From Klebsormidium nitens (Eukaryota > Plantae > Klebsormidiophyceae): a stretch of 64,000 bases of DNA. The DNA is taken from positions 62,001 through 126,000 of the forward strand of contig DF237048.1 of NCBI GenBank assembly GCA_000708835.1, written 5' to 3'. Below the pieces are notes generated by a model. That model did no database searches. It was not told the DNA's origin and was given only the letters and a program-made list of their open reading frames with translations. The first letter of the stretch is position 1. Each line of letters opens with the position of its first letter. The position numbers and the translations under genes are program-made. Below, piece by piece: positions 1 through 64,000 of this stretch.

Positions 1-129
1 CACTTAACTCATCAGAAGGTGATTGACTCCACTTCATTTTAGTAAGATCCTTTGATGCTACGTCTCTGGTCATATGGTCATGTTCCGCGTGTAACATTTG
101 GCAACCCACCCGCTCCGTTTCCGCTCCAG

Positions 130-270
130 CTCCGCTACCACTCGGAGCGGCCCCCCTCCGCGGCCGCGGATGCAGTCGCGCTGCGCGTCGCGCTGGCGCA
201 GCCGGCCGCCCGGGATGGCGACCTCGTCGAGGTTTTGGTGACTGAGAAACCAGACGAGGCGCTTCCGATC
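130..270 (+). repeat. Diverged upstream copy of acceptor plus first ~140 nt of exon 301-543
   Basis: CAG|CTCCGCTACCACTCGGAGCGG...GCGCAGCCGGCCGCCCGGGA closely matches CAG|GTCCGCTACCACTCCGAGCGC... located 171 nt downstream. Confidence 0.9.
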
Positions 271-300
271 CGCCCAATGACATTCCGCTTTCCGCCGCAG

Positions 301-1313
301 GTCCGCTACCACTCCGAGCGCCCCCCTTCCGCGCCCGCGGCCGCGGTCGCGCTGCGGGTCGCGCTGGCGCAGCCGGCCGCCCGGGAGGGCGACCTCGTCG
401 AAGTCCTGGTGACCCTGAATAATACAAAACCAGACGAAGAGCTGCCCATGACGGTCGCCATCGTCGGCCTGCCGGGGGGCCTCGAGCCGCGGCACGACCA
501 GCTCAAGGAGCTCGTGACACGTGGCGACGTCGCGTTTTACGAGGTATGGATCCTGCAACTCCCGGAAGCTCTCGGCTCTTTCGCCAGGGAGCTCAGTAAT
601 TGCCAGGTATCTTTGGTGGAAGGACAACGGAGCAAGTAAGCGGATCACTGCATTGGGGTGTCCTCCACGTCGGCTAGGAGGAGGTGCATTCAAGTGAAGC
701 GTGGTCATTCCAGCATGGCAGATAGGTGCATGATTGCACGAAAGAGCCGTCCAAGCGCTCAAGTCCGTTCTCTCGTCGACGCGGGAAGATGCGGTTTCCC
801 TAAATTGGCTGAGGCCTCCGCTTCTTACTGCGTTGTTGACACTCCGCTGAAGATACTGCGCTGTTAACGTCACGCCACTCATCTTCGAATACACCTGAAC
901 GTCCGATGGGCACGTTTCTTGGCGTCCTTATCGTTCTCTCCAACCGGAGCTTCCCTTGAATCTGGCATCTGTTACCAAGCCGTCACCTACTCGCAAGAAT
1001 CATTCAGTCCTCCAATCTCGCATCTGTTATCAAGCCATCACCTACTCGCAAGAATCATTCACTCCGCCAAGACGAGAAGAAGGAGCAGGTCCCTCAAAAG
1101 CTCCACTGTCCTTTTTGATTGCAGATCCGCGGCCGTGAGGTCATCTTCTACTGGCGCGCCCTGGCGGCCAATCAGACGGTGGCGCTGCGCGTGGAAACGA
1201 CGGCCGCGGTTCCGGGCGAGTACATCGGTCCCGCGTCGAGAGCGTATCTCTACTACACAGATGAGCTAAAGACGTGGGCGGAACCCCTGAAGTGCAGCAT
1301 CGCCCCAAAGTAG
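301..1313 (+). CDS. 3' end of an alpha-2-macroglobulin-like protein (bacterial/MG2-type C-terminal domain); exons 301-543 and 1125-1313; 5' part lies outside the window
   Basis: CAG|301 acceptor, 543|GTATGG donor, CAG|1125 acceptor, TAG at 1311-1313, phases match. Joined peptide ...PMTVAIVGLPGGLEPRHDQLKELVTRGDVAFYE/IRGREVIFYWRALAANQTVALRVETTAAVPGEYIGPASRAYLYYTDELKTW resembles the C-terminus of A2M-family proteins (recognised from memory, not searched). Confidence 0.8.
966..1070. repeat. Two-copy 55-bp tandem repeat in the A2M intron
   Basis: CATCTGTTA(C/T)CAAGCC(G/A)TCACCTACTCGCAAGAATCATTCA at 966 and 1021. Confidence 0.9.
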
Positions 1314-2816
1314 AGCCTCAGAGGAGATGCACTAGTTCAACCTGGAAAATTTGTGCATGATGTTTTGAGTAGAGGTTCACTCATATGACAAGCTGGTGAT
1401 CGTCTTACTTTCAGGAGAACAGGGTATTCTGATTGGCGGTACACTAGCATGCCAGACATCGTCGCCCCAGAAAAAATGATTTCTTTTTAGGGAGTTCGAA
1501 GATAAGAAAGGGTGACTTCACTTGCTTTGCCATAGATGTTCGCAAAGTAGGGCTTTATTACATGGCATACTCCCGGCACATGTACGATGTGAGTGGCTCC
1601 ACAACCAATATGATATGGTGGTTGTAATGTCCATAACAAAGAAGGCATGCGCCCGTCGTCTCGAGCAATTGTCCCCTCTGACCCAGGAGCCAATTGCTTA
1701 GACTGCAAACTCTGGCAGACCGTCGTCCATGCGGGTTACATGGTTTCCTCCAACAACATCGGGGCCCCCGAGCCGTGCATGAAAAACAATGGGGCCGGGA
1801 TCAAAGAAGGTTGGAACGCTTATTCTGATCATTATCGCGAATTTCGCGGCATATGGTACTATGGGCACATATAATTCTCGAATTAGCGTGATCATCCCGG
1901 CCAGATTTTCATACTAGGCTGCAAGCGCGCTAATCATTCATGAACTTTAATTAAGCTATTGAATGTCTTCGTACGTGTACGCACTTCGATTCTCCAGGCT
2001 GCTATGATATATATGTATACGACGTAAACTTATGATCATTGGTCACTGAGTAATTCTCGATACGGTACAATGATATGTATCTCTGATTGACATTGAGGCC
2101 TTGTGAGTTCTATTAAAGAAAAATTCTTGCAGTGCATCACTTCGTATGCATGATCGTACATCCAGTGACCACTATAGCTTGATCGAAACTGAATCACAAA
2201 GCGGCACTTGCTTTCGAAACTGGGTGATTTACTTCACCGATAATAGATCCTCATGCAAAAGAGCAGTATGGTTTGGAGATCGTCTATCAGTATGTACAGC
2301 CCGAACATCAAAGGCCACCGTATCGTCGGGAGATATTGCCGAGCAACGTAGGACGCGATTGACTGGCTATCGGAATCTGCTAAAGCGCCGCAAATGGTAC
2401 AATAGCGGGCGCACAGGCACACAAATTTGACATCACCAGCAAGTCACCTGTTCGTCGTGGCTTAGCTGAAATAGTTCATGGCCTTTCAGTATTCTTGGAC
2501 GCTAAAGTGTGTCAAAGCAGCAACTTGCCTACCACTAGAGCTTAACCCGAAATACTGGCTTTATTACTGATGAAGCTTACAACAGGTCGCGGCCGGGCAG
2601 CGAGCCACTGTATCTAAATCAGCAAGTCCTCGGGGTCCACTCTTACGAGGGCGCAAGGTGCCTTGCTTGGGACAGAAGCAAAGTTCGTACTCACCGCCAT
2701 AATCTCATCAACATAAGCACCCTTACTTTATGTTTTGGAACACAGACTCGAGGCCCGCAAGCCTCACCAGAACTGCTTACTTGAACCCAGACGTACTCAC
2801 TCTCGGAATCCCCTCG

Positions 2817-5489
2817 CTAATCGTACAGGCCATCTTGATCCCAGACGTCAACGAGAAAATCGACCATCTCCTGTTGGACAAAGCAGATATGCTATGTCAG
2901 CGGGGCAACATGAGCGCTCGACGCAGGTGACGTGGCGACCATAGCCTCAACGAGCTTCCACATAATGAAGTCCGTTCTGATCAATGGACAAAGTCAAGGG
3001 GGAAAGATTGGGCAAACTCCATGGTCTGCATGATGAACGTTGCATCTTTAATACCCGCCTACATAGGAGCCGTTTGTGTCTCGAGTTGTTTTTCCAGCAC
3101 GTATCTCGTACTGCAACAGCCTTTGACCAATGTGCTGCGAGGCAGAAGCTTACCGGAAGCGGTATTGGCTGTGCAAACGGTTGGCTGGTGGTCAACAGGT
3201 CTTCGTACGTAGCATCCGGGCTGCAGGCCAGGCGCACAAGCTGACTCAGACACGGACAGTTGGAGAGCTCTAGCGACTCGCATATGGCGCCATGTGTTGA
3301 GAAACTGATTGTTTACAGGGCTCTGTAAAGTCACATGTGGAATACCATGTGCGGATAGCAGCCTGATCCGCTTGTGTCAGACAGACACCGGTGTGCGCTG
3401 GGTCGAAAGTGGGAGAAGTTTTTCAGTTTCAATCGCTCATCTTCCGGTGAAACCAGAAGTCTGTATTGTTCAGAATCCGGACGCATGCCCAGGCTCTCCG
3501 AATCGCTCCCGGATGCTTTGGAGAAGGGCTTTGAACAGAATAAAAGAAGAAAGCTGTTTGACCAAGAAATGCACAAGCATCATGGAAACGAAAAGGGAAA
3601 GAGAAGCTTTTCTTCGAAACAGAGAGGCCAGAACTGCATTAGGTTAGTGACAAAGCCACTATGTAGATTTAGAGGCACCGCACGAATTGAAAAGTTGCAA
3701 GTGGTCGCCGAGAACGAGGCAGGGAGGACGGTGAACGCAATCTACTGATCTCTGTGGCGGACAGCCGGGGCCACGAGCTTTGGGACGAGCTCTCGCTTGC
3801 ACCAACCGTGCTTGCGCAGACAAAACTGATGTAGATCCACACGCAATCTGACGAGAAAGCAGGAGAACGAGCGCTTAAGCTCACCTGATCGCAGGCTGCC
3901 TCCGGGCGGGTCGTTGACGGGCCCGGTTGCCTACCCACTCGCGCCGCTGCTCTACCCACAGGTTATAAGCTGGAAGAAGCAGAAGGGAGAAAAGGTATAA
4001 GCACAGGGCAAAAAGAGAATATGTGGAAAGGAATGAGGTCAAGGAAAGTGGTTACGAGCAAACGGAAGATGCTTACAAGCCGGAGGAACAAGGCGATGGC
4101 AGCCAAGAGCAAAAAGGCGGAACAGGGAGGCAGAGAAGGGAGGCAAAAGCGCAAACAAGCAGGACAGAAGTAAGCAAGAGCTGACATTGCAATGATGCGG
4201 CCGACAGGAACCCGACTGGAGCAGCGAGCAGAGTCGACAGAATAGCATAGGATATTGGAACCAGGACGTACTGTCAAAGTTTTCCAAGCAATCCTGCGTG
4301 TTTTCCGGACTGGTTCATGTCTTTGGTATACTTGCATGCCCTTCCCTCTCTGTTCGCTTACCATCGTTAACAAAAGGCGCTGCACTTCCGCTTGCGTCCG
4401 CTTGTCGAGACTGCGGGAGTGCCTCCGCCCTCACGCCCGAACTGGTCGACGGCCCCGCCTCTGCTTGTCGAGCGCCTGACGACATCAAAGCGGCGTGTCA
4501 GCTTCGTGTACTTCACAAAAAACTTTCTTGCAGCAACAGACGATAAAAGGCATGGATTAAAACCGACATTTAGGTCTACTGACCCTAATCACGCGTCCTT
4601 AAGCTGGCGTATTATCCCGCTTTTGCCATAGCCGCTTTCTTTGCTTGCAGATTGCATAGACTTTCATTTTGCGCTTCGGAAAGACAATCACTCAACCTTG
4701 CTTACCTGCACTAACCCCTGCCTGCGCGCGCTCCCTCCTGAGTTCCGACATTGCGCTCGCTACCCCCCCTCCTGCCCCTCCCCCCNNNNNNNNNNNNNNN
4801 NNNNNNNNNNNNNNNNNNNNNNNNNNNNNNNNNNNNNNNNNNNNNNNNNNNNNNNNNNNNNNNNNNNNNNNNNNNNNNNNNNNNNNNNNNNNNNNNNNNN
4901 NNNNNNNNNNNNNNNNNNNNNNNNNNNNNNNNNNNNNNNNNNNNNNNNNNNNNNNNNNNNNNNNNNNNNNNNNNNNNNNNNNNNNNNNNNNNNNNNNNNN
5001 NNNNNNNNNNNNNNNNNNNNNNNNNNNNNNNNNNNNNNNNNNNNNNNNNNNNNNNNNNNNNNNNNNNNNNNNNNNNNNNNNNNNNNNNNNNNNNNNNNNN
5101 NNNNNNNNNNNNNNNNNNNNNNNNNNNNNNNNNNNNNNNNNNNNNNNNNNNNNNNNNNNNNNNNNNNNNNNNNNNNNNNNNNNNNNNNNNNNNNNNNNNN
5201 NNNNNNNNNNNNNNNNNNNNNNNNNNNNNNNNNNNNNNNNNNNNNNNNNNNNNNNNNNNNNNNNNNNNNNNNNNNNNNNNNNNNNNNNNNNNNNNNNNNN
5301 NNNNNNNNNNNNNNNNNNNNNNNNNNNNNNNNNNNNNNNNNNNNNNNNNNNNNNNNNNNNNNNNNNNNNNNNNNNNNNNNNNNNNNNNNNNNNNNNCCCC
5401 CTCTGCCGCTTCCGGGGGGCGCTGCGTTCCGTCGGGCCCTCCACAACTGCGGAGCGGGGGGAGCAGCGGGACAGAAGGTGCCCCGTCCA
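2817..5489 (-). CDS. DUF4050 / Gag1-like clamp protein, 5' end unresolved; exons 5489..(gap)..4706, 4475-4362, 3969-3885, 3220-3154, 2870-2817
   Basis: Phase-consistent GT-AG exons give ...APFVNDA/YNLWVEQRREWVGNRARQRPARRQPAIS/PDATYEDLLTTSQPFAQPIPLP/EMVDFLVDVWDQDGLYD*, matching the plant DUF4050 C-terminal signature (FVNHG.LW.Q.R..W...TYE.LL....PF..PIPL.EMV.FLVDVW..EGLYD). A probable further exon ends at 7970 (CFNCFSQGIIKQVHVS). Confidence 0.85.
4786..5396. other. Assembly gap (611 N) flanked by C-rich tracts
   Basis: Run of N seen directly in the sequence. Confidence 1.
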
Positions 5490-5615
5490 CTGCACAATTC
5501 CGCAGGAGGGGAGTAAGTATTGGTCCGAGAAATGTTCCAAGAACAGACGAGTGTTGGTTAGTACCGAGTTTCTGTTCCATTCAGCAAGTCCTAAGAGAAT
5601 GACACCAAATCTAGG

Positions 5616-5645
5616 GGGACAGAAGGTGCCCTCTCCATTGCACAA
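5616..5645 (-). repeat. Upstream decayed copy of the DUF4050 acceptor/exon start
   Basis: 27/30 identical to 5468-5497 (148 nt apart); the acceptor AG is changed to AA. Confidence 0.8.
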
Positions 5646-8600
5646 GGGCGCGGGGAGGAGGGGAAAGTGTGGAGAATTGCTCATATGATCGAGTCACTGT
5701 TCAGTTCTGCTTTTTTTAGGAGATTGGAATGATTGCAAGGGGGAATAGAAGGTGGTATGTTCATTGTGGAAGGGGGGGGGGCTAACATAACGCTTTGAAA
5801 ACTGTTCAAAAGCACGGGTGATTATCCACATGTTGAGTGACTGCTCTAATCAGTAAGTCCTGAGACCTCGGAGGCGAGAGAGGAATGGCGGAATGATCCA
5901 AAGTACGGGGGAGGGAAAACTACTTCGAGAACACTAATGTAAAAACACACTTCTATGAATATAAAAGGAAGGCCTTGGCACCATGGAAAGGTGAGCATGC
6001 AGCATGTGCCCGGTCTGCTGCAGGCACAAGGGAGATCGAAAGCAGTGGCAAAATAAAGTGCAAACTGACAGAAAACTGTAAATCTGAGTTTCTCATTGTA
6101 CCTCAACATAATGAGTAAAGTGTCAGAGGACAGAGACCTTTGCAATGAAGAAGGGACAAAGATACATTGCTTGTTGGCAGACACAGAAGAGTTGTGCAGG
6201 CAAGGAAACCTCATAACTTGGGAGGTGCTGGAAGGTTCAGGGAACCGTTGATTCCCAACACTTGGGCCTCGAACCACATACATGTGTGTGAGGAGCCAGG
6301 GAGATTCAGCAGCGATGGCAAAGCAGCAACACTGACATTTGCTTAACTCGAACAAGTTTGTCAAGACACGAGCAGGGATGGCATGGCGCACTGGTTGATT
6401 TGTGCTGCAAAACAATCTTGTGGGACCTGTTTGACCATGATGGCAAGGGCTGCAGTGATGGCTGGTCCGTTGCTTCATCGAGTTGCTAAATAAACCACCA
6501 GATTCTTAAGCACCTCTGAAGTCTAATGACAGCTAATTGCCTCCTCTAAGCAGCTAGTTCAGCTTGTAGACAGACAAACTGCTTGCAGCAAGAATTATGA
6601 CTGCTGACTACGGACAAACGGGAAGTCCTTGACTGGTGACTTTGTCCAGACAACTCCTCCTCCTGTGGCGCAAGTCGGCCACGGCAAATGACTATGTGGT
6701 TGCAGGATTGAAGTAAGAAGGACACAGCACTGTTGAGTATGCTGAGACTGAGTTCTTATTAAGAAAGGAGTTGCTTTGTCATCCTGGCAGAAAATCCAAG
6801 AAAGCGAAAATGGGTAGGCTACTGTATCAGGTTGGCCCAGTCAGACTACCTTTCTTGAATTTCCTAAGGAGGAGGACAGAAGGACAATGGTAGGACAAGG
6901 GGTCGGAAATCAAATGTCATCAAGCAGCCAGTTGCATCATAAGGCATGCGATAAGGCAGGCGATAACAGAATTGCAGCTTAAGCAATCAGACGAGCCCTT
7001 TCTACTCGAGTGTTCGCTGGCAGGTGCCAGCATGCAATGCTGACAAAAAGCGGAGACCATCTCACGCAGCCGAAACCCTATCCCACAATGAGTCTTCATC
7101 ACCACTCCTAGGACGGAGGTACATTAGCAGCTGGCACGTAGACTACTTAGGTTTGTTCAATACATGCCGGATTGACATTGAAAAGTTTCTGCAAAATTGA
7201 TATTGAGAATTGGTTGCATAACACCATATTAAGGTCAGGACCTAGAAATCAACAATGTTGCTCTCAAGCAGGTGTCCACATTTCCAAGTACTGAACAAGT
7301 GCAGCACCTGGTACCAAGAAAACTTCATCAAATGGAAGCGCTTTCAACCTGAGTCGGCATTTTCTGCAGAAGCTCTGCATTTGCTGGTCTTCCAGAACGA
7401 TTTGTCAGCTTTGAGCGATTTGTTCAACAACAAGCGTAGCAACACTTGAACATCAGAACGTGTGTGTAATTTTCTAAATCCGCTGCATACCAATAGAATC
7501 AAGAAGTACACCCATCGTTCCATCACAGGTACAAAACAGTCACAAGCAAGGACACAAGCATACTTAACGGCAACTGCACATTGAGCCGCGACTCACCAAA
7601 GATGGTATAAACGCTGGAGCTCCTGAACAGGGGATGGCTCTGGATTGCAAGCGCCGACTTGTGCACTGAATGACTTCGAGGGGGCTACAACTAGGTGCGG
7701 CTCCCGGCAGCACCGGGCGGACGAGAGCAGGGGCGTGCGGTGCCAGGGTTCACCTTAAAAGATACCAGGGTTGTCTTGGGAACCGGATTTGCTTTTACAC
7801 GGAGCTTGAAGGGCTGCAAGGCTGCCACTGAAAACCCTATGAACTCAGCAGTTTTGTTTCCACTCCCTTATGGAACCACTAACATCAGATTGTTCCAGCA
7901 GGAAGAGCAGGAGATGCTTGCCGGGACAAAACGCCCTGTTGGCCTTGCCCTAGCAACCTGCCCAAGTACCGGAGACATGCACTTGTTTAATGATCCCTTG
8001 CGAGAAGCAGTTGAAGCAGGTCTTCACCGGCAGCCTCTTTCAGAGCCTTTGAGCACAAACGCTGCTGACAGGTGGTTTCCTTTGCTTGCCAAAAGCCTGG
8101 AGAGGCGCCTCCTCCTTCCAAACCACACACAAATATCTGCTCGTCCTGCATTGAATTCGAAGTTGGACAAAAAGCGGAGTCCAAGTGACTCCAAGATGGC
8201 AGGCCGCAGGCTCTGCTTCTTGTTTGGCACAACCGGCGTCCGGGCACTTTCAACGTGCCAGAAGTGAGTTCACCGGGTGGTTTGAAATGGCATCATCTGG
8301 ATCGTTCGTTGAAAGATAGGCCGTTATTCGACGGCTCGGGTTTCAAGTCTGTCACGATAATCTTTCCCCGGTTAGAGGCAACTTCAAGTTTGGGCTTCTA
8401 AAAGTTCTACCGCTGAGCTTTTCGGCTCCCGGGCGTGCGGTCAAACAAAAGAGAAACAAGGGAACTCCCGCCTTTCTGCGAAAATCCAGGGAAGATCAGC
8501 GTATGCCAATGGTGTGATGCGTGTAGGTATACAGAGGATACTTCGCGTGCGCTACACTTTGCGTGAGCCGAGCTGGGAGCGCTAGCAAAAGTTTTCGTTT

Positions 8601-9098
8601 GTGGGACAACTCCCTCACTACCTGTAGCTGTAGTTCTGGCCGTGATGGGGCCCCATGAAACCCACCAAGGCTTCGTAAGTAGCCATACCATGCATCGGGA
8701 AGGAGGCGAGGATCATTGAATGTCTGAACGCAAGGTGGCGGTGCCGTAGCTGGAGCTGGCACAATGGTGTGTTTGTGCTCTGCTCTGAGAAATTGCCATC
8801 TTTCGGGGCTGCTGCTCGTATCCTTCTAAAGCAGCTTCTAGATGGGTTGCAGAACGCTTCCAGAAAGTGGCAAAGCTAGATCAACATAGTAACAATCTGC
8901 AGAAGGACATCGCTCAAGATTGAGCCCCCATTGAAGCCGCATCGCTCCGCGTGCCTGCGTTGGGCGATTGGAGTCTCCCAGAGCGGAGGGTTTGGAGCGA
9001 TCAACGGGCTTGGTGGGAGGCGGGGCCGGCGGCGGGGTTTAGGGTTTGGGAAAGCCCTGGCAGGGGTGCTGGTGGCTCTCTTGGGCAGGCGCTTCAAG

Positions 9099-12000
9099 AT
9101 GGCGTATAACGTGTTCCGCTTCTGCACAGTGAGTGATGGGCTTGGCCCTTTCCATATAGCTTGGTCGCCCTTTGATAGGCTACTGCGATGTGCAATTGGG
9201 GATTGGCGGTTAGGAAAGAGGGTTCCCTCTGGTTAGGAAGGTGGCTCTCCCTTGTTTGTGAAGGGTTTTGACGTGAGGCCAATATTTAAGTTTGCAGAGT
9301 GCACTCCATTATAGCTTTCAGATAGCTTTCACAATTCACCAGCCATTGAATGTTGTGTACGAAAGAGAAGGCCATTTGACTTGCTGAAAAATGGGACTTT
9401 CAATGGCATAGTAGCCAATGCATGTGGCGCTTCCTTCTCACAATGTTTTTCAGCGGCTATTCCGAGGAAGCACTTTACCCCCACACTTTTGCTATCTGGT
9501 TGCTCCTTATCTTTTACTTTCTCTTGAATCGATTTTCAAGATTTTGACAGGGCCGGCGCCGCCTGACTCTCTAGTCAAGCTGCAGCATTCGCACTGAACC
9601 TCAAAAATTTACCTTTGACCCATGTGCAGGTATGATGGTAGAAACCTTCACAAAACTTTTTAAATGTCTTCCCATTGATATGAATGATAAAGCTCAAACT
9701 TGCAGCCCCGCAAACCCTTTTCCCCTCCCTCTCTTTTTTAGCACTGGAATCTAGACAGTCTCTCAGGTTTAGCAATCACGCTTGTTTGAGTCTTATCTCT
9801 CGCATTCAGGAAACATCTATGAAACTTCATGCACAACACCCTTCTCGTCTCGGTTCTCGGTTCCTCGTTCTCCTTCGTCTGATCGATCAACATTTTCTTC
9901 TCGCGTCTCAGGGCCTGAAGGTGGTTGGATCTCTGATGATCCTGGTGGTCCTAGGAGTGGTTGGTGTATCGTACTATGCTGTTGTGGCGGCATCGTACGG
10001 GCCCGAGTTACTAGACGGGGGGGGCAAGGCAGCGGGGGCGCTCCTAGTGATCCTTGCGTTCCATGTGCTGGTGAGTTGCAGTTCTTCAATTTTTTTTCTC
10101 ACTCCTATGTTTTATCGACACAGTTCGTTTTTGAGGTAGACGTTGGGGCTTTGTACAGCGAAATAGACTGAAAAGCGTTCAATCGAACTTGTGCGGGCAA
10201 TTATCGGTGTCGCACTGTTTGCTCACGTGCGAAAGCAACTGGCTTTTTCAGACTGGCTGCACTTCGCTCTTAGGTTCAGCAAGCTTTGGTGCAAGATCAG
10301 CTTCTCTCACATGCTCGTTTTTATATTGCAAAAAACACTGCTCATCTTTACATCTTCTTTCAGAATGCAATGACCCCCGACTTTCGCCTCTCCTCCCTGC
10401 AGCTTTTCATGCTGCTCTGGTCGTACTTCGCCGTCGTTTTCACTGACCCTGGGGGGGTCCCTTCCGGCTGGCGGCCGCCCCCCCAGGAGCAGGACGAAGA
10501 GCTCGGGGAGACTGCGCCGTTTTCGGGGGCGGTTCCGTCCCAGGGGGCTCCAGACAGTGCTGCAGGGGACCCCCCCGGGGGAGCGGTTGGCGGCAGGCGG
10601 CCGCGGTACTGCAGGAAGTGCATGGCATTCAAGCCGGCGCGATGTCACCACTGCTCAGTTTGTGAGTGCCAACTTCGAACTGATAGACTTCTGCTGCTCC
10701 ATTCATTTTGCAGAGTCCTGCTGTTCCATTCATTTCCATGCAGTGCTCTGTGGTGCAAAACGTAGCCTGTTAAATTGTACGTCGGAAGTTTGCATGCCCC
10801 AATGAGCCGGGTGACGTCAAAAGCAGGAGGGGACGGGTATTATAGAACTTGCTTGCCGACCGGAGGCTAGCGGGTGAGCTGGAAGATGATCCAAGTCCAC
10901 GCAAGTCCGGGCTGATTTCCACATTCTGAGGAACAATGACCAGTTCGTTCAAAGGACGCCCCCGAAGTCTTGGGGCTCAAAATCTGAGGACCACTCCGAG
11001 TGGGATTGCTTACCAGAGAGAACTAGCTCGGATCAAATCGAGGGGCATAAAACTACTGCCCTCTTGAGAGCCCTTCATGTCAACTTTAGATCCTGGCTCT
11101 GTATCAAGTCTCGTTGAAAATTCGATTGTGCAGGTGGATCGAGGCTGATGTAGAGAGCTTTCTATGTGATCCATCAATATTTGTTTCCTAGAATAGTAGG
11201 TTTTTTTTTTTAAGGACGAAGGTGACCTTGGCTTGGTCCAGTGGAGGCTCTGGATAACTTCAAATCATGTCTCCTGGATCAACGAACATTCAGATCATTT
11301 TGGTCTCGGAACACTTTGCGACAAAGCTTTGGTTTGTCTGAACCCGCCGCCCTCTGTGTGCAGGCCAGCGGTGCATCCTCCGAATGGACCACCACTGCGT
11401 GTGGGTCGTCAATTGCGTCGGGGCCAAGAACTACAAGTTCTTCCTCTTGTTTCTGGTGAGCTTACGTAGCTCGACGGACAATTGCTAGTGGCACCCCAAG
11501 AGAACATCGAAGATAGCGGCAGTCCCACAGTGACAGAATTAGGTCAGCGGAGATTGACCAGTCGGCAAAAAAGGCAGCATAAGGAAAGCTGCCGAGAGCG
11601 CAGTCGCCGCGGGCCCATCGTGTCTTTTGAAACCTGGGTGCCTTTTTGGGACCACGAATTCGTTCGCTCATCTGTACTCTGGTTGCCCGACGCTCTCGGT
11701 TTTCTGCTGTTCATAAAAGGGCCTTTGTCCTCGGGACTCAAAACCAGGGCTTCAGAGTCCCAAGCAGACTTCGATAGGCGCATCCGGGCATCGCTCATGC
11801 TGCCCCTCTTCAGCATTCAAGTTGCAGAGGTCGTTCTACGAAGGGCAACATCTTACATCCGGCTATAGTGATAGTTGGCAAGAACCTGAGGAGAAGTGGT
11901 TTGAGAACCATTTTGCGCCACGTTCGGATGCACCTGGGATTCAGCTTATCCGTCTTCCCGCAGATCCATTTCTTGTCTAGCGATAGGGGCTGCGTCTTTT

Positions 12001-15000
12001 CCTCGCTTCGTTCATCGACTTCCTTTGATGGGAACGCCCCTCCGAGTGCGTCAGCAAATGCTTCTCACGCTCACGATTGCGGCTCCTTCCGCGCGTTATC
12101 TCCTCTCTAATTTCGTCTTTTACCGTTCGTTTGTGATGTCGTGTCAGCTTATTTTGTTTTTTCGTTTTACTTGTCGGCCTACTTTGTTCTTTTCGTTCTA
12201 CTTGTCATTATCACCTTCTCGTCGTTTTTGGAATCGCGTACTGACTGGTGAACTCTGCTGAAACCTGAACCTTGGCTTCCTTCTCCGCAGCTCTACACGG
12301 TCCTCAAGTCCACGCTGGTCGCCGCGCCGCTGCTCTTCGTCGTCTTTTTCAGTATCGCATTTAAATGAAATAAACGAATGAAAACGGAAACGGAACGAAA
12401 GGAGATCAAACGTATGACCTTCCTGCGCAGCTTCAAGGGTTCCTGGAGTGCACGCTGACCGCTGTCGCATCTGAAGCAGAGAATCACACGACAACGAAAA
12501 TAAAAACAGCTAGAAATGAATCTCCGACCCTTTTGCGCAGCTGTACACGTTCCTCGAGTGCACGCTCACCGCCGCCGCGCTGCTTCCTCACTTCATCTTC
12601 TTTTTGAGATCGCATCTGAAGCGGAGGAAATCAAAAATAAAAAACAATACAAAAAGCTAGAACTAATTTGTGGATCCTCCTGCGCAGCTTTACACGTAGT
12701 TCGAGTGCACGCGCTGCTCCTTGACTTTATCTTTTTTCATTCACTGCATCCGAAGCAGAAGAAGAAATGAAATAGTAACAGAACGAAACACGAATTGACT
12801 ATCTGACCTCCCTGCGCAGCTGTACACATTTTTGGAGTGCACGCTGACCGCTGCCGCGTTGCTCTTCATCTTTCTTTATAGTACGTATCCCATCTAAAGC
12901 AGAGGATTTCCAAAACAAAAGTAGGAGAAAACAAAAGTAGAAGAAGGAAGCCAGAAATGAATATTCGACCCACCTGCGCAGCTGTACACGTTCCTGGAGT
13001 GCACGCTGACTGCCGCTGCGTTCCTCCCCCACTTCATCTTTTTTCAGATGTCGCATCTGAAGCCGAGGATAGATTGACAACGGAGATCAAAACAGCTAAA
13101 AATGTTATTCTAACCCTTTTGCGCAGCTCTACACGTTCCTCGAGTGCACGCTGACCGCCGCCGCGCTGCTGCCCCACTTCATCCTTTATCAAGCATTTAA
13201 AGCGCTAAGAAGTAACAGAATAATAACAGAACGAAAGGAGACTGACTATCTGACCTCCCTGGGCAGCTGTACACGTTTCTGGAGTGCACGCTCACCGCTG
13301 CCGTGCTGCTCCCCCAGTTCATCACCTCTGAAGCACAGGAAAATCTTAGACAAGAACAAGGCAAAAAGCTAGAAATTGATTTCCGACCCTCCTGCGCAGC
13401 TGTACACCTTTCTCGAGTGCACGCTGACCGCCGCCGCGCTGCTCCCCCACTTCATCTTCTTCTTCCAAGACGAGGACCAGCAGGCCCAGTCCGCCAGCAA
13501 CCTCGCCACCGTGTTCCTCGCCTTTGGTGAGCCCCCGGTCGCAACCTCGCTGACGTCATCCGACGTCACTGTCACCTTTTTTCGTGCAGATATACTGAGG
13601 TTCGTTGCGTGCAACTTGCCGACGAAACGCGGCATCAATCTTCGTCGCCATTTGCTAGTCCCCTGGAAACCGCACGAATCACGCGGCCACGATCGGTCAT
13701 TGAAAGGTCACCTTTTATATATGAAGTCGTACTCTAGTAAGCCAAGGTCAACTTTTTCGAAGGGTTTTCCGAGCCAAGGTCAAGTCCTGTTTGGAAGTGG
13801 TTCTTCAAGCCAGCAGAGCCATTTGTTGTATTCTGCTTTCTCTGAGTCAAGGTTGCGCAACCGGCCTCTGGGCAGTACTTTCGGGCTTTAATCCTTTTCC
13901 TTCCAAATGTCAGTAAACGGCGTCGCTGGAATTCTCATCTCATCGGAGCCTCGTGGCAACATTCGCCGCAGATTAGGCTGCAACACAAAATCAGATACTT
14001 TGGTCCAAAGCCCCGTTGGATCCTGACCCAACCCTGTTTTGCCTGTCTCAACGTCGTTAAGATTAGTTTTTTACCGTCCTTAACTCTGTTGAAGCTTCGG
14101 ACCGCCTTAAGTCGGGTATGCAGTCCCGCATCCCATTGAAGTCCGATGTTGCACTCTTTACCCGTTTGAAGGAGGCGTTAACCCCCTTTCAAACCCGGGT
14201 TTGCAGTCCTTAACCTGGCGTTTGCCCTGAGCGTCCTGGGCTTCCTGGTGATGCACACGTCGATGGTCCTGAGCAACACGACCACCATAGAGGTGCGTGG
14301 GCGCCCTCTTTTTTGTTTGATATTTTAACATTCCATTTTGAAAATTTGAGAATTTTGAAAATTCAATTCAAGATCTGTCTGTTACGGAGGGTTAACAAGG
14401 CACCGAACCTAGGGACGGCTTGGACTAATCGGGGCTTCATCGCGCGAAGGGTGTGGAGTATGCACACTTTGGTGTTCGGGCTTCTTTTTCAGTTGTTTTT
14501 CCAACGGATTCCATTTATGTGCAAATATCTGAGATTAAAGGGGTCTATCGCGTGGCTTGCTGTGTTCTCTCGCGTCCTTTGGGCTCATAGGGTATCGTCC
14601 GATCAGAAACGAAAAGGAAGCGGTTCTCTTTGGAGGGTTAAGGACAGATTGGGGAGTTGAGGACAGAGCGTTTGGCAGAGTTGGTCGTAGGCACCTCTCT
14701 TCCAATCATATCCCTTGCATATTTGCAGATGAAGATACCAAGAAACGCAGACGTGTTCAGACATCTGTAACAACAGTGCAGAGAGTTAAGGGAGGCTCAT
14801 GGGATGGCCAGGCACTGTACCGCCTTAAACAGTTGCACTGTCGCTCCAGCAGATGCAGTTGACTTCAGTCCAGCGTTTGCAAAGAAGGCCACATCGAGTC
14901 TGACCGAGTGTCTCGTTGCACGTTTGCAGGCTTTTGAAAAGAAAGTGGGGAGCCGGTGGCGGTTTGATGTTGGGAAGCGGAAAAACTTCGAGCAGGTGAG

Positions 15001-15533
15001 CCTTGTAGTTGTCCGCTAGAAAGCTTGGAGCGTTCGTCGCTTGTGTCTGCTCGCTCTTGGAGCGTCAGCATTTCAGTAGGTTTTGTGACGTGTAGACCTT
15101 TGCAGAAGGTCTGCATCCGGAGCAAACATTCAGCGTTTGATTGCTGTGAACGATCATTCGCTGATCTTTTTGGTTGTTTATGTGGGGGCGATCTGCTCCC
15201 TTGGTGAAATTGGTAAACACGACAGACTTAAATCTGTTCCTTCTAGGTTATCGGTTCAAGTGTTGCTTCTTTCTACGTACCCCCGTTATTAATGTCTGGC
15301 AAGTATAGGGTTGTTATTCTCACATCTTTAAGGCTAAAACGAACAGCACTTGCGCATAAAGGAATTTACTGTCACGTCTTGATCCTGACCCGCTCTGCGT
15401 GCAGGTCTTCGGTTTGAGGCCCCTGATTTGGCTCCTCCCTTTGTACACCGAAGAAGACTTTCGGCGTATTCCAGCTTTGAATGGACTTGACTTTCCAGTC
15501 CGGTCAGATCTAGAGTCCCAAGATCGATGGTGA
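9099..15533 (+). CDS. DHHC-type protein S-acyltransferase (plant PAT14/15/16-like); exons 9099-9128, 9912-10070, 10403-10661, 11364-11455, 13400-13526, 14207-14292, 14930-14995, 15405-15533
   Basis: [10 protein letters not shown] start, TM segments, DPG motif, Cys-rich domain YCRKC...[34 protein letters not shown] motif; all junctions GT-AG with matching phases. Confidence 0.95.
12270..13399 (+). repeat. Array of 8 degenerate acceptor + exon-5 start copies in DHHC intron 4
   Basis: GCAG|CT(G/C/T)TACAC..GAGTGCACGCT-like units start at 12291, 12431, 12541, 12688, 12820, 12982, 13127, 13267; the complete exon starts at 13400. Confidence 0.95.
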
Positions 15534-17246
15534 CCGTTGACACATGTGGGTGTCCAGGGTTCGATGCCTATGTCGGAACTAGAAGTTGGTGCATACGAAG
15601 TTCAGTAGTTTGAAATTGTGACTTCCAGGTCCCCGTGTAAATAAGTGTCGATCAGCGAAACCATGACGTTGATGAAAAGGCCTTGTGTTCCGGCATGTTG
15701 TAGGTATGCTGGCCACTAAGAAAGGGTCAAAGGTGAAATCAGAGGTTCCGTGACCGTTGCCCACCGCAACCGATAGGTGAATTAGTGATCCCTTTTGTTC
15801 GATTTCCGGAAAGAGTCGGCATCCGGCTCATGCATGCCAGCTTGTAAGCGACACACAGGTACGGTTCGACAAGTATTGGCTGGCCGTGGCCGGGATGTTT
15901 TGAGCCCAATGTGAGCCTCCACGCCCTTATCATCAGGCGGTGCATGAGGCTCACGGAATGTGGCTGGGGTGACCCTACCGAAAGCCGGACTCAATGACAA
16001 GGTACTTTGATCAAATGTTATCTAACTCGGATTCCTAGTGCCGTCATTGAGAAAGCCCACTGCCAGCTTGGCAACAAGCCCTGCTGCATGAATAATCCGA
16101 TCGTTTGAATCTCACCCAAATCAACGCCGGACTCTCCAATCGTGCACACTTTAAAACTGTATACCCAATCCTAAGTGCGCCCTGGCCGGACACCGGCCCG
16201 GCCGCCTCACGATTATCGCGAGCACGCGCGGCGGCTCGTACGAGCACTCAATGCCAGCTCCGTCATGCAGTCACTACTTGTCATTATAACTTGCGCGGCC
16301 GCGGCCGGCGTGACCATCGGAGGCGGCACGGGGCAGCGCTATATACTAATGCCCATGTTGCATGTATGAAATATTCCATTAGGCACCGGCCATGCATGCG
16401 GAATATATATGGCCCATGCTAGCTGCCTATAGGACCATTTGTGCAGCCATGTAGAGTTGGGCTCGAGGTCGTGGCCGCCAGTTTTATCCATATGCCTTGG
16501 CATGCAACATGTGATCTGGCTTCGCGCCACGCAATGATGCAAGCCTGGCCTCGAAGTGCTGCCAAGTCATGCAATTGAGCAATTTGATGTCAAACTTCGT
16601 GATTGGTTGATCGAGGTCAGTGGATGCCAACATGCTAACTAGATAGGTACGTCGTGAAGGATGGGTTATATGAGCTGACGTGTACAGCGCCTCGTATATA
16701 GTAATTAGGCGACTCATAATCGAACCAACTTGATGCGTAGTCGCAAGCGCTCAGAACTGTATCGGGCAAGGCGCCAACTCGGACCGTCACAGCCTGTGTT
16801 TCGAAACTAAGTCCGAGCAGCGTATCTCACTTTGCGTTGCATACGAACATTACCATTGTGCTTTGCACAACGCCATGCATGATCGATTGGCACACTGACC
16901 ATGATAGCTAAATTGCTTGTTAGCGACGTCCATGTAGCATTAGGGTTTACATGTGCATATTTTGCTGGACATGTATCATAGCCATAGCAACCTGCGGAGT
17001 AAAAAACAAGTTCCCGGCCGTAACGGAGACCATGCTCCACGGCTCCATGGCGGCCAAGGGCGTTAACGGATTGGAAGTTACCATGCCTGTCGATAGTGTA
17101 CCGCAGATATCGATCTAGGTTGCTGACTCATGGCATTGGAAGCTTTACATATTTACAATCTCTCTGTCTATGAAGAATGTGTCATTGAAGCAACTCGATG
17201 ACCTTCAATGACGTGAGAACCCGTGTCTGCGACCATTATGGAACCT

Positions 17247-20200
17247 CTACTTGGCGGCGAATGATGTCCCACACCCACACGCCGACGTTGAATTTGGGTT
17301 GTCGACAACCTGCGACAACAATAGAACAGATACGGTTAAGCTTACAATGCAGCCTGGTCATTGATTTGACTGCACCTATGTGCCTGGTGACAAGCTCTAA
17401 AATTGCTTGTAGCAGGGTCGTCCGATCACTTGAGGACATTCTGTCTAGATCCTAAGCTGGATCCGTTGCGGAAACTGATTTTGCGCAAGAACAATAATTG
17501 AACGCTTGACAGCAATTGGCTTGCAAGAGAGCACGAGAAGTAGACTCGGTATGGCTCCGAGATACCATGATTTGGCGCTTCAAGAAGCTCCAAGACTGTT
17601 TCACGCACTTTCAAGTATCTTCCGGAAGCCTGATCACACTTCGTTTGATTGTGAGACAATAGTCACCGAGGCTGGAAAGTCCCGGGTACAGCTTCGTTGA
17701 TGCATGCAACATTCGTACTCTTCATCCGTTAAGCCGACTCAGGAACAGAACCAAACAAAGAAATGAAGTCGACACAGCACAACGCAGGTGAATGGGGCCT
17801 AAGGAAAGAGGGGAAGGGAATAAACTCTGGGAGAACCAGGAGAAAAGTAGAAGCGGAACGCACCGTAAATGCGGATCGGATGAGCTCTTCGGAAAAGTCG
17901 ACGGTCGCCCCCTTGACGAAAGCGTACGAGACCTTGTCCACGAGAAGCTGCGCGCCGTTTCGTCGAAACACTCTGTAAGAACAGAAAAGGAACAACGCTT
18001 TAACTCGTTTTGATTTCAGCTCTTGCTTGACCTTTTCTACTCATTCGTTTTTTACTGTTTTGCACCCTTTCAAACTGCGTTGAACAGAGACAGCGACAGC
18101 AACTGATGACCCTGCACAATAACCAAAACAGGGACCCGTCTGCTCTTTAACTTTCCGTTTCTACCCAAGCAACTCTTCTTCGGTCCCTTCTCATTCATTT
18201 CCTTCTTCCCCAGATGCGTCGAACAATCTCCTCGTTAACCTATCCCGTCGTTCTCAAAAGCGTTCAAACGAAGAGAGCAACCGCTAATGACGTACTTCAC
18301 CTTTGCAAGACCAAGAATTATTTTGAGATGCAAGACCTAAGTTGGCCTTTTGGGTTCTCTAGAAAACGTGATTGATGAAATCTTGACTGGTTTCGAGCAA
18401 CGGTATAGAGCAACAACAGCCCCCCAGGTTCGAGGCAAAGTGTGCTCGCTTTCATTTGGTGAAAAGCATTGTACCGAGGGTAAGTCTCTCATCTCAAACC
18501 CGAAAGCTGCTTTCAAAAGACCCAAACGCCCGAGCAAAACCCGAAGTTTGGAAGTCTCTCAATTGTCAGAGCTTGTCTACATTACCTGCCCTCACAAGGA
18601 TTCAACCAAGTCAATCAAGGAACGATTGGGGCACCCTTTCCTGTTACACTGAGCCCGACCATGGCATAGCCTCTGATCTTCTGTTGTGCTGTTACAATCC
18701 TGTCGGATGTCATCTTATGTTGGTACCGAAGGGAGTCTGGAAGCCCGAGTATCTCAAATCTGCAGCGATGAGCCAGCGTTCAAACAGTTCGAAGCTTTTC
18801 TCTACTTAATTTCACCACCGAAACGATGACATGTCTACGCTTCTCACCTGTCGTCAGGCTGCAATTTACTATCTAGACTAAAGGAATATTGGAAGCCCGA
18901 GCATCCCCCGCCCTCGACGCTGAGCCGCAGCATCAACTGGTCAGGCGACACGCCCTCCTCCTGTTGGAGCTCTTTCAAACGCTGCAAAGCATATAAGAAG
19001 AGATCATTTGTTTAGGTACATGAAAAGATACATGGTTAGCAGTCGAGTTTGGGCCCCTGGAGGGCCTCTTTCGAACACTGAAGCATGGGCAAAGGAAGGC
19101 TTGGTTAGAATCAAGGTTGTAACGCAGGGGAAACGGGTTCATAAGCAATCCCCTCCCCCAGCTACAACTGTTTAAGGGGGCTTCTGGGTCCGCCTGACGT
19201 CAGCCGCTATCTCCGTCGGCATCACAAATTCAGAAAAGATTCAATTTCAAACAGCAGTTTTCTGAGGGTCTTGGCACCGTACAATCAGCGTTGCCCATGC
19301 ATGGCCTACACCCAACTTAAGAGTCTGCAACAATTCCAGGAATAGAAAGAAGACGAGATCGTTGGTAAAAGCACAAAGTTAATCAAAAGTGAGGAACAAG
19401 GTTGATTAAAGTCAAGGAACGGCCGTGGTAGCGGGAGTGACCAGTACTTGGTCAGCGTGATACCTCCTTTCTCTGCTAATGAGATCCTTAAGTTGCACAC
19501 TAAGCAGAGAAGGTGAACGGAGGAGGGTGTAACATAACAAGAAAGGTCAGAGAGCTGCGATAGTGATGACTCAGGTTTGAGTGGCCAGCCATTTGAGAGA
19601 GACCCTCCTGAAAGCTTTACAATCTGCTACTTGTGTTGTGTTGCCCTCCTCCAACCTTTGATGCACTCTTAAAAACAGTATGCGATGCAGGGTTGCTGGA
19701 TAGGTGCACTTTCAGGGGGATTGGCACAGACAATGCTGAGCGGGTTCCTAGCAACCTCCACGGCAGGTGTTTCATGAAAGGCTCTCATACTTATCAGTCC
19801 ATAAAGAAGTCCAAGTTTATGTGCAACAATTGGCACATGAACGAACTCAACAAGAGAATCGAAGGTTTCCCGAGACGTGAGCACCTGACCGCTGCATGAT
19901 AATTGGGACCGAATTGAAAGAGACTTGTTTGCAGACTTGAACGTGTCCAGACCTCAGGCGCTAGAGATCTACTGACCTTAAGGTAAAGTGACCATCGTCA
20001 CAGCTCATGAAAGTCTGTCCTGAAAGTGGGTGCACTGAAAGTATCATTGGCAACCCACATGTATTTGTCACAGAAGTAAGGACACATAGAAGGATCTGGA
20101 ATGACGGGCGCTTTTCGACCTTGCACATGCTGTATGCTGCAAACTTCTGGTATGCCGGCATGCAATGCTGAGCACGTACCACGAATCTGGTCAGACTCCA

Positions 20201-20529
20201 ACATAAAGACAGAGGATTCAAGTTTGAAATCAACACATGCAGCTTCTCTCAGAAGGGGACCATGACAAGAGGAGATTGACAGTAACAAGTGAAACTTAAA
20301 AGGCCGACCACCCCCTCACCTGAGCGCAGCTTTCGGTTATGTGCACAGTATCATCGTCCGTGAAACTTTCCACACGGACTGCTTCTGCAAACCACCTCCT
20401 TAGATGAAGGGACGGAACCGCAGCCACCTTCTCTCGTAACGGCGGCCCAAAGCTTGGGTGTATCACGGCAATCTGTAACGCGCGGCGGATCGATGAAAAC
20501 ACCACCTGGCTCCCCTCTAGCCAAGCCAT
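17247..20529 (-). CDS. ISCA2: A-type Fe-S cluster carrier (HesB/IscA family, ISCA2-like, probably mitochondrial); exons 20529-20320, 18981-18848, 17972-17864, 17309-17247 (171 aa)
   Basis: ...[15 protein letters not shown]...[20 protein letters not shown]...[59 protein letters not shown]; all three conserved Cys present. Start codon is a best guess within a longer ORF. Confidence 0.93.
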
Positions 20530-21384
20530 CCTCGTATGCAGACCTGATGCAGAACAGACGAGTGAACAGCTAAACACAAAGGTGCTTCTATGTTGTTCGT
20601 GGATTGACAGTTGGTGAGCGGTAGATGATCGCGCTTTTGAAAAGCTTCCACCGCCTTCCTGAGGGTCGGCGATTTTTGGCAAAACACAAGCGGCCTTGGC
20701 CTCTGTCTGGATTGAAGGTTTCTTTCAGAGCATCCGGTTGATACGGCACCCATGCGCCATGCAATTTCTCTCAGGGCCAACGCCACCACCAGCTCCAACT
20801 TCAAGTTCTTGGAAGTTGGAGCGATTTTGGAAGTTCTTTCATGCACGCTGGATCTCAGTGTTAACTTCATCCTTAAGTTTTAACCCTCTGGTCAGCGCAG
20901 CTGGAAACCTTTAACCCTCCTCAAACCCTGCCCAAGATCTGGAACCCTAAAAAGCTCGAGCAGCTCCATTGGCTATTACCGTAGTATAGCTGGAAGGTTC
21001 AAGTTTCTCTCACACATGATTTGAATCGTGGCAGTCAACCAGGAAAAGCTCATGGGATGATAAACAACAGGAGCGGCCCCTGATTGCCATTTCATTGAAG
21101 GGCTTCCTGCAGTTCATCTCCAGGCGGGGACCAGGCGATCACGATCTAGGAAACCAATCGCCAAGTCGCCAAGTTTGCGGACAACAGAAAAGGGCAAAGC
21201 TGTTTCTGCACGTCCCTAACCCCTTCCAAATCGCAGTGTCAGCATTGCTTCTTCAGTGAGGATCAGGGGTGTTCAATTTCAGGATAATCAGGTCAGAGAG
21301 TGCTGGCTTGTGTCTGGGGGCATGTCGTGATTCAATCGAGGGGTGCACCAGCATCTCATGATGCAAAAGTCGTTGATTGCAGCA

Positions 21385-22368
21385 ATGGCCACTTCTCAGG
21401 ACCCCGCAGTGCCCTTCCAATTCTGCCCCTGGGACGGGGTCCCTTATGTAGCGAACCTCCCCTTCTGCTCTCAATGCAAAGCGCCTCGACTGGCTGCTGA
21501 CCGGACGGAAAAGTACCGGCCCCCTTGGCAAAAGGTGCTCTACCTCAAGCAGCCCTACGAGGACAACTACACCGACGCGTCATTCCTCAGCTCGATGATC
21601 ACAAACGCCAACTTTGTGAAGAGGGACTACTGGACGGTGGTGCGCGACTCCACCGTCATCTCGCAGCAAATCTGCACGGTGGCCGTCGTGTCTGCAGTTT
21701 CCGCTTTAACTCTTTTGGGGGCCCTTTCTGCGACTGCTCTGCTGGCGGTAGATGCAGCCAGCCTGCTGCTGGGATACGTCGCTTTTCTCCTCAAGGACCC
21801 GCGCCACTGGCGGCGCGAGACCGTCACACGCAATGCCTTCAACTGCGCCCTTTTTGTCAGCGGGGTTTACATCCTCTCCCCCGTCCTGCAAACCTTGACC
21901 CGGTCCATAAGCTCTGACACCATATGGGCCCTTTCCATCGGCCTCTTACTACTGCACCTCTTCTTCCACGATTACTCCTACTCCAGCACGTACAGCACCA
22001 AGTTCTCTGGCAGCATCTCCATCAACGCCGCCATCTTCGCCTCGGTCCTAGTTTCCTCCCGCCTCCCCTCCCACATGCAAGTCTTTGCGCTTGTGCTCTT
22101 CTCCGTAGAGTTCTTCGTCCTCTTTCCAGTGCTGAGGCACCACGTCAAGAAGTACTCTCAGAAGCGCCACGTCACGCTGTCCCTGTCAATGGTCTCTCTT
22201 ACAACAGGGCTCCTGCTGCCGCTAAGCCCGCTCCTGACTGCCCTCTTCCTGGCGCTCATTCTGTCTGTCACCTTCATCTGCCCCTACTGGCTGATCAAGA
22301 TCGAGAAGTACAAGTATGAGATCCATGGGCCGTGGGACGAGGCCATGCCGGTTGTCAAGATGGACTGA
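21385..22368 (+). CDS. PIGC: GPI-GlcNAc transferase subunit C (PIG-C/GPI2/SETH1-like), intronless; the ORF is open from 21343
   Basis: WQKVLYLKQPYEDNYTD.SFL, multi-TM body, LTRSISSDTIWA, LSINA-like SISINAAIFASVLVSSRL, C-terminal KYKYEIHGPWDEA. Confidence 0.95.
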   Translation: MATSQDPAVPFQFCPWDGVPYVANLPFCSQCKAPRLAADRTEKYRPPWQKVLYLKQPYEDNYTDASFLSSMITNANFVKRDYWTVVRDSTVISQQICTVAVVSAVSALTLLGALSATALLAVDAASLLLGYVAFLLKDPRHWRRETVTRNAFNCALFVSGVYILSPVLQTLTRSISSDTIWALSIGLLLLHLFFHDYSYSSTYSTKFSGSISINAAIFASVLVSSRLPSHMQVFALVLFSVEFFVLFPVLRHHVKKYSQKRHVTLSLSMVSLTTGLLLPLSPLLTALFLALILSVTFICPYWLIKIEKYKYEIHGPWDEAMPVVKMD

Positions 22369-22653
22369 GGACGCACTGAGCGGTTTCCGGTCAGCTTAGG
22401 GACAGGCTACAGGAAGGCCAAGATGCTCAAGGTTAGTCCCGCCATGTCTTACCGCTCCAAGCATTCACTGCTCCGATGGAACTTTTGTCTGCTGAATGCT
22501 GGCCCTGTTTTTAACCAAGGTTCAGGAGTGAGCTGAGGACCCTTATAAGGCCACTCTGACGAGTGCGTTTTTTAGACCTTTGTTGAGCCCGTTCGTTTTG
22601 CCGCCGTGCACGCACATGATTAGTGATGGAAGGTATTTGTTGAATAGTTTGAT

Positions 22654-22730
22654 TTACGAGGGCTACACAGGTTGTGTGCAGTTTTTGAATCGTTTCAATT
22701 ACGAGGGCTACACAGGTTGTGTGCAGTTTT
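22654..22730. repeat. Two-copy tandem repeat, 45-bp period (32 nt identical)
   Basis: TTACGAGGGCTACACAGGTTGTGTGCAGTTTT at 22654 and 22699. Confidence 0.9.
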
Positions 22731-22734
22731 CGTT

Positions 22735-24450
22735 TTAGAAGGTATTCTTTCTGAAAACGACTGAAAGATCGAGATGGAGCCTACAATATGGCTTGCCGAG
22801 AAAGAGACTGTGCTTACTTTCCTCGTATGAATTTTTCTTGATCATGTCTAAGGAGTTGAAAGTGAGTGGCTCTGTCAGCGGGTCGATAGCAGTATGTACG
22901 AACATCCTCGCAATGCTGTATTGGTGCATGCGAATCAATAAAGCAGTTCCATCTCTGGACACATATCGAGGGAACAATCCTGTCATCAGCTGGCATTATT
23001 TTGCTCAACTTTGAAATGTAGTATTTTGATGCATTGCAGGGGGCTTGAGGATTCGGAGCGATCGCTAAACAGGTGTCGCCTGGTCGTGCGACTGCTTGCA
23101 TGCTCCAATAAGTAAGCTCTTCCAAGGACTGGTTCGTACATTCATAGCATTTGTTCTCATAGAACAGTATCACTCTGGGATTGTGGGTGCCAGGGTAGTC
23201 CTGATGTGGTTGTGGATTCCTCAAAATGTAAGAAAGGTGAGACTTTATAAGAAGGCACTTGCCTCTTTGCCATCCCACCGTATGGTAGGCTGTGTATAGT
23301 ACATGGATTCTTGTGAATTGGATCGTTGAGAGCTGATCTGATCTGTAGCCTTCAACTGAACCTTTACCCAATTTCCGAGACTGCTCAAGACTAGTTCTCA
23401 AATGAGATGTTCTATGTACGAAGAGGAAAGTGCATATTTGATGAAACGGCCATGAGCCCCGATTGCCAAACAAATTCTGCTGGTTGGGAAAAGGCGACGC
23501 TCACTGATATTACCATGAAGAAAACAAGAAGTTACTGACCTTTTGTCAACTCTTTATCATTCGATGGCCTAAGTAAAAGATTTCACGTACGTTCCCTCGG
23601 TTCTGCAGATCCGTCTCAAGCCTCAAGAATTTGTTCGGAGGACAGAGTATGAGCTCCCTCCCTCCCTCCAGGCCCTTTCATACATATATACTGACACCAC
23701 AGTTCTATTGTACATGCAAAGTGTTGCATGATCAGACCACTACGATGTCAAAGATCTGTCGATGCCACATGTGATAAAGACCGTCTTGTTCTGACAGATT
23801 CTTGTACTTCAACCTTCGACAGCGGTGAACGTACTAGAAAGTCGAGTGTACGTATTGAATATGAACGTTTGTTGCCGGAATCAATGTGGCAATGACTTTG
23901 TGGTACTCATACCTTAAAAATACTGGTCATGGAAGCCGAGCAGGAAGCTTGTTTCCATATACTGTTTCCATACACGGATACCGGATCAGGAATGGGTGCA
24001 CGCACTCTTCTGAGCGTTGCCACCACCGTCAATATCTATAGGTTACAAAACAAAACCATCGAATGCAATGGCCGAATTACGGATTGCTTTCGATTTCGGG
24101 TTATCGCGGTGTAGCACTATAGATGGTTTCTTTCGGTATAGCCCAGAGGGCAAAGAAAAAGTGTACATGTGATTGGACACGGCTCGATCATTGACTTTTT
24201 CGAGGTGAATGCAGTGCAAGTAACGCTATTGCACTTCGCTCATGATGTACCACTGCCCCTGGGCCTGTGTAACCAAGCTCGAGTCCCTCGCAAGGACGAA
24301 ACCGGCCCTTTCTGTTCGTTTGCAATGATGCATGGTTGTACGCCGTGTGGAGGACTAGCGGAACTAACCCGATGGCATAGCCCGGATTCCGGAACCGGAA
24401 CTGAGCCTCGGAGCTAAGTACGTGCTGTACGGACTGCAGGGCATCCAATG
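22735..24450 (-). other. Possible fragmented or unknown multi-exon coding region
   Basis: Protein-like stretches with splice-like flanks (e.g. LMTGLFPRYVSRDGTALLIRMHQYSIARMFVHTAIDPLTEPLTFNSLDMIKKNSYEE then GTAAGC; ORF 24188-24448), but no consistent model or family recognised. Confidence 0.25.
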
Positions 24451-25575
24451 ATTGGAATGGAATCTTGGACGAACCGGCTTCATCCTCAAGCCGCTCCTGC
24501 GTACAGTGCTTTTGTAATCTGTTGGGGTAGGTACTGGGCAGGTATCGGATACCGGTGCATGTGCGGCGAACTCAGACTGCAAACCTGGATTTTTAGCTGC
24601 CAGCTAGGGGGGCGCCCGGCCCTCGTCCCCCGGGGCCCGGCCAGATCTAGATTCCCAGAGTTCCCTGACGTTCGACACAAATGCACTGTATGCCGTTGCC
24701 AAAGACTCCAAAGATGTCCTGCTCTTTCGTCATCATGGAATCATTTTTTCAGAGGAGCACGCCAGCTGGTCGTCACTGGTCAGCCCTCCATGCACAGTTT
24801 GTGAAATACAAGTGGCTGGTGAAGGAGAAGTGAAGTGCAGTCGGAGTGGCTGGTTGCTCGGGTCACAATCCCGGCTTTGTTTCGGCCCCGCAGATTGCCG
24901 CCGGCGAGGGTCGCCATAAGCCGACTCCGGGACATATAAGCTTTTGAAAAGCCGACACGAATCGGAAAAGCTGATTTTTCCTCGGAGCAGAAGCCGACAT
25001 CTGCTGTGAGTCGTCGGCTCCGCCCTCGACACTGGGTCAACACAGTCGGCTTGCCCCTATACAGAAAGTTTAAAATAGTGTAGGTTTTTTGGGCGTCATG
25101 TAGCCAGCAGAGTATCAATTATGAGAAAGTACGGTAGTCGGCTTCGAGCCGACATTTCCAAAAGCCTGTGGCTGACCCCTGGGCGGGCGCTGGGCTGGCG
25201 GCCGGGCCCGCCAAAGATTGTGTCAGATCCTCTGAGCATCAGAATTTTGGAACGAGACTCGAGAGTGACCACTAGGTAATAGCCTTAGGTACGAGTCTCT
25301 CGTGTGCTCTGCTGGAGGAAGCTGCTACCTACCTATTGCCTCGTCATCCCTTCTTGTTATATATTTCTTCTGCTTGATCCAAGCAGATTCCCTGAATTGT
25401 ATTAAGATATTGGCGCCATTAATTACCTTCCTAAGTTGTCCTCACCGCAAGACGGCAGTTCCGTGGCCAATTTCCTGCAATTTGCAGCAAGACTTTTTAA
25501 GGCAGCTGAAAGTGTATTGGTCGTTTTATCAGCAGCATTCATTCCCATCGAGACAGTCTGCTAGCGATTGCTGAA

Positions 25576-28500
25576 ATGGCGCGTCTGGAAAAGACAATCG
25601 TGCTGGCTCTGCTGTCAGCGGCTGCGCTTGTCGGTCTTGTGTCAGCTCAAAGTTGTGCGACTGCAGGTTTTTGCAGCGGGAGCTGCGCTGCAGGTTTCAA
25701 CCCTTGCTACAATGTAGATGGGTCGCAGCTGACTTGCTGCACCTCGACGTGAGTTATCCTGCTATTACCTACTTGTAGTGGAAGCAGTAACAAGCAGCCT
25801 ACTTAGCAGCTTGCAGTCACTGCTCCTGAAATCTTGTGTGTCGATCTGGATCATAAGTTCTTCAACCTGCTACAGAGTGTCTTACCAACCAAAACAAGAG
25901 GTTTTTTGGCGGAGATCAGAGTTGTTTAACATATGTTAAGAGTGAATACGCACATTGATGATGTTTTTCAGATGCGCAATAGTGATCGTTATTTAAAATA
26001 TAAGGATACCCGTGAAAACCCTGTTCAGATGGACCTGTCCTATTTTCCTCAACCTTTTTGTTGCTGGAATAAAAAGTGCGACGCTAAGAAAAGAACAATG
26101 CTGCAAAGAGCATCTATGACATTACCTCTGGGGCTTTTGAGGCAGCTTAACATCTTAGAGAAGTCCTTGAGCAGCCACTGATCTTTTCCACAGATTGACA
26201 ACCAGCACCAAGCGCAACTAATATGCTATGGTTGGAATACTTCACACATTAAGAGATCTGGAAGAATTAGCAAGTCACATGTGTGGCTACTCTGCATTTT
26301 GTGTCCAGTTAGGGCTAATCATGGTCAGTTGTGACAAGAAAGGGAGCTCTGCTTTATGTCAGATTTCACCAAGGATACAAGGAGTCAAAAAGTGGCTACT
26401 AGATCTAGAACCCTGACTCCTTGACTGTTCTGCACATCCTCCCAACTTCTCAAAATGCTGGTCGCAAACATCCAAAAAAAATTCATTGAGCAACTAACTC
26501 CAGAGGCTCCTGTTATTTGCAGCTGCCTCAACTGCGATCTGTCCACTGGTAATCCTCCCGGCACGACCCCTGCTCCCACCACAACCCCGGCCTCAACGGT
26601 CGCCCCCACTCCTGGCCCTACCACAACCCCAGCCCCAACTGCGAATGGCTGCCTGAGCGGCGGGCGGTGCACGGGCTCCTGTGCCACCGGTTTCAACCCT
26701 TGCTACAATGCTGACGGCTCGCAGCTGACCTGCTGTACCTCTGCGTAAGTCTTCTCCTTGATCTACATATATCTGTCGTTTGGGTGTAATCTTGGTTCCT
26801 GAGACTGCAGGACTACTTGTTCCTGAGCGTTGGCTGGTGCCTAGTTGCTCCAGGCTGTACATAGGATACAAGGATCTCCCGAACTCTTTCACTGGGGAGA
26901 ACCACCCTAATGGACCAGGGGGTGTGGCATCTCAGCGGACGAAGGCAGAGTGGATGCACTGGTCGGTTGACAGTCAATTATGTTTAGAATATACAACTCT
27001 ATGTAGTCAATCAACTGGATTAACGAGTACTGAAACTGCCATCATCTTTTCTTGACCGCCCCTTCAACTCTCCTTTTTTCGGCCTTTGTCCTAGTAGTCC
27101 TGATTTTTCCCACAAGTAAGTGATAATAAAGGTGAGTGACATCAGCTTCCTCGTTAACAAGGTCACAAGCCCCTACAAGTCAGATAGGCGCCTGACTCAT
27201 AGCATCGGTTACCAGTACAATATCAATGGAAGATCCCATCCTAGGACCAGCAACACTGTGGCCTTCTCCAGTTTCCCACCTCAGTCTCTACATTTCTCAC
27301 CAGGGGTGGCAACCTGCAAGTCTCCAAGAGCTTAGACTAGTCTTGAGCCTTTCAAACTGAGCTCCTGTCTATTTCCATATGCAGCTGCGACATTTGCAAC
27401 CTGGCCACTGGCGACGCCCCTGGCGTCTCCCAATCCCCTACCGCAACCACCACTGCCTCTCCTACCCCTACCCCCACAGCAACTGCCTCTGCCACCCCTA
27501 CTCCAACCCCTACCCCCACTAAGGTCTCTGCCCCGGCCCCTGCCCCCGGAGCAGATGGTTGCGTCGTGGGGGGGGTGTGCAGCGGCACTTGCTCTGCGCC
27601 CCTGAACCCTTGCTTCAACGCAGGTAAAGGTCACTCCCTTAGTGACGAGCTGCAGATCATGAGCTGCAATTGCCTTTGGCTTTGCCTCCTAATTGCTGCT
27701 TTCATCCCAAGTACTTGATCTTAAACGACAGTTCTGCTGTGGGGGAGCATGTAGCTTCTTGTGACCTGCCTTGGCCCCCTTACCCCTTGCTCTAATGAAG
27801 CCAAAAGTGCCCCATTTGGCAGCGATTGGGATCAGCATGTTTGAGAGAGCCTGAGGACGGTGTTGTTGTGAACTCTAGCTGGTTGAGGGGTGCCAAACAT
27901 GCAACAGTGTTGAATCTCATCTTAGGGAGTTGCCATTTCGAGAAGAGATTGTTAGGGTGCACTTTCTCTTGCAGTTTGTATGTTTCGAAACAACGAGTCC
28001 TGACAGCACTTGCAATGTCCACCTTTCCTTGAGGCCACCAAGATGCTTCCATGAGATGCTTGACGAAATCAAGCTTCAGTATCGTCACTTGTTTGTTACG
28101 AGGCATGGATTTCTCGAACTGTACAAGAGTCCCTGGAATAAAGTCGAACCGAGAGGGAGCGTCTCTGACAACTCCAGCTCGTCTGCAGCTGGGACCCAGC
28201 TGACTTGCTGTGTGAGCTCCTGCGACCAGTGCACTCTGGGGGCCGCTCCTGGAAACGACGTCACCTTCACGGTGCTTCACAACAATGATATCCATGGGCG
28301 TGTCCAGGCTTCGGTAAGTGCACAATTCTTGTAACGTTCGAAGCTTGTCGGTGTCTGTCCTGGCCAAATACAACCTTTTGGCTCCCTTGCAACACTGCTC
28401 TTTGCTTGGCGATTCTGTTGTATTCCACGTTGATCTAACAAAGCCAGTCAAGGAGACAGCAGCTGACAGCAGTCCATCATATTGGTTTGCATCAAGCGGG

Positions 28501-31500
28501 TGATCTGGTTTGGAAACATGCGTGCAACAAGGAGACAGCAACTATTCTTATTGAATTTGCGTTCCTGCATGCTCTTGTTGATGGCAGCTAATTTCTAACT
28601 TTGACACAGGGGCGGCACACCAGCTCCAAGGCAATGCATGTTTTCAGTTTTCGTTCCTTCCGCATTTCTGCTCCTTTCACCTTGTAAACTGTCTTTGATG
28701 TTTGCAGGATAGGAGTTTCATCGAGTGCAATGCCGCACGCCAGACTGGCACAGGTAAGCAAAGTTCTAGAGTAGTTAGTCTTGCTCGCTAGTCCAGTTCA
28801 ATCGACAAGCACAGTTTTCACTGATCAAACACGGCTGCTTAGGAGCAGATATTGTAATTCAAAGCGAAGGTTCCGCTCAAGAATCTCGTCAATCCTCGCC
28901 ATTGATGTGCTCGATGTTCAGAATTTCCGACATGTCGAGCAATAGTACGTTGAACCGTCCTCACTCGTAGAGCTAACGGTTTCTTTCCAGCCGCTTTTGG
29001 TGGATCTCCATGTGAAAGTTGTTCCTTCGTTTACACCTGTGATCCCACTCTCGCCCCTGGAACGATCCTCAATTCAATTCAGCCGACAGAGCCCGAGCTT
29101 TACGGAAGCCCTTCCTCAATTACTGCCGCCCTCATAGTGTTCCAAGTCGCCCCTCCTTCACAATCGCAAAACCCTTCTCGATCTTCAACAACGTTGCAAC
29201 CTGCAGAAGACTTCGTGAACCAGGCTTCCAATGATCCCTGGTGACTGCTACGGAGGGGACTCCAACTGGTTCGCCCCTCCTCCGCAATCTCGAAACCATT
29301 TTCGATCTCCGAGAAACGAGCGAAATTTTGGTTGACTACCGTTCAATATTCGCTTTCTTTAGGCGACTGCTACGGAGGATACGCCAAGATGGCCACCGTC
29401 ATCGACCAGGAGCGTGCCAAGGACCTGCCCGTGTTGGTCGTGAACGCGGGAGACGAGTTCACGGGCACGCTCTGGAGTCTGACCTACCTCGGCAAGGAGT
29501 CGTCCACCTTCCTCAACCTCCTCGGCTTTGACGTCATGGTGAGGAACCAGTCTGCGAAGCTGACGTTGCTCTGGGGTCCTGATCTCTCTGCAGACTTCTG
29601 AAGAAGGCTCTTGGGACCTCTCCGTCTGTGCTGCAGTGAAAGAGACTTTTTTCCCGACGTTACCAGGTTCGGCTGGTCAGAGAAAAGTGGCACGTACTCA
29701 AATTCGCACTCGCACTCACACTCGCTGGCACTCGTACTCGCGCCTTAGGCGCAACATGGCGTTTCACAAGGGTCAGCACCCTGTGAACGTCCTAGAAGGA
29801 AGGTTTTTTCCATGATTGACCAACCGCACAAGTTTGGCGGACACGATCTTCCACGATAGAAAATCTTAAAGAGGCTCGATATATGGCCACTTCAGGCTTC
29901 TTGGTTACTTCATAAAAGCACGAATCCACAGGTTCTGTTTCACCAACACTTGCGCTGAAAATCTTCATAGGATCAGTGACTTCTTTGCTTTCCAGGTCCC
30001 TTAGAGTGCTTTTGTTTGCTAGCCGACCTCGGAGAAGCCGTCCAAATCATAAAGCTTACTACGAGCGTGACCGACGGGCACTGTCCAGTTTTCGAATTCT
30101 CTTGCTTTTGACACTCAGCTCTGAAAGGGCTTTCCCGCCTTTCCTTGATCCACCGTTTAACGATGGTTAGTTTTTATATACTACAGCTTCGACAAAGCTT
30201 GTTGCCTGTATTGACAAGCCTCCATCCGCAAATCTTAGGCCAGTCGACCTGAGCACTCAGATGCAGCCAGGACTTCGAGCTCTGCAGCCAGGATTCTGAT
30301 TTTTGCGATCAGCTCAGAACGGCCTCAGATCAGGCAGCAAGGTTTGACGGAGCGGCGAGGTCTCCTTTGCCTTGTACGATTCTGTCCGACCAGTGCTTTC
30401 TCCTCGTACAGAATCTGGCAACTACGATAATGACAAGCACTGCACATTCTCGTCACTTGCGTGCCCTTCCTTCCCTGCTACCTTACCCTTTCTCTTTCGT
30501 GCGTCTCACCATCCCTCTTGTACTCCTCCGGTGCTCTGCGTTCCTTACTTGGCGCTCTGTCTTTTTTCAGACGTTCGGCAACCACGAGTTCGACAAGGGC
30601 CCCCAGGTTTTGGCCGACTACATCTCGCAGCTCAACTTCCCCATCGTGGGCACCAACACCGTGCCCAACCCCACGTCGCCCATCTACAACAAGTTCCCCA
30701 AGTCCACCGTGAGCCGTGTCCTGTCGCGCCTCTAGTTGCCGTTCGTTTGATACAACATATTGCCTGTCTCAAAAGAGAGCCGCCTTGGAATGAATTGGAG
30801 GCATGAGATCGTTCTTGCGGCCCCCTCTATATGTCTTCGTGACGACCCCAGGTAACCAATTTCAAGGAAAAGTGGACAGAGATGCAGGTCGGTTGTAGAT
30901 GTTAGTTCAAGATTGGAGGCTTGCTTGGATCCTGTAGGCAATTCAAGTGGGCACCTTTAGCAGGCAGTAAGGACACCGAGCCTCTCTCCAAATCGGACGG
31001 AGCGCTGCCCATCCAGGTATGTCTCGAGAGCCCTTATCAATCACAATCGTGTAGTGTAAAAGACAGGATAGCGTCGAATGATACGGCTACCTAAACCGTG
31101 GGCGTACAAGTACGACTGCTTTCCCCGGTCCTTCAGATCATGTCTTTCTGAAACGACCATAGAATTGAGACCTTCATCAGCAACTAAACCCGGGTCGTCC
31201 CGTTCTCCAGATCCTCAGCCTGAAGAACAAGATGGGCCAAGAGATCGCGAAGATCGGCGTCTGCGGCTGGGTCACCCCTGACACTAAGTTCACGTCATCC
31301 CCCGGCCCCGACATCAACTTTGCTGAGGTCATCCCCTCCGTCACCGCCTGCGTTGCTGACCTGAAGAACCAGGGAGTCAAGATCGTGATCGGCCTCGGCC
31401 ACGGTGGAATTGATGATGATCTAGTGGTGGCGAAATCGGTTCCGGGTAAGCCCAAATTTCATTCCCATTGTCTATATTTATTACGTTTGAAAACGTCATC

Positions 31501-34500
31501 GTGCCTACCTTGCTTGGAATTGGGACCTACAGATTTGATCTGGATTTGGTCGATTCTGTGAAAGGCATAGCGCCACGAATTGTAACTTTTAGGCCCCGTG
31601 ACGCGGGGTTAGCTAGAATTAAAGGGTGGATACGTGTGCAGAGCGTGCGAAGATCTTTTTGGGTCATCAGTCAGGTTTACTGGTACCCTTCATGGCGCTT
31701 ACCTTTCATGATCTCGAGCGTTAACAGGTTTGGGGGGCGAGACAATTGGCTGTGCACTGACCCCCAAGGACGATACAATTTTTGTGCCCCCCCCTTAATT
31801 CTGGGACGTTTACTTTTCCAGGCCTGAGCTCAGGCTGGTCGTCGGCGGCCACTCCACACCTTCCTGTACTCGGGCACCCCCCCCAAAGCTGAGCTTGACC
31901 GTAACCTTTTGCCACCCCCCTTTCTTAAGTTTCTAGTAAACCCCCCCTCCTGAAGCTGGACCGTTCCCTTCTGCAGGCCTGAGCCTGGTCGTCGGCGGCC
32001 ACTCCCACACCTTCCTCTATTCGGGCACCCCCCCCAAGCTGAATGTTGCCTTAAACCTGAGCGACACCACGCCGTTCCCCTACCCCATCAACGTGCAGAA
32101 CGACTTTGGGCCGATCGTGCCCTACGTCCAGGCGTTCTGGGGAGGCAGGTGAGGGCCCCCCTGTCGGGGATAATCCACCTGCTGACGTCAGGGGTCTTTC
32201 GTGCAGACGTCACCTCGTAGCTTCCGAGTAGTAATGTTTGATCTCCTCACTCTTCGGCGCTCCCGTGGCGCTTGAGTCTCGTTCGTCTCGCCAAGTGCCA
32301 GCGGGGTCTCAATAGCGTATCCCTGCAATTAAAAACCTCGCCTCCGTCTTGTGAGCATCTTCCCGCCCTCCCGCGTCGTCGCGCTTTTTGACTTTCCCCA
32401 TTAGCAAGCCGTTCCCCCCCCTCCCCCCCCCCCCGGACATGTGTTCCAAACCCAAGCCCCACTTACTCAAGCTCCACGTACATGGGCCGCCTGATGGGCA
32501 CATTTTGAGTTGCCCCTTCTGATCTTACCCACCGTTAAAGTCGTCCGGCTCCCCCTCTCAAACGTCCGCCAATCTCGCCCCCACTCCGTCCTTACATACT
32601 TTTCTCGTTAGTGCGTCGTCGCGCTGTAGTATCCTACGCCTGGAAGTCGTTCCAGCCATCCCCCCCTCGAACGTCTGCCAAGGCCACCCCCCCTTTTCTT
32701 CGTTGCGCAAGTACCTTGGCCGATTCACGGTCATGCACGTTCAATCTGCGTTTGCCGTTAAAAAGACGCTTCCAGCTCCCCCCCTCAAACCCCCGCCAAT
32801 GTCTCCCTCCTTGCTCTTGCCCCAGGTCAATGGGCCAATTCCTGCTCACCGTTCAGCTGCGTCTCCGAACTTAAGCCCCAATGAAAATCGACTCATCACC
32901 CGCCCCTCAAAACGCCTGCCAATTGTATTCCTTTGTACATTCGCCCCAGGTACATGGGCCGCTTTACGGTCACGTTCGAGCTGCGCTTGCGACCTCACCT
33001 TTGGTGGAAAAAGCCATTTTGGCTCACCCCCCCTGCCAACCTGGTTCCCCCCACCTTTCCGTGCAACATACACTTGGCAATTCACGAGCTCCGCTTCACG
33101 AGTTGACCCCACTTTACAACTTGGTCCGCCCCCCCCCTCAAACATTTGCCAATCTCCCCCCCCCATGTGCCCCAGGTACATGGGCCGCTTCACGATCACG
33201 TTCGACGCCGTGGGCCGGTTCAAGAACTTTGCCACGACGCAGCCGATCCTGCTGGGCGGGAGCATCAGCGAGAACAACGTCCCGGAGAAGCCGTCCGTTG
33301 CGGACCTCATCCAGTCCCTCTCCGGACCCGTGGACGCTCTCAAGTACGTCCGCAAATTCTCATTTCCGGACCCTCTGCTACAATTTCCTTGAAGCCTTCC
33401 TAGTCCAATGTTGCAGAACCGCAACAATTGGGCCAATCAACTTTCGACTGGAATCCTCTTCAAGGAGAGGGGACACATGTCCAATCCAAATTGGCAAATC
33501 CTGAAAGAGCAGGGTACGCGTGTTTTCATCACCGAATTCAGGCTCCTCGTTTGCTTTCGTCATCCTTACGGTCGTTCTTAACTGATGACCACAAAAGCCA
33601 AACCGACAGTATGAGGGTGCTTTCCGAAAGCCTGTGGCTGTCGAGATTGCTTTTCCGTGTTTGTGGACTGTCCGGAAAAGGGTCGTCAGCGCTTGCAAGC
33701 TGATCTTCACATGCAATCCTGATATCGAATCGACCTGCAAGGCACCTGTCGACGTTGATCATCTATCGACAAGAGTGACAAGCGCGCACAGCGATTAAGG
33801 AAGTTGCGCCTGGAAGCAGTACTGCAAATGTGTCCCGACGTTACCTACGTTGCTTGTTTTTTCTGAAACTCAGATTGACCTATACCCTCTTGATTTACCT
33901 ACTTCTAGGCCATTATTCCCATCTATGAGTCTCGCTCTGATGGGCCATGTATTTTCAGCCAACTTGGGACCCGAAGACGTGGGGTGGCCATCTATGGCTT
34001 ACCCACTTTCAACGTCTTGCCAAGCTCCCCAACTTCCCCTAACGTACCCTCTTCGTGATCTTCCTTTCCTGCAGCGCGCAAAATGTCGGCTCGTCGTCCG
34101 TCGCCCTCAACGGCCGCCCCTACCTCCAGGACCCGGTCACCGGGCCCGGCTCCGGGGAGATCAACCTGGGCGACCTCATCACTGACGCCATGGTGTGGAA
34201 GGTCGCCCAGAACCCGGCCTTCGAGCAGGAGTTCGGCGCCAACGTGATTGCGGTGACCAATACTGGAGGGATTCGCGTGAACCTGCCGGCGGGGCAGCTG
34301 ACGCGCGGCCAGGCGAGTTTTCTCTTGTTTACCCGTCAACTTCCGGCTTATCTCCCAACTGCTTCGTTGTGGAAACCCCCGTTTTCCTTTCTGAGTGCCC
34401 CGATTACGTTCGCTTCGCTTTCGGCCCATCCTATTTGTGACGCACGCGAGGTGGAGCAGATCGCACGGCGCAGTCAAGACGGGAGCTTTCTATCCTAGAG

Positions 34501-36620
34501 CGTTCGGTCCTTTCTTAGGATCATGTCCGGTTTTGAGGCTGTTCGAATCTAATGGCGGTCTCAGCTCGGCCTCGCACTTAATTTCAGATCTGTCAGGAGG
34601 TGCTGGGTCGATCGACGCCAACCATGTTTTGGAAACATCCGTGCTTGCGTCCAGAACGACGCGCTTTCTTTACCGGTGCTGATATCACACTGCTCGCGTG
34701 GATCTCTTTCCGCATATCTTCAAAAGCCGCGCTTGCCAGAACCGCGCCCGCACTGCCGCTCGGACTTGTTGCTGACGTCCCACTCCTCTCCGATCCGCTG
34801 ACGCTCGTGCTGACGTCACAGCATTGCCCTCGTGCAGATCCTGACGGTGCTCCCCTTCGGCAACGTGGTGACGATCATCCAGATGACCGGCGCGGTGCTG
34901 CGGTCCGCCATCGAGTTCTCCGTCGGCCTTTGGAACCCCACCTACGCGGGCAACCAGTTCCTGCAGGTCAGAAAGACACGTTCACACCCCCTGGTTAAAG
35001 TTGCACCCAATTCTCTACGCAGTAACAGAATATATTCGTGAGAGAATCTCCTTCTCTTTGTATATTTCTGTTCAAGCGACCTACGCGAGCAACCAGCTCC
35101 TGCAGAGTCTGGACACGTTTCCGTCTTCTTCTCCAGACTGCTTTTTGGTTGTTACAGTGAAGACTGTAGCTGCTGTTAGTGCCCAAGCGTCGGCGCAAGC
35201 ATCTTACAAGTTTCGTCTCATTTGAGCTGCTTCCTCTTTGTTGGCCCGTCTCCGTGGCTTGCATCTGACAAGAGTATGTGGTCCTACTTGCTCCAGCTTC
35301 TTCGACTCTGACCTGATACGGGGTTTGCGTTGTCAGTCCGCGTTTGAAAGCCTCCGCACGTGCACTGGTTTCAAATGGTGACCCAATGATTGTGACCGAT
35401 TGTTGGAAGTCAAGGAACAGAAAAGGAGTTGCAGAGTATCGCGTCACTGCCGCTTTTTGCCAGGCGTCGGCACTCTGAATCCTCTGCCACGTCCCTTACC
35501 CGCTCATTTCCCCCGTCCGCTGACACCGTTCCGCGCACCCATTCCGTCCACAGGTTTCCGGCATCAAGTTCTCGTTCGACCCGACCAAGCCCGCCGGGTC
35601 CCGCCTCCTGGAGCTGGTCGCCTTCAACCCGGTCGCTAACTGCTTTACCCCGGTCGACGACGCGGCGACCTACAACGTGATCTCCAACGACTTCACGGCC
35701 GCCGGCGGAGACGGCTTCGCGCAGTTCGGGTCCTCCAAGAAGCTGCTTGCCACGGGGCCGGTGCTCGCGGACGTGCTCGCGGAGTACGTGCAGACGTTCT
35801 CGCCGATCAACATTACGGTGAGTAGCTTCCCTTCTGTCTTGCGGGGGATGTCTTGCGGGGGACGGACAGAAGGATTCAGTGGGCGGTCGAAAGTAAAACT
35901 GCCAAGTCAAAACTGATAAGCGGGAAGGAAGGGGGCGGGGATAAGTAGTCCACAAATGAGGCATCAACATGCGGTGCGTGGCTTCTCCTCATTCCGTGAA
36001 GGGTAAGCGCCATGAAGAGTCAGGGTAATGTTAAACTAAGATCCCCGTGCTCCGCACCCGCACCCCCACTCCCACCCTAACCCCCTAAGTGATCTCACCC
36101 ATCCCATCGGTTTTCCACCGTACAGTTTCATGGCCCTTTAGCCCTTCCTCAGCCCTTCATGGAGTCAACCCAGAGTTCCTTGAGCCGCAGCAGCTGTAGG
36201 TAGATTCTCGAGGCTTGATTCGAGGAGATGCCTTGCTTATCACCGGCAAACATGTGCACTGTAGCTTGGTTGGGTACTTCTGAATGTTCCCAACCTTGAT
36301 GTCTGATGTGCCCTCAGGAAGTTGGAGATGGGTTCGAATATCACCGACAAGCTGCTTCAATCTGATCCGCTTGTCTCTCGTGTCCCTAAACATCCACGCG
36401 AGTTGCGTCAAGCTAAGCGCTGAGTACACGTCCCTCTGCTTCTCAGGTCGAGCTCAGTACAGCCAGTCGGCGAATGTTCTTGTATCGTAATCTGACGGTT
36501 CCGGGACTTGTTTCACTGCAGACGGGCATGCGCATCAACGTGATTACGGCCAGCAACCCCTTCGTGTCTCAGAAGACGTGCGCGCGCAAGATGCGGCGCT
36601 TCCTGTTCCAGGCCAACTAG
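25576..36620 (+). CDS. Secreted 5'-nucleotidase/apyrase (UshA/CD73 family) with N-terminal 8-Cys repeats and Thr/Pro linkers, ~807 aa; exons 25576-25748, 26523-26744, 27385-27623, 28189-28313, 28708-28753, 29363-29538, 30571-30708, 31211-31445, 31977-32148, 33176-33343, 34075-34312, 34838-34966, 35554-35817, 36522-36620
   Basis: Signal peptide MARLEKTIVLALLSAAALVGLVSA; metallophosphoesterase motifs NDIHG, NAGDEFTGT, GNHEFD, GLGHGG, GGHSHT; C-terminal domain motifs EINLGDLITDAM, NTGGIR, LPFGN, GGDGF; phases match throughout (one GC-AG intron). Confidence 0.95.
29240..29256 (+). repeat. Short upstream copy of the start of 5'-nucleotidase exon 6
   Basis: GGTGACTGCTACGGAGG versus GGCGACTGCTACGGAGG 122 nt downstream. 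Confidence 0.7.
31810..31895 (+). repeat. Upstream frameshifted copy of acceptor + start of 5'-nucleotidase exon 9
   Basis: CAG|GCCTGAGCTCAGGCTGGTCGTCGGCGGCCACTCCACACCTTCCTGTACTCGGGCACCCCCCC versus the exon at 31977 (155 nt later). Confidence 0.92.
32440..33175 (+). repeat. About 6 decayed ~116-bp units (C-tract, CAAAC..GCCAAT, acceptor, GTACATGGGCCGC) before 5'-nucleotidase exon 10
   Basis: Exon-start copies at 32478, 32711, 32826, 32950, weaker units near 32595 and 33065, functional exon at 33176. Confidence 0.8.
35079..35105 (+). repeat. Downstream copy of the 3' end of 5'-nucleotidase exon 12
   Basis: ACCTACGCGAGCAACCAGCTCCTGCAG versus ACCTACGCGGGCAACCAGTTCCTGCAG (34940-34966), 25/27 identical, not followed by GT. 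Confidence 0.85.
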
Positions 36621-38169
36621 AGGAGGCGGGCGCGCGCGCCAGATTTTTGTCCAAGAACTAAGTTATTCGACATTCATAAGCTGGCAATAAGTGCGGAGCC
36701 GATGAGTCCGGCCCCGAGCAATTATGCCTGAGCAACCATAAAATTTTCTCGATGACCCGAGTTAAGAGGTGTTGCCCAATAACTAAGAAGGCCTGCAGTG
36801 TCACAAGGAGGACCGACTGCAGGAGGTTTCTCCTTGTTAAACGATTGTGCACTTTACAGCCTCCTTAGTGTGAGTTCATATATGAGTCCTCCTGTCCAGT
36901 AGGTGGTTCCAGTCTTTGCGTTTAGAGGTTTAGAGAGAACTTGTCGTGAGAGCAGAGCAGGTTCTATATCATAGATATTTAGTGTAATACAAATATTGTC
37001 CCCCTGATTGAGTCTAGTCCATGATGGTTGTTCGCAGCTTCCCAACGTGTATTCAGATGTTCAACCACATCGTTTACACCACGCTTCCATACTGGATTTG
37101 AGCCGCTGCAAGCTGAGATGCTGAGTATGCATGACCAGCTGGATAAGCGTGGTGCTTTTGGGCATTCAGTTGGCAGCTCTCGGTCGGAAAGAGTACTGCA
37201 ACTCTTGAAGGGATCTCGGATCGTGTATACAGGGTCTTTTTGGCCGGGAGGATCGGATCTGCAGATTGGTTGGGAACTCAATCAGAGGCCGTACGTTGCA
37301 GTGCTCGGATGATACACGCCGGACATCTTACTCATTCTTCCCAGTGATTGGATTCATGCTTGTTATCATTTCACATGGATGTATGTATGTATGCTGTGAA
37401 GTTTTCCGAAGAGAAGACCGTATACAAGTTTGGCCTATCATTTGGCTCCAAACGCATGGCGAGAACGAACTTAAGGAAACCATCATCCGCATGCTTCGGA
37501 CACGTTTGGCATTGCATCCGATCAACGTGCAACTGGTGCCTGTGGGCCGCGTGCCAGCGGCCAGCTCCAGGCTCGTGCCCCTGCCACAAACGGGCCAATG
37601 CTGACTTGACCGTCTCGGTTGACGATTGATTGGAAATCCCCGATCCACGTGCTAGAACGCGGCCGCTGCCCGCGGCGCCTTTAACGCAAGAATCAAAGAC
37701 ACGAGATTATAACTAAAACATTCGCACCTAAACATACAGAGACAATTAACGAATTTGCCAGACTCTGACCAGACTCTCAACTCTCAACTCTCAGCTGATT
37801 GCTTGAACCGTTGAATCGCGAGAGCCATTTGACGGTGGGCCACTAGGTCCTATACCGGTATCATGGCAACGTACTTTGTGACCGCGACGCAGCGCCCGAG
37901 TCCTTCTTGGGGGATCCCTTCATGGCCCGGCGCCCGTGGATTTGCCACCTGGCCGCCTGCGGTGGCTCCACATGTGAATCGGAGTGACACACTCGATGCC
38001 AACTGTCCAGCTATGACATGGCCCAACTTGCACTTCGGTGGAGAAGATGCCTCGCCCGGCCAATCAGATTACTATAGAGCAAGCTGGGGCTTTCTCTCGC
38101 CCAGTAAAACCGCACCAAGTCTAAAGCTTGCCAGTGCCGCTGGCATCAGAAAGCAGGAAGGTCGAGTCC

Positions 38170-41100
38170 ATGTCGTCTTCTTCTGCGCTGCTATCAGCAG
38201 CACCGGTGGGACCTCATGCTGGTCCTTCTTCTCACCCTAGAGGCACCCCTGCAGCTCATCAAGCACAACGTGTGATTCCAGCACATGTGCAACTTACTAC
38301 AGTTCAAGCACAGGCACCAAGGTGTCGCTTTGGTTCCCGGCCCTCCTTGCGGCGAGTAAGCAATCAGTTGGCGCCCGCACTTCGTGTCCCCGAATCCGCT
38401 GATAATGTCCTGCAGCGATCAGAGCTGTCAAGGCAAAGCTCTCGTGGTTGTTTGGTGAGAGCTCATGAGCAGCAGCTTAAAAGGTTACCGCATCGCTCTG
38501 CTCATAAGCCAAGCACGTGCAAGCGCCCTGCTCTTTGTATAGGTTGCCAATCTCAACCAAGTCCATTCCAAGGAGCCAGATTCCTCTTCAGACCGTCTGG
38601 GCGGCAGGCAGGATCTAGCAAGCGCTCAGGTTATCTTAGCAACGCGTCCGGTCGGCCAGGCGTATTTGATAACCCCGCCCGGTTGAGTCCACTCCCAAAC
38701 CGCCCCCGCTCACACCAGACCAATAATCATAAGCGTAGCTCAGACCCGGTCCCTGGCAAACCAACTAGGCGTGCCCTCGAGATGGTGTGGCCCGGCGCCC
38801 TGCATGCATCCGGCGAGCCGGTGCACCGGCGGTTTGTGCAGGTGAAGGAGAAGCGGTGCTTTTTCACAGACACAGGGAAGGGGCCGCTGGTGGTCATCCT
38901 GTCAAGCCAGCTGGTGCTCTCGCGTTCATACAGGTGGGCTTCTGAAACAGTAACGAATCCAGTCTCCAAAAGGTGACCTCGGAAGAATTGGTGATCGTAG
39001 CTCTTCATTGGGGGCACCGCTAGGAGAAGGAAAAGGGGGTCCGCTAGCCACACAAGCACTCCATCCTCATTTGCGGCTGAGGGCTTCCTCGTCGTAGCTG
39101 AGGGATTACTTATACAGGTCAATCATTGCCTCCCAAAACTTTGATGATCCTGTTCCTGTGTGGAGACCTTGCCGACCTATACAGTTCAATCATGCTTTAA
39201 TCGTGCGAAGATTGATCCTTTTCTTTGTAAAGGTTGTCTTGGTCGTTGTTTGATGTGTGAGCCGGGAGCTTCATCAATTCATTTGGCAAATGCAGCGGTA
39301 ATAAACTTCTTACCTCAACTTTACTAACCTACAGTCATGCCTTGTAAGTGGTAATCCCTCGGAAGCTGCAAAGTCTTGTTCTCTTCATATTCCTCGACTC
39401 CCTTCTCCGTGGCAAGGCAGTCAGGGGTCACTGCCGCTTGTTTTAAGGGTTCCTTTGCTTGTCCCTTTCTTTACTTTGCGTTGCACAGGCTTGACTGGGA
39501 GCTTTACATCGAATCCTTTGAGAGCTTTACCTTACCACGTTTGCTTCGAATTGAGATCATGTAAGAACCTAATTCATTGTAAGACAAAGACTCGTGTCTA
39601 ATGATTGTGCCTGCACAGGTGGACGGCTGAGGTGCTGTCTCAAAACTTCCGGGTGGTTGTCGTGGAGATGCCGGGGTGCGGTAACTCGGACTCCGTATCC
39701 GAGCCCTGGAGCAACAGCCAGTATGCAGGTGAGGGATGCAGAGTGATGATAATCATTCGGGAACGTTTACCATTTCTACTTTTCTGGAATCCGGAGATTC
39801 TGAGTTTCTGGGCTCTTAGGCTAAGTTTGAGGCTAAGATTAAGGCTAAGAGACTTCGTCTTAGCTCTAAGGTGAAAGATGGCTGAGTCTACCGTCCCCAA
39901 AACCTTCTGGTCACTAGGAGCGGGTATTTTGGTTCTGAGACCTACATAGCATGCCCAGGCTTTGTGCAATGTGTTCGACATACACGCACGCAGAGTGGGA
40001 ATACAGTCGACCTATGTTAATGCCTCAAAGGACGAGAGTCCTGAGGTCGCAGGGCCGGAGGTTTCAGGGGTTGAGCCCGTGCAGCAGCGGTGCGATGTCA
40101 TGCCACAGATTACATTACAGATTCGAGATGCTTTGGTCAAGTTGCTCATCTCTTAGTCAGGATAAAGGTGCAAGGGCCTCAGGAGTCTTCCGCTGGCTTA
40201 TAGACGGTGCTGGAGCCAGGTTTCTTACATCGGTGTCTCTTCCAGACCGTTTCACATCCGAGATTTGCTGTGGCTTTCCCTGTGACCTGGTTTGATTACT
40301 ACTTCAGCTGATGTCGCCTCTTCACGCTTTCCAAGCTGTACAATTCCAAGGGTGGTATGGTAGACGGCCAACAAAGTGGTTTCTTTCACTTCAGATTGAA
40401 GTTGTCGGGTACCAAAACGCTTGCAAGCGTCAGCATTTCCCGATGATGCAAAAGCAACTTTTCTCATTGGATGCTCTCTCCTTCGTCATTCCTCTAGCCC
40501 CGCCTTTTCCTCGCCAACATATACAGATACGATGAACGAACAGCTACGTGCTCCCTTCGGGTCTGAAGAATGGGTTGATAAGTTTCCAATCGCTAAACTT
40601 TCTCAAGAATGGCGTTTCCACATCTTCAAGATAAGAGAAAGGAACGAAGTCATACCACTCTTGAAGAATCGTAAAGAAGAAGCGAAGTGCATTTTGTCTC
40701 AATGTGCAGAGTGGGTGAGTAACTTCCTGACCGCTCTCAAGGTCGACGAGGCGGCTGCGCTGGTGGGGCATAGCGACTCGGGAGCGCCCGCGCTCGAGGC
40801 GGCAGTGCGGTTCCCGCAGCAAATCAAGAACCTGATTCTAGTGGACTCTATAGGTTAGTGCACTAACCAACCCCGTTCGATGATGGATTCTTAGTCATAG
40901 GTTAGCGCTTGCAAACCGAAAACAGTTGTGGCACGTCGCACATGACCACCACTTTGCTGAACGCAGTGTCGGGAGTTCAGTTCCGTTAGATCCTGTTGCT
41001 GCAAAGCATTGCTTATTCCTATCTTTCAAAAGATTCGGCAGTTGTCAAGGGCAAGGCTGCATGAGTCACGTCTCGCAAAGCGGCTCTTTAGCGACAAGCA

Positions 41101-43060
41101 GTCTGCGCCACACATTTTGGCCGGAATTTGGGCTCCGCATAGGTCCGCCTTTTGCGAAGCAACGAGATGAGTTCCGGATCGCTCCACGAGGACTCACATC
41201 GCCCTCTGAGTAGTCTTGAAAAGCAGGGCTGGGCTCCCTGAGTCCGGAAACCACTCCCGCGCCACCTTCTTCAGAATGCCCAGCCTTTGTTTCTTCATCT
41301 TTTGCCTGTTGCAGTCCTCCTTCCTTTTCCCCTTCCGTTGCCTTCCTTTTCTCTCCTACTTCCTTTCGTTTGGTATCCGAGCCATTTCCATCTAGAGCCA
41401 ATCTGCCAGTTGCGAGAGCCATCTTGCCACTCTGCAAGCTGCGTCTCCTTTCGACAGGGGCCAATGCCCAGCCTTTGTTCCTTTCCTTTTCTTTCTTCCC
41501 TGATTGCTATCCTCCCTCCAGTCCTCCTTGTATTGCTTCATTCCGTTTTCCAGCTTTCTTTCGTTCGTCTCCGAACCATTTCGAACTAAGACCCAATTTG
41601 CGTCCCCTTTCAGTCCAATCCGAGCCGATCGTAATCAGAGTCCTTTCGCTTTTTTCCTTTTGATTACCAAGGCGTTTCGAAGCAGAGCCGTTCTGCGTCT
41701 CCCTTTGACAGGTGCCAATGCCCCGGACAGTCTCCCCCGGTTGATTCCAACGCATATGGCAGACGTCTTGTTGAGCTCAATTCTTTCGCTGCGTTCGGTG
41801 CACGACTGAGCCGTTCCAAAGTATTCAGAGCCCTTTCGCGCCTCCCTTCTTTTGACAGGTGCCAATGCCCCGGACAGTCTCCCCCGGTTTTTGTTGCGAC
41901 GCTCTGTTGGAAGTCCAATTGCGTCCGTAACTGAGCCGTAATATAACATTTAGAGCCAATTTGCGCCTCCTTCTGTCAACAGGTGCCAATGCCCCGGACA
42001 GCCTCCCCCGGTGTCCTGATGTGAATGGCAGACGCTGCGTCGAATGTTCGTTTCCGTCTATGATTGAGCCGTATCAGATCCTATAATGTCGTTTGGCATC
42101 TTCGTTTCTACAGGTGCCAATGCCCCGGACAGCCTCCCCCGGTTGATCCTGATGCGGATGGCGGACGCTGCGTCGGAGATCCGGTTCAGCGTACCGGGCC
42201 TCTTCCACGCCGGCAAAAATGCCCTGTTCCATACCCGAAACTGGCTGAACCAAATTCGGATATCTGCGGTATACGACCTAACCGACCAGGCGAAACAGGT
42301 AAAGCAATACCCAGGCTTCGTGCGCTTGTTTGAGCGACATACCTCTTGACCTGCCTATTGGGAACATTGCTATGCTGGCTTTCTGGATCGAAAACCTGAA
42401 TCCCCGCAGGGCCCCTGCCTCCCGGCATAGGGTGGTCTTTCAAGTCGGTCATACCTTAGTCCGCCCCGCAAAGGACTGCCGCAAGCGCGGTAGTCCTATT
42501 CTCCCTATTCCGAGCAAGCACTTCGTGTGAACTCGTTTTCGTTAGAAGCGCACCGCACCTATCTTTATCGCCCCCGTTTGTTCCTTTGAAAACAGTTGCA
42601 GCGGTTGGAAGTGTACGAGAGCAATAGTCCTTCTGCAGACCCGCATGGGCAATCAATCGAAGGCCTCCAGAGATTTACCCCAAGTCCCATTTGACAACAC
42701 TTTCAAAGCCAAGCCATGAGTCATGGCCTGGCTTCTTTTTCCCGGCTGACTTTGTCTATTTTCTCTGGCCAGGTAAAAGTCCCCACGCTTTTGGCCTGGG
42801 GACGACGCGACAAGACCATTCCCTTATCCGCCGCGGGAACGTTCTTCCGGCTCATCCCCAACAGCCACGTGTACATATCGGATGACGGGAGCCACAACTG
42901 GCTCATCCAACGGCCCGAGGAGTTTTGCCAGGCCGTCACGGAGTTTGTGCACCGAAAAGATAAGACGTCGACGTTTACGATACAACTAGCGTCGGGGGTG
43001 TTCCAGCGGGAAAAGACAGCAGGGGAAGCAACTGCGCTGGCAGCGAACGGCAGCCGTTGA
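38170..43060 (+). CDS. Alpha/beta-fold hydrolase with long Ser/Arg/Pro-rich N-terminal extension (possible organellar targeting), ~496 aa; exons 38170-38933, 39619-39728, 40710-40853, 42114-42298, 42773-43060
   Basis: FRVVVVEMPGCGNS, nucleophile elbow LVGHSDSG, LILVDS, VPTLLAWGRRD (acid), GSHNWLIQRPEEF (His); GT-AG junctions in phase. Confidence 0.9.
41380..42113 (+). repeat. Array of degenerate acceptor + exon-4 start copies in the hydrolase intron
   Basis: ACAG|G(T/G)GCCAATGCCC(CGGACAG.CTCCCCCGG) units start at 41458, 41712, 41859, 41983; functional exon at 42114. Confidence 0.95.
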
Positions 43061-44707
43061 GAATCGCTGAGCGGTAATCGGACGTCGTAAAGTCCGTATT
43101 CGTGTCTGTAATCGAGTTGAGTCTTTGCCCATGAAGGTAGCGGTTGACCGCCGTTTCCAGGCAGTAGTGGGACCTGCACGCATTGGGCGTTGCTTGTTGA
43201 GTAGGTGTTATTTGTCGAAGTTGTTAGCTGACCGTTCAGTCTCAGCCGCATGAGGGCAAGGTGCTTGTAATTTTCTTTGGCAGGTAGATAACGTGTTGAG
43301 GTAGTTTGTAGGTATTGGTTGATCCGGGCAAGACCCGTGACGCAAGGTCCGTGAAGTTATTTGAGATAGTATAATGCTCCCTGGTAGGCCGTCTGTCTGG
43401 GTTTGTCCCGTTTAGCCGCTGTGCACTTAATCATCTTGGGCAGCATCATGCATGCGTTCACTTGGTCAGCTCGCCAAGTCGATCCGACTGCTTATATTTA
43501 GATTTAGATTTGAATTTACGTCGGTTCGGAGCCGTGGTCGGCTAAGTCGACGAATTAGCTACTCGATAAACTTTGCACTGTACACTAGGGCTGCCCTGAC
43601 TGCAAAGCTTAGATGCAAGAACTTCCCTACTGCGTACTTATCCTGTAGATTGAGGAACGACTTCAAGTCTTTCTCCTAATGCGTACCCATGGTAGCAGAT
43701 GGAGACGAAGTCGTTCGGCAATGTTCCAGATTTGACTCAGACCTTGATCGCGCGGTTCAGGTTTGCCTTAGTAGTAATGATATATAACAGGCACATAACC
43801 AGGATCGACAATATATGGTTTTGCACCAGGGCACGCACAATGATTCCGGGCCGCGCGCAGGGATCGTGCAGCACATGCCGCCAGATCAGTACTGTTGCTA
43901 TCCGCGGGTCCGCTATAGCTCAGTGCGCAGTCGTCGCGCCGCGCAGGATGTATACTATATATAACAAATCCGCTGCATGCACCATTGCCGCCATGGCGCC
44001 GCGGCAATGATGACATGGATAATCAGCAATATCGCATGCCTGGCCCTAGATCTTCCGCAGGGTATCGACTCATGACTCCAGCCCCGCCCTCCATGTCCAG
44101 TCATATGGCATGCTCACGGATGGCACAGACCCCTCGCTGGCCCCGGGCGAGTCGGTCGGCGTGATGCATGGGAAAAGAGCCTTCAACGTTGGATATGAAT
44201 GAAGAGAAACATGCACTTGATTCTTGCCGGGTCATTATAGGGTCCAATAAAGTTTCAAGCAGAGTGACGCCTTAGTAGGCTTGATCGCGTGCACAAATGA
44301 CCCTATCAAGAGATTAAGTCATGCAACCTTTCAGACTTTGTTACTGCATGCGCGGAGACTCTTGCAACAGCTCCTTGGGCTTTGAATCCGAACGAGAAAA
44401 TTATGATTCTCACCGTCTGCGAGTGCCCCATAATGGCGTCCTCATGCGACAAAGTATTCAATTCATTGGCTCTACTACAATAACTCTTTGCGCATTCATT
44501 GAGTACGTGCAACAGGTCAATGAATTGCAAGAAGACATGAAGGGTCAGGGACGGATGGCCAGCGCGCGGCAGCATCATTTGGCTGCTGTGACCGCGGAGA
44601 GCCGCACAGTCTGTACAAACGGTTTACTACAAGTCCGACCACCTCAAATCTTTTTAAGGTAAGCTGTCCAAACTGTATTTGGTGTCAGCGGGGTGTCAGC
44701 TAAGCAT

Positions 44708-46608
44708 TTATTTCCTGAGCAGTAGATACACGTGCAATGCAGAACTACTTTCTAACGCCGATGCCTCCGTGAATGGAGATATGTCCAGCTCGCACGTGTC
44801 CCTGCAGTGAACAAGAAGGTCAATCAGTAATGCAGTTCGCCGCGTGATCAAGCACTGAGCTGCAATGTTAAGTAACCAAGCAAATGCATGCTGAAATCCT
44901 CACTCCAGTATGCTCAATCCAGTTCAGCATACTGTCTATCCCTAACGAAAGATCATCAAATCCGAGCGCGCTCTCTTTCGAGAGCCGCCTTCCGGCCCGG
45001 AAGAACGCGCGTCAAAAGGTGACCATAAATTAGAGGGTCAACACATGTCGCCCATTGAGCGGATGCTCGTTGGATCACGCGCCCCACGGGGATCCCCCTC
45101 TCTTCCCGCTTGATGAAAAGCCTTCCAGTCCGACCATCTTCCGTTCAAGGCTGCAGCGCCCTTTTCGCGAACGGAAACCGGAACGAGCCGAACCCTTACC
45201 CGTCGCTTTGTACATATGTCCACTTCAGCTTGGCGCTCCGGATCTCCTCCCCAAAGATGTCTTCGTCAGCCAACGCGTCCTTAACCGTGCTCTTGAACGT
45301 AGCAACGCTGTGGCATTTTGGCACTTCCACCATGTGCGTGACGGGCGCGCCGCGGCCGCCCTCGTGGAAGCTGACCTGCGGGATCGGAGACTAGTCGCCG
45401 TGAGAAGTGGTAACGATGTAAGTTTAAGTTACCGCTGTGTCATGTTAGAGCGCGGGGGAGGGGTTGGGTTTAGGTTGGGGGTTTAGGGTGCGTACAGGTG
45501 TGGAGCGGGTAGATTTGGTTCTTGGCTTTGACTTTAAAGGTTCCTCCCCGTTCCCATTGCCTATCTCAACCTAGCCCAACCTGATCTCGAATTTGGACTT
45601 AAACCCGTGACACATTGTGACCTCTCGTGATGGTCGCTCTGCGGAAACCTGAACAGGGTTTGAAAGATGTTGAAGTGGTAAGTGGACTTGATTACGCACG
45701 CATGGCACTGGTCAATTGACCAGCTTGTAAAGCTTTTATTTTCGCCTTATCAGGACGAAGATCTAAGTGGAACTGCCACGCTAACGAAACGACGCCCCAA
45801 CCATGCCGGTGGACGCGGGACCCAGACGAAAGACCGAAGGCACCCGTGTTGCGAGCTGAGGACTATACATTTTAGCGGAAGCAGGGGCTGTACAAATGAT
45901 TCCTTCACGTGATTCGGCGAAAGACGAAGGTCTCCAGAGTGCTCCAAACAAGCAGGAAACATGCTCGCAATCTTGTTAAGACCTTGATAAGCAAAAGAGC
46001 GGGAATCCAAACATACTAGAATAGCGGGTCCTGACGTTGCGCACCCATAGTAGACGCGACAAAGAGTGCAAAGGTGGACAAGGAAGCACGTGGTTTACGC
46101 CGGATTGTCAGGGCCAAACTGGTAAATGAAGGGCATATGTGCGTTATCGAAGGCAGGATCGCGTGTCACGTGCAGACTGTGAAAGGCCCGCTTACACGCC
46201 CATGTAGAAACGGCTCCGCAGAAATAAGGAGCGAGAAACTCAGAAAGATCTTGGTCAGTTGCGATTCCCCATCATTACATCCTGCAAATGCAAAGGTGCA
46301 TCAACCAGAGGAAGTCACTTTTGAGACTGATTAAATGAGCAAAGGACTCAATACAGATTTTGCATGATTAAAAGGCACGGTGCAAAGGCGCTTGTATAGC
46401 GTGGCAGTCGCTAAAAAGATGTGGCCCCATAGAAACTTACCCTCAACATCTTCGAGCTTCTGACAGGGCCCCCCTGGCCGCGTTTGGCCGCCGCTTGCTT
46501 GGCGGGAGAAGGGGAAGTCTCCACGCAAGTGGCGGTATCCTTGGTGGAGCCCTCCGGAGGAGACTCGCCGACGATGATGCCGGCGTTCTTTTTGAGGCGT
46601 TTGCGCCG
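44708..46608 (-). CDS. Hypothetical protein, 3' exons 46608-46441, 45375-45200, 44801-44708, ending in a PB1/ubiquitin-like domain
   Basis: Phase-matched GT-AG exons give RRKRLKK...SSKMLR/VSFHEGGRGAPVTHMVEVPKCHSVATFKSTVKDALADEDIFGEEIRSAKLKWTYVQSDG/DTCELDISPFTEASALESSSALHVYLLLRK*; the fold call is pattern-based. Confidence 0.7.
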
Positions 46609-47098
46609 CTGCGCAAATCAGAGCTTTGGTGTGCAAGATGTTCGAAAAACCCAACCGGGATGGCTTCAAGTATATGCAATCAAGTTGTTGTTTCTGATGA
46701 AACAACAACAACTATACATGAGGGCCGCAGATGTGTGAAGAAGTTTCGTTGACGTGACTTGTTTAGCTTCTACATTCTAGCTTCTACATTCGAGCGGAGA
46801 TTGGTCAAGAACGAACCTGACAGCTCATGTTCCTGCCGTTCTGCTCCTCTCTCGGAAACGAAGCTGTCCCAAATGACCACTCTCAGCAACGTGTCACGTA
46901 TTGCAATCAAAGGAGGAGGCACTGGCCTTCAAGAATACCAGCCTCGCTAAAGAGACTCTTGATTTGAGTGAAAGCTTAATTTGCAAGATGAGTGAGGCGT
47001 CTGACCCAGTCTTGACCCAGTATTACTGCTCTTCATGTCTACGGATCTAAGGTGATAGAGCCAAAAAGTGCACCATTGCAAATGTCTGCCTCTCTTAC

Positions 47099-48874
47099 CA
47101 GGCGCTCCTCTTGTAGCATCAAATCGATGGTTTGGAACCACTCGGCGCCCCGATAATGTAACTTTTGCCGCCCCAAGATCTGGCCAAGCCTCTCCTTAGC
47201 AGGCTCAACTTCAGTGATTTGCACCCCCTCTCCAACAGCAGGGGCTACAGTAAGATGTAACGCCCACTGCATGTACACATTCGCGTTGTTAGGAATGTGG
47301 TTGCACAAGCAGTAGCTGAACAGGTTGACCATCTCAGAGCTTATGTGCTCCATGATTGTAGGCGACTGAGCAGGGATGTTGCGATTGGCTAGAACAAACT
47401 TTGGAAAGCGTTCCATCAGCCTTGGAACGACACCTTAGGCAAAATGCCTATGGCAGCGGCCTCAGAGGCAGGAGAGTTCATCAGCTGTCCCTTCCATTCC
47501 ATCTCAAAAGCCTCGGGCGCGCTCATCGAAGTTTCTCCAGCTCACCTTAGAATCTTGCTTGACAGGGGCAATGACACTCTTCTTGGTTCTTCGAGTGTCG
47601 TCCCGCCTGCTTGGACCTCCCTCGTCCGAATCCTGTTCCTCTTCATCTTGGATCTCCGAACCCGACAGATACATCTCATCGCTCTGCTCAGGTTTGATTG
47701 CCGCGTGCAAAATCATTGTGACGGCCCCAGACGCACTGATATCTTCTTGCCAACCTTGGGAAGGCCGCTCAACGACTTTTCGCTTCGCAAAGACCAGTTG
47801 CTCACCCTTCCAAACGTCTCCCCCCGTTTCCAACTTGTACATTTTGAGAAGGACGGGCCATGCGTCTTCCTTGGCTATGCTCAGGACCCAGCTGCAAGGT
47901 CGGAACGGCAGCGCAGCATCAGGGTCAAATTATGCTTTTGAAAGACTGAATGTGAGCGCTTTCAACTGCAACTCCCAAGCCAGGGCTGCAGGAAGCCAAG
48001 AAAGCATACTTCACAGTGCCGCAGCACCCACTTGTACTTACCCAGCCCTGGTCACCCATCACCCATCCACTTGGGCCCGAACCAGGAACTTCTTTGAACT
48101 GGAGTTCAGAACAACGACGCAGAATGCACGCTCAGGCTCAACGAGGAAGTAAAATCCCTTTTCAACAGGGATCTTCTCCAAGTGAAGCTTGTACTCTGCT
48201 GCGACCCAGTATGGAAGGCACCACCAGATGTCTTCACTCGTAAGGTCTGCGTCAATCAAATGCTGAGTCCCTTCTTCGAAAAAGTCTCCTTCGTCACTCT
48301 CGTCATCGTGCTCGCTGGTGCTGGATTCGCTGTCATCTGTGATGTCATCCAAGGGCGCGCCTATGTCGTCCTCAATACACAGAGCGACGCTGCATTTTAG
48401 TCTGTCAGCAACAAACGACTGCAGCAACCCTTGTACAATCTTGGGTTTGAAGTATCTTTCCTCACGACACACTTGCTTGTACAAGTGAGAGCCTTCCAGA
48501 ACTAAGACACAGGTTGCTGAGTCAGGGGCTGTAGCAGCTTCTGTCAGCAGTGCCGTGTTTTTTGAGATCCAGGCACCTCCTTGAACAAAGACGCGGGAGT
48601 CAACGTCGTCCACAATGGTCTCCCTGACAGGAAGGCGGCCTTTGCCCTTTGCCTTCCTTGCCTCGCCCCCGAGTGGCCTTGCCGACATCCATAACCGTGG
48701 CCAAAAGTGGTTGGCCGTCTGCGGCCCTGTTGACAGCCTCATGGCTTCCAGCCTGGACAGGGATTGTCCTCCTCTTGCGTCTTGCCTCGCAAGAATTACT
48801 TTGAACGCTTGATACGCTGTGTGTGTAGCGTGCTGTGCTATGTTTGAAGTTTCCCGCCACCACCGTCGCCTCAT
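47099..48874 (-). CDS. Probable upstream exons of the same hypothetical gene (structure unresolved)
   Basis: Protein-like ORFs 48059-48874 (acidic tract), 47504-47842 and 47039-47416; a donor at 47099 (LQEERL|GTAAGA) joins in phase to the exon at 46608; internal junctions could not be fixed. Confidence 0.5.
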
Positions 48875-49632
48875 AGAATTGACATTAAACTATGCACAAT
48901 AATCCGAGTTGTATTCCAGCAATTCGTCGGGTAAACCGTGGGCGGTAGCCCACTGACTGCCGGCACATGGAAACTAGGACCTACAAAGCGGATGCCGGAA
49001 AAGCAATAGTGCCGTTGCTCGAGAACCGGCACCCCACGGCAATCGCAAGTGCAGGATATAACTCCGCGAGACGTTGACCGAACACGGCAATATTGCAGAA
49101 AGTTGTCAGTTCCGAGTTCAAGGCTGGGGGATCCCTTTCCGCCGCTTGCACCGATTGAAAGACCGAAGTGCCGCAGGCCGAGTGTTAATACGAGCCTCGG
49201 TCATCAATCAATATCTTACTTTGAGCAGGGTTTGAATTAGTACCCCTGCAATGATACAAATAGTAACAAACGCTGCAACCCGTGCGCGGCCTCAACCCAT
49301 GCACGCACTTGACAAACGCTTTTTCGGAGGCAGCGGCGGCGATAGTTCTCTGGGCAGTGATCGATTGCAACAGTCGACAACAATTCCACAGCATGCAGGG
49401 CAAGGCCCTCGTCTTTGCTCAAGACTCACGTTGCTTTTGGGCTGGAACTTACATCCAACTCCAAACCGGCCAACAATTCGAGTCAAGCCTGCAAGCGGCT
49501 ACAGAGCTTCCTAGACTTAGTGGTCTTGTCCAGTGGTCTTGTGAACGCCTATACCTTAATCAACGTAAGGTCACCCAAACCAAATTTAAGGGCACCTTAA
49601 CCAAAGAACGATGCATACTCGGCTCGTGGGTA

Positions 49633-52600
49633 TTAGGGCCATGCTCGCTGCGACGGGACAAAGATCTGCTTGATCGCTGCCAAACTAGACACCTTCCACC
49701 GCTCCACGTGCTCCACAACCTGCCAAGAGCAGAGATCCAACGATCACCGGTACTGAAAATGCACGACATTCAAGGCCTGCGCTCTCTACAAGATTTGAAA
49801 CATACCAGATCGCAACAGCGGCCGCAACGTTTACAAGCCTAGGGATTAGCGACTTGGCTGGACAAGTAGCACATGCAGGTTTTCGAGTACCTTTGGAGGC
49901 CTCCTCAGATAGCAAATGTGAGATGGAACACCCATGCAATGCTCAAGCCCAGAAAAGCTCCCAACTTGATCGTCAGCGTCACGCAGCATGCTGACTTCGT
50001 TGCTCGAGTCAGCAAACGACCTGGATGACTCTCAACCAAAGACTTTGGCTAGCCGCACACTTCAGGGGTTCCCTTGCTTCTGTAAGTAGTAGGTTCGCAG
50101 GCAGCCCTTCAGTCTCGTCTCTCTTCACCTAGGCTCGCACTTCTCAGGATGTAACGCGGAACTTCGTCGTAATCATTTGAGCGAACGACTCACAGGCAGC
50201 CCTTCCAAAGGACGTCGGAGCCTCGTATATGACTGACAAGAAAACTCCTCTGAAACGACTACATGGAGAAGATGTTACCGACCTGTAATCGTTCGTTCAG
50301 AAGGTGCGTCGTGCCCCCAGCCACGTCTATGTACGGCCGCCAAGGCAGCTTCAGATACGTCCTGGAAAAGGGAACATACAATGATCGTGACGTCAGCCTG
50401 ACATCAACAATTACGGTTTTCGAGCAACGGTGGCGGGCGCCGGTGACTGCTTGACCGCTCGCCTCACTACAATGTGGCTCCGACGGTTTGGCGCTGGTCC
50501 AACGACGAAGCCAAAATCAAGCAACAAGAACTGTCAATCTGGACACGAGGCCCTTTCAACGTTGCAAGTAGTGCGTCTGGATCAGACCTTAGAGTATTCT
50601 GATTCGCATATTGACGATGCATCGATCGAACATACGACGAGGCTTTGCATAAGAGCACGAGACTCGACAACGCCCTTCCAACAGCCAAAGGGCCCTAGGA
50701 AAGCTAAGGGCAAAGTCCAAGACGAGAAAGGGCAGACTTGTGAAGTTCAAAGCTTGGGAGGTCGAAAGAGATTGACAAACCTGAGGATCCATCTCGTTGA
50801 CACGACGGTTGCTCCCCCCTCCCGAACCTGCATCAGAAGGTTCGGACCGGTTGAAAGTCCGAGGTCTGCAATCTTGGTCAACCTAGCTTTTAGACTCCTC
50901 CAAGCCAAACTTGCGTTCCGATCTTGTGTTTGAGTGGTAGAAGAACAAGCAGAAGCGCAGGAAAAAAGCTTCCTACTCACGTCACCACGCAGTACAAAAG
51001 CTTGGCATCCGAAAGAAGAGATTTCAAATGCACGATCGGCATGAGGTCATCCTGGCGGATCTGTCTCAGCATCCAAGGAGTGCGCTTCAAACTTAGGCTT
51101 CGTGTCAAGTGGTGTTCTGAAAAGAAAGGTGCCCAGCCATCCGCAAAGGCACGTGTTCGCATCTTACCGGCTCTATTCTCAGAAGGGTGATCGACGGGTC
51201 TTCTAGGAACGGCACGAGTAGCCTGAGGTTCTCCTTCCATCGATCACGCCCTGCGCGTAGCAAGCTTCGCGCCTTCAGTTGGAACTTTGCTCCGTCAGGG
51301 TTCCGTTTGCATTGACAACAAGTGACTCCCGGCAATGAGTGGGTCTTTGCAAGCGAGATTGGCAAACCGAGAACAAAATTGACAATGATTTCCTCACTAC
51401 TGTGTTGTGAATCAGCCACCTCTGGTTACCAGGTGCTGAGTTTCACGTTTCTTGCATAAAAGTTTAATTCTTTCCAAACAAACTTTGCGAGAGTCATTTC
51501 CAGCAAGGAAACGATGCACTCCGCCGCAACAGCTTGTACCAGGAGCGTCAGATGAGATCTGTGAGTGACTCACCTGTAAATTTGACTGTGGGGTCGGCGA
51601 AAAAACAATCCGGATCATACAGGGCGTCTGTGATGTTCCCTGCATCGGAGGAAAGGTTAGGACTTGGTTAGTGTCCCTGCTGACGACTCGGCTTCAAGTG
51701 GCTGCATCTCCCAACCTGGCCGTCAACTTGTCTTCTCTTTGTGAGGGCGACTCTGGGGAGTTCGTGATTGCCAACGGCTGCGGGAAGCCCGACAGGCAGA
51801 GCGGCCGGAAGCGCAGACGAACCGATCGGCACTTGGGTTCAGCTTGAGCAACGACTTTCCTATTGATGCCGGTTCGCTTTTCCAGCCTCAAATGAGGCTC
51901 TTATCGAAGCCTTCTTATAAAAGCTCTTTCAGAAGACGCTCTATCCCGCTCAACTTGCACCCGCAATGTAGACACTCCAAACTAGGGGTAAACAATAAGA
52001 TCTAGTCTTCGCGTGAAAATTCCTTTGATGTTCTCACTATCTGGTCGGAACCTGGCATCCTCATACTCTGGCCAGATCCCCTAGAAAGGAAAAGATGGAA
52101 CCAATATGCCCCTTATGGCCCACCCTTTACAAACCATTTTTGTTGGCCACAGCGGCTGCAAGGTTATCGTTAACAAGTCTCAAACTCAAAACCGCAGCAT
52201 ACCTGTGACAAAGTACGCACGCTCCACGTAGTCCTTCCGAAGGGCTGCCAACACCTCGTCTAGCGACTCGAACGGGGCTGCCTCTGGCGCTAGTGCCGAA
52301 CCTTCTCGCGCAGAAACGGGGCGCCTGCTGACAAGAAACAAAGCCATCAGATCGAGGGCAACAAACTCAGCTATTCTGAAATTACAAATTGAGCACAAAG
52401 AACATTGAAGAGGTACCTAGGTGAAAGTAAGACAGAACATGACCAACTCACAACGTTTGCAGTGAGAATTCTCTGGTGAAAGTCCTACTAAGCGATCGAT
52501 TTGACATCATGAGCCAATCCAGTAACTTTGAGAGCTCGCTCAAAGATCGCGTCATTAAAAGATGGCAGAGTTGTCGTGTCTCTGATTGTGCATAAATGTG

Positions 52601-54386
52601 AGTCCAAACACAAACTTGCGTTGCAAAGTTGCCCCGGAGATTGAACCACTCAGGACTTCACAATTATCGCAAGGTTCTGAGCAAGCGCAGGGATGGAATG
52701 AAACAGTGGCGCAGCTGCAAGTGATGCCCCGCTGCCTAACGAGATGAGTTTCCGTCCAAACCAAAGGACTTTCGAACCTAAGAAGAAGGTATTTTTCCAG
52801 CCTAACGTAATGACTTACCAGCCTAACAGGATTGCTTTTCAGCGAAGCCCAACCTTCAAGTTGTGGCAGGCTCACCTTTTCCCCACGCCCAAAAGTCGCA
52901 GGAGCTCTGTCACTCCACCAACAGCAGCTTCGATCAACGCATTCGCTCGGCCTTCTGGGGACAATCTTGACTGTCTTGGGACCGCAACCGGAGGAGCAAC
53001 TTCTGAAGGACTTTCAGGGTCGGAAGCAGCTTCTGCAGGACTTTCAGGGTTAGAAGCAGCCTGCAAGCAGCAATGCATAGTCTTCTAGGATTGCAGCTTA
53101 TCTAAGGGAAAACCCTCGTGCTTTTGCACCTTTGATGAATGTAGTCAGGTGACCTTTGAGAGGCCAGAGTGGTCAGCGCATGTAACCAAGAAGAAGTCAA
53201 CACGATTTCTTTTGACCCGCTACACGTGCACTCTGAACAATTGAGGGGGAACAGGCGTTGAGCACTAAATCTGCTAGTGACCCCTCTTGATTTGAACACT
53301 TTCAGCGGGAGTCCGGTCTCCCCAAGCCTGGATAGTCTTTGAACAAGCAAACCAGTTCCTGTCTCCCCAATGTCAAGAGCTGATAATTTCATCGAAGCTT
53401 GATGTTGCTATCCTTTCAGAACACCCTCACATTCTTTGTATTCCCCTCAAAGTCATGTCCCATCCTCTTGCAATTTGTACTGAGTGAACGCCATTCCTGA
53501 GTTGCAACCAACACATATTGTTAGTTTATTTGGATAATATAACACCGACCATACATAGGATTCTGACCAAAGTTCCGCAATAACCCCACCTCCTCCTCCG
53601 CCTTGTGCGGCTGCTCCTCCTTCTCTTCCTTCTTGCGTTCCTCCTCTGGCTGCAGCTTGGCCAGCCGCTCATGTTTGTGGTGCGCATGCAGTAGGGGCTT
53701 CTTCTCTGTTGCAGCCTTCTTCTTCTTCGCATCCTCCACTTTAGCTCCCTTGCCCTTGATTGCAAAAACCTGTGAGGAAAAGGTCACAGGATTGAGAAGA
53801 TGCGTCTTGGACCATCGTCTTAATGCATGGTGCAAGCCATTGAGTGTTCCTGCTCTGATTCCAGCTCTTTAGGAAACGGCCAGCTTGCCGTTCTGCAGAT
53901 TCAAGCAACGAACTTTCAAACAGAGGAAGGGGTTTGATAAGGTACGCAGAAAACCTGGTACGGGCAATGAACGTGGCCATATCCAAAGTATATCAACAGT
54001 GCTTCTGCTGGCTGGAATGATGGAACGAATTTCCCTCGCAGATGTCCACTGACCTTGTCGGCCAACTTCTTCTCTTTCACCTTCTCCTTCTTCATCTCCT
54101 TCTTCTTTTTCGCCACCGTTGACAGAACAGGCATGCCTCCAGCCCTTGTTAGAGAGATGTACTTTTCTTGCCCATTCCAATCAGCGGCTCTGGAAGGCCC
54201 ATGTGGCTGTGGACGCAATCCACAGGGCTGAATGAAAGTGCGGCCTTGATTTAGAGACTGGTTGACTGATGCTCCGGGCAGCCCCCCAGTGGGATCCACT
54301 GCAGTCCATGATTGACGCCTCTGATTCGAGCTCCGAGGCCTGCTATAAGATGCCAACTGAGAAATTGGTCTAATTGCTGCTGCCAT
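49633..54386 (-). CDS. DUF2358 / NTF2-like protein, probably plastid-targeted, ~394 aa; exons 54386-54054, 53769-53590, 53060-52876, 52327-52203, 51639-51574, 51250-51168, 50827-50781, 50361-50283, 49719-49633
   Basis: GGVTELLRLL...LRKDYVERAYFVTG/NITDALYDPDCFFADPTVKFTG/RDRWKENLRLLVPFLEDPSI.../RWILR/TYLKLPWRPYIDVAGGT.../VVEHVERWKVSSLAAIKQIF matches plant DUF2358 proteins; all phases match. Confidence 0.92.
53001..53060 (-). repeat. Two-copy 30-nt coding repeat (AASNPESPAE/AASDPESPSE)
   Basis: Direct repeat seen inside DUF2358 exon 3. Confidence 0.85.
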
Positions 54387-57300
54387 GCTGCGCGTCTCGG
54401 GTTTGATGCGAGAAAGGATCAATGGAGACTGACATCGATCAGGCCCTGGCGCTGCAATGTTACTCACTGCTACCATCTGCATCCCAAAGACACGAACTTT
54501 TAAACGATTATTGCGAGAATAGGTGCCACAGCTCTACCTATCTCCAAGCATCTAGACCGCCTACGTCCTGGCAATTGGCTCCCTTGAAGTTGAAGAATTC
54601 TGGCTGGTCAACCTTCAGGCTTTCGAAGGGATGCATGGATGCTTGTGCAAGCATCTGGGGCCTGAATGTTTGTTTGCCAGCTCAGCCTCGACTCTCGAGT
54701 CGATTTTCACAAAATTGAACTGCATTGGAGGGAGCGTACTGCTGGTGCTGGCAGGTCTTGCGCCGTACTGTATAGGAGCGGCTGCCGGTTTTTAGCTGCG
54801 GCACTCCTCTGCCCCGTTAAAACGTGCCGGGCCGACCAACGGTTCTGGATCCGGGGACCGGTTGGCCTAATTCACGTGCAAAATTGCTATAATCACGAAC
54901 TCGCTGAGTTGGCAGGCCATGCCAGCATGAATTTTCACTAGTTGATCCATGCATATCAATTGGTCATGCAGGCAGCAATCTGCATTGACTGCATGATAAT
55001 GAACCGGTTACTAGAAGTCCCGTTCTGATATCTCAAACTGACTGCGCACACAACTAGGAATGGACTTTCTCAATCCTTACTAATTAAGATTATACATTTG
55101 ATACTACAGTATGAAAGAGACGGTCGCTAGATATCACATACCGTGTCACATACCATGTCCCTAAACTTGAGGTTGGAATCTCGGACCGATCTTAGTGTCC
55201 ACTGATGCTGCATAGGATAAGCCATACGCAATCCATGATGACATCTCTGTAATCCAACTTTTGAGTCCGGTACTTTTTTAGATGCAATGCTTTGGAAGGT
55301 ATGCGCTTGACGGAATCAGCCTGTGGCTTGCAAATTGTACATGCATCTATTCGGCTCCATAAGGATTCCATCGGACCCAATTTCCCCAATATACATCCCC
55401 TTAACCAAATGGTAGGCATGATACGCACTGTAGCTTGTATCCCCTAAGAAATTTCGCCACGTCTACCTAGACCTGATACTGGTAAGGGCTTTGGTTGTGG
55501 ACTTGTAACTTAACAGGACGACTTCATTTGTTTTTGCGCACGCACTATATATAACGTTTTCCCCGGCCAGGTTCGTGGGTTTCGAAGTTAACGGGCAAAC
55601 AAGAAAATATTTTGATTGATGACCCTCGAAGTGAAGAGACACCGTCAACCCCGGTCAAGTGCCCAGATTGACAGGCGATTGCTTATCACGAAAGCGAACG
55701 TTTGTTGCAGCGACAAAAACATTCTTAACGCTCAACGGACCTTGTGCACCAGGTTCTGATAACACGTGGCGGCACCCCAGCCGGCCGCAAGCACCGAACT
55801 GGCCATGAAGACTCGGAACTGTCTGGGCCAAGCGCACCTCAAAGCCCACGCGCTCGAATCGGCAGATACACCTGCGGGTTGAGGGGTTTCGCTGAGTTTT
55901 GGGGTTCGGAGTTGAGTTTCGAGCATTCCCCGTCGAAATAAAGCGCATCCGTGCACGTCTCCTACCACTTTGAAAGAACTGACCAAGTCAGTTGAGGTAG
56001 ACGCTTTAAACCGCCTCCCTTCATGTGGTGTCGGTGGCTGCATCACAGTACTATACGAAAATCAAATGACTGTGTCTGCTACCGACGTGAGTGTTCGTAG
56101 TCGGGTCCTGCTGGCAGCCTGTTTGAACTAGGAACACAGGCACCAGAAGCGCCCGCTGAAGCTCTATCGAGGGGACAGCTTTTACCGTCCGTCGTACCGC
56201 AGTTACAAAAAGCTGAATGGAAGGAAATGGACCATTGCTGATTTTCTCAGAGATTCAGAGATGCAATTGGACACTTTACCTTCCAAGCACGTCAAGTTGA
56301 TACGAAAGGCGTGGCGATGCCTTCTGAAAGTTCCCGAAGAATGGTGTGCCGATGGAAGCCCTTGAACTTACTGAACCAGTGACTGGCGAATACCGGCCGA
56401 TAGAAGCGCTGCTGGCTGGCTGGAAAACTACGTCGAAAACGCGCCGTGGAAGCTGTCCGAATGTGCTGGCTTTAATGTGCAAACATTGAAATTATTGTTG
56501 ATTACTCACCAGTCGACCGGCGTGCGAGCATGGGAAGATGCACTCGCCCACGAAGAGGCCCATTGCACGTCGAACCAGTTGGCCACCCCGTCGCAGGCCC
56601 CCGACCTGCATGGAGAAGGATGCTCGTTGCTGACTACTTAACAGCTCTCTTCAAGCACAAGGGGGCAAATGCATGGTAGTTGCCAAATCTGCAACGGCTG
56701 TCAAAACTGACCGCCTGAACCTAAATTCGATCCGAGCCAATCGCAAACCTCGCCCGATGCGCAAAAGTCGGACCTTTCAATAAGCTCGGTTCCACTCGTT
56801 GAGCGGTCCAAGGTGTGTGCGTCTGGCCAAGAATTTCTTCGTGACTGGTGAGGCGGCCAGGTTCAAGCGAACTCGCAGAAACAGGTGTCACTGGGCGAGA
56901 TGCCGGAAGGGGCTCGCACAAGCAGTCGGTTGCATGTAAGAGGGGCCGATATCTATATGGCCATGGCCGAAGCAGCTTTGAGAACGCCTGAGGTCCCTTG
57001 GAAGCCGAAGTGTGCGATGAGAAGTCGATGGACCTGTTAGTCGGTTCCCTCAGTTAGACGGGCGATACCGCTGATTTAATGACGACACTGTGACGCTATC
57101 AGGCCGCAAAAATCACGTCTGCCAAGGTTTTCCAGAGACCACAGAGTTTTAAACCCCTCGATGATTTCTTCTACGATCTATCAGCAATAGTTGCGGCGCT
57201 GACCAGATAATGAAGAGGCCTGCGTTAAGAAGCAGGGCGTGTTGGACTTTTCCATTTCCGGCCGCGGCTGACGATGGAATCCAGTGGTTGCAACGACGGA

Positions 57301-60300
57301 TTGAGACAGCGGCCACGGGTGCCATGTGGCTTCGAATGTGCAGACGCATCTTTCCAACAGGCAGAGATCAAGGAATGAGCGTCGTTCACCTTGGCCAGAA
57401 AGTCGGAAATCTGACGACGCCCACGTACTTCGCCGTCTCGATGGCGCCCAATTTGTCCGCGCGCAAAGGGCAGCCGCTACCTGGTTGTCCCGGCAACCTG
57501 GGGAAGGGTTTCAGGAATTCAGTGCCTTCGCGGTTCCAGGATCTCAGGAGGCGGGATCCGCAACGTCACCATCGCGGGTTTCCAGGTGACGGAAAGGTGT
57601 TCTGAGAAAAAAACGCGCAACTCAGCCATACAAGTGATTGACGAAGCGACTTTGTATACTGATGGGTAAAGCAAGGGTTGAGAACCTGCGGATGTGGGCG
57701 TGACAGGCAGCAGAGAAGGCTTGCAAGGGCGAAAAGCAGATGATGCAAGTCCTGCCGTCTTCGAGGCCGTTTCGTAATCCTGTGACATTATCATGCTCTC
57801 AATCGCAAAACTAAATACGTCACTTTGGCAACTGAATGGTGACACACTGAAAACGAGCTTTCGAAATGAAGACGCGACAAACTCTCAGGCGAAATCAAAC
57901 AGTGGTATCACAAAGGCTGTTGGCTTTGGCTGGTAATGAGAGGCTCTTGAGGCCTATAATAGCACTGAAAGGAAGAGCGCAGAATGGGGGAAGTCTGACA
58001 ACGGACATCGCAAACGGACGAAAGTACGAGGACTCATTCGAGGGAACATCACCAGTCACTGGTCAGCCGGGAAAACAGTGCCACGATCCTCTGGCAGGGC
58101 GTGGACACTCATTGGCCACGAGGAACTTTAACTAAAAGCTAACGTTCCGGTGAGTGTATGCTTTTTCGTTCGTGTAAAAGAGCAGGGGCGATAATCTTCG
58201 AGCTTCTTTGGATGATCGCAGGCGTTCTGCTTACCGGGACGTTTCGTCCGCCTGACAGCTAGCGACCACGTTCCGGCATGAGGCGAAGCATTTATTGGGC
58301 GACCGTCCACACCTTTCCGCTGCTGATCAGCTCGCCGAGATTGGGTTCCCCGAGTCCGGACCCGCGGAAACAAAACAGGCGCGCCGAGAGCGAACCACGG
58401 TATATGTGCCGCCAGCTGCGGAGAATGGAGGTGGTAACGGCAGGTGAGAAAAGGTCTCCTTCCCATCAAGGCGCCGCGGACAGGTGCTGACACATACGAA
58501 AGGTATGTCCCTAGAGAACTGAGTTACATCAACGCATCTCGACTTCATCCTGATGGACGCTACGTCCGATGGTCGCCGCTTCGTTGACGCAACTGCTGAG
58601 GACAAGTGCAATCTCTAGCGTCTCGAAGTACTCGAAAAAGAGCCCGAAAAGCAGGGCTCGAGCTGAGTCACTCTGCAGGTTGAGGTCCAACGAGCCGACT
58701 GTTAAAAGGTGCAGCAACGTATGCGAAGCACTGATGGCTTCCGAACTGCAAACAGTGCAAGGTCCAGGCAATCATACTGTGTCGGCTTTGAATTCCTCGG
58801 GCCGCAGGGAAGCGCGGATTAGGATTTGAAAGAGCAATCCCGTTTTGAGGGCTTTGAAAGAATTAGAAGTTATCAACCAAACACCAAATGTTTCCAAAAC
58901 GCATGACAGGGTCCTCAAAAGTCCGCAACCAGTCAGGAGCACATTAAAGTCGTTAAACTTCCGAGCGGTTCCAGTGAAACGTAACTGCGTAATTGCTTAA
59001 AAGCTTCGAATTAAGAGCCCCGGAAAGATACGCACCGGTTTGCGCGAAGAGAAAAGCCCCAGTGGGGTAGCTCGGAAGTCGAAACCCGGTATGCAGACCC
59101 CAGCGAACTGGCCGCTATGTGTGGCCGTCTTCATTGTGTCCGACAGCTTCAAGTGTTTGCGCAGCTGGGTACCTAGAAAGTGAAAAGAGGGCTCACACTC
59201 TCTCAAAGAAACGACTGCAAAAAGAGATGCCAGCGTCGAGAGGCGTCCGTAAGCTGCCTGGTAGACACAATGACAAGGCTTCGAACCCGGAAAGCCTATC
59301 TTGGGGAGCCGGACTCTGAAGAACAGTCAACTTAGAAGACTGGCGCAACCGAAAGTGGACGAATGTCATGTCGTACAAGCTGTCAACTAGAAAGCTTGAA
59401 AAAAGCAGTTTCCTTATAAAAGCTGCGCAGGACACGCTCCACCCCGGAGGTTAAGGATTACGTGAATGTCTTCGAAGGTCCAACTGAACTCGGATGCAAA
59501 ATCAACAGAACATTTCTTGGGAACTCGGGACAAATCGTGTTTCCGATGCTACAGAGTCTATTCCCGATGCAGAGCTGTAATCCTCACGCTTGAAAATCAG
59601 TTGGCTCGAGTTCCTGCGGCGTTGCAGATGGAAGCCATCATGCCCCAAGAGTGATTTAAGAAAAACAGCAGGCCAGAGCTCCTTACGGATTCTATGTGGA
59701 GTGCTGTTTAAACTGTGTTCTGATGAGAAAGCAGTCCTCAAATGCTCTTTCTCTGCAAGCGCTCTGGATATTCGACGGACTTCGTCCATAAAGGGGGCCT
59801 TCAGATGCAAGACAGGCAAGTGGCAGAATATTTCAAGGACGGCTTTTGGGAGTGCCAGAGTTCTCTCCAACATCCAAGAAGAAGAACGATGTGCTTACAA
59901 ACCAAATGCTGCCCGTTGGCAGGCGTCACGGTTGGAGAGTAGAAAAGGTTTCCGTCTTTGCCAGGCACCTCACCTCTGTCAACGCCAGGCTGAAGTTGGC
60001 GGCTTCATTGAACGCCTCTGCGGTTGCTGGACCGCTGCTCTAAATCAGCCGCCTCAGAAATATCTCCAAAGGACGGCAGAGCTTCTGACGAGCGCGTCTT
60101 TCAACTGCAGATGTTTGCTTCGTACCTGCAAGCAGCGCGGTTTCCTCATTTCTTAGAGCAGTCCACAGACGGGACACTCTCTGCTGTTTTTAGAACGAAC
60201 TTGAGGGTCGCAACCAGATTTTGACTGGTGGAACGTCTGGCTGATACACACTTCTCAATGAGTGTCAGTTGAGACTCAAAATCACTCCCCATAGAAGATC

Positions 60301-61764
60301 GATGCTATAGATGAGGCATCAAGAGTCATGATCGGTTGTCAGCTTATAACTACAGGCGCGGCAGCTGCTCAAGGTGAACAAGAGAGTCTCGGACAACGTG
60401 GCTCTGCTTGATCAGTGCGCCAGAAGCCTTTCCTTCAAGTTTGTCTGGCTTGCGACAACAGTCTGCTCGTGACAGAGAAATAGTACGCATACAGGCAGGT
60501 TGAGGCACAAACTCTGAGGCTGTTACAAGGCTCTTCCAGAGAAGGCAGTACTCTTGATAGTGGCGTAACAATTGATAACTCACTGCAGAACGCTGAAACA
60601 TTCTCATGGCCAGGCAGACAGATGCAGTGAAGTTGACGAGAAAGAAGCAAGCAAGGAGGGTGGATCGAGTGACCAGGTTTACTACTACTAGGCGTATTTG
60701 ACAAACATCAGCGCTTTTTGGTACGCAGCTCGTCTAAGTCTAGTAAGCTTCGATATCCTGTGCTTGATTGAGAATTTTACAAGCATCAAAAATTGGGGAT
60801 TTTAGAAAGGCCGATCAGGAAGATACCAAACACAACCGGACAATTGGCCTACCGGATCAGCAGCGAGAAGGTGAGCAGGAGCGAGGAAGGTCGGCAAGCG
60901 GCACTGGCAGCACCAGATTGTCATGACTTTGCAATCAGAGAATCTGCAGGCACCATGCTGAGAAACAGTGTGATGTGTTCAGACAAGTGGAACCAGCAAG
61001 GGTGGATTGCCTGATAACAGAAGACGGGATGATAATAGCATTTCAAACACAGTGGCTATAAGCCTGCCTGTAACTCTGAGGAGGGTTGTTTCTCTACTAT
61101 GCACAATGGATGATTTCGATCACACTCCCGGGCAGATGTCTTATAGGCAGTCCTAATTAGTCAGCCTGCAAATGCCACTTTCTGTTTTGAATGAACGAGG
61201 AGTAGTGTCTCAACTTTCACGACAGAGACAGAAGTTGCACCTAGCCATGCATCAGGGGCAGTGACACATTGATATGAAGACTTGGGTGTGGAGCAAGTAC
61301 AGCAGCTGATAATCTTTGAGAAGTGACTTGCATGAGATGCCTGAAGCAATTCATGCTGATCGAACCATGATTGTGGTCTAGCTCTTCCTATGAAGACAAG
61401 GAGGGATATGAATGCAATGCAATCCGCACAGGTTCCCGTTCAGCACCCTGAGTATCTGAGGCCTAGACTGCTATGAAATAATGACATCTCCTACAAGCTC
61501 TCTACAATCAAGTCATGTAAATGCATCTGGTGCAGGCAGCTTAAAGTTGATCAAGCAATAAAGGGTCAGAATTGCAGACGCAATCGGTCATATGATTTGG
61601 ATGCGTTCCAGACACTTTGGACAACAGACAGTAACAATCCACAACACTTCAAAGAGCCCAACCTTGCCTACCTGTCAGACCTGATTGTTTGGGCTACACT
61701 AGCAGCAGACAAGAAGCAGTTTTGTCCAAGAACAGAACCAGCTGATGAGTTTCTGAAGGAAGGT

Positions 61765-61780
61765 GGTGTTAGAAAACACC
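61765..61780 (-). other. Histone 3' stem-loop of H2B (GGTGTT-TTCT-AACACC)
   Basis: 6-bp stem and 4-nt loop 38 nt after the stop; inside a 29-nt block identical to that after H2A. Confidence 0.85.
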
Positions 61781-61818
61781 AGTTTGGTTGGTTTGGTGGC
61801 CCAGGACCGCCGTTCTGC

Positions 61819-62229
61819 TTAAGCAGAGGTGAACTTGGTCACAGCCTTGGTGCCCTCAGACACAGCATGCTTGGCGAGCTCGCCAGGCAGGATGAGGCGC
61901 ACAGCGGTCTGGATCTCGCGGGAGGTGATGGTCGGCTTCTTGTTGTAGCGCGCCAGCTTGGAGGCCTCGGTGGCCAGCTTCTCGAAGATGTCGTTGATGA
62001 AGGAGTTGAGGATGCTGATGGCCTTGCTGCTGATCCCAGTGTCGGGGTGGACCTGCTTGAGCACCTTGTAGATGTAAATCTTGAAGGTCTCCACTCCCTT
62101 CTTGGACTTCTTCTTGCCCTTGGCACCCTCCTTGGCCGGCTTCTTCTCAGCCTTGGCGGCAGGCTTCTTCTCAGCCTTAGGGGCCTTCTCGGCAGCGGGG
62201 GCCTTCTCAGCGGCAGGCTTGGGAGCCAT
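61819..62229 (-). CDS. H2B: Histone H2B, intronless (136 aa)
   Basis: MAPKPAAEK...[25 protein letters not shown]...[32 protein letters not shown]. Confidence 0.99.
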
Positions 62230-62470
62230 GGTTGCAGGAGCTGATTGCAAAGGAGACTGTTGAGGTTGTTGGTACGATGTTGATTGCAGTTGCTGAGAAT
62301 GGAGAGGATTGCTGTATTTATCTGTTCAACTCTGCTGCGCACTTCAAATTTTCGCTGAACTTCCGAAGATGTCTGTCTTGAGGCTTCAGTCAGTCCAGGA
62401 AGCAGTCTTGGCCGCAGTCTACGACTGAGCTCAAGAGCTATCTCATCAACTATTGGCTGAAAAGTAGGGC

Positions 62471-62651
62471 CACGGATCGATCTTGGCTTCCCCTCGATGT
62501 GTGCCGTTGGATAAGGTACACTTGTTATCGGACGCCGCTAGGCCGTTTTACCTTGGGTTCAAATTTGAATCTGCGGACTTGCCACGTGGCAGTGCTTCCC
62601 AGTGGTTCTGGTGAAGCCGTTCGATTATAGCCTTTTGCTTATCGGACGCCG
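62471..62651. promoter_or_regulatory. Bidirectional histone promoter motifs
   Basis: CACGGATC octamer variant (62471-62478), 13-nt direct repeat TTATCGGACGCCG (62525, 62639), TTCAAATTTGAA palindrome (62558-62569), TGCCACGTGGCA G-box palindrome (62580-62591); function inferred. Confidence 0.55.
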
Positions 62652-62921
62652 AAAATTCAACGACAAAAATCAGCTATCCATGCCCCTGTTTTTCAACGAA
62701 TTACCGTCCAGAAAGGCCCTCCAGACCGTGCGCCAAATTCCCAGCCTTGCAATCACGACTCACGGTCACCTCGACTACGGTAGAGAGAACTTGGAACAGT
62801 CCGAGAGAGCAGAAAGTCAGAGCGGTACAAAGCAACGCCCCTTGCGCCACTTCCCATGCAAAGTCTCTCGCAATCACACAGCAATCCAACTTCCAGTTCC
62901 CTTCGCCACCAATTCGCCACC

Positions 62922-63299
62922 ATGTCAGGACGCGGCAAGGCCTCCGGCAAGAAGTCTGTGAGCCGCAGCGCAAAGGCTGGGCTCCAGTTCCCCGTGGGGA
63001 GAATCGCCAGGTATCTCAAGGCTGGCAAGTATGCCACCCGTGTGGGTGCCGGCGCTCCTGTTTACCTCGCCGCCGTGCTTGAATACCTCGCGGCTGAGGT
63101 TCTGGAGCTGGCAGGCAACGCCTCCAGGGACAACAAGAAGACCAGGATCGTCCCCAGGCACATCCAGCTCGCGGTCAGGAACGACGAGGAGCTGAGCAAG
63201 CTGCTGGGCAACGTCACCATCGCCGCAGGAGGTGTCCTCCCCAACATCCACTCTGTGCTGCTCCCCAAGAAGAACGTCAAGGGTGGGGCTGCCGAGTAA
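62922..63299 (+). CDS. H2A: Histone H2A (canonical type), intronless (125 aa)
   Basis: MSGRGK...[20 protein letters not shown]...[38 protein letters not shown]; no SQE or SPKK tail. Confidence 0.99.
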
Positions 63300-63342
63300 A
63301 TGCGCACCAAGCGCAAGGCCTAGTGCCGAACACAACCAAACT

Positions 63343-63358
63343 GGTGTTTTCTAACACC
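63343..63358 (+). other. Histone 3' stem-loop of H2A (GGTGTT-TTCT-AACACC)
   Basis: 6-bp stem and 4-nt loop 43 nt after the stop, flanked by ACCAAACT and ACC. Confidence 0.85.
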
Positions 63359-64000
63359 ACCCCTGTTTCAGAGATTGATCAGCTTTGCGGTCTGGTGCGG
63401 ATTGTTTGTTGCTAGGATCCAGTCTACTTTGGACAGAACCTGTGCAGTGCTTACTTGTCTTGATATGAAGCCTCCAGGGATTCTACAAGCACAAACAAAG
63501 TACTGATTCTGTGAACAAGCACTTGATCCTCTCTGCTTGTCTTTCTGACAATCTACTTGAAACCAGATGTAGAGACCAGTCAGGATCTGTACGCAAGTAA
63601 GCTTCTGTAGTTTCACAGGTAGTCTATTAAAGCTCTAGTCAGCCAAGTCTCTGCAGAGGCGTCGGAGTACAAAAATACATACAGTGACGGATAGAGCGCT
63701 TGTTCCTGGGAGGTGTATATGGTGTTTGATATTTGACTCTGAAAACCAATGGGTACTTGAGATTCTGCAGCTTGCGGCTTCACAGAGCTCCATATGTGTT
63801 TGAATCTCAATCACTGTAAAACGTATCATGTTGTTTGAGCAGCAAGCACCAAGCCTGTTAGCATGTTATGTGTGTGAATCAGCTTGCATCCACTCCTGCA
63901 CAACTAACCACTTTTATCACCATGGCCTGGAGATGCAATCAATTGCAATAGACTGCAGTGCTCCATTGGTACATGCCATGCTGCATACTTACGGTAGTCT

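Follow-up and report, generated by a model that had tools for sequence, protein, structure and literature searches.

The histone H2A and H2B genes of the streptophyte alga Klebsormidium nitens are each followed by a short hairpin and a purine-rich block, which together probably form a histone pre-mRNA 3'-end processing signal, a divergent green-lineage version of the stem-loop and downstream element of replication-dependent genes. We observed the elements themselves, where they lie, that they are conserved and restricted to histone 3' ends, and in which organism they occur. The window (the whole 64-kb stretch of DNA analysed) was confirmed as coming from K. nitens by a PIG-C exon identical at 322/322 to GAQ82067.1, in keeping with the original prediction of a streptophyte source; a chlorophyte as the source is ruled out. 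The hairpin in K. nitens is already known. An October 2026 preprint (Zhao, Bond, Ni Leathlobhair; bioRxiv 10.64898/2026.10.14.759114) pre-empts the novelty proposed for it: the preprint lists stem-loops of this species 3' of H2A, H2B and H4, with none for H3, and remarks that their loops lack the canonical uridine. The features of the window are as follows.

61741..61756, minus strand: H2B purine-rich block TCAGAAACTCATCAGC, candidate histone downstream element (U7 pairing site), from the alignment of 11 flanks.
61762..61790, minus strand: H2B 3' element, with CAACCAAACU at 61790-61781, GGUGUU-UUCU-AACACC at 61780-61765 and ACC at 61764-61762.
61819..62229, minus strand: histone H2B CDS, 136 aa, intronless (ORF and Pfam PF00125, 4e-23).
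62230..62921, no strand: divergent promoter and 5' UTR region common to H2A and H2B, 692 bp between the start codons (from the sequence).
62922..63299, plus strand: histone H2A CDS, 125 aa, intronless (ORF and Pfam PF16211, PF00125).
63333..63361, plus strand: H2A 3' element, with CAACCAAACU at 63333-63342, GGUGUU-UUCU-AACACC at 63343-63358 and ACC at 63359-63361.
63368..63383, plus strand: H2A purine-rich block TCAGAGATTGATCAGC, candidate histone downstream element, from the alignment, cross-class identity and the purine peak.
63626..63631, plus strand: ATTAAA hexamer, possible poly(A) signal of read-through transcripts, 268 nt past the H2A stem.

The two genes are arranged head-to-head and divergently, and the predicted lack of introns was borne out, both ORFs being uninterrupted and matching the Pfam histone families over their full length. 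RNA-type sequencing runs contain merely 0.29-0.42 of the pair region, a share that fits an untranscribed spacer at 62230..62921. A related alga encodes the identical H2B protein at five loci. An exact-product look-up of the H2A of the window, as the 125-aa product or as the 147-aa form that starts at an upstream ATG, returned zero matching contigs, and an exact look-up of H2A and H2B in a protein collection gave no match.

The 29-mer CAACCAAACTGGTGTTTTCTAACACCACC, proposed to lie 3' of both genes, was indeed found in exactly two copies in the window, at the positions of the H2B and H2A 3' elements, while the chance expectation is none (100 shuffles of the window). Its stem begins at a distance of 38 nt from the TAA stop in H2B and 43 nt in H2A, in good agreement with the anticipated distance of about 40 nt. 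Both copies fold into the expected hairpin at -8.3 kcal/mol (z = -3.2 and -2.0), and an extra U-A pair in the fold extends the stem to 7 bp. A transposon or MITE origin was dismissed because the repeat is 16 nt long and found solely at histone 3' ends.

The element resembles the metazoan stem-loop (RF00032; SLBP, U7 snRNP, HDE) in its 6-bp stem, 4-nt loop, two basal G-C pairs, top U-A pair, ACC past the stem, purine-rich downstream block and distance of 38-43 nt from the stop, as well as in belonging to intronless, clustered core histone genes. It differs in the stem, GGUGUU instead of GGCUCU, and in the loop, UUCU, which has C at position 3 where the metazoan loop has a diagnostic U. The metazoan 5' flank is CCAAA, whereas that of K. 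nitens is CCAAACU, whose A-run stands 2 nt away from the stem and which makes the seventh U-A pair possible. Thus, of the geometry originally described, the 6-bp stem, the 4-nt loop and the ACC stand, and the CCAAA run is present yet displaced by 2 nt. The Rfam alignment places AAACU against the ccAAA of the model, and the ACU context recurs in unrelated histone hairpins. At gathering level, Rfam returned nothing across the window (no Histone3, no U7). In a permissive search the H2B copy aligned over the full length of the Histone3 model at 14.4 bits (E = 2.8) against a gathering score of 34, while the H2A copy was unlisted by RF00032 at E <= 10. With this score, the C at loop position 3 and the displaced A-run, the description of the element as "animal-style" proved too strong.

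The missed Rfam threshold and the missing loop U would be compatible with an SLBP-independent role of the hairpin, for instance by acting at the DNA level, by terminating transcription or by binding an unrelated histone-locus factor. We consider such a role improbable, because the stem, loop, GG/CC base, ACC, stop distance and purine block all match the SLBP/U7 signal, in many eukaryotes the same layout recurs 3' of genes from all four core histone classes, and SLBP is reported from green algae and land plants. In a metagenome scan for histone hairpins in which the search pattern fixed the stem and left the loop free, the same stem was found 23-87 nt past H2A, H2B, H3 and H4 ORFs on at least about 20 unrelated environmental contigs, alongside numerous matches due to chance. 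These hairpins share with K. nitens the GGUGUU stem (fixed by the pattern), the ACU/A context and the location after all four core classes; among the matches listed, ACC or ACA follows the stem, purines peak at +13 to +16 and no further Klebsormidium loci occur. Their loops vary (UUUC, UUUU, UUUA, AUUC, AUUU and others), and their RF00032 scores are higher, at 18.5-27.9 bits.

The 3' flanks of the two genes had been thought otherwise different; this did not hold, as a second block, TCAGARAYTSATCAGC, is common to both, 6-9 nt past the ACC (63368-63383 on the plus strand and 61741-61756 on the minus strand). Across 11 H2A and H2B 3' flanks from K. nitens and the related alga, the block is semi-conserved as YCA(A)GARAYTSATCWGC, with a cross-class identity of 0.45 against a background of 0.26, and its position coincides with the purine peak beyond the histone hairpins of unrelated taxa.

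The same alignment showed that the hairpin with its preceding AACU and following ACC is kept in all 11 flanks, with the exception of a single loop base. The hairpin lies 38-47 nt from the stop throughout, within the range of about 25-60 nt used to recognise such elements, the ACC is invariant (11/11), G-C pairs occupy positions 1 and 2 of the GG...CC stem base in 11/11 flanks (the pair at position 2 serves as a diagnostic in bioRxiv 10.64898/2026.10.14.759114), and the loop has U at position 1 and, in all 11 copies, C at position 3, one copy reading UCCU. Between H2A and H2B flanks, identity is 0.98 for the hairpin and 1.00 for the ACC, against a background of 0.26-0.30. Over the same comparison, 34-38% of the H2A codons with an identical residue differ synonymously, and identity in the proximal 3' UTR is just 55-58%. 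Histone 3' ends were the only places where the hairpin occurred in about 55 kb of the related alga, and the 20-kb flanks of its H2A genes contained no H3 or H4. The stem does not vary in any of the 11 flanks, and therefore provides no covariation to support pairing. Judging by this invariance against the 34-38% synonymous changes in H2A codons, the hairpin is under strong purifying selection.

These observations bear on whether the hairpin could lack any present function, being either a relic in decay or a side effect of gene conversion between histone copies. Gene conversion is frequent in histone families, and the preprint places K. nitens among "more divergent SL-like hairpins". However, conversion would homogenise entire flanks, while what is kept here amounts to 23 nt and the short downstream block, and the conservation spans the non-homologous H2A and H2B flanks, two species and 34-38% synonymous codon differences. 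A relic or conversion origin is therefore already disfavoured, and we regard it as very improbable.

For 63150-63600, a share of 0.86-1.00 of the words sampled is present in RNA-type runs from five studies, whose library type is not on record, and their coverage extends unbroken about 240 nt beyond the H2A hairpin; at this word share, RNA continues across the site at which H2A cleavage is expected. The RNA-type runs that contain H2A in full have almost nothing of its partner H2B, and no AAUAAA-like hexamer was found within 860 nt after the H2B copy. Public RNA-seq is mostly poly(A)-selected. The near-absence of H2B and the lack of a hexamer would be as expected of a tail-less mRNA in poly(A)-selected libraries. 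On the question of tail-less 3' ends, the H2A word share and the near-absence of H2B point in opposite directions.

The unbroken RNA across the H2A hairpin and the ATTAAA 268 nt beyond its stem could mean that the hairpin is not the 3' end at all. It would then be a conserved cis-element of the 3' UTR, through which a bound SLBP or other protein governs stability, translation or cell-cycle coupling, and the mRNAs would mainly be polyadenylated further downstream. Precedents exist in the mixed stem-loop and polyadenylation states that the preprint proposes for early-diverging fungi, alongside relaxed constraints in plants, and in moss histone genes, which yield tail-less as well as polyadenylated isoforms (Genome Biol March 2026, PMC13130582). 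On the other hand, poly(A)-selected RNA-seq would reveal just a minor read-through form, and these runs come with no record of their library type. In addition, AATAAA, ATTAAA and TGTAA are all absent within 500 nt from 6 of 9 flanks, every H2B flank included, the partner H2B is almost lacking in the same runs, and a conserved block at HDE distance would have no obvious role. This reading, of a regulatory 3' UTR site in mRNAs that are mostly polyadenylated downstream of it, seems rather unlikely to us.

We favour the processing signal, for which we infer protein binding, U7 pairing, a cleavage site and the absence of a tail. Transcription starting at the shared promoter would continue beyond the hairpin. 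An SLBP-type protein would bind the GGUGUU/AACACC hairpin together with its A/C-rich 5' flank and its ACC 3' flank, and a U7-like snRNP would base-pair with the purine-rich block 6-9 nt downstream. A CPSF73-type nuclease would then cleave a few nucleotides past the stem, leaving an mRNA that terminates in the hairpin and carries no poly(A) tail. Part of the transcripts, at least on the H2A side, would evade cleavage, extend downstream and possibly become polyadenylated. Such a dual output, in which a co-adapted SLBP and U7-like snRNP act on a non-canonical hairpin to give tail-less mRNAs while polyadenylated read-through is made too, is a tentative extension that we put forward with some reserve.

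The preprint and the present data concern the same species, the same H2A and H2B classes and the same missing loop U, and the window is one instance of the stem-loops reported there. In its genome-wide search for hairpins, the preprint puts K. nitens with divergent, relaxed ones, whereas the element described here stays unchanged among paralogues and in a sister species, is accompanied by a conserved downstream block and is crossed by RNA on the H2A side. In Physcomitrium, Adiantum and Cycas debaoensis, the second study (PMC13130582) describes poly(A)-less histone mRNAs and SLBP. These results agree with the proposal of a system that was kept in the streptophyte line and disappeared later, whereas it is outdated to regard the histone mRNAs of land plants as polyadenylated. 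The pathway works in Chlamydomonas, moss, fern and a cycad, and its presence there brackets the Klebsormidium lineage. That study sampled no streptophyte alga; many of its stem-loops pass RF00032, which the K. nitens hairpin does not, and its 3' ends were measured by nanopore, whereas the K. nitens element was recognised in genomic DNA. The dual isoforms of moss resemble the H2A read-through of K. nitens.

Whether plants ever had the animal-type pathway for tail-less histone mRNAs, and when they lost it, was an open question before 2026. The two 2026 papers give the outline of an answer, namely an ancestral pathway that survives into moss, fern and a cycad. To this the window contributes a clean, well-documented instance for K. 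nitens, and three details that go beyond both papers for this lineage, namely strong purifying selection rather than relaxation, a second conserved block where a U7 pairing site would lie, and read-through at H2A. These added details make Klebsormidium a reasonable test case for the coexistence of the stem-loop and poly(A) modes. If the dual output is true, it would contrast with the relaxed, decaying hairpins that the preprint describes in streptophyte algae, and Klebsormidium would be a living intermediate in the passage of plant-lineage histone mRNAs from stem-loop to poly(A).

The H2A and H2B genes of the window form a divergent pair with 692 bp in between, each an uninterrupted reading frame, in line with the original prediction that both lack introns. 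The features of the pair and of its 3′ flanks are:

61819-62229, minus strand: histone H2B coding sequence, 136 aa, intronless (ORF, full-length Pfam histone match)
62922-63299, plus strand: histone H2A coding sequence, 125 aa, intronless (ORF, full-length Pfam histone match)
61762-61790, minus strand: H2B 3′ element, 29-mer CAACCAAACTGGTGTTTTCTAACACCACC, exact match
63333-63361, plus strand: H2A 3′ element, 29-mer CAACCAAACTGGTGTTTTCTAACACCACC, exact match
61741-61756, minus strand: block TCAGARAYTSATCAGC downstream of the H2B hairpin, common to both flanks
63368-63383, plus strand: block TCAGARAYTSATCAGC downstream of the H2A hairpin, common to both flanks

The 29-mer consists of the 5′ flank CAACCAAACU, a GGUGUU stem, a UUCU loop, an AACACC stem and ACC, and it occurs exactly twice in the window, with zero occurrences expected from 100 dinucleotide-preserving shuffles. 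Both copies fold into the predicted hairpin with an additional U-A pair (-8.3 kcal/mol, z = -3.2 and -2.0). The stem-loop observation is confirmed: the common 29-mer with its 6-bp stem, 4-nt loop and ACC after both genes had been described accurately in sequence and fold, and the distance from the TAA stop to the stem start, put at about 40 nt, was measured as 38 nt (H2B) and 43 nt (H2A). The flanks had been called otherwise different, which does not hold for the block TCAGARAYTSATCAGC, beginning 6-9 nt past the ACC.

The source had been supposed to be a streptophyte, and this is confirmed by a PIG-C gene identical to a protein of Klebsormidium nitens, a member of the Streptophyta, class Klebsormidiophyceae:

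21343-22368, plus strand: PIG-C (GPI2) ORF, single exon, 322/322 identity to GAQ82067.1

After K. nitens, the nearest named PIG-C relatives were Chlorokybus (56%) and land plants (44-47%); chlorophytes were absent from the PIG-C homology matches. Of the 1146 aa of GAQ82067.1, PIG-C takes up just residues 1-322 (100% identity to the exon at 21385-22350, plus strand); elsewhere PIG-C measures 363 aa (a Logan-derived relative) or 327 aa (a related alga). This public model is probably PIG-C fused with a downstream gene, possibly the 5′-nucleotidase at 25576-28230.

An H2B protein identical to that of the window was found at five loci in JGI samples 3300060284 and 3300060285, giving the same sequence at 6/6 loci. 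The PIG-C of these samples is merely 86% identical to the window's, so they represent a related Klebsormidium-like alga, not K. nitens. Among the H2A copies, 117 residues are identical and the last 7-8 vary (window 63270-63299; related alga L001:550-580 and L004:568-598); the related alga's copies end in KKTGGGKAAE or KKTGGKTAE, and the window's ends differently.

The comparison covered 11 3′ flanks of H2A and H2B genes: the window's own two and nine at loci of the related alga. AACU-GGUGUU-UYCU-AACACC-ACC was present in all 11, 38-47 nt past the stop, and the invariant stem offered no covariation. Between the H2A genes of the window and the related alga, synonymous differences affected 34-38% of identical-residue codons, and the 3′ UTRs were 55-58% identical over their initial 31 nt. 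When the non-homologous H2A and H2B flanks were compared with the hairpin as anchor, identity reached 0.98 over the hairpin and 1.00 over ACC; it was 0.77 for the 12 nt preceding the stem, 0.45 from +10 to +26, and 0.26-0.30, the random level, elsewhere. A hairpin that varies at one loop base and an invariant ACC, set against synonymous codon change, a diverged UTR and random-level flanks, indicates at the sequence level a short RNA element under purifying selection. Across some 55 kb of related-alga sequence, this hairpin was found at histone 3′ ends and nowhere else. The layout of the element and its conservation make it improbable that the hairpin has a role without SLBP, and still more so that it is a relic. 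The identity pattern does not resemble whole-flank gene conversion. The sole change seen in the 23-nt element was a UCCU instead of UUCU loop in one related-alga H2A (L003:507-522, minus strand), which suggests that loop position 2 is its least constrained base.

The label "animal-style" proved too strong. Rfam gave no match in the window at the gathering level; in the permissive search the H2B copy aligned to the full Histone3 model (RF00032) with 14.4 bits versus a gathering score of 34 (E = 2.8), and the H2A copy was not among the permissive matches. The element is non-canonical, differing from the animal consensus by UGU/ACA in mid-stem, by a C in place of the diagnostic U at loop position 3, and by an A-run that sits 2 nt away from the stem.

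Metagenomes were scanned with the pattern ACTGGTGTTNNNNAACACCA, which yields many chance matches and, with its stem fixed, is uninformative on stem variation. At a minimum of about 20 loci, the match lies 23-87 nt past the end of a same-strand H2A, H2B, H3 or H4 ORF. GGUGUU/AACACC with ACU before and A after was seen in unrelated environmental eukaryotic contigs (range L006-L125; e.g., L021:467-486, L074:1118-1137 and L062:469-488). Among the matches listed, loops vary (UUUC, UUUU, UUUA, AUUC, AUUU, AAUU, UCCU and others), 5′ flanks are A/C-rich, the spacer is pyrimidine-rich, the post-stem trinucleotide is ACC in 17/22 and otherwise ACA, and a purine peak, often GAAA, lies at +13 to +16. These listed hairpins reach 18.5-27.9 bits on RF00032, all under its gathering score, so the metazoan-weighted model under-scores the entire GGUGUU stem class. 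Judged by their sequences, they look like a widespread non-metazoan stem-loop class missed by RF00032. The Klebsormidium block, CA(A)GARA, occupies the same position as the purine peak, which is that expected of a histone downstream element (HDE), the U7 pairing site in known systems.

RNA evidence was taken as the share of sampled sequence words present in transcriptome-sized runs (29-43 Mb of contigs). Over 61600-63500, runs from several studies contained 0.29-0.42 of the words, matching the H2A transcript alone (0.33 expected), so these runs hardly contain the window's H2B copy, which also has no AAUAAA-like hexamer within 860 nt. Over 63150-63600, the same runs (five studies) contained 0.86-1.00, contig-derived shares being blind to RNA ends and strand. 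About 0.44 was expected if the H2A mRNA stopped at the hairpin; RNA is thus continuous past the expected cleavage site, for at least 240 nt downstream, and an ATTAAA hexamer lies at 63626. This continuity is the main evidence for the leading rival explanation, rather unlikely in our view, that the hairpin is conserved as an internal part of the 3′ UTR in mostly polyadenylated mRNAs. Possibly, an overlapping transcript supplied the coverage downstream of H2A, and H2B words may have been lost technically. Both results fit poly(A)-selected libraries, which may have captured polyadenylated H2A read-through and missed tail-less H2B; this is one fitting reading, the library type not being on record.

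On balance, we favour a working processing signal made of stem-loop and downstream element as the probable explanation. On this view, the hairpin would be bound by an SLBP-type protein and the downstream block would base-pair with a U7-like snRNP; the RNA would be cut a few nt past the stem, with part of the transcripts reading through.

The K. nitens observation, put forward as new provided that the source was a streptophyte, is already in a preprint whose genome scan accepted any hairpin with a 6-bp stem and a 4-nt loop up to 300 nt from the stop and which read plant stem-loops as progressively relaxed (bioRxiv 10.64898/2026.10.14.759114). For K. nitens, it names stem-loops after H2A, H2B and H4, though not H3, and remarks on the absent loop uridine. 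Nanopore sequencing showed that most histone mRNAs lack a poly(A) tail in Chlamydomonas, Physcomitrium, Adiantum and Cycas debaoensis, all of which have SLBP; moss histone genes yield both isoforms, Selaginella and angiosperms have lost the pathway, and streptophyte algae were not among the species sampled (PMC13130582). Our literature search found no prior reports beyond these two. Of the original prediction, the streptophyte source stands, as does persistence in the streptophyte line with later loss, a sound inference already published (bioRxiv 10.64898/2026.10.14.759114; PMC13130582); the canonical animal form and the novelty do not. To the two papers, the analysis adds evidence that the Klebsormidium element is under strong selection, a conserved block at the distance of an HDE, and RNA that reads through the H2A hairpin.
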